Source: an uncultured Chloroflexia bacterium (GTDB lineage: Bacteria > Chloroflexota > Ktedonobacteria > Ktedonobacterales > JADMIN01). From it: 32,000 bases of DNA. Positions 1 to 32,000 of the stretch are shown one piece after another. A model generated the notes under the pieces. The model was not told where the DNA came from and did no database searches. It was given only the letters and a program-made list of their open reading frames with translations. Made by a program: the position numbers and the translations under genes. The stretch is from contig CAVRAI010000015.1 in the NCBI GenBank assembly GCA_963718915.1, positions 420,001 to 452,000 on the forward strand, given 5' to 3'. Positions within the stretch are counted from its first letter, which is position 1, and each line of letters opens with the position of its first letter.

Positions 1-833
1 ACGACGAGTATCGCGCTGGGCGCACGCCAAACCCCTGCCTGCGCTGCAACCGTACGATCCGCTTCACGCTCCTGCTGGAGCGGGCGCTTGCCCTTGGCGC
101 GGACTATCTGGCGACGGGACACTACGTGCGTGTGGATGATGACCCGCTTACGGGCCAGCGACGTCTGCGCCGGGCCAGCGATGTCGCCAAGGATCAGTCG
201 TACGTGCTGCATGTGCTCTCGCAGTATCAACTGAGCCACGCGCTCTTCCCGCTGGGAGAATACACCAAGCCGGAGGTGCGCGCGATGGCGGCGGAGCGTG
301 GCCTGCCGGTGGCGACGAAGGCGGAGAGTCAGGAGATTTGCTTCGTCGCCGCCAACGACTATCGTGGCTTCGTCCGCCGCTATGCCGAGGCAAGCGGCAA
401 GCCTGCGCCTGAGCCTGGGCCGATACTCGATCTCTCAGGGCGACAGCTTGGCGCGCATAGTGGCCTGGCGAATTACACCGTCGGCCAGCGCAAGGGGCTG
501 GGCATCGCCTCACGCGAGCCGCTGCACGTCTTGCAACTGGATAATGCGCGCAATACCGTCGTCGTCGGGCCAGCCGCCGCACTCGAACGCGAGCGCTTCA
601 CCGTTCACCAGACGACATGGACACGCGATACACCGCCCGATGGCCAGGCGCGCGTCGAGGTCAAGGTACGCTACAAGGCGCAGCCAGTGCGTGGCCTCGT
701 CACGCCGGTGTCTGATGGGCGCGCCGAGGTGGCGCTCGATCAGCCGATTCGCGCGGTGACGCCGGGACAGGCCGCCGTCTTCTATGTTGGCGCTGAGGGC
801 GACGAGGTGCTCGGCGGCGGGCTAATCGAGTAG
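1..833 (+). CDS. mnmA: tRNA-specific 2-thiouridylase MnmA, C-terminal part (5' end lies outside the window)
   Basis: The frame opens at nt 3 and reads DEYRAGRTPNPCLRCNRTIRF...GADYLATGHYVR. It continues into KDQSYVL, FPLGEYTKPEVR and SQEICFV, which are the characteristic MnmA/TrmU blocks. Stop codon at 831-833. Confidence 0.9.
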   Translation, partial: DEYRAGRTPNPCLRCNRTIRFTLLLERALALGADYLATGHYVRVDDDPLTGQRRLRRASDVAKDQSYVLHVLSQYQLSHALFPLGEYTKPEVRAMAAERGLPVATKAESQEICFVAANDYRGFVRRYAEASGKPAPEPGPILDLSGRQLGAHSGLANYTVGQRKGLGIASREPLHVLQLDNARNTVVVGPAAALERERFTVHQTTWTRDTPPDGQARVEVKVRYKAQPVRGLVTPVSDGRAEVALDQPIRAVTPGQAAVFYVGAEGDEVLGGGLIE

Positions 834-844
834 TAGGCGGATTC

Positions 845-1315
845 TTAAATCTCCTTGCGCATGTTGATGGCGGTCGGCTTGTATCCCAGGTTCTCATACA
901 GGCGGATCGCCACGCTATTATTGCCGAAGACGTTGAGGTCAATGTGATTGGCGCCGAGTGGCTTCACAGTGGTTTCTAGCGCCAGCATCGCCTCTTTGCT
1001 GTAGCCCTGGCCGCGGTACTGCTCATCGATGCCAATGAAGTAGATGAAGGCCCGCGCCTTCTCGCTCTCGACCAGTACCCAGAGGTCGCCCACGGCGTCG
1101 CCATTTCCCGACACGATTTTCCAGAAATAGTGGCCTTTGCTTGCCATACCGTCGGGTAGCAGCGTGTCGAACTGGTGCGCCGCCGCCTTTCGCCCCTCCT
1201 CCATCGAGATGCTGCTCACATTGGCAACCTCGCGGGCGTAGTCCTCGAAGATAGCGTCCCGCAGACGCTGGTATTCGCTTTCGGTCATCGGTCGAAGGAT
1301 GGTCGTTGTGGTCAC
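845..1315 (-). CDS. GNAT-family N-acetyltransferase
   Basis: 156-aa ORF. The acetyl-CoA binding core reads IGIDEQYRGQGYSKEAMLALE, followed by ...NSVAIRLYENLGYK, typical of the GNAT fold. Convergent with mnmA. Confidence 0.8.
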   Translation of the reverse strand: MTTTTILRPMTESEYQRLRDAIFEDYAREVANVSSISMEEGRKAAAHQFDTLLPDGMASKGHYFWKIVSGNGDAVGDLWVLVESEKARAFIYFIGIDEQYRGQGYSKEAMLALETTVKPLGANHIDLNVFGNNSVAIRLYENLGYKPTAINMRKEI

Positions 1316-1445
1316 GTGCCGCCTGCTCCTACTATTCAGTGATAGGCTGGCCCTTTTCGGATGAAAGCGCCGTCATGCTCCGACTGTAGTGTATCGTTCG
1401 CCTGGTGTCTAGCGCAATACTACACAAGACTAATGTGGAGGGCGC

Positions 1446-1883
1446 ATGCTGCATACATGTCCGATGATTTCCACGCCGAACTGGCAATGGCCTGGTCTTA
1501 TACAGGCGCCGGGAAGCTGGCTTTTGTTGGCGGTGTTGCTAGTCGTTGCCATTGTGTTGGCGCCGCGCGTGGTCTCCGCCGCTAGTTCCTTGCGCACGCG
1601 CATTCCGGTGGCGCTTACCTATGGGCTGGCGGCCATCGCGCTGCTGGCGGCTGTGGTGGTTCTCGCGCTCATCCTGCCAGCGTATCAGGATGCCACCCTG
1701 AAAGAGTTCCTGGGGTTCCAGCCCGGCGCGTCGTCCGCGGCGACCGATTGTGCCCTCGAATTTCTGAACGGCGCACAATTTACCGGCGCCGTATTCACAC
1801 AATTGGCGCTGTTGTTGCTGGCGCTAGCGCTGCTCAGTGGCGCGGTGTGCGTCTGGCTACGCACGCGATGGCGCAAGCAGTAG
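1446..1883 (+). CDS. hypothetical membrane protein (about 3 predicted TM helices)
   Basis: The ORF has long hydrophobic runs (LLLAVLLVVAIVLA, LAAIALLAAVVVLALIL, LALLLLALALLSGAVCVWL). No family recognised and the start codon is uncertain. Confidence 0.4.
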   Translation: MLHTCPMISTPNWQWPGLIQAPGSWLLLAVLLVVAIVLAPRVVSAASSLRTRIPVALTYGLAAIALLAAVVVLALILPAYQDATLKEFLGFQPGASSAATDCALEFLNGAQFTGAVFTQLALLLLALALLSGAVCVWLRTRWRKQ

Positions 1884-1913
1884 CCAGTTCCGCCAAGTAT
1901 GCTCTCCAGGCGT

Positions 1914-1919
1914 TATAAT
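1914..1919 (+). promoter_or_regulatory. candidate -10 hexamer (TATAAT) upstream of lepA
   Basis: Perfect TATAAT lies about 95 nt upstream of the lepA ATG. No convincing -35 element at 17-nt spacing. Confidence 0.3.
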
Positions 1920-2012
1920 GGCGTAGGCTCTCTCAGCAGGGTCAGCAACGACGAGCGCGCCGGTTGTGTCGGGACTGCCCCGCCCGGCAATCCGGTCAGG
2001 AAAAAGAAACGC

Positions 2013-3818
2013 ATGGATCAGAGCCACATTCGCAATTTCTGTATCATCGCCCATATCGACCACGGCAAGTCCACCCTTGCGGATCGGCTGCTGGAATTCA
2101 CGGGCACGATCTCGCGCCGTGATATGTCCGAGCAGGTGCTCGACCAGATGGACCTCGAGCGCGAGAAGGGCATTACCATCAAGGCGCAGGCCGTGCGCAT
2201 GACGTACACTGCGAAAGATGGTCAGGAATACGAGCTGAACCTGATCGACACTCCCGGACACGTCGACTTCACGTATGAGGTCTCGCGCAGTCTGGCGGCG
2301 TGTGAGGGCGCGATTCTGGTGGTGGACGCCTCGCAGGGCATCGAGGCGCAGACGCTGGCCAATCTCTATCTCGCGCTTGAGGCCAACCTCGAGCTCATCC
2401 CCGTCATCAACAAGATTGACCTACCCAGCGCCGAGCCGGAAAAGGTCACCAAAGAGATCGAGGATGTCATTGGCCTGCCGGGCGAAGAGGTGGTGCTGGC
2501 GTCGGCCAAAGAGGGCATCGGCACGCAAGATATCCTCGAAGCGGTGGTCCAGCGTGTCCCTCCGCCGCATGGCGCGGATGACAAGCCGCTACGGGCGCTC
2601 GTCTTCGACTCCAAGTACGACGCCTATAAGGGGGTTATCGCCTATATTCGCGTGGTAGATGGCAGGATTACCCCCTCGGACCGCCTGCTGATGATGCAGA
2701 CGCATAGCTCCGCCGAGGTGCTGGAGGTGGGCTACTTCAGCCCGAACCTCGTCGCCTTGAAGTCGCTCTCCGCCGGGGAGGTTGGCTACGTCGCGACGGG
2801 CTTCAAGAACGTGAAGGACTGCCAGGTCGGCGATACGGTCACGCTGGCGACGCGGCCCGCCACCGAGGCGCTGGCTGGCTATCGGCCCGCCAAACCAATG
2901 GTCTTCGCGGGACTTTTCCCAGTGGATGGCGACGACTATCCGCTGCTGCGTGACGCGCTGGAGCGGCTGCGCCTTAACGACGCCTCGCTCGTCTTCGAGC
3001 CGGAAAACTCGGTTGCACTGGGTTTTGGCTTCCGCTGTGGCTTTCTGGGGCTGCTCCACATGGAGATCATCCAGGAGCGGCTGGAGCGCGAATACAACCT
3101 CAATCTGCTGGCGACGGCGCCGAGCGTGGAGTATGTCATCACGCGCACAAACGACGAGGTGGTCACAGTTCATAACCCGGCGGAGCTACCCGCGCCGACC
3201 GAAATCGCGCGGATCGAGGAGCCACTGATGGACATCTCGATCTTTACGCCAGCCCGCTATATCGGCACGCTGATGGACCTGGTGCAGACGCGCCACGGCG
3301 TCTTCAAGGATATGAAGTATATCGAAGAAGACCGCGTCCACCTCACCTATCTGATCCCGCTCAGCGACCTCATCATCGACTTCTACGATCAACTGAAGTC
3401 GCGGACGCAGGGCTACGCCTCGCTCGATTACACCTTCGCGCGTTATGAGGCCGCCGATCTTGTCAAGCTGGATATTCTGGTGAATGGTCAGCCGGTGGAT
3501 GCGCTCTCGCTCATCACTCACAAGGACGAGGCGAATGGCCGGGGGCGCGTGCTGGTGGAGCGGCTGAAAGACCTGATTCCGCGCCAGCTCTTCGAGGTGC
3601 CGATTCAGGCGGCGGTGGGCAGCAAGATCATCGCCCGCGAGACGGTGAAGGCGCTGCGTAAGAACGTGCTGGCGAAGTGCTACGGCGGCGATATCACCCG
3701 CAAGCGCAAGCTGCTGGAGAAGCAGAAAGAGGGCAAGAAGCGCATGAAGCGGGTGGGCAACGTCGAGATTCCGCAGGAGGCATTCATGGCGGTGCTCACG
3801 CTCAACGAGGATATGTGA
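2013..3818 (+). CDS. lepA: elongation factor 4 (LepA), translational GTPase
   Basis: [27 protein letters not shown] (G1), DTPGHVDF (G3), NKIDL (G4). The LepA-specific C-terminus reads ...[26 protein letters not shown] chose the ATG at 2013 (AGGAAAAAG upstream); the 1899 start in the ORF track adds 38 non-homologous residues. Confidence 0.95.
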
Positions 3819-3862
3819 GAGCGGCCCCAGGCGCAGGGGGACTTGTATCCTGGACACACAAC

Positions 3863-3888
3863 GAGGACTGACCTTGCGATCAGTCCTC
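3863..3888 (+). terminator. hairpin downstream of lepA (9-bp stem GAGGACTGA/TCAGTCCTC, 8-nt loop)
   Basis: Perfect inverted repeat 45 nt after the lepA stop. No U-tract follows (GATATATCAAGC), so terminator function is uncertain. Confidence 0.35.
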
Positions 3889-4112
3889 GATATATCAAGC
3901 GGCGCTGGTGCATTGGCAAGCGTAATGACGCAAACTGCTTTCCGCATACAGCGCCACTTTACGGATCTACTGGTTAGCCTGCGAGCAACCCGCGAAGCAC
4001 TGTCGCAACTCCACGCCCGGCTGTACTAGTGTAACTAACGTTACCCGGGCCTGCATGGGATTTGAATCAGACCTCAGTAGACCCTGCATGCCCGCCCAGT
4101 GGACGGGCGATC

Positions 4113-4169
4113 TTAGTCAACTTGATACACCATATACAGCACACGAATCGGCTTCTTCATGGGGAACAT
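4113..4169 (-). CDS. candidate 18-codon small ORF (MFPMKKPIRVLYMVYQVD)
   Basis: AAGGAGA ends 7 nt before the ATG. Two hairpins lie downstream on the same strand. No homology recognised, and it is too short for codon statistics. Confidence 0.25.
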   Translation of the reverse strand: MFPMKKPIRVLYMVYQVD

Positions 4170-4467
4170 AGTTCAGTCTCCTTCCCTAGTTCCTCAAGCC
4201 ACTGGATTGAAGTTGGTGTCTTCAATCACCCCTCTCGGAGGTACTTCTGGTATAACATTTCGCCATGCCTATGTCAAGTCTTAGACAAGACGGGATCGCC
4301 CCTTATGGCGTGCGCTGAGAGCGGGAACCGAGCTACGACGAGGCGGCATAAACCCTGATATTATCAGCATTTTGCGCCGATGTGTCCATCCACAAAACAC
4401 CGCTATGCACCGCGATGTTTCTCTCCGTCCGTGCTAACTGTGAGGCGAGTGTGACCGTGCGCAAACG

Positions 4468-4890
4468 CTAGGTCATTTTGTCGCCATCGTCTTTTTGCCG
4501 CTTGCGGAGCGGGATCTCGCGCAGGAAAAGGGTGGCGGCGAATCCCACCGCAATCAGCAGTGTGGCGATGAGGAAGCAGCGCGTGACGGCATCGGCCAGG
4601 CTGACCTGAATCGTTGCCATCAGTTGCCGGTAGAGCGCCTCGCCCGCTGGTCCATACGCCGCGAATCCCTGGTGGATGCGCGCCACAGCGCCGGACGAGA
4701 GCAGCAGTTGTGGGTGCTCGAATTGCGCAAGCTGCCCCAGTGGGATCGTCGCTTTCAGCGCCACTGGCAGATGCTGCTGGAACTGCTCTACGAAACGGCT
4801 GGTCATGAACGAGCCAAGAATCGCCAGCCCAATTGTTCCGCCGATCTCGCGGAAGAATGAGGTCGCCGCGGTCACCTGCCCGATGCGCGA
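4468..4890 (-). pseudogene. C-terminal remnant of a DHA2-type (EmrB/QacA-like) MFS transporter
   Basis: The translation reads ...SRIGQVTAATSFFREIGGTIGLAILGSFM..., then a long loop, a final TM (CFLIATLLIAVGFAATLFL) and REIPLRKR. This looks like the last ~140 residues of a 14-TM MFS protein. The in-frame sequence upstream is P/H-rich and not membrane-like, it has no ATG/GTG/TTG start, and the preceding ~12 TMs are absent. Confidence 0.6.
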
Positions 4891-5063
4891 GGGCGGGTGA
4901 GGCGATACAGAAGCAATGCAGAGGCGATGCGGGAGAAATGTGCTAGAGTGCAGGGGTATAATGTACGCGCGTTGCCCAGACGCTGCGGTGTGTTGTGGCG
5001 CGCGTCACACGCGCCACAGAAGATGGTTCCTGTCGTCCAGTGTATCGCAGAGATGGTCGAGGA

Positions 5064-5840
5064 ATGGATATCGAGGACATCAAACGCCGCGTTCTCACAC
5101 AGCGGATGCATCGCTATCCTGATGTTGGGCCAGACCTGGCAGGCGCGGGCGCGGCTCGTTTCCGCCAGGAGACTGGCCGCCTGCGGGTCGCCTTCGCCAG
5201 CATTCGTCCGGGGCGCGAGGCCATTGCCATCGACCAGGTGCAGCGGTTTGCCCACCAGCGCGGCATCGAGACGCAGTGGATTGTGGTGCCGGAGCGCGTG
5301 GGCGAGGGGCAGCTGCCACAGGCATTACACACAGCCGGTTTCCGCCTTGACGAAAATCTCCAGCTGATGGCGCATGAGGGATTTGTTTCTGCGCCGCATA
5401 ATCCGATGGTGACCATTTCGATCATCGAGACACAGCAGGCGATGTGGCAATACGAGTATGGCAGCCGCCAGGCGTTCTTCGAGGAAGAATATCCCGCCGA
5501 GGCGGCGGTCAGTCAGCGGGCCCGCGAGCGCTGGCGCGAACACGAGCATGGCTGGTGCCGCTATTACGCCGCCGCGATTCAGGGGCGAGCCGTCGGCGGT
5601 TGTTACGTGAGCCTGTTTGAGGAGATTCCAACCATCCTTGGCGTCTACACCGTCGCGGAGGCCCGGCGGCATGGCGTGGCGACGGCACTGCTCGAACGCG
5701 CTATCGCCGATCTGGCGCACAATGGTCGCTGGTTATCCTGCCTTTTCGTCAAACATGGCAATCCGGCGGAATCGCTTTATCGCCAGCTTGGATTCGCGCC
5801 ACTGATGGACGAACAGACGTGGGTCTGGAATCCGTGGTAG
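5064..5840 (+). CDS. GNAT-family acetyltransferase (two-lobed, about 258 aa)
   Basis: C-terminal GNAT core: VGGCYVSLFEEIPTILGVYTVAEARRHGVATALLERAI...NPAESLYRQLGF. I chose the ATG at 5064 (GAGGA just upstream) over the longer ORF-track start at 4995. Confidence 0.7.
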   Translation: MDIEDIKRRVLTQRMHRYPDVGPDLAGAGAARFRQETGRLRVAFASIRPGREAIAIDQVQRFAHQRGIETQWIVVPERVGEGQLPQALHTAGFRLDENLQLMAHEGFVSAPHNPMVTISIIETQQAMWQYEYGSRQAFFEEEYPAEAAVSQRARERWREHEHGWCRYYAAAIQGRAVGGCYVSLFEEIPTILGVYTVAEARRHGVATALLERAIADLAHNGRWLSCLFVKHGNPAESLYRQLGFAPLMDEQTWVWNPW

Positions 5841-5874
5841 AACGAGCCGATTTCGCCAGGAATAGAGGGATCAT

Positions 5875-6603
5875 GTGAGTTTTTCCCCGCAGAGTGACAT
5901 GCCTGATATATCTGAGAAATCCAATGCGCCTGATACGGTGTATGCTCCCAGCGGTTTGCGGCTAGTGAGCCTTCTGCTGCGCGGAGACAGACGCAGGCGA
6001 GTGGTGACGGCACTGCGCTCTGGTGACCTGCGTACCATCTCCCAAACCGACCTGCTGGCGCCCGCGCGGCTGCCGGGCCTTGCTCGTGATAGCCTGACGC
6101 TGCTGGTCGCGGGCGGCGCGCTCTTCGCCATCGTGAATATCGTTGCCTGGGATTTACACGGCGTCACCTCACTCCCGGGGCCAGATTCGACCTTCGTGCG
6201 GCTCTTCCTGCTGGTGGTCGCCAATATCGTCGCCTACTCCATCATGCTGCCGCTGCATGAGGCGATTCACGCCGCGACAATCCTGCTGCTGGGCGGGCGT
6301 CCGCGCTTCGGGCTGCGGCTGCCATTTGCGGCGTATTGCACCGCGCCGGGTCAGGTATTTACGCGCCTGGGCTACATGGCGGTTGCGCTGGCTCCGCTCG
6401 TGGCGCTCACCGCTGTTGGCGTCGTCATCACGGCGCTCTGGCCGCAGTGGGCGACGTGGCTCTGGTTTGGCTTCGCGGGCAATATCTCTGGCGCTGTTGG
6501 CGATCTGGCGACGGCTTCGGAGGTGCGTCGTCTGCCGTCGAGCGCGCTCATCGCGGATGATGAGACCGGCTACACCGCCTATATGGTTGGTGATGCGGGA
6601 TAG
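5875..6603 (+). CDS. DUF3267-like putative membrane zincin peptidase (HExxH)
   Basis: HEAIH motif in ...SIMLPLHEAIHAATILLLGGRPRFG..., followed by several TM helices. This is the layout I associate with DUF3267. GTG start with GAGGGA 4-5 nt upstream. Confidence 0.6.
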   Translation: MSFSPQSDMPDISEKSNAPDTVYAPSGLRLVSLLLRGDRRRRVVTALRSGDLRTISQTDLLAPARLPGLARDSLTLLVAGGALFAIVNIVAWDLHGVTSLPGPDSTFVRLFLLVVANIVAYSIMLPLHEAIHAATILLLGGRPRFGLRLPFAAYCTAPGQVFTRLGYMAVALAPLVALTAVGVVITALWPQWATWLWFGFAGNISGAVGDLATASEVRRLPSSALIADDETGYTAYMVGDAG

Positions 6604-6883
6604 TCCCTCTGTTTGTTTCGCCTCGATGCGCGGTAACACCTGTGTTGCGAGCATATACCTCTCCCTGGGGCTAGGTGTAAGACTAGCCCTGTAAACTCCC
6701 CTCCAGATGGCGTAACCATCAGGACTCTTGTGCCTTCTTACGTAAGCGTTGCACCGTTGCCCCGTCGGATATGCCCTGCGGTAGCACAAGCGAGTGTGGC
6801 GCTCGATACGGTTGTGCACGGTCGGTTCGTGGTTGCGCATGAGGCGTAAGGATACGGACAACCAACGAGAAAGAGGCGTAAGG

Positions 6884-7072
6884 ATGAGAGCTGTGTGGTT
6901 TGTGCCCGATGAGCCGGAAGAATACCCAGTGGATCCTCAGGCTGCTTATGCTGATCCTGAGAAGGAGGATGCCACGGTTCGTGAGGATAGGCCCATTGTG
7001 CGCCACCCAGCGTTTGCGGCCATGGATGAGGACGACGACTTTTGGGAGATCCCCACACGCCTTGCGCCCTAG
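6884..7072 (+). CDS. hypothetical small acidic protein (62 aa)
   Basis: ATG preceded by AGAGGCGTAAGG. D/E/P-rich product (MRAVWFVPDEPEEYPVDPQ...). No family recognised. Confidence 0.35.
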   Translation: MRAVWFVPDEPEEYPVDPQAAYADPEKEDATVREDRPIVRHPAFAAMDEDDDFWEIPTRLAP

Positions 7073-7138
7073 CCACCCAGCAGTCATGGCATTATCGCCT
7101 GTTCAGCGATTGCCTGTCGATATAAGGAGCATCATGCG

Positions 7139-7441
7139 ATGGCGAATACCGAGCACAGGGAGTTGACGATTCCGCTCGCCATCCGGATAACACCGGTACA
7201 AACCAGAGGTTATGAGGGATGGTGGCATCCGACCGCCGCAGTCAGGGCGGATCCCATCATCAGACAATATGTGACGGCGGCGCGTCGCGACGGGTGGGAG
7301 CCAGACGGGCCAACCAGCTTCCTTGTGCTTGCTTCTCACGACAGGGTGCGATACACCGCCAGGTATGGGGCGATCAGTACCGAGTGGAAGTATACCGACT
7401 TCACCAGCGTCACGATTACCATGCATCGCGACGTACCATGA
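7139..7441 (+). CDS. hypothetical protein (100 aa)
   Basis: AAGGAG at 7124-7129, 9 nt before the ATG. Compact ORF that does not overlap its neighbours. No family recognised. Confidence 0.5.
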   Translation: MANTEHRELTIPLAIRITPVQTRGYEGWWHPTAAVRADPIIRQYVTAARRDGWEPDGPTSFLVLASHDRVRYTARYGAISTEWKYTDFTSVTITMHRDVP

Positions 7442-7458
7442 CGTTGGGCCTCTAGCAG

Positions 7459-8256
7459 TTATTTCAGCAGGTAGCCCACCATCTCCTTGTAGAACTTGGC
7501 TGCGACTGCGGCCGTCATGTCGGCGTGGTCGCGGATGGGGTTGTATTCCACGATGTCGGCGCCGATGATCGTTCCCTCGATGTCCGCGAGCAACCGCAGC
7601 ACATCGCGCACGCTGAGGCCGCCCGGCTCGTGATGTGAGACGCCCGGCGCAAATGCTGGGTCGAGCGCGTCCAAATCGAGCGAGATGTAGATTGGCCCGC
7701 TCAGGTTGAGCGCAAGGTCGGTTCGGAACGCGCGCATCTCGATCACCTCAACGCCGAAGCGCTCCGCCTGCTGTCGCTGATGAGCGTTCATCGCGCGGAT
7801 GCCCACCTGTACCAGCCGTGTCGCCAGCCCATTTTCCATGATGCGCGCGAAGGGGCAGGCGTGCGACCGGCGACTGCCCTCGAACTCGTCGTAGAGGTCG
7901 GGATGGGCGTCGATATGTAGAATTGTCAGCCTGGGGTGGACACCCGCGACGGCGCGCATGATGGGATAGGTGACGGAATGGTCGCCGCCCAGCGCCAGCA
8001 CGCGCGTACCGGTGGCAAGCAACTCTACCATCTGCCGTTCGATATCGACAAACGCCGCGTCGCCCGTGCCTATCTCAAGATTGCCGATGTCGCGCCAGTC
8101 AGTGCGCGCGCCGAGGTCAACCCTATCTTCCGTCGTCAGATTCATCGCGCCAGCAAGCAGCACAGTGCGTATGCGCGCCGGGGCAAGGGCCGGTCCGCGC
8201 AGGAAGGAAGAGTTCTCATCGAGCGGCACGCCAACGACGGTAACACGATGCTCCAT
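7459..8256 (-). CDS. arginase-family ureohydrolase (agmatinase / formimidoylglutamase-like)
   Basis: Mn-binding blocks GGDHSVTYP, ILHIDAHPDLYD and SLDLDALDPAFAPGV. It is the last gene of a same-strand run headed by hutU. Confidence 0.85.
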   Translation of the reverse strand: MEHRVTVVGVPLDENSSFLRGPALAPARIRTVLLAGAMNLTTEDRVDLGARTDWRDIGNLEIGTGDAAFVDIERQMVELLATGTRVLALGGDHSVTYPIMRAVAGVHPRLTILHIDAHPDLYDEFEGSRRSHACPFARIMENGLATRLVQVGIRAMNAHQRQQAERFGVEVIEMRAFRTDLALNLSGPIYISLDLDALDPAFAPGVSHHEPGGLSVRDVLRLLADIEGTIIGADIVEYNPIRDHADMTAAVAAKFYKEMVGYLLK

Positions 8257-8284
8257 GATCCGAACCTCTCTATGTTGGCCAATT

Positions 8285-8803
8285 TCACGGCGCGGGCTGG
8301 ATAAGCTGATTGCAGGCGGCGTTGAAGTCGCTGGCGCTGCCGTGTTGCAGCGTCAAGAGTAGGAAGGCAGGCTCGCCCGCGCTCAGGGTCAACTGTCCCT
8401 GGCTGATGGTCCCCTGGACGGCTAGCGTCGCGGGCATGACGGTCTCATCTCTCTCGCGAGTGTACAATGTCAGATTGGCGGTTGAGCCGGAGAGGTTGCC
8501 GGTAACGCTCACCAGAATGCGCGTCAGCGTATTGCCTGTCGCGGCGCAAATGCTCCCCGTGCCGCTGATATTGCCAAGCGGATTTTGCTCCAGCGTGAGC
8601 GAGACGACGACCGCGTTCGGGCTGTCCGACCCCTGCGCGTTGCCCGGCCCGACCCACTCGCCCGCATAGGATGGGCGCGTGAAGAGAAAGACGCCCGTGG
8701 CTGCCGCCAGCACGACCGTGATCGCCGCCAGAATCAGCAAGGCGCGGACGGCGATCCGCCGCGCCCGGTCAGGCGCGCCTGCGTTAGATGATGCGCCGCT
8801 CAT
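8285..8803 (-). CDS. hypothetical N-terminally membrane-anchored protein
   Basis: A single TM (ALLILAAITVVLAAATGVFLF) is followed by a ~125-aa S/T/G-rich domain. It lies between hutU and the ureohydrolase. Confidence 0.5.
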   Translation of the reverse strand: MSGASSNAGAPDRARRIAVRALLILAAITVVLAAATGVFLFTRPSYAGEWVGPGNAQGSDSPNAVVVSLTLEQNPLGNISGTGSICAATGNTLTRILVSVTGNLSGSTANLTLYTRERDETVMPATLAVQGTISQGQLTLSAGEPAFLLLTLQHGSASDFNAACNQLIQPAP

Positions 8804-8819
8804 GGCATTCTCTCTGGTT

Positions 8820-8842
8820 CCCCTCTCCTCGCGGGAGAGGGG
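8820..8842. repeat. GC hairpin CCCCTCTCC-TCGCG-GGAGAGGGG
   Basis: Perfect 9-bp inverted repeat in the 53-nt gap between the hutU stop and the next gene's start. No U-tract on the minus strand. Confidence 0.5.
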
Positions 8843-8856
8843 TTAGGGGGTGAGGT

Positions 8857-10536
8857 CTATTCGCCCACCATTGGCAGATTCATCCCAGTGGCGCGCGCGT
8901 GGTCGATGGCGATATCATAGCCCGCGTCGGCGTGACGCATAACGCCAGTGCCGGGGTCGTTGGTCAGCACGCGCGCCAGCTTCTCCGCCGCCTCGTCGGT
9001 GCCATCGGCCACCACCACGACGCCCGCATGCAGTGAATAGCCGATGCCAACGCCACCGCCATGGTGGAACGAGACCCACGACGCGCCGCTGGCCGTGTTG
9101 AGCAGCGCGTTGAGCACTGGCCAGTCTGCGATAGCGTCTGAGCCGTCGCGCATAGCCTCGGTCTCGCGATAGGGTGAGGCGACTGAGCCGGAGTCGAGAT
9201 GGTCGCGCCCGATGACGATGGGCGCCTTGACCTCGCCGCGCCGTACCAGCTCATTGAAGGCCAGCCCCGCCTTATCGCGCTCGCCGTAGCCAATCCAGCA
9301 GATGCGCGCGGGAAGCCCCTGGAAGTGGATGCGCTCTTGCGCCATGCGAATCCAGCGGGCCAGCGACTCATTCTCCGGGAAGAGCCGCAGCATCTCCTCA
9401 TCGGTGCGACGGATGTCGGCGGGATCGCCTGAGAGCGCCACCCAGCGGAACGGGCCAATGCCGCGACAGAAGAGCGGACGAATGAACGCGGGCACGAAGC
9501 CGGGGAAATGCATCGCGTCCTCCACGCCGACACGCAAAGCCTGCCCGCGCAGATTGTTGCCGTAGTCGAAGACGACCGCGCCCATCTCGTCGAAGTCGAG
9601 CATCGCGCGCACGTGCTCCGCCATCGAGGCGAGCGAGCGGCGCTCGTATTCCTGTGGGTCGCGCTGGCGCAATGCATTGGCCTCGTCCAGCATCAGCCCG
9701 GCGGGCACGTAACCGTTGAGCGCGTCGTGGGCGGCTGTCTGGTCGGTGACGAGATCCATGCGGACGCCGCGCCGGACAATCTCCGGGAATATCTCGGCGG
9801 CGTTTCCCAGCAGCCCAATGCTTTTCCCGACGCCCTGGCTGCGATACTCCTCGGCACGGCGTAGCGCCTCATCGAGGTCAGTCACCATCTCGTCGAGGTA
9901 GCCGGTATCCAGCCGTCGCTGGATGTGTGACGGGTCAACCTCGACGGCAAGGCAGACGCCCTCATTCATCGTGACGGCCAGCGGTTGCGCGCCGCCCATG
10001 CCGCCCAGGCCAGCGGTCAGCGTAATTGTGTTCTTCAGCGTGCCGTTGTAGTGCTGGCGCGCCGCCTCGGCGAAGGTTTCATACGTGCCCTGGACGATGC
10101 CCTGTGAGCCGATATAGATCCACGAGCCAGCGGTCATCTGGCCGTACATGGTCAGGCCGAGCGCCTCCAGGCGGCGGAACTCGTCCCAGTTGGCCCAGTG
10201 GGGCACGAGATTCGAGTTGGCAATCAGCACGCGCGGCGCGCCGGGATGGGTGCGAAAGATGCCGACCGGCTTGCCCGACTGTACCAGCAGTGTCTCGTCG
10301 CCCTCGAGTGACCGCAGCGAGCGCACGATGGCGTCGAAGCAGTCCCAGTTGCGCGCCGCCCGCCCGGAGCCGCCATAGACCACCAGATCGTCAGGCCGCT
10401 CGGCCACCTCGGGATCAAGGTTGTTCATCAGCATGCGCAAGGCGGCCTCTTGCTGCCACCCTTTGCACGATATCTCAGTGCCGCGCGGCGCGCGCACGGC
10501 TCGTGGGCCACTAGGTTGTTGCTGTTGCTCAGTCAT
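8857..10536 (-). CDS. hutU: urocanate hydratase
   Basis: 559 aa, full-length urocanase pattern: ...[13 protein letters not shown]..., [12 protein letters not shown] (NAD site), ...[13 protein letters not shown].... Confidence 0.95.
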
Positions 10537-10626
10537 CTTTCCGCCTTCGCCTTCCTCGCTGCCTCATTGCAGCCGTGGGCATTTCATCGTTGCGGGCGCG
10601 TGTAGCGCGTGTAGCGCCGCCATCGC

Positions 10627-10656
10627 ACGATAGCACGGCGGGCAAGGCGGTGACAA
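10627..10656 (-). promoter_or_regulatory. candidate hutU promoter (TTGTCA-N18-TATCGT on the minus strand)
   Basis: -35 = complement of 10651-10656 and -10 = complement of 10627-10632, about 90 nt upstream of the hutU ATG. Based on sequence match only. Confidence 0.3.
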
Positions 10657-10667
10657 GACGGCTGGCT

Positions 10668-10722
10668 GGCGGCTGAAGCCGCGCCTAAGCGCCTTCGGCG
10701 GCAAAGCCCGCCTGCGCGGGCT
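10668..10722 (+). repeat. REP-like two-hairpin module, copy 1
   Basis: GCGGC-TGAA-GCCGC (10669-10682) and AGCCCGC-CTGC-GCGGGCT (10705-10722). It overlaps the last codons of the transposase ORF. Confidence 0.8.
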
Positions 10723-11140
10723 GAAAATCGGGGAGATGCTCCCACTCAGGTTGAAGAGTATTGGCAGCGTGGTGCTCACGTTGGTGAGCAATGTAAGCGC
10801 TCACCTCGGGGAGAGAACCTGGGCTAACAGAACCAGCGCCATAGGCACCCTGCCACTTGAAGAAACCATGTGTAGGATGCGCTTCATGCGTGGCGAGATG
10901 AGACGATGCGCCTTTCACCTGACGAACGAACTCGGCGAGCGAGATGGTCGCAGGCAATCCAACCAAGAGATGCACATGATCCTCAACGCCACCCAAGGCT
11001 ACCAACTTGCCACCAAGCTCAGCGCATTTGGCGGCAATCGCACGATGTGTTCGCCGCTCGAGTTCTCCTAAAAGCAATGGCAGGCGATCCCAGGTAGCCC
11101 ATACAATATGTATGTAGATTGCTGTACCTGCTTGACGCAT
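10685..11140 (-). mobile_element. HUH/Y1 tyrosine transposase, IS200-like fold, REP-associated (RAYT-like)
   Basis: YIHIVWATWDRLPLL N-terminal block, HUH motif in EDHVHLLV, and the catalytic-Tyr block SAYIAHQREHH (Y-x-x-x-Q). No tnpB partner. Flanked by inverted hairpin modules. Confidence 0.85.
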
Positions 11141-11164
11141 ATGGTGTCCCTTCGCTCGCGTTTC

Positions 11165-11223
11165 AGCCCGCGCAGGCGGGCTTAGCGGCCAACGGCCCCT
11201 AGGCGCGACTTTAGTCGCCTGCC
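11165..11223 (-). repeat. REP-like two-hairpin module, copy 2 (inverted relative to copy 1)
   Basis: AGCCCGC-GCAG-GCGGGCT (11165-11182), then GCGAC-TTTA-GTCGC (11205-11218) and the conserved CCTGCC tail. Confidence 0.8.
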
Positions 11224-11226
11224 ACC

Positions 11227-11484
11227 TCAGAAGTCATCATCAATCCGCCTTCTTGGCTCTACAGGGCGCTTGAAATACAAAGTCGTGGCTCCCCCCGTTG
11301 AAGTTGCAACTGATGTGACCCCAACGAGCTCCCATCCAGTATTTCCCAAACCTGCCATCGCGACATCACCCGCCTTGCCTATAGTGCGCACAATCTTCCC
11401 AGAACCCCCGTAATAGTTCAGCATCCAATCATTGAATTGAGCATCCCCTTGCAAAGATAGCGTGCAATACTCCCATTGCTGCAT
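11227..11484 (-). CDS. DUF4177-like small protein (85 aa)
   Basis: GGGAGG then 4 nt then ATG. MQQWEYCTL...GNTGWELVGVTS...TLYFKRP resembles the DUF4177 pattern (N-terminal WEY..., central GWELV, C-terminal FKR). Visibly AT-richer than its neighbours. Confidence 0.55.
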   Translation of the reverse strand: MQQWEYCTLSLQGDAQFNDWMLNYYGGSGKIVRTIGKAGDVAMAGLGNTGWELVGVTSVATSTGGATTLYFKRPVEPRRRIDDDF

Positions 11485-11587
11485 ATTACCTCCCTGGAAT
11501 GCCAACTTTTCATTGCTGTCGACCAATGCCGATTTGTTGGTGTCTATTATCGCTGCCAGCAACCCATATGGCAAGGAGGCAAATTTT

Positions 11588-11656
11588 AGCCCGCGCAGGC
11601 GGGCTTTGCGGCCGCAGCGGAGCGGAGGCCCATAGGCGCGGCTTCAGCCGCCTGCC
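11588..11656 (-). repeat. REP-like two-hairpin module, copy 3 (same orientation as copy 2)
   Basis: AGCCCGC-GCAG-GCGGGCT (11588-11605) ... GCGGC-TTCA-GCCGC (11637-11650) and a CCTGCC tail. Confidence 0.8.
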
Positions 11657-11672
11657 AACTCGGAAAACACAG

Positions 11673-11711
11673 CGGGCCGGATGCTGGCAACTGTTGCCAG
11701 CATCCGGCCCG
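11673..11711 (-). terminator. ftsH terminator: 17-18 bp perfect hairpin
   Basis: GGGCCGGATGCTGGCAA-CTG-TTGCCAGCATCCGGCCC, 30 nt after the ftsH stop. On the minus strand it is followed by GCUGUGUUUUCC. Confidence 0.7.
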
Positions 11712-11741
11712 TGTGCGAGACCGCGGGTGTGGTGAACGCGA

Positions 11742-13967
<2,226 letters not shown>

Positions 13968-14358
13968 GCTCTCTGGCACCTGCTTTCTCGCAAGGAAAGC
14001 GCCCGCGCCTGCGGCGCGAAGCACCGTCTGGCCGTTATTACCCACATCTGGGCGGCGGCAGACGAGTATTTCTCATTATAGCGCACACGATATCAGCCTG
14101 CATCGGCGTGAGTGTCATGGTGCGTATCGAACTCTTATACAGTAGTACGTCGCGAAGAGCCTTTTGGGTGCAAACACCACGTACCTCTGTCCCCGGTGTG
14201 CTATACCGGCCTACGACACCTGGATACTATTCCAGATATAATCGGAGATACAACGGGGTCGCGGCGCGTGCTACAATTCATGAAGCGATGCCACACATCC
14301 GGCATATTCCCGAATCATACCCATATTTATTGTACCTGTCCGCAGGAGGAGAAGTCTT

Positions 14359-15351
14359 GTGACCGACCAGCAGCGTCCAGCAGAAGGCGCCACGAGCGCG
14401 CCCAACCCAGCAACCCTGCGGCAACCCGATTCGCTCAACAGCATCGACGATGTGGTCAGCGCGCTTGCCGCCCGCGCCTATATCGCTGATCGCGGACTTG
14501 CCACGGCGCTCTATCTGGCCATCAAGCGCCAGAAGCCGCTCCTGCTAGAGGGCGAGCCAGGTGTGGGCAAGACCGAGGTTGCGCGCGTGCTGGCCGATAT
14601 TCTGCATACGCAATTGATCCGGCTCCAATGCTACGAAGGCATCGATCAGGCCACCGCCGTCTATGAGTGGAACTATGCCCGCCAGTTGCTCGCCATCCGC
14701 ATGCTCGATAACGCGCGCGACGGGCGTGAGACGCCCGAGACGGCGCTGGCTCATGTCCGCGATGTCTTCGCGCCGGAGTTCCTGATCGAACGGCCGCTCT
14801 TACAGGCGATCAGCAGCGCGCCGGGCGAGACACCGCCAGTGCTGCTCATCGATGAACTGGACCGGTCGGACGCTGAGTTCGAGGCCTTCCTGCTGGAGTT
14901 GCTGGCGGATTATCAGATCACGATTCCCGAGATTGGCACCGTCATCGCCTCACAGCCGCCGATCGTCGTGCTGACCTCGAACCGCACGCGCGATATCCAC
15001 GATGCGCTACGTCGCCGCTGCCTCTACTACTGGATCGAATACCCGACGCTGGAGAAAGAGTATGCGATTGTGCGCGCCCGCGTGCCAGAGGCGCCGGAGC
15101 AGTTAGCGCGGCAGGTCGTGGGATTCGTGCAGGCGTTGCGTGGGGAGGATCTCTTCAAAGCGCCTGGAATCGCCGAGACGCTCGACTGGCTCTCCGCGCT
15201 GCTCTCACTGGGCCAGACTGAGCTAACCGGCACGGCTGCGCGTGACGCGCTCGGGGCGCTGCTCAAATACCAGGATGACATCCAGAAGGTGACAAACGGC
15301 GACCTGATCGACCGGCTTGTCGAGAAGGCCGACGCGACGCCGATTGGGTGA
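14359..15351 (+). CDS. MoxR/CoxD-like AAA+ ATPase
   Basis: AGGAGGA 8 nt before the GTG start. LLLEGEPGVGKTE (Walker A), VLLIDELDRSD (Walker B), about 330 aa single AAA module. Confidence 0.85.
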   Translation: MTDQQRPAEGATSAPNPATLRQPDSLNSIDDVVSALAARAYIADRGLATALYLAIKRQKPLLLEGEPGVGKTEVARVLADILHTQLIRLQCYEGIDQATAVYEWNYARQLLAIRMLDNARDGRETPETALAHVRDVFAPEFLIERPLLQAISSAPGETPPVLLIDELDRSDAEFEAFLLELLADYQITIPEIGTVIASQPPIVVLTSNRTRDIHDALRRRCLYYWIEYPTLEKEYAIVRARVPEAPEQLARQVVGFVQALRGEDLFKAPGIAETLDWLSALLSLGQTELTGTAARDALGALLKYQDDIQKVTNGDLIDRLVEKADATPIG

Positions 15352-15497
15352 GAAGAGGATTTACGCCACCATCGCGGCATGATTGCCGCGGCTCATCTTG
15401 TTCGTTCGGTTTCTGTTGGAAAGGCAAGCGGATCGTCCGATTTCAGGATTAGCCGTGGTCTTATGTAGTTTTACTAATTACGACGGGCAGCCACGGC

Positions 15498-15693
15498 GGC
15501 GGGCGACTGAAGTCGCGCCTTGAGGGCCTCGCCTGCTGCGCCTGCTGCACCTGCTGCGCACGCTCCGCCACGCAACCCGCCTGCGCGGGGTGCCCAGAAC
15601 CCTGCGCCAACGGGGAGCGCGTTGGGACACGGTCTGGGAGTCCGCGACGGCGGACTTCGTGGCCAAAGGCCCTTCAGGCGCGGTTTCAACCGC
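15498..15693 (+). repeat. cluster of REP-like hairpin modules (copy 4, extended)
   Basis: Four hairpins: GCGAC-TGAA-GTCGC (15503-16), CCCGC-CTGC-GCGGG (15576-89), AGTCCGC-GACG-GCGGACT (15639-56), GCGG-TTTCAA-CCGC (15680-93). Also a 3x 9-bp tandem CCTGCTGCR (15532-58). Confidence 0.75.
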
Positions 15694-15797
15694 CCGCGCT
15701 GCCCAGCGCGTGTCCCTGGTAATTTCTAAAACGACATCAGGCCACGGCGCGGTGGGTTTTACCACTCACTGGCCTTCGTAGCGCAGGCGCCGAAAAT

Positions 15798-17141
15798 ATG
15801 AGAGATACCATTATGAACGCACCCGCAAGATCGCCATTGTCCGATGAAGAAATGATGCGTGGTGACCTGATTCTGGCGCGCCTCATCGACTTCACACGGC
15901 TGCTCTGGGAACTGGGGTTCGATATCGGTCCAGGGCGCGTCGTCGAGCTGGCCGAGAGCCTCGCGCTGATCAATATCGCCAGCCAGGACGAGTTTTATAC
16001 CCTGCTCAAGGTGAGCCTCGTCTCGAAACACGACCAGGCGATTCTCTTTGACCTGGCGTTTGCCTATTTCTGGCGCAGTCCCAACGCGAATTCGACGCCG
16101 CACCTGGAAGCGCAACTTGAGGCAGCGGCGCAGCGGCGCAGTCTCGCCGTGCCCGAGCACCGACGTCAGGAGAGCGATCAGCGCGTCTACCGCTCGTCGC
16201 TGGAGCCTGATATGGCGCAGCGGCACCCGTATTCGCGCCTCAACGATGCCCGCAACCCGCGCCGCAAGGAAGAGGATGAAGATATCGAGCGCAGTGAGAC
16301 CTGGAGCGCCGACGAGGTGCTGCGCCATAAGGATTTCGAGCAGTTCAGCTATGAGGAGCTTCAGGAAGCCCGTGAGATGATCGCAAAGATGCACTGGCGC
16401 CTGGGCGAGCGTCGCACTCGTCGCCTGCGTCCCTCGCGGCATGGACGCCAGCTCGATCTGCGCCAGACCCTGCGGCGTTCCCTGCGAACGGATGGCGAGC
16501 CAATCGTGCTGGCGCGACGGCGCCCCCGCCTCAAGCCACGCCCGCTGGTCATCCTCTGCGATATCAGTGGCTCGATGAGCCTCTATTCCCGGCTGCTGCT
16601 GCATTTCGTGCATACCGTCTCGAATGGCCTGCAGAACGTCGAAACGTTCCTCTTTGGCACACGCCTGACGCGGATTACTCGTCATCTTGCCCGTCGCGAC
16701 GTGGACGACGCCATCGCCCATGTGACACGCAGCGTACAGGATTGGTCAGGCGGCACGCGCATCGGCGATTCACTGCGCACCTTCAACCGCCAGTGGTCGC
16801 GGCGCGTGTTGGGGCGCGGAGCGGTGGTGCTGATTATCAGCGATGGCTGGGATCGCGGCGATGTCAAAGTGCTGGCCGAGGAGATGGCGCGACTGCACCG
16901 TAACTCGCACCGCTTGATCTGGTTGAATCCGCTTCTCGGGCATAAAGATTACCAACCTGTGACCGCAGGCATGCGTGCCGCGTTACCGTATATTGACGCA
17001 TTTCTTCCGGCGAACAATCTGGACAGTCTTCTCGCACTCGGTCATGCGCTCGAAGCCATTGACGAAACACCACGCAGTTTCCGTTCGCAGGCGTCTCCCT
17101 TCACGAAAATCGCGGCGGGAGGGATCTCGCGGAGGGCGTGA
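15798..17141 (+). CDS. VWA domain protein, CoxE-like
   Basis: Arg-rich linker (RRTRRLRPSRHGRQLDLRQTLRRSLRTDGEP), then PLVILCDISGSMSLY (MIDAS), DWSGGTRIG, LIISDGWDRGD, LIWLNPL. This matches the VWA_CoxE pattern. Start is ambiguous (ATG at 15798 or 15813). Confidence 0.85.
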   Translation: MRDTIMNAPARSPLSDEEMMRGDLILARLIDFTRLLWELGFDIGPGRVVELAESLALINIASQDEFYTLLKVSLVSKHDQAILFDLAFAYFWRSPNANSTPHLEAQLEAAAQRRSLAVPEHRRQESDQRVYRSSLEPDMAQRHPYSRLNDARNPRRKEEDEDIERSETWSADEVLRHKDFEQFSYEELQEAREMIAKMHWRLGERRTRRLRPSRHGRQLDLRQTLRRSLRTDGEPIVLARRRPRLKPRPLVILCDISGSMSLYSRLLLHFVHTVSNGLQNVETFLFGTRLTRITRHLARRDVDDAIAHVTRSVQDWSGGTRIGDSLRTFNRQWSRRVLGRGAVVLIISDGWDRGDVKVLAEEMARLHRNSHRLIWLNPLLGHKDYQPVTAGMRAALPYIDAFLPANNLDSLLALGHALEAIDETPRSFRSQASPFTKIAAGGISRRA

Positions 17142-17279
17142 TACGTCTATTGGTGTGCTCGTGTAGACAGCCGCCTTCGTTGTCGGATAGGATGATGGGG
17201 AACAATTTTCCGTGCATTGTACCCTTCATCTTCTTGGATCACCGGTAATCAGCGGCGGTGCGGGGGAGGACTTCCGAGG

Positions 17280-18143
17280 ATGGCTGTCGTCACTAGCATT
17301 ATCAACCTGAAGGGCGGCGTCGGTAAAACGACCCTGACGCTGGCTCTGGCTCACTATCTGGCAGCCGAACATGCCAAGCGTGTTCTGGTGATTGATCTCG
17401 ACCCGCAGACCAATGCGACCATTGCCCTTGTCACCGAGCGACGCTGGCGCGAGCGGGATCAGACCGGCCAGACGCTCTTTCAACTGTTCAAAGACCAGCT
17501 CGATGGCACCCGGCTTTTCTCGGCGCCAGAGGCTATTCTGACGCGCGTCTCGAATGTCGGCGGTGGCGTGCCTGGCCTGGATTTGCTTCCAGCCAGCATC
17601 CGTCTACACCGGATTCAGGACCGCATCACCAAAATTACTGATCTCGATAGTTTTCGCAATGGGCCGGTCTATGCGCTGCGCGAGTCGTTGCGCGATGTGC
17701 TTCCGCACTATGACCACGTGCTGATTGACTGCCCGCCAAATCTGGGTGTCATTACCCTGAATGGCATCGCCATCAGTCGGTATTTTCTCATCCCGGTCGT
17801 ACCGGATATTCTCTCGACACTGGGTGTCCCGCTGGTGCTGGATCGCATGGCCGATTTTGCCTTGCGCGCTCAGCACGAGATCTTTGGGCTTGGCATCGTC
17901 GTCTCGCGCTATCGCTCATCCAGTCGTCTGCACAAACAGACGGTTCTGAGTATGCGACGCGATGCGATTCCAGGCATCCATCCTCCGATTTTTAACACGA
18001 TTATTGCCGAGGATGTTGGGGTGGCGGAAGCGGCGGATGTCGAAGGGAACGTCAGCTCACTGCGCGAGAAATTTGGTGGCAATGCGCCCCATCGCCAGTT
18101 TAGCGGACTCGCCGACGAATATCTTCGCTACGTAGGCGGCTAA
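17280..18143 (+). CDS. ParA/MinD-type P-loop ATPase (orphan)
   Basis: MAVVTSIINLKGGVGKTTLT (deviant Walker A), VLVIDLDPQTN, VLIDCPPNLG. ATG 17280 chosen over the longer ORF-track start at 17217. Confidence 0.85.
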   Translation: MAVVTSIINLKGGVGKTTLTLALAHYLAAEHAKRVLVIDLDPQTNATIALVTERRWRERDQTGQTLFQLFKDQLDGTRLFSAPEAILTRVSNVGGGVPGLDLLPASIRLHRIQDRITKITDLDSFRNGPVYALRESLRDVLPHYDHVLIDCPPNLGVITLNGIAISRYFLIPVVPDILSTLGVPLVLDRMADFALRAQHEIFGLGIVVSRYRSSSRLHKQTVLSMRRDAIPGIHPPIFNTIIAEDVGVAEAADVEGNVSSLREKFGGNAPHRQFSGLADEYLRYVGG

Positions 18144-18186
18144 TGCTGCCTGGCTCCGGGATGTTTGTGGGGAGGGGGGTGTCCCG

Positions 18187-18963
18187 ATGGGGCAAACAGG
18201 CGACGTTTCCGCACAGCAACCTCAGCCGCCTGCTGCTCCCAAGGGACAGGACCAGCCAATGATAGAGCAAGACGCAACCCCTGCTTCTGCGGATGCGCCG
18301 GTCGTCGCCGATGAGATCGCGGTAGAAGATGTGGCGACGCAGATTGTTCCTCAGGCGACGCTCACGCCGCCGCCTGCCACGCCGCGCAAACCGAGTGGTC
18401 CGCCACCATCCGCAGGAGCAGCCGTGGCTGCTCCACCGCCGCCCAATCCTGGGCCTCGGCAAGGGTGGCAGCAGGGGGCAGTACCTCATGTCGTACCAGT
18501 GGTGGCTGGTCAGCATCCCGGCGGATTCGCGCAGCCCTCGCATGCGCCGTGGCATACCTCGTCGTCTTGGGGGCCAACCACGTTCGTCATCACCGCCGAG
18601 ACCGCCGCTGGATTCAGCTACCTGTTCTGGTGGGTATCCGGGCTACTGGTCTACTTCAACGAGCGCGAAAATCGCTATGTGCGTTTCCACGCGGTACAGT
18701 CCATCCTGCTGACTGGCGCGCTCAGCATCTTCAGCGTCTTTGCTTTTACGATTGCTGCCCTTCTTAACGACGCGTTTCAGAGCAGCCACCAGCATTTTTG
18801 GCAAACATTGTGCATAGGAACGACCGCACTTTCGCTGCTCATTGTCTTGCTCCCATGGCTGGGCACGATGATCGCCGCTTTTACCGGCGCCTATCTGCAA
18901 CTGCCGATCGTAGGTAAATATGCCGAGCGATTCGCCGCCCCACCCATCCAGCTCCGGCCCTGA
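18187..18963 (+). CDS. Pro/Ala-rich N-terminus plus DUF4870/Tic20-like 3-4 TM domain (tentative family)
   Basis: GGGGAGGGGGG precedes the ATG. The membrane domain carries YFNERENRYVRFHAVQSILL, a motif shared with the next ORF. Confidence 0.6.
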   Translation: MGQTGDVSAQQPQPPAAPKGQDQPMIEQDATPASADAPVVADEIAVEDVATQIVPQATLTPPPATPRKPSGPPPSAGAAVAAPPPPNPGPRQGWQQGAVPHVVPVVAGQHPGGFAQPSHAPWHTSSSWGPTTFVITAETAAGFSYLFWWVSGLLVYFNERENRYVRFHAVQSILLTGALSIFSVFAFTIAALLNDAFQSSHQHFWQTLCIGTTALSLLIVLLPWLGTMIAAFTGAYLQLPIVGKYAERFAAPPIQLRP

Positions 18964-19453
18964 GCCGCCGTCCACTGAGTTTGACACAGGCGCTCCAGCG
19001 CTGGAAACTACGAGTGCGTCCCGCACCCAGCGCAGGCGACACAACCCGCGCGTCACCGCCGCACTCTGCTATGCCGTTCCCTATGTCGTCGCGTTATGGG
19101 TGCTCCTGCGCGAGCGTCGCAATCGCTTCGTGCGCTTCCATGCGGCGCAGTCTCTCATTTTCTTCGTGACGATTCCACTGATGCAGGTTGTGCTGTTGGT
19201 CGCGCTGGTCGTCGTCGGAAATATGGTTGGCAGCGGCGCGCTGGCGTTCGCGCTCGGCCTGCTCTTTATCGGCGCCTTTGTGGCGCTGGGTGTCGGCGCG
19301 TTGTTCTTTTGGCTGCGGATGATTGCGGACTGCTGGGCCGGGCAGGCGACGGTTTTCCCATCCTTGGGCCGCTGGCGTATCGGCTGGAGCAGCTGCTTAC
19401 CGAGGTGCGGCGGGAGGTTGCCAGGTCGCGCCCAGTGCGACAGAATGACATAG
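18920..19453 (+). CDS. DUF4870/Tic20-like membrane protein, paralog of the preceding gene (tentative family)
   Basis: LLRERRNRFVRFHAAQSLIFF motif and 3-4 TM helices. It overlaps the upstream paralog by 44 nt in another frame. No clear SD, so the start is uncertain. Confidence 0.55.
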   Translation: MPSDSPPHPSSSGPEPPSTEFDTGAPALETTSASRTQRRRHNPRVTAALCYAVPYVVALWVLLRERRNRFVRFHAAQSLIFFVTIPLMQVVLLVALVVVGNMVGSGALAFALGLLFIGAFVALGVGALFFWLRMIADCWAGQATVFPSLGRWRIGWSSCLPRCGGRLPGRAQCDRMT

Positions 19454-19454
19454 T

Positions 19455-20147
19455 ATGAAGAAAATCACCGCGCTTGATCCATCACCGCGCCGCCCTGACT
19501 GGTGGCACATCAGCATCGACGGCGCCTACGCATTCTCATTCGATGGCGCAACCGTCATTGCGGAGTCGCTCGTGCCGGGGCTTGCGCTGACCGATGCGGA
19601 TGTGGCGCGTTTGCGCGTGCTGGCGGAGGAAAGCCGCCTGATGGACGCTGCCCTCAGCTTCCTGACGGCCCGCCCGCGTAGCCGTGCCGAGGTGCGTCGC
19701 CGGTTGCTCCAGCCGCGCCGCAATCGTCCCATACCATCTGCGGAGGCTGTTGATCGCGTGCTCGACCGCCTGGCCGAGAAACATCTGCTGGATGACCGCG
19801 AGTTCGCCGACTACTGGGTGGATCAGCGCGAACGCTTCAGCCCGCGTTCCAGCTATGCGCTTGCCCAGGAGTTGCGCCAGCGCGGCGTGGATCGCGCCAT
19901 CGCCGATGACGCAGTAGACGCCGACCGTGACAGCCAACGGGCGCTGGATGCCGCCCGCCAGCGACTGCGCGCGCTTGGTGGCGCCGACTACGAGACATTC
20001 CGCGCAAAGCTGACGGCGTTCTTGCAGCGGCGTGGCTTCAGCTATGGCATCGCCCGCGAGACCGTGCGCGCCCTCTGGGAAGAGTCACGCGGCGCATCAC
20101 CCGACGCCGATGAAGCGTTCGCGGATGATGGTGGGGACGCAGATTAG
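19455..20147 (+). CDS. recX: RecA regulator RecX
   Basis: ALSFLTARPRSRAEVRRRL plus repeated three-helix units (...DDREFADYWV..., ...KLTAFLQRRGFSY...), typical of RecX. It starts 1 nt after the previous gene ends. Confidence 0.8.
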   Translation: MKKITALDPSPRRPDWWHISIDGAYAFSFDGATVIAESLVPGLALTDADVARLRVLAEESRLMDAALSFLTARPRSRAEVRRRLLQPRRNRPIPSAEAVDRVLDRLAEKHLLDDREFADYWVDQRERFSPRSSYALAQELRQRGVDRAIADDAVDADRDSQRALDAARQRLRALGGADYETFRAKLTAFLQRRGFSYGIARETVRALWEESRGASPDADEAFADDGGDAD

Positions 20148-21136
20148 TTGGCCTGCCTGGTTGGCATCAGGGTATCGTTCGGCGCGACAGCATCCGCCTC
20201 GCGCGCGGCGATATTGACGGTGTTGTGGGCGCAGGTGCCGCAGCCGCTGAAATGGCCATCGGCGCCGACTGCGGGGCCTGTGAATCCTGGCGGCGCTGTC
20301 CTCGGCTCATAGCCGGATAGTTCGCGCACGGGCACCGTCACCGTCGCGCCACTTTCCAGCATCACCTCGACCGATTCGCGTGGCACATTGATGCCGACGA
20401 TCCGCCCCTGCCCGCTGGAGGTCATCACCGTCTCGTTGTAGGCGGGCATCCGCGACTTCGCCTCGATGTAGTTGTCGTTCTCATACGAGAGGCAGCAGAG
20501 CAGCCGCCCACAGACACCGGATATCTTGCTAGTGTTGAGCGGCAGCCCCTGCTCTTTGGCCATGCGAATCGAGACGACATTGAACTCCGTCAGCCAGGAG
20601 CTACAACAGAGCGTTTTGCCACACATGCCCACGCCGCCGAGCAGCTTGGCATGGTCGCGCGCGCCGATCTGCCGCAGCTCGATACGGGTATGGAAAGTCG
20701 CCGCCAGGTCGCGCACCAGCGCCCGAAAGTCCACCCGCTCTTCAGCCGTGAAGTAGAAGGTCAGGCGGCTGCCGTCGAAGGTATATTCGGCCTCGGCCAG
20801 TTTCATCGGCAGGCCATGCTGGGCGATGCGTTGCGCGCAGCGGCGCAAAGCCTCTTTCTCGCGCCCCTTGAAGCTCAGCATCCGTCGTAAGTCATCCTCC
20901 TCGGCGAGGCGGATCACCGGCTTCAGCTCAGCGCCGCCAAGCTCGGCAATCTCCACCTGCCGTGGCAGAATGACTACGCGACCGCATTCAAGCCCCTTCG
21001 CGCTTTCGACGATGACCCACTGGCCGATCTTCAATTGATAGCCCGCCGGGTCGTAGTAATAGACCCGTCCAGCGGGCCGGAAACGCACACCGACCACCCG
21101 ATGAGTCGGCTCTGGCGCATCAGTTGTCTGAGACAT
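20144..21136 (-). CDS. PSP1 C-terminal domain protein (YaaT/RicT-like) with a ~70-aa C-terminal extension
   Basis: GMCGKTLCCSSWL...VSIRMAKEQGLPLNTSKISGVCGRLLCCLSYE is the PSP1/RicT Cys-rich core. Confidence 0.85.
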   Translation of the reverse strand: MSQTTDAPEPTHRVVGVRFRPAGRVYYYDPAGYQLKIGQWVIVESAKGLECGRVVILPRQVEIAELGGAELKPVIRLAEEDDLRRMLSFKGREKEALRRCAQRIAQHGLPMKLAEAEYTFDGSRLTFYFTAEERVDFRALVRDLAATFHTRIELRQIGARDHAKLLGGVGMCGKTLCCSSWLTEFNVVSIRMAKEQGLPLNTSKISGVCGRLLCCLSYENDNYIEAKSRMPAYNETVMTSSGQGRIVGINVPRESVEVMLESGATVTVPVRELSGYEPRTAPPGFTGPAVGADGHFSGCGTCAHNTVNIAAREADAVAPNDTLMPTRQAN

Positions 21137-21141
21137 AAGCG

Positions 21142-21720
21142 TTATGCGTTCAATTCCTCGGTGAGCAAGATCGCCTCCGCGACATCCTTCATCGGCTTGC
21201 GATTATTCATGCTGAGCTTCTGAATGCGCCGGAAGGCTTCTTGTTCGCTTAAGTTGTGTTTCTCCATCAGCACGCCCTTGGCCCGTTCGACCACTTTGCG
21301 GGTGGCGAGCGCCTCTTCCAGATCCTTCACCTTCGCCTCGATGGTGCGGAACTCCTGGAAGCGGGCAAGAGCAATATTGATGGCTGCCTTGAGGTCACTC
21401 TGTCGCCAGGGCTTGGTGACGTAGTGCACCACGCCCGCGGAGCGCGCGCGGTCGATCAGATCGTCCTCGCTATACGCCGTAAGCAAGATGACCGGCGCCA
21501 GTTTCTCGCGGGTGAGAATCTCGGCGGCGGCGATACCATCCAGCTCGGGCATACGGATATCCATGACGACGAGATCGGGGCGTAGCTCACGCGCCAGATT
21601 GACGGCGCTCTGACCGTCGCCCACCTGGCCGACGACGAGATAGCCCTGTTTCTCGAGTTCTTCTTTAAGATCCATGCGGATGACGGCGTCATCTTCCGCG
21701 AGAATGATGCGTGTTGGCAT
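21142..21720 (-). CDS. response regulator with ANTAR RNA-binding output domain
   Basis: Receiver domain (ILAEDDAVIRMDL ... LVVMDIRMP ... VTKP) followed by ANTAR (TRKVVERAKGVLMEKHNLSEQEAFRRIQKLSMNNRKPMKDVAEAIL). Confidence 0.9.
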   Translation of the reverse strand: MPTRIILAEDDAVIRMDLKEELEKQGYLVVGQVGDGQSAVNLARELRPDLVVMDIRMPELDGIAAAEILTREKLAPVILLTAYSEDDLIDRARSAGVVHYVTKPWRQSDLKAAINIALARFQEFRTIEAKVKDLEEALATRKVVERAKGVLMEKHNLSEQEAFRRIQKLSMNNRKPMKDVAEAILLTEELNA

Positions 21721-21926
21721 GCCTCTCTCCCTCCGTTGTGTGGCGTCCTGGATGACCCAGTCAATAATGTCCAGGGATGAATAGCGCCGTCATCGCGCCA
21801 AATCAGCCACAACATCGGGGCAAAAACGGCAGGAATCCGTTTGCCGCAGTATAGCACATCAGGGCCGGGCCGACCGCTCACCTGACGCGCATCTCCGCCA
21901 CTTCTCCTCGTAGGGGAGATGATTTG

Positions 21927-23117
21927 TTACCCGCCGAGTTTGGCAGGGCGCTCGCCTAACGTCACCGTCACTTTTTGCGTCGTGGCTGAGTCGCGCACGT
22001 AGCTGATCGTGACCTTCGTGCCCGGCTGCTGGCTGATGAGCGCCGAGCCGAGGTCGCCGTTGCCCGTTATCTGCTGGTCGTTGACCGCGACGATGATATC
22101 ACCGGTTCGCAATCCCGCCTGTTGGGCAGGGCTTTTGCCGGAGGCGTCATTGGCGAAGCCAGAAATAAGCACACCCTGCTGGACGGGCAGGCCGTTCGCC
22201 TGCGCCAGCGCTGACGTAACGTCTACGCCCTCGATGCCGATGAAGCCCTGCCCGCTATTCACCAGATGTCCATTCTTGATGAGCTGGTCGGCGACGAACT
22301 TTACCCGGTTCGATGGGATGGCGAAACCGATGCCATCCGCTGCGCTCCCCGATTCGGGATTGACCGCGCCGAGGGTGGGCACGCCGATGAGCCGCCCTTG
22401 CAAATCCACCAGCGCGCCGCCGCTATTGCCGGGGTTGATTGGCGCGCTGGTCTGAATCAGCCCGGTCAGGACGCTTGCCGTGCCGCCAGCGCCCTCCTGC
22501 GCCGAGCGGTTGAGCGCGCTAATGATGCCAAACGTGGCCGACTGTGTCAGCCCCAGCGGGCTACCAATCGCGATGGAGAACTGCCCCACCTGCACCTTCG
22601 AGGAATCGCCAAATGCGATAGGCGGTAGGTTTTGCCCATCCACCTTGAGCACGGCCAGATCGTCCTGTGGATCCTCGCCAATCAGCCGCGCTGAGAGCTG
22701 CTTGCCATTCGCCAGCGCGACTGAGAAGGTGGAAAATCCGTGTACGACGTGGTCATTGGTCACGATATAGCCGTCGGTGGTGATGATCTCGCCAGAGCCA
22801 ATCGCCTGACCTCCATTGCCGCTGCTCTGCACTTCCACGACGGAAGGCTGGACTGCGCTGATTACATTGATGATCGTTTGTTGGAGGTCAATGGCCGAAG
22901 GAGGCGCCTGCACTGGCGTCTGATTACCGCCAATCTGCACGCCACTGCTGCCGGTTGGGGTAGAGGTTTGTCCGGTCGAATCAATACTGCACCCGGCGAC
23001 GAAGAGGACACACGCCAGGAGCGGAAGGCTCACCAGATAGCCTCGCAGGCGTGGTCGTCGGCGTGTCTCGGTGTTTTTCACGATCCGAACCACATCAGAC
23101 GTGGGGAATTCATCCAT
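21927..23117 (-). CDS. HtrA/DegP-family serine protease (S1C) with N-terminal TM anchor and C-terminal PDZ
   Basis: Catalytic triad contexts TNDHVV, DLAVLKV and GNSGGALVD. PDZ-like tail (GVLISGF...GLRTGDIIVAVN). AAGGAG 6 nt before ATG 23117. Confidence 0.9.
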   Translation of the reverse strand: MDEFPTSDVVRIVKNTETRRRPRLRGYLVSLPLLACVLFVAGCSIDSTGQTSTPTGSSGVQIGGNQTPVQAPPSAIDLQQTIINVISAVQPSVVEVQSSGNGGQAIGSGEIITTDGYIVTNDHVVHGFSTFSVALANGKQLSARLIGEDPQDDLAVLKVDGQNLPPIAFGDSSKVQVGQFSIAIGSPLGLTQSATFGIISALNRSAQEGAGGTASVLTGLIQTSAPINPGNSGGALVDLQGRLIGVPTLGAVNPESGSAADGIGFAIPSNRVKFVADQLIKNGHLVNSGQGFIGIEGVDVTSALAQANGLPVQQGVLISGFANDASGKSPAQQAGLRTGDIIVAVNDQQITGNGDLGSALISQQPGTKVTISYVRDSATTQKVTVTLGERPAKLGG

Positions 23118-23280
23118 CACAGACTCCTTAACGCCGTTGTTATTGCCAGGGATACACTCGTACATCGTGACCCACAGCGAGGAACTTGTTCTCTACCATA
23201 ATTTAGCATGCTGGCATATCTTCGCAACATGCGACATAGAATAGCCCGGTCGTATTGCATGGAGCGCCTTCGTCGTAGAC

Positions 23281-23337
23281 ATGCTGTTGTCCGCATTCGA
23301 CTGATACTTGACAGGGATGGACATCATGGATTACTAT
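23281..23337 (+). promoter_or_regulatory. candidate padR promoter (TTGACA 23308-13, N17/18, TTACTAT 23331-37) with upstream inverted repeat ATGC-N8-GCAT (23281-96)
   Basis: Near-consensus -35 and an A/T-rich -10 at correct spacing, 50 nt before the padR ATG. The palindrome resembles the ATGT-N8-ACAT type of PadR operator. Confidence 0.4.
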
Positions 23338-23387
23338 TACCATTGTGGTTATAGTCGATTGGGTACTACTGGACGGTTGAGGTACGA

Positions 23388-23789
23388 ATGACTAATACGT
23401 TTGCCGCGTCGCCCGCGCCCGAGGACCTGTTGCCGCTGACGCCCGCGACGTTCCATATCTTGCTGGCGCTGGTGGGACAGGAGCGCCACGGGTACAGCAT
23501 CATGCGCGAGGTTGAAGCGTATACGCGCGGCAAGCTCCGCCTTGGCGCCACCACGCTCTACCGCTCCATCAAGCAGATGCTGGCGGCGCACCTCATCGAA
23601 GAAATGGATGAGCGTCCCGACCCTGAGCTTGACGACGAGCGCCGCCGCTACTATCGCATCACGCTGTTCGGGCAGCGGGTGCTTCAGGCCGAGGCCAATC
23701 GCCTGGCCGCGCTGGTGGCGCTGGCCCAGGAAAAAGGGGTCATCTCCACTGGCGACATCCCCGGACTCGCGTTTGGAGGCGCCCTATGA
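23388..23789 (+). CDS. PadR-family transcriptional regulator
   Basis: Winged-helix block FHILLALVGQERHGYSIMREVEAYTRGKLRLGATTLYRSIKQML and a C-terminal dimerisation helix. Confidence 0.85.
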   Translation: MTNTFAASPAPEDLLPLTPATFHILLALVGQERHGYSIMREVEAYTRGKLRLGATTLYRSIKQMLAAHLIEEMDERPDPELDDERRRYYRITLFGQRVLQAEANRLAALVALAQEKGVISTGDIPGLAFGGAL

Positions 23790-24826
23790 GCCGCCCATCC
23801 GCCCTGTCATCTGAATCATCTGGCCCATCGAGGCCGTCTGGCGGGTTGCCCACGCTGCTGGTAATAACGCTGTGGGCTTATCAGAAATTGCTTATGGCGC
23901 AGCCCCCGGCCTTTCGCCGCGAATATGGCCTGTCCATTGCCCAGGTGTTCCGCCAGACCAGCCTCGATGCGTATCGCTCGAATGGCGCGCCCGGCGTGAT
24001 ACGTCTCTGGCTGCCAGCATGTGGCGATGTGCTCTCCGGCGCGCTGGCCGAGTACGCTCTGTTGATTGTGGGAACCTTGAAAGGATCGTCCCTCATGGTC
24101 CAGTATCGTCGGTCCGCCAGTTTCATTTTTGGCGCTTTTATTGCCTTTGTCATCGCGGGCATCGGATTCCAGAAGGCAAACGAGGACATCATGAAGACCT
24201 CGCTGCCAGACACCTATCCGATCCTCTCCGTCGCCTATCATGCGATGATGGTGGGCGCTGTGATCGCACTGTTGGCCGTCCTGGTTGGTGGCGTCCCCAT
24301 CGCTTTTGCCGCGCTCCGCTATGCGATTGCTCATCGTCGCGGCGACATCCTGGCGCGATTTGCCGTGCCGCCCGTTGCGCTGCTCGTCATCATCGCCGGT
24401 CTGTTCATCGTGGCCAGCTACAACATCGGTGGCAATACCGCCGCGACAATTCATACGCCCGCGCGCTTCGCGGCCATTGGTTCACTCGCCGCGCTGTTTA
24501 TCCTTGGCGCAATCGCCAGCACGTACGCCGTGCTGGATGCCATCGCCCGCGCCGAGATTCCCGAGGGTTTGCTGCGGTTCGCGCTGATCCCAGGTGTGGT
24601 AGCGACCGTAGCGATGGCGCTCATGGTCGTGGCGTATCTCGCCTGGAGCTTTACGCTCTGGCAGAACGTCCCCTCGTACTTCTGGGGCAATGAAGGCTTT
24701 CTTGCCACCAGCACCCTGGTCGGGATGGTCGTGCAGGTAGTAGTGATGGTGGTCGCGACGATCATTGCCATCCGTGCCCTCACGCAAGGCTTCGCGGCCC
24801 GAAACGCCACGCCGCACCTCGCGTAG
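23786..24826 (+). CDS. hypothetical polytopic membrane protein, translationally coupled to padR (ATGA overlap)
   Basis: About 8 hydrophobic helices. The start overlaps the padR stop. No family recognised. Confidence 0.6.
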   Translation: MSRPSALSSESSGPSRPSGGLPTLLVITLWAYQKLLMAQPPAFRREYGLSIAQVFRQTSLDAYRSNGAPGVIRLWLPACGDVLSGALAEYALLIVGTLKGSSLMVQYRRSASFIFGAFIAFVIAGIGFQKANEDIMKTSLPDTYPILSVAYHAMMVGAVIALLAVLVGGVPIAFAALRYAIAHRRGDILARFAVPPVALLVIIAGLFIVASYNIGGNTAATIHTPARFAAIGSLAALFILGAIASTYAVLDAIARAEIPEGLLRFALIPGVVATVAMALMVVAYLAWSFTLWQNVPSYFWGNEGFLATSTLVGMVVQVVVMVVATIIAIRALTQGFAARNATPHLA

Positions 24827-24856
24827 CCGTTCGCCGATAACCCCTATTGCCTGATT

Positions 24857-24900
24857 GGCGCCCCCCGATTGCGGGGCGCCAGGATTCGTGCGCCTTTTTT
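24857..24900 (+). terminator. two mutually exclusive hairpins; the second is followed by T6
   Basis: Hairpin 1 is GGCGCCCC (24857-64) / GGGGCGCC (24873-80). Hairpin 2 is GGCGC (24875-79) / GCGCC (24890-94), followed by TTTTTT (24895-24900). The ABC ATPase SD and ATG follow directly. Confidence 0.45.
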
Positions 24901-24920
24901 CAGGAAAGGAAGCTTGCCGT

Positions 24921-25616
24921 ATGCAACGAGATCAGCAGACCAGCACAGCCGAGGCCCTCAGCGCCATTGATGTTGGCAAGTCGCTGCTATTGGGCCGCGA
25001 GCGGGTCGAGATTCTCAAAGACGTCCGCATGGAGGTCCACCATGGCGAATTTGTCGCTATCGTCGGCCCGTCTGGCTCAGGCAAATCGACGTTGCTCGGC
25101 ATCATTGCTGGATTGGATACTCCGACGAGCGGCCAGGTGTTCATCGACGGGATCGACGTTACCAGCATGCGCGAGGCGCAGCTGGCGGGCGTCCGTAACC
25201 AGAAGATCGGTATGGTCTTTCAGGCGTTCAATCTCATCCCGACGCTGACCGCGCAGGAAAACGTCGAGGCGCCGTTGGCCATCGGCAGGCATCCCGGTGA
25301 CGCGACGAGCCAGGCGCGGGCGATGCTGACGCTGGTGGGACTGGCCCACCGCTTCAAAAATCGGCCGAATCAGCTCTCTGGCGGCGAGCAGCAGCGGGTT
25401 GCTATTGCGCGCGCCCTCGTCACACGCCCCGCGATTGTCATCATGGATGAGCCGACCGGCAATCTGGATCGAGCCAATAGCGAGAACGTGCTCCAGATGA
25501 TCCGCGATGTGCAGCGCGAGACGGGGACGACGTTCATCATTGCGACGCATGACGCAACGGTGGCCGGGGCGGCGCACCGCACGATTCATCTGCTGGATGG
25601 GACGGTGGCGGCATGA
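24921..25616 (+). CDS. ABC transporter ATP-binding protein (MacB/LolD/FtsE-like)
   Basis: GPSGSGKSTL (Walker A), LSGGEQQRVAIARAL (signature), IVIMDEPTGNLD (Walker B). ATG 24921 with AAAGGAAG upstream. Confidence 0.92.
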   Translation: MQRDQQTSTAEALSAIDVGKSLLLGRERVEILKDVRMEVHHGEFVAIVGPSGSGKSTLLGIIAGLDTPTSGQVFIDGIDVTSMREAQLAGVRNQKIGMVFQAFNLIPTLTAQENVEAPLAIGRHPGDATSQARAMLTLVGLAHRFKNRPNQLSGGEQQRVAIARALVTRPAIVIMDEPTGNLDRANSENVLQMIRDVQRETGTTFIIATHDATVAGAAHRTIHLLDGTVAA

Positions 25617-28324
25617 GGCTACGCATCTACTGGCGCTATGCCACACGCTCGCTCGGGCGCGGCGGCCAGCATACGCTCTTCGCGATCTTCTGTGTCGCGG
25701 TTGGGGTGATGGTGATCGTCGCGCTGCAGTTGGTTGGCCTGATGGTCAATGCGGCGCTGACGGGCAACATTCGCGCGTTCAACGGCGGCGATCTGGCGAT
25801 GCATTCCGAGACAGGTATCAGCGACGGGCAACTGGTGTACTTCGCGCAGCTTCAGTCCGAGGGAACCATCACGGTCTATTCGCCAGCTATTATCGACGAA
25901 GCGACGACGCCTGCGGGCGGCAGCTTGCAGCGCGTGTCCTTCTGGGCCGTCGATCCCGCGACCTTCCCACTGGCCGGAACGATGCCAGTCATCACACCCA
26001 GTGGCGGCGAGACCGCCACGCTCCTGCAGGGTCAGGGAAGCGCTGTCGTGACGGATATACTGATGCAGCGGCTGCACCTCCATGTCGGCGACACGCTGCC
26101 GTTGACGATCAGCTCCGGTCGGGCTGGCAGCGTGACAATCACTGGCGAGATCGCTACGTCGGGCGTGATTAGCGACCGCGCCGACCTGCTGCTGTCAAGG
26201 CAGACCTACGCCAGCTTTATCAACCTGACCGGCGGCCCGGCGGCCTATGGCTGGGTCTTCGTCAACGTGCCAGGGCATAGTGATGCGGCGGCGGCGCGGG
26301 TGGCGGCGCAGGTTCACCAGCAGTTTCCCGATCTGGCGACCACGACGGTTCCACAAGCGCAGCAACATGCGCAATCCGAGATCGACGGCATACGGACGTT
26401 CCTGCGCATCATTGGACTGCTGGCGCTGCTCATCGGCGGCGTGGGCATCATCAATACGATGCAGGTGCTACTCCGGCGACGGTTGCTCGAAATCGCGATG
26501 CTCAAGACGCAGGGCTACCGCCAGCGTCATCTGCTGCTGATGTTCGGCATCGAGGCGATGCTGCTGGGGATGATTGGCGGCATTGTGGGCGCTCTGCTGG
26601 GCATCGGCCTGAGCTTTCTGGTGCAGGCGCTGGTCGAGCGCGCCTTCTTCCTGACCATTCCGACCATCATCGACCCGCTGACGGTTGCCTCCGGTGTTGC
26701 CATCGGGATCGTCACGACGTTGATCTTTGGCCTGCTGCCGATTGTCCGCACCAGCGCCGTACGCCCGCTTGCCGTGCTGCGCGAGATGGGAGTGGAAGGC
26801 GCGCGCGCCAGCCGCATGGCGACTGTTGGTTTGCTGCTGCTGCTCAGTGCGCTCTTCTTTCTGCTGGCGCTGAGCATTTTGGGCAATCTGACGGTGACTC
26901 TGGCGGTTGTGTTGGGAGCGGGTCTCGCGCTCGGGCTGCTGACCGCGTTCTTCTCGCTCATCGCGGGTGTCATCAGTCACTGGCCAGTGCCCAACCTGCG
27001 TCGTGGCGCATCGCTGCTGGCGCTTGTGCCGTTCCTGCTGCTTGGTCTGCTGCTCCTGCGCCTCTCGGCTGGCTTCGGTGTCCTGTTACTGGCGCTGGTC
27101 GCCGTTGGGCTGCTGGTGGCGTTCCTGCCGCGAGCAGCCCGGGCTGAGACTCAACTTGCGCTGCGCAACATTGGACGTGCGCGTGGTCGGAGCGCAACGA
27201 CGCTGGTGGCGCTCTTCGTCGGGGTGTTCGCTATCGGTCTTGGACTGGTGTTAGGCCAGAACCTCAAAGACTTCATCGCCTCGCGCAATGCCACAGTCAA
27301 CCAGGATAACGCCTATATTCTGGCAAATAGCCAGGATGCCCCGCTGGTGGCGGAGCAGCTGAGGAAGTTGCCTGGCGCCTCCAACGAGCAGGTATCGCTG
27401 GCGGCTCCCGCGCGGCTCCTTGCCATCAACGGGCAGCCCGCGCCGATGGCTCCCGCGCCGAGTGAGACGGCGAATCTCACAGGCATCAATGGCTTCGATC
27501 TGGCAACAGGCAGCCTGCCGCCCGCTACTCTGACGCAAGGCGCGCAGGACCCACATGCTGGGCGGCTTCTCAATCCTGGCGATGCCGGGACACTCAACGC
27601 GGTCTTCCCGCTGAGTGAATCGGATGCTCCCTATAGGCTCAAACTGGGCGATCAGGTGATGATGAGCAGTCTCGATGGCAAGACGACACAGACATTACAT
27701 GTGGTCGGTTTCTACACGGGTCTGGGCACATTCGCGGGCCTTTCAGCGACTCTCACTGACCGCGGTGTGGCGATGACGCTGAGCGGCGGCCATCCCTACA
27801 CGATATTCGCGGTCCGTTTGCCCCCCGCGACGCAGAGCCAGAGCTTGCAGACGATCAAGCAGGCGGTTCCAGGGGTTATCACGCTGGGGGATGCGGCGGC
27901 GCTCAATGAGATCGATACCATTCTCGATAACATTGTGCAGGTGATCGAGGCGGTCGCGTCGCTGGCGATGTTTGCCGGCCTGGTGCTGATTGCCAACACG
28001 GTGGCGCTGGCGATGCTCGAACGCCGCCGCGAGCTTGGCATCCTGAAAGCGATTGGCCACACCAGTCGCGGCATCCTGGGCATGGTACTGGCCGAGCAGG
28101 GCGTGCTGGCGATCATTGGGGCGTATAGCGCGCTGCTCGTGGTGAGCGTGGCCGCAACGGTTCTGACGCAGATGACGTTTCATTCGACACTGGGGACTAG
28201 CAGTTCGGTCCCGCTGACGCTCGCGCTCGCGGCGGCTACGTCGGTTCTGTGTATGCTGGTGGCGGGAAGTGTGGCGTGGCGGGCGACCCGTATTCGCCCC
28301 ATCGAAGCGCTACGCTATGAGTAG
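25613..28324 (+). CDS. ABC transporter permease with two FtsX-type 4-TM modules (903 aa)
   Basis: The start overlaps the ATPase stop by 4 nt. Two blocks each pair an extracytoplasmic domain with an FtsX-like helix bundle (…LKTQGYRQRHLLLMF… and …LKAIGHTSRGILGMV…). Confidence 0.85.
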   Translation: MRLRIYWRYATRSLGRGGQHTLFAIFCVAVGVMVIVALQLVGLMVNAALTGNIRAFNGGDLAMHSETGISDGQLVYFAQLQSEGTITVYSPAIIDEATTPAGGSLQRVSFWAVDPATFPLAGTMPVITPSGGETATLLQGQGSAVVTDILMQRLHLHVGDTLPLTISSGRAGSVTITGEIATSGVISDRADLLLSRQTYASFINLTGGPAAYGWVFVNVPGHSDAAAARVAAQVHQQFPDLATTTVPQAQQHAQSEIDGIRTFLRIIGLLALLIGGVGIINTMQVLLRRRLLEIAMLKTQGYRQRHLLLMFGIEAMLLGMIGGIVGALLGIGLSFLVQALVERAFFLTIPTIIDPLTVASGVAIGIVTTLIFGLLPIVRTSAVRPLAVLREMGVEGARASRMATVGLLLLLSALFFLLALSILGNLTVTLAVVLGAGLALGLLTAFFSLIAGVISHWPVPNLRRGASLLALVPFLLLGLLLLRLSAGFGVLLLALVAVGLLVAFLPRAARAETQLALRNIGRARGRSATTLVALFVGVFAIGLGLVLGQNLKDFIASRNATVNQDNAYILANSQDAPLVAEQLRKLPGASNEQVSLAAPARLLAINGQPAPMAPAPSETANLTGINGFDLATGSLPPATLTQGAQDPHAGRLLNPGDAGTLNAVFPLSESDAPYRLKLGDQVMMSSLDGKTTQTLHVVGFYTGLGTFAGLSATLTDRGVAMTLSGGHPYTIFAVRLPPATQSQSLQTIKQAVPGVITLGDAAALNEIDTILDNIVQVIEAVASLAMFAGLVLIANTVALAMLERRRELGILKAIGHTSRGILGMVLAEQGVLAIIGAYSALLVVSVAATVLTQMTFHSTLGTSSSVPLTLALAAATSVLCMLVAGSVAWRATRIRPIEALRYE

Positions 28325-28342
28325 ACCCTGCTCAACGAATTC

Positions 28343-30646
28343 CTATGGCTCGTCTGGGGTGGGCTGGTAGTCGCGCATGCTCCAGAACGAGCCGCTGCTC
28401 GGTTGATCGTCATCCTCAGCAGGGTTCGGCAGATCGTCCTCCGCCGAAGGGACGGGATAGAGGTCGAGACGACGCATCCGACGGCGCGGAGCCAGCCATG
28501 GCGCGCTGCTGAGCGGGCGCGAGAACGGCGCTGGTGGTGGCGTATCGCGCTCGACCAGCAGCGTTGGAATGGGAATGAGCCGCGGGGTAATCGATGGCGA
28601 CTGGCTCTCACTCTGGTCGGTCAGATCAAGCCGTGGCGCGCGCAGCAGCGCAACGAGATCGTCAATCGCAGTGCCGGTGTGGCCCGGCCATTCCGGCTCC
28701 ATGCCAAGCCACTGGCGTTCCACGGCGCGGATGACAACACGAAGAGCGCCCTCCAGCCGCAAGCGCTCTTCGCGGTCGCGCTGGAGCACCTCCAGCCGTG
28801 AGGCGGTATCCAGGATGGTCTCCGCAAGCAGCCGATACATGCCCTCGGTGGGAATGGTGGCGATGCCGTGTCCTTTGAGGGCCTGGAGGAGCGCCGATTC
28901 GAGCTTGCCGGTATCGTCCTGCACCTCCTGGCGGAACTGCGTCACCAGATTACGCAGCACATCGGCCTCGTGGCGCCGTGCCCGCGCGATGGCTAGGGCG
29001 CGCTCGCGGCCAGCCTGGATCGCCAGCAGGAGCCACAAGATCCCCAGCAGTCCCACGACAATACAGACGACATCCAGCACCACGGTTGTCGTTGGGTCAA
29101 GTGCGACGACGGAGTTGATGCCGATGCTAACATATAGCCCCGCGAAGATGGCATAGATGGTCAGCGCCCCAATGGCCAGCACGCTGGCAAGCGAGGCGCC
29201 GCCCAGCAGCAGCATGATCGCGATAAGCGTCGGGGCGAGTGCGAGGAGCGACGGACGCGGTCCAAGCACCATCATGGCCCACGCCAGCAGTCCAAGCTGG
29301 GAGACCAGCAGCGCCTGGGGCGCGAAGCGCTTCAGCGTAGCAGATTCGACCAATAGATAGGCGCCCATGCCGCCAAGGCCCGCGATCAGCACGCCCACCA
29401 GCGCCCATGTCCCTGGCGCGCTCGGTTCGCCGTTCAGGCCATACAACGCCGCGAGTAGTCCCAGCATCGCCGCTACGCAGACATGGCAGACAATAACTGG
29501 CATAAGCAGGTCTGCTGGCGGCAACGGCTGCGGGCGATTTCTGCTCTTGCGGCGCATCGGCCAGGGAAGGTAGGGCATGCGGGGATCGTTTTCCCAGACA
29601 AGGTCGGGCGCGGATGTCGATTTGCGACGCCGGTTGCTATACCGGGCGGAAACCGGGCGGGTAATGAAACTCGTCTGTTGCGGGGCTTTATTGGCGTCTG
29701 CCTCATGCTCCTGGCGTTCCTGATGCTCCCGCGCCTCCTGAGCGTTTGCTTGCGCCGCTTGGGCCGCCTGTGCCGCAAGCCTGCTACGCCGCTGCCGCTG
29801 TCGTGTTGCGTTCATGGGAGCATCCGCACGCGATGTGTCCTTCGCGACGGTGGACGCTTCCACGTCGTGCGCTGCGCCCCCCGCCGTATCTGGGATGTCA
29901 GGCGTGGCATCCGATGCCGTATCTGATGGCGGCGGCTGATCCACCGGAGCTGTGTCATCACGCTGTAAGTGCGCCATCACCGCGAGTGTGGGCATGCGCC
30001 GACCCGTCGCCGGAGCCACGGGCGCATCTTCGGCAATGTGTTCCTCGCTGGTTTCTGTGCCATTGTCCCCGGTCACGGCTTCTGGCGTCAGGCCATCCTG
30101 TGCCGCCACTGCCGGTTTGTCGTGTTCAGATCGCTCGGCTGGTTCAATCGGTTCAGTTGGTACAGTTGGTTCAGTCGGCTCCTCCGGGACTTCTGGCGCC
30201 TCAGGAATCTCAGGAATCTCTGGCTGGGGCGCATCCGGCATCTGAGCAATTATGGGCGCTTCGAGGCTCACGACCTCATTGGCCGATGCTTTCGCCGGAG
30301 TCGGCTCTGTCGTTGGCGTCGCGGCGCGCGCCCTGGTTGTTGTCTTCTTAGGTGTCGCCTTACGCCCGGCCATTGTGGAAGGAGCGGAGGCTTTGCGCGC
30401 GGTGGTTTTCGGCGCGGATGCCGTGGATGCCGTGGATGTTGAGGTAGTCACCGATTCGGCGGTCGTTGGTTTGCTGGTTGGGGCGATAAGCTGGGGCGAC
30501 CGCGACGCTCCGCGCCTCTTGCGCGCGTTCGATGGGGTCGCTGCCGTGCCACCTGCGCCGTTTGTGGAAGGTTTTTGTCCCTTCCGTGGTGTCGTCGACG
30601 CCGGGCGACTCTCACTCGGCTTGCCGTCGTGTCGCTGCCTGCTCAT
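28343..30646 (-). CDS. hypothetical 767-aa protein: ~390-aa disordered N-terminus, ~6 TM core, helical C-terminal region
   Basis: Single long ORF with GGGAG upstream of the ATG. Contains a PEIPEIPEAPEVPEEPTEPTVPTEPIEP repeat, an STSTASTAS tract and AQAAQAAQA. No domain recognised. Confidence 0.6.
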   Translation of the reverse strand: MSRQRHDGKPSESRPASTTPRKGQKPSTNGAGGTAATPSNARKRRGASRSPQLIAPTSKPTTAESVTTSTSTASTASAPKTTARKASAPSTMAGRKATPKKTTTRARAATPTTEPTPAKASANEVVSLEAPIIAQMPDAPQPEIPEIPEAPEVPEEPTEPTVPTEPIEPAERSEHDKPAVAAQDGLTPEAVTGDNGTETSEEHIAEDAPVAPATGRRMPTLAVMAHLQRDDTAPVDQPPPSDTASDATPDIPDTAGGAAHDVEASTVAKDTSRADAPMNATRQRQRRSRLAAQAAQAAQANAQEAREHQERQEHEADANKAPQQTSFITRPVSARYSNRRRKSTSAPDLVWENDPRMPYLPWPMRRKSRNRPQPLPPADLLMPVIVCHVCVAAMLGLLAALYGLNGEPSAPGTWALVGVLIAGLGGMGAYLLVESATLKRFAPQALLVSQLGLLAWAMMVLGPRPSLLALAPTLIAIMLLLGGASLASVLAIGALTIYAIFAGLYVSIGINSVVALDPTTTVVLDVVCIVVGLLGILWLLLAIQAGRERALAIARARRHEADVLRNLVTQFRQEVQDDTGKLESALLQALKGHGIATIPTEGMYRLLAETILDTASRLEVLQRDREERLRLEGALRVVIRAVERQWLGMEPEWPGHTGTAIDDLVALLRAPRLDLTDQSESQSPSITPRLIPIPTLLVERDTPPPAPFSRPLSSAPWLAPRRRMRRLDLYPVPSAEDDLPNPAEDDDQPSSGSFWSMRDYQPTPDEP

Positions 30647-30913
30647 CCTGCTCCCGCCTGTCCCTGCAAGCTACGGATGCGTCGACCTGGACCGCCCCGC
30701 ATCCTGCATTAGAACCACTTCCACCCCACCCCGCCGCGAGAACTGTGCCAGCACCGTCTGGCGCTACGAGCGCCGCCCCACCTTGACAGTGATTTCTGTC
30801 TATGCGATAGTGATATCTGGCAGTATGCCGTGTTGGCTTTATTCGGCGCTTACCATCGCATCGCCACACAGTATACGTACCAGGCATTATAACACCAACA
30901 GACTTGCTTGTTA

Positions 30914-31212
30914 CGGCACTGACGGAACGAGTAGGCGCGCCGAGCGTATTCTCAGAGAGTCCGGGGCTGGTGAGACCGGATAGCGCTGGCGCCCGAAAAT
31001 CAATCCTGAGCCGCCACCCGACTCTCCGCTGTGTGAGGGCAGGCGTGGCCGGAATCCCGTCCGTTATCATACGGGGGGACATGTACACGTGTCCCAATTG
31101 AGCGGATTGCTGCGCGCGCTCATCTATGTAAACGAACGAGCGGCCACAGCAGTCATTTCGGGTGGTACCGCGAGAGATGCTCTCGCCCCGTTGGGGTGAG
31201 GGCCTTTTTTAT
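30914..31212 (+). promoter_or_regulatory. T-box riboswitch leader (transcription attenuation type)
   Basis: Elements occur in canonical order: K-turn, AGUA/GAA S-turn, AGAGA bulge, distal loop GGCUGGUGAGA, F-box CCGUUA (31061-66) and T-box CGGGUGGUACCGCG (31159-72). Antiterminator and terminator structures compete. Details are in the findings. Confidence 0.85.
31180..31210 (+). terminator. T-box terminator helix with U-tract
   Basis: CUCUCGCCCC (31180-89) pairs with GGGGUGAGGG (31193-202), with a 3-nt loop, then CC and UUUUUU (31205-10). Confidence 0.8.
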
Positions 31213-31288
31213 TGTGCGCGCTAACGAGCGTTCCAGTCACCGCGACGATGAAGATGCTGGCTGAGACCAGGAAGGCGGGGAATTAGCG

Positions 31289-32000
31289 ATGGACGTGCAA
31301 TCTCCAACAACATTATTGCTCTACGCGACCGATAGCTATCTGAGCGGGTTCACGGCGCAGGTTGTCGCGACCGATGGGAGGAGCGTGGCGCTCGACCAGA
31401 CCGCCTTCTATCCCGGCGGGGGCGGCCAGATGGCCGACCGTGGCAAGCTGATACTGCTGACCGATGGGCGTCGTCTCGCCGTGGCGGGATTGAGCAAGCG
31501 CGACGGTGTCGTCTGGCACGAGCTGGCCGAGGACGCGGGCGAGCCGCCCGCCGTTGGCGCGAGTGGTCGCTGGGGAGATTGATTGGCCCTTCCGCTTTCA
31601 CATGATGCGCACGCATACCGCGCTTCACCTGCTCTGCGGCCTGATCTTTCGCGAATATGGCGCGCAGGTGACCGGCGGACAGATGTACCCCGACCGGGCG
31701 CGGATGGACTTCGCCCTCGGCACGATGACACCGGACTTCCTGCATGGCATCGAGCGGAGCGTCAATGAGGCGGTCGCGGCGGATCATCCCATTAAGGTCT
31801 ATGAATTGCCCCGTGATGAAGCGCTGCAAATTCCCGATTTGATACGTACCAAGATTAATCTGCTGCCGCCAGAGATTACCAGGATCCGCATCGTCGAGAT
31901 CGTCGGTGTGGATCTGCAAGCGGACGGCGGCACACACGTTCATAGCACGCGCGAGGTAGGTGGCATCAAGGTGCTGCGAACCGAGAATAAAGGCAAAGAA
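31289..32000 (+). pseudogene. AlaX-family (tRNA_SAD, HxxxH) trans-editing protein, interrupted by an apparent frameshift; 3' end outside the window
   Basis: The N-terminal part (31289-31582) reads ...LDQTAFYPGGGGQMADRG.... The continuation is in another frame: ...VVAGEIDWPFRFHMMRTHTALHLLCG...QADGGTHVHSTREVGGIKVL.... The two frames overlap only between 31494 and 31582. Confidence 0.75.

Follow-up and report, generated by a model that had tools for sequence, protein, structure and literature searches.

Organization of the locus

The window analysed here is a 32,000-nt stretch of DNA from a Ktedonobacterales (Chloroflexota) genome, and the leader and genes described below lie on its + strand. 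A complete T-box leader, composed of Stem I, Stem II, Stem IIA/F-box, Stem III and an antiterminator/terminator, occupies positions 30910-31210, as delimited with Rfam RF00230 and homologous leaders. It is preceded by a sigma-70-like promoter (30783-30811) and followed by an alaXM-type gene (31289-32000), which the end of the window cuts approximately 40 nt, or about 12 codons, before its stop codon. In related genomes, the next gene is ileS, encoding isoleucyl-tRNA synthetase (IleRS).

The putative promoter comprises the -35 hexamer TTGACA (30783-88), a 17-nt spacer with TG and the -10 hexamer GATAGT (30806-11), i.e., 10 of 12 matches with an extended -10 TG, and transcription is predicted to start at about 30818. 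The arrangement TTGACA-N17-TGn-nAnAnT recurs in 39 of 71 related loci, where a median of 81 nt separates the end of the -10 element from the downstream Stem I. In the window and its relatives, the promoter is found ~80-115 nt upstream of Stem I. The 5′ leader before the T-box is unusually long in the window (~96 nt) and contains a small hairpin (30818-30830).

RF00230 matches positions 30910-31193 over its full length (model positions 1-219), with 85.7 bits and E = 4e-19 when the local region is searched in E-value mode. This score falls under the gathering cut-off of the family, which is 93 bits, and no T-box is listed when the entire window is scanned with Rfam at its default gathering threshold. 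The Rfam search that an earlier sequence-only reading of this DNA had proposed as a check thus returns a significant full-length match, but one that is absent from a default scan. Large insertions in the segment that links the F-box to the T-box sequence are the likely reason for the low score. Orthologous leaders from Thermosporothrix hazakensis (123.4 bits) and Tengunoibacter tsumagoiensis (116.2 bits) both exceed the cut-off, while others score 77-85 bits. The T-box element, described from the letters alone as a complete transcriptional T-box, is confirmed as real, complete and conserved, with a set of motifs far beyond what chance would produce.

In this GC-rich DNA, long open reading frames overlap the leader, at 30252-30983 on the + strand and 30612-31097 on the - strand of the window, and at 148-888 in one related locus (L002). 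One such leader-overlapping frame is annotated as a 246-aa gene in public metagenome data, which masks the riboswitch.

Stem I and the specifier codon

Stem I (30914-31013) was delineated from the sequence, the Rfam alignment and a covariance model of Stem I, termed R1. It opens with a K-turn, in which CGGC (30914-17) pairs with GCCG (31010-13), ACU (30918-20) is bulged and GA (30921-22) faces GA (31008-09); of the four base pairs of this C-stem, only the inner two are kept in relatives. The K-turn is followed by a short helix (GGA 30924-26 with UCC 31004-06), the S-turn of the specifier loop (AGUA 30930-33 opposite GAA 30995-97), a GC-rich middle helix (30934-46 with 30984-94), the AG bulge AGAGA (30954-58) and a 6-bp distal helix (30959-64 with 30976-81), which includes UCCGG/CCGGA and closes the distal loop GGCUGGUGAGA (30965-75). 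Apart from the short GGA/UCC helix, these elements, together with the F-box, the hairpin at 31076-95 and the T-box sequence described below, had been located correctly in the sequence-only reading.

Among 72 distinct orthologous Stem I sequences, GA, GGA, GUA, GAA, AUC and GAGC are invariant, as are AG-GA and G-UG in the AG bulge and distal loop, so that the motifs of the tRNA-elbow platform are present. The K-turn GA motif, the S-turn AGUA/GAA and the succession of codon, one nucleotide and helix that define a Stem I are likewise found.

The R1 model was used to realign 83 related leaders. In this alignment, which is fitted to the model, Stem I partners pair in 84.9% of cells, compared with 24-42% when partners are slid. 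Compensatory changes, a further check proposed at the outset for Stem I and the antiterminator, are indeed observed: both sides have changed in 20 of the 25 Stem I pairs, and the distal helix shows compensatory changes in five of its six pairs. The covariation score reaches 0.370, against 0.151 in shuffled alignments, and none of 500 shuffles attains the observed value. Duplex energies of the middle-helix arms provide an independent, alignment-free check, with -13.2 kcal/mol for arms paired with their own partner and -9.0 kcal/mol with foreign partners. RNAalifold applied to a plain MAFFT alignment of Stem I recovered the distal helix alone because the variable middle helix was misaligned, and this analysis was set aside.

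The specifier codon, which the sequence-only reading had left unnamed, is AUC (Ile) at 30999-31001, on the 3′ side of the specifier loop in the context GAA-A-AUC-A-A, immediately before the UCC strand and at the canonical codon position of the Rfam alignment; it is not an Ala, Ser or Gly codon. All 83 related leaders (72 distinct sequences of Stem I) carry AUC, whereas any of A, G, C and U occurs at the position separating it from GAA. The base 3′ of AUC is usually A, and the next one pairs across the loop in about two-thirds of the leaders (GC in 39, AU in 11 and CG in 2 of 80 cells). This pairing places AUC at the canonical position, in which a single nucleotide separates the codon from the helix; TBDB assigns specifiers by this geometry.

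The antiterminator/terminator switch

Downstream of Stem I, Stem II (31014-19 with 31042-48) and Stem IIA with the F-box CCGUUA (31061-66), located within 31014-31066, are supported by the Rfam alignment and the sequence. They are followed by an 8-bp hairpin, GGGACAUG-UACA-CGUGUCCC (31076-31095), which sits in an insertion relative to the Rfam consensus, and by a long Stem III (31105-31155), in which GAUUGCUG (31105-12) pairs with CAGCAGUC (31148-55) around an internal hairpin. The antiterminator (31159-31190) begins with the 14-nt T-box sequence CGGGUGGUACCGCG (31159-72) and is formed by pairing of 31159-62 with 31187-90 and of 31170-76 with 31180-86, leaving the 7-nt bulge UGGUACC. The intrinsic terminator (31179-31210) consists of an 11-bp stem (31179-89 with 31193-203), a 3-nt loop and a U6 tract (31205-10). 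The competition between these two structures had been recognised beforehand, with a terminator stem shorter by one base pair (10 bp). The leader thus combines a T-box sequence carrying a UGGN bulge with a competing terminator and U-tract.

Both helices are conserved. Across 76 related sequences, the antiterminator is paired in 92.7% of cells, compared with 49-59% when slid, and the terminator in 91.5%, compared with 45-59%. Since they share positions 31179-90, the two structures are mutually exclusive. Calculated free energies are -14.4 kcal/mol for the antiterminator and -20.7 kcal/mol for the terminator; the greater stability of the latter fits a default-off switch in which tRNA would be needed to stabilise the antiterminator.

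Within the antiterminator of related leaders, GGGUGGUA is invariant. The UGGU of the bulge (31163-66) is complementary to the tRNA 3′ ACCA end and is also invariant in all related leaders, which predicts a tRNA with an A73 discriminator. A73 is the discriminator of bacterial tRNA-Ile, whereas bacterial tRNA-Ser normally carries G73. No tRNA-Ile gene, in which the anticodon and A73 could be checked, was found in the window or in the related loci.

The alaXM-type gene

The first gene downstream had been assigned to the AlaX family, and Pfam and NCBIfam refine this assignment to the AlaXM type. Its product matches PF07973 (tRNA_SAD) and the C-terminal end of PF01411 (AlaRS C-terminal core). Homologs are 245-254 aa long, those with names coming from Ktedonobacterales metagenome-assembled genomes (MAGs). 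The domain make-up is that of AlaX-M proteins, with an editing core and an N-terminal domain in ~250 aa and neither a catalytic nor a C-Ala domain. A frame-repaired query lacking the C-terminus scores 262.2 bits with the NCBIfam AlaXM model (NF040865), below the equivalog cut-off of 300. The first zinc motif, HTALH (HxxxH), is present, but the second reads DGGTH instead of CxxxH in 85 of 85 Ktedonobacterial sequences, so that the usual pair of zinc motifs is incomplete. In the window, the motif QADGGTH is encoded at 31913-31933, and Asp replaces the CxxxH Cys in every locus from L001 to L084. All solved AlaRS/AlaX homologs among the alignments listed have Cys at this position. The Asp variant is common, being found in 98 of the 150 nearest 50%-identity cluster representatives. 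This frequency rules out the Asp-for-Cys exchange as a Ktedonobacterial peculiarity tied to linkage with ileS, as does the Asp form in genomes in which alaXM lies away from ileS.

The reading frame of alaXM is disrupted in the window. DNA alignment with eight relatives reveals a 1-nt insertion near 31563-65 (GCGAGTGGTC versus GCGA-CGGTC), which shifts the frame and leads to a premature TGA at 31580-82, while the conserved sequence continues in another frame. The extra base is absent from all eight relatives, and the change is not a conserved programmed frameshift. The insertion reflects either recent pseudogenisation or an assembly error. In the former case, the locus would be decaying in this genome, with alaXM a pseudogene and the leader now effectively serving ileS only; if the frameshift is real, the operon is partly decayed here. 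The extra base and the stop that it creates favour such a decay. However, the sequence beyond the shift is well conserved in frame, with 92% identity to the best homolog (P0001) after repair of the query, which suggests that the change is very recent or stems from an error in sequencing or assembly. The state of other assemblies bears on this judgement: ileS is split into several short open reading frames in two related loci (L003 4566-8026 and L088 5226-8610, on contigs named contig_NNNN), which indicates that some public assemblies in the clade are prone to indels. The leader itself is intact. Altogether, decay of the locus appears possible, though we regard it as unlikely.

Gene order in related genomes

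Related loci were collected by scanning one genome per species, which yielded 80 further loci, all from Ktedonobacteria and including the cultured Tengunoibacter, Dictyobacter and Thermosporothrix, for a total of 84. In 82 of the 84 loci, alaXM is preceded by a leader homologous to 30900-31215; in the other two, fewer than 220 nt of sequence are available upstream. The gene order downstream is just as constant: ileS follows alaXM on the same strand in 83 of the 84 loci, and the contig of the remaining one ends too early. In contigs carrying the close homologs, this second gene encodes 1134 aa, overlaps alaXM by 4 nt and is identified as ileS by TIGR00392 of NCBIfam (708.7 bits, cut-off 621.4). 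The spacing between alaXM and ileS has a median of ~68 nt over the loci. Apparent in-frame fusions of alaXM and ileS in L049 and L058 proved to be tblastn artefacts across a stop codon.

The association extends beyond Ktedonobacterales. A profile built from more distant AlaXM proteins retrieved three Anaerolineae-type loci (L085 3048-8573, annotated as Anaerolineae; L088 3168-8610; L090 3059-8579) with the order T-box(AUC)-DUF6687-alaXM-ileS, in which the T-box was detected by Rfam or R1 and the specifier reads GAA-N-AUC-C. Neither a T-box nor ileS was found near alaXM in four other loci (a Clostridia isolate, an Armatimonadota MAG and two more MAGs, one annotated as Chloroflexi). The T-box-alaXM-ileS association thus appears to be a trait of Chloroflexota, shared by at least two of their classes. 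The DUF6687 protein of the three Anaerolineae-type loci is ~326-334 aa long and belongs to an uncharacterised family, which would thereby also come under predicted tRNA-Ile control.

The specifier AUC matches the second gene, ileS, in 83 of the 84 Ktedonobacterales loci and in the three Anaerolineae-type loci; this agreement between codon and downstream gene is observed in relatives, as ileS falls outside the window. From the spacing of the two genes, we infer that alaXM and ileS would be transcribed together, and ileS is expected to follow alaXM in the present genome as well, just beyond the window. The leader is therefore best interpreted as a conventional Ile T-box whose regulatory target would be ileS, with alaXM as a co-transcribed passenger forming the first cistron. 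Very probably, it is a canonical transcription-attenuating T-box specific for tRNA-Ile that controls a two-gene alaXM-ileS operon.

The sequence-only reading had arrived at another target, a free-standing AlaX-type editing gene, and considered this control to be novel unless a conventional T-box target turned up in the same operon. The Ile specifier and the position of ileS as the next gene in all 83 loci with enough downstream DNA do not support a T-box dedicated to such a gene, and the presence of a conventional one in the same operon of relatives removes the novelty. The proposed link between tRNA charging and trans-editing capacity survives in a reduced form: expression of AlaXM is predicted to depend on tRNA-Ile charging, but as a passenger transcribed along with ileS.

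The placement of alaXM between an Ile T-box and ileS, kept in at least two classes of Chloroflexota, could mean that AlaXM is more than a passenger and is functionally coupled to IleRS, the Asp variant perhaps clearing a mis-acylated tRNA that becomes problematic when tRNA-Ile charging drops and IleRS is induced. We consider this coupling improbable. Compensation by AlaXM for an editing-defective IleRS was rejected at the motif level, since the partner IleRS retains intact CP1 motifs (WTTTPWTLPAN and GTGIVHMAPGCGRED); conservation of these editing motifs leaves no sequence evidence that AlaXM replaces a lost IleRS editing function. If the coupling existed, AlaXM would provide the first case of a tRNA-sensing riboswitch governing the expression of an editing factor of the AlaX family.

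A T-box dedicated to alaXM, with ileS transcribed separately from an internal promoter, would agree with alaXM being the first gene downstream of the leader, and with the spacers of ~100-240 nt, a few of them with T-runs, that precede ileS in more distant relatives. Such an arrangement is nevertheless very unlikely. The Ile specifier fits ileS and corresponds to no AlaX substrate, and the 4-nt overlap in the closest relatives ties the two genes together. A scan of two loci (L078 and L054) revealed no terminator-like site between alaXM and ileS. Rfam and R1 detect one T-box only per related locus, and none ahead of ileS in the loci checked. Moreover, the linkage holds in two Chloroflexota classes.

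Least credible, and scarcely tenable, is a +1 reading of the specifier as UCA (Ser), or a reading in both frames, by which tRNA-Ser would be sensed in keeping with Ser-tRNA(Ala) as the substrate of AlaX: most leaders do read UCA, the exceptions (UCG, UCC and UCU) are also Ser codons, and TBDB permits +1 frames as well as a G:U wobble with the discriminator base, but T-boxes in general have a purine after the codon, which makes UCA automatic, the cross-loop pairing of the following base marks AUC as canonical, as in the Rfam alignment, UGGU is a Watson-Crick match to A73 (Ile), the variable third codon position would need different isoacceptors in different species, and the operon contains ileS.

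Proposed mechanism

With an Ile T-box acting on alaXM-ileS as the preferred reading, regulation can be envisaged as follows. Transcription would start near 30818 from the sigma-70-type promoter. Stem I of the nascent leader would bind tRNA-Ile, the anticodon GAU pairing with AUC (30999-31001) and the AG bulge and distal loop receiving the tRNA elbow. When tRNA-Ile is uncharged, its 3′ ACCA end would pair with UGGU (31163-66) and stabilise the weaker antiterminator (31159-90), so that RNA polymerase would read through alaXM and then ileS. With charged tRNA-Ile, the stronger terminator (31179-31203, then U6) would form instead, and transcription would end. The AlaX-type gene would thus be induced along with IleRS on falling tRNA-Ile charging.

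Comparison with known systems

As an RNA, the leader brings no novelty to the T-box field. It is a textbook example for Ile, from a phylum with known ileS T-boxes. ileS is the most widespread T-box target, Chloroflexi included (PMC2494555). The transcriptional ileS T-boxes of Staphylococcus aureus, Bacillus and the Chloroflexi member Dehalococcoides (PMC2494555) have the same full Stem I with K-turn, S-turn, AG bulge and distal loop, and share with the present leader Stem II, Stem IIA/F-box, Stem III, the 14-nt T-box sequence and a competing antiterminator/terminator with U-tract, as well as the AUC specifier, UGGU and the presence of ileS in the controlled operon. The present system differs from them in having an AlaXM-type gene between the leader and ileS, plus DUF6687 in the Anaerolineae-type loci, in a GC-rich leader whose extra hairpins lower the Rfam score, and in the ~96 nt of 5′ leader before Stem I. 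Ile specificity, the ileS target and a high-GC non-Firmicute lineage are features in common with actinobacterial ileS T-boxes. The latter have a truncated Stem I, whereas Stem I is full-length in the window leader and the terminator is of the classical kind, with a U-tract ~78 nt before the start codon. The actinobacterial elements, such as those of Nocardia farcinica and Mycobacterium, act at the translational level by sequestering the ribosome-binding site (TBDB preprint, 10.1101/2020.06.17.157016).

T-box operons in which the synthetase gene comes second are also on record, for the cysteinyl- and asparaginyl-tRNA ligase genes (PMC2494555). Their layout is the one found here, with a non-synthetase gene between the T-box and the synthetase and co-regulation by the cognate tRNA. 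In those operons, the first gene belongs to the same amino-acid pathway, e.g., cysE, whereas here it encodes an AlaRS-related editing-domain protein with no evident isoleucine link. AlaX-M proteins, such as Pyrococcus horikoshii AlaX-M (PDB 2E1B) and the members of NF040865, likewise have ~250 aa, an AlaRS-related N-terminal beta-barrel-like region and an editing core with the HxxxH motif and the tRNA_SAD domain. The window protein departs from them in remaining under the NCBIfam equivalog cut-off (262 versus 300), in carrying Asp for the CxxxH Cys and in being encoded inside an ileS operon.

What remains unusual is the apparent co-regulation of an AlaX-type gene with IleRS, conserved across Chloroflexota. 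Searches of the literature for a T-box together with AlaX, trans-editing or an editing protein returned nothing relevant. The conserved order T-box(Ile)-alaXM-ileS predicts that an AlaX-family protein is systematically co-expressed with IleRS in response to tRNA-Ile charging, and this linkage offers a testable lead on the role of the poorly characterised Asp-variant AlaXM proteins. The gene order also matters for annotation. Pipelines that read only the first downstream gene would label such leaders as alanyl-tRNA editing T-boxes with a seemingly mismatched specifier; TBDB looks only 500 nt downstream.

Other repeated elements in the window

Elsewhere in the window, three elements of ~65-80 nt (10663-10726, 11161-11232 and 11584-11665), each made of two GC-rich palindromes, are irregularly spaced and do not all have the same orientation. 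Rfam reported 'CRISPR-DR28' matches for two of the three, and the elements resemble REP- or MITE-like intergenic repeats rather than a CRISPR array.

Follow-up and report, generated by a model that had tools for sequence, protein, structure and literature searches.

We analyzed a 32,000-nt stretch of DNA (hereafter, the window) from a 5.45-Mb genome in 17 contigs and find that a leader on its forward strand is very probably a class-I, transcription-terminating T-box riboswitch for tRNA-Ile(GAU), heading a predicted two-gene operon composed of an AlaXM-like gene and ileS. The leader's sequence elements, how they are conserved and covary, the tRNA that matches them and the order of the genes are direct observations; tRNA-dependent antitermination would follow by analogy with the established T-box model. 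The initial annotation, made from the window, had read the leader as responding to tRNA-Ile rather than to tRNA-Asn, tRNA-Ser or tRNA-Ala and had seen a mismatch between the sensed tRNA and the controlled function. The first part of this reading stands, and the second falls away when the sequence beyond the window is included.

The Rfam T-box model (RF00230) covers positions 30910-31193 of the forward strand from end to end (model positions 1-219; E 4e-19), comprising Stem I, Stem II, the IIA/B pseudoknot, Stem III and the antiterminator. The score of 85.7 bits lies below the gathering score of 93 for this model; an Rfam search of the window at the gathering threshold comes back without a T-box, and the match needed E-value mode. 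Orthologous leaders score between 57 and 103 bits against the same model, four of them above 93, and all 12 T-boxes of this GC-rich genome fall under the gathering cut-off.

At the base of Stem I, alignment to the Rfam model and the sequence itself place GC (30916-17), the K-turn UGA (30920-22) and the lower-helix GGA (30924-26) on the 5′ side (30916-30926), with the 3′ partners GC at 31010-11, GA at 31008-09 and UCC at 31004-06, such that U31004-C-C pairs with G30924-G-A. The 5′ strand of the Specifier Loop (30927-30933) comprises A30927, which lies opposite A31003, then CG and the S-turn AGUA (30930-33). The 3′ strand (30995-31003) comprises the S-turn GAA (30995-97), an A spacer, AUC (30999-31001), the purine A31002 and a further A at the mismatched top of the lower helix, a closing position supported by covariation. 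The distal elements of Stem I, which would dock the tRNA elbow (30954-30975), are an AG bulge, AGAGA (30954-58), and the distal loop GGCUGGUGAGA (30965-75); they fall on the conserved AGAGA and GgUUGGUGaaA columns of RF00230, so that K-turn, AG bulge and distal loop are all present at the sequence level on conserved columns. The F-box CCGUUA, in the region of the IIA/B pseudoknot (31061-31066), aligns with the CGUUA consensus of the model. Folded alone, Stem I does no better than shuffled sequence (z -0.2), and thermodynamic folding is uninformative for this GC-rich leader.

The antiterminator aligned by Rfam (31159-31190) is built from helix A1 (31159-62/31187-90), a 7-nt bulge UGGUACC (31163-69) and helix A2 (31170-74/31182-86). 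The T-box sequence GGGUGGUACCGCG lies at 31160-72, with the bulge at its 5′ edge beside helix A1. An intrinsic terminator follows at 31179-31210, with an 11-bp stem (31179-89/31193-203), a GUU loop and then C and six U; its minimum free energy fold is -28.6 kcal/mol (z -3.2), and a terminator scan finds the same element. The 5′ arm of the terminator shares 31182-89 with the 3′ half of the antiterminator, and the two structures are therefore mutually exclusive. About 100 nt upstream of the leader, a consensus scan finds a putative promoter on the same strand (30783-30811), TTGACA-17 nt-GATAGT with a TG extension.

The nine bases of the Specifier Loop 3′ strand, G-A-A-A-A-U-C-A-A, exceed the eight of the consensus by one, and this ninth base makes three registers possible in principle: AAU (Asn), AUC (Ile) and UCA (Ser). 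In the alignment to RF00230, GAA falls on the S-turn columns and A30998 is the spacer; AUC occupies the specifier columns and A31002 the position of the conserved purine, while A31003 already belongs to the lower helix, in whose first column it forms a non-standard pair with A30927. With this A-A mismatch closing the helix, a one-base slip may be conceivable from the single sequence. We therefore read the register from orthologous leaders. A search with the AlaX-like protein led to 29 of them in relatives, and public contigs of Ktedonobacterales (Chloroflexota; Dictyobacter, Tengunoibacter and Ktedonobacter among them) contributed 77; after removal of duplicates these yield 79 distinct Stem I sequences from Ktedonobacterales. 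Shared ancestry makes the counts non-independent, although it leaves the number of pair types untouched.

AUC is invariant across all 79 sequences. The base 5′ of it varies (A in 35, G in 28, U in 9, C in 7), and the base 3′ of it is A in 69, at the position where a conserved purine is expected (PMC7583486). Position 31003 covaries with its counterpart on the 5′ strand, the base just after GGA, as G-C in 34 sequences, A-U in 15, C-G in 2 and U-A in 1, and the remaining pairings are mismatched (A-C 15, A-G 9, A-A 2). Four Watson-Crick pair types mark this position as the top pair of the lower helix; the loop is therefore the canonical GAA-N-AUC-R, in which UCA is not the presented triplet. The top pair is an A-A or A-G mismatch in the genus of this organism, and the loop consequently looks as if it had one extra base.

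These data bear on the two other registers. Counted back from U31004 with A31003 unpaired, the triplet one base before the helix would be UCA, followed by A, and the leader would sense tRNA-Ser(UGA), which would suit an enzyme that removes serine from tRNA; moreover, the orthologues keep UCN (UCA, UCG, UCU and UCC), all of them Ser codons. We nonetheless reject this register as very improbable: 31003 behaves as a helix member, the A before UC is invariant although UCN needs none, the third base shifts among isoacceptor classes, the genome's own serS leader presents UCC with a UGGC bulge, and the downstream gene is ileS. The Asn register, with the specifier abutting the S-turn, we give a negligible probability and likewise reject. 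AAU does directly follow GAA here, and three other leaders of the genome have no spacer after GAA, but in this register the orthologues read AAU, GAU, UAU or CAU, and the Rfam alignment assigns the first base to the spacer.

The bulge and the tRNAs of the genome favor the Ile register as well. UGGU (31163-31166) is the complement of a tRNA 3′ end ACCA, its fourth base U fitting a discriminator A73, and this base is U in 75 of the 75 orthologous leaders in which the motif was located. Among tRNAs called with ARAGORN, whose discriminators we read from the tRNA sequences so as to remove one-base shifts of register in this genome and the relatives, tRNA-Ile(GAU) at G000:C4:748479-748554 has the acceptor end CAGGCCC-A-CC and hence A73; it sits in an Ile-Ala pair resembling those of rRNA spacers. 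In 21 of 21 relatives from the same order, its counterpart likewise carries A73. In contrast, tRNA-Asn(GUU) and all three tRNA-Ser genes found here (UGA, CGA, GGA) carry G73, so that the invariant UGGU fits tRNA-Ile and not tRNA-Asn or tRNA-Ser. A cognate tRNA for both specifier and bulge, tRNA-Ile(GAU) with A73, is thus present in the genome.

On the RNA itself, the initial annotation was accurate to the base: it had drawn the loop as GAA-A-AUC-A-A at 30995-31003 with the helix resuming at U31004 and UGGU in the bulge, had taken AUC followed by A for an Ile specifier, and had predicted A73 from the fourth bulge base, as expected for tRNA-Ile and not for tRNA-Asn or tRNA-Ser. Two of the checks it had proposed, on the triplet conserved in orthologous leaders and on the discriminator of the organism's tRNA-Ile, both come out in its favor, with no register other than AUC kept. 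It had also noted the absence of Ala (GCN) and Thr (ACN) codons, and indeed no such triplet lies within the 3′ strand of the Specifier Loop. A matching leader with AUC and UGGU precedes the orthologous gene in all 29 relatives and at 77 of the 80 additional loci from public data, which argues that this combination is not due to chance.

The other T-boxes of the genome provide a calibration. Read in the same register, the remaining 11 of the 12 matches all agree with their downstream genes: leuS (specifier CUC, bulge UGGU), valS (GUG, UGGU), serS (UCC, UGGC), trpS (UGG, UGGU), thrS (ACC, UGGA), proS type I (CCA or CCC, UGGU), proS type II (CCC, UGGU), pheS (UUC, UGGU), aspS (GAC, UGGC), metX (AUG, UGGU) and alaS (GCC, UGGU). 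As alaS carries its own GCC leader, the Ala leader of this genome is separate from the leader studied here. None of the 12 T-boxes other than ours has an Ile specifier, and leuS, valS and eight further synthetase genes have leaders of their own.

Several of these loci have features of their own. The trpS bulge (L005, G000:C3:97601-100888) would meet the G73 of tRNA-Trp in a U-G wobble, while the other readable bulges of this genome match their discriminators by Watson-Crick pairing. At the thrS locus (L006, G000:C4:157210-160466), about 670 nt separate the T-box from the first thrS-matching stretch; this gap could hold an unrecognised N-terminal part, a further frame break or an extra small gene. 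The two prolyl-tRNA synthetase genes, type I and type II, each lie behind their own Pro T-box (L007, G000:C4:494043-497330; L009, G000:C15:80567-83820). Upstream of metX, on the minus strand (L011, G000:C4:787451-790794), a SAM riboswitch (71 bits) precedes the Met T-box in tandem, and the gene thus appears, from sequence, to have two sensors.

What the leader controls becomes clear downstream. The AlaX-like gene opens at 31289 on the forward strand and leaves the window at 32000, with its stop TGA 45 nt beyond the window end. The next gene, at G000:C15:452042-455465, is ileS, identified by TIGR00392 (262 and 441 bits in two frames), Anticodon_1 and DUF5915. We find no second ileS in the genome; the other matches are valS, leuS and further class I synthetases. 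The initial annotation had inferred that the leader senses a tRNA unrelated to the gene it controls. As the window stops before ileS, that reader could not have seen it, and the mismatch is only apparent, an artefact of the window end: with the sole ileS directly behind the AlaX-like gene, the Ile specifier fits the second gene of the operon. The leader is, as far as its sequence can tell, an ordinary ileS T-box with one unusual extra gene in the operon.

Two starts are conceivable for the ileS frame, one overlapping the alaX-like stop (ATGA) and one about 140 nt later, and a scan of the junction finds no promoter-like or terminator-like site between the two genes, which we infer to be co-transcribed from the leader. 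The first 45 residues of the ileS frame (L013:1242-1376; G000:C15:452042-452176), which overlap the alaX-like stop, are rich in Lys, Ser, Thr and Ala; they are conserved within the genus, relatives outside the genus do not align there, and the stretch is either an N-terminal extension or an untranslated spacer.

Alternatively, the T-box might govern the AlaX-like gene alone, with ileS transcribed separately and the Ile signal aimed at the editing protein. Some relatives have a gap of 200-650 nt between alaX-like and ileS, which leaves room for a promoter, and at three sampled Chloroflexota loci from two families the two genes adjoin without a T-box. Yet the tight junction in this genome, the bare stretch between the genes, the lack of any other Ile T-box among the 12 in a genome where so many synthetase genes have their own, and a gene order kept throughout Ktedonobacterales leave separate transcription only a slim chance, and we favor a shared transcript.

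Both genes are broken in the assembly. Measured against a relative that shares 90% identity in the AlaX-like protein, one extra base near 31561 breaks the AlaX-like frame (the frame-break region spans 31494-31582 of the window), and further extra bases interrupt ileS near G000:C15:453133 and 455127. At 28 of 29 relative loci a single open frame spans the AlaX-like gene, L019 being the one with a frame break. As ileS is single-copy and essential, the breaks are likely assembly indels rather than signs of pseudogenes; they limit what can be said about the intactness of the operon in this organism.

All 29 relatives have the order T-box, alaX-like, ileS, as do 77 of the 80 Ktedonobacterales loci from public data; of the other three, two lie on contigs that end just upstream of the gene. 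Farther away, the arrangement with an AUC T-box and ileS recurs in six other sampled Chloroflexota families. Of 20 alaX-like loci sampled from 18 other families of the phylum, nine are followed by ileS within 3.5 kb, and an AUC T-box lies upstream at six of these nine. Rfam in E-value mode found no T-box at 12 of the 20 loci, all outside Ktedonobacterales and three of them with ileS downstream, so the link to a T-box does not hold across the whole phylum. In the divergent family f4, which belongs to the same taxonomic order as this organism, ileS comes next at 3 of 3 loci, and two of the three have a T-box motif upstream. A literature search on T-boxes with AlaX or with Ktedonobacter, incomplete in coverage, returned no paper describing the operon.

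AlaX-M proteins are free-standing editing proteins that deacylate Ser- or Gly-tRNA-Ala. By profile and orthologue alignment, the first gene of the operon (31289-32000 within the window, forward strand) is AlaXM-like, with an Asp variant of the zinc motif (HTALH ... QADGGTH). An intact orthologue matches the AlaXM model NF040865 over positions 1-233 of 234 at 290.3 bits, just under the equivalog cut-off of 300; the window's two fragments of the gene reach 67.4 and 200.4 bits. The intact orthologue also aligns over its full length with the editing domains of the archaeal AlaRS structures 2ZZE and 2ZTG, where QADGGTH falls on QACGGTH: the zinc-binding HxxxH motif is present (HTALH), and the CxxxH motif is absent, its zinc-ligand Cys replaced by Asp. 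Neither HTALH nor QADGGTH varies among the 29 relatives; QADGGTH recurs at all 20 loci sampled in other Chloroflexota families, and in f4 the motif reads DxGTH. An AlaX-like match at E 1e-15 is present in 191 of 301 sampled genomes of the phylum, a tally that takes in canonical paralogues as well as three genomes (G216, G266 and G309) whose loci were not read. None of the three canonical CGGTH paralogues sampled in the phylum lies beside ileS, and the Asp clade, to judge from these loci, tends to travel with ileS.

The predicted placement of an AlaX-like editing gene under tRNA-Ile control is thus real and conserved, and we regard the pairing of alaX-like with ileS as a mild curiosity in want of an explanation. 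A speculative answer, which we consider doubtful, is that the Asp-variant protein is not a general Ser-tRNA-Ala editor but a factor functionally coupled to IleRS; it might, for example, be a trans-acting deacylase for mischarged tRNA-Ile, or for another error that is frequent under isoleucine scarcity. Such coupling, if true, would explain why Chloroflexota keep the gene in the ileS operon under tRNA-Ile control. Should the protein act on tRNA-Ile or aid IleRS fidelity, the range of AlaX-type trans-editing would be extended; should it be a mere passenger, nothing new follows.

In the mechanism we propose, the anticodon GAU of uncharged tRNA-Ile would pair with AUC (30999-31001) in the Specifier Loop, with A31002 stacking beneath the codon-anticodon duplex, and the distal platform of Stem I would receive the tRNA elbow. 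The free ACCA 3′ end would then pair with UGGU (31163-66) and favor the antiterminator over the terminator (31179-31210), allowing RNA polymerase to continue into the AlaX-like gene and ileS. Charged Ile-tRNA would not stabilise the antiterminator, and transcription would end at the U-tract.

T-box control of ileS has long been known, including in Chloroflexi, where an Ile-tRNA-ligase T-box is described in Dehalococcoides (PMC2494555). With the transcriptional ileS T-boxes (RF00230) of S. aureus, B. subtilis and Dehalococcoides, our leader shares the K-turn, the S-turn Specifier Loop, AUC followed by a purine, the AG bulge, the distal loop, Stem II, the IIA/B pseudoknot, the match of UGGU to A73, the competition between terminator and antiterminator and an operon that contains ileS. 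It differs in that the first gene is AlaXM-like rather than ileS, in the A-A or A-G mismatch at the top of the lower helix and in a score slightly under the Rfam gathering cut-off. Actinobacteria such as Mycobacterium and Nocardia have translational ileS T-boxes (PMC11297988, PMC7583486) with the same ligand, tRNA-Ile, and the same type of regulated enzyme; in these, Stem I is short and lacks the distal platform, and the leader sequesters a ribosome-binding site, whereas the leader studied here combines an intrinsic terminator with a Stem I of full length. To the T-box field, then, this is a routine Ile leader with an ordinary mechanism. It does exemplify how a mismatched closing pair makes the Specifier Loop look out of register, and how covariation settles the matter.

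Overlapping specifiers for Asn and Thr occur in the two-codon “NT-box” of Clostridium acetobutylicum. The loop here resembles it in holding the overlapping triplets AAU, AUC and UCA; unlike in the NT-box, just one register is conserved, just one fits both bulge and operon, and there is no evidence for dual reading.

On the protein side, the comparison is with AlaX-M (NF040865; P. horikoshii PH0108, PDB 2E1B) and the AlaRS editing domain (2ZZE, 2ZTG). The similarity is full-length and covers the N-terminal beta-barrel part and the tRNA_SAD domain as well as two motifs, HxxxH and GGTH. Unlike AlaX-M, every orthologue examined has Asp for the zinc-ligand Cys, the score stays just below 300, and the gene sits beside ileS under what is predicted to be a tRNA-Ile switch. 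For specialists, the interest lies in this Asp-for-Cys AlaX-like clade paired with the IleRS gene in Ktedonobacterales and several further Chloroflexota families.

Elsewhere in the window, a pair of elements that is probably no CRISPR array, with just two copies lying on opposite strands about 900 nt apart, consists of inverted copies of a GC-rich 24-nt hairpin at 10700-10723 (+) and 11587-11610 (-), which Rfam matches to CRISPR-DR28 at 37-39 bits.
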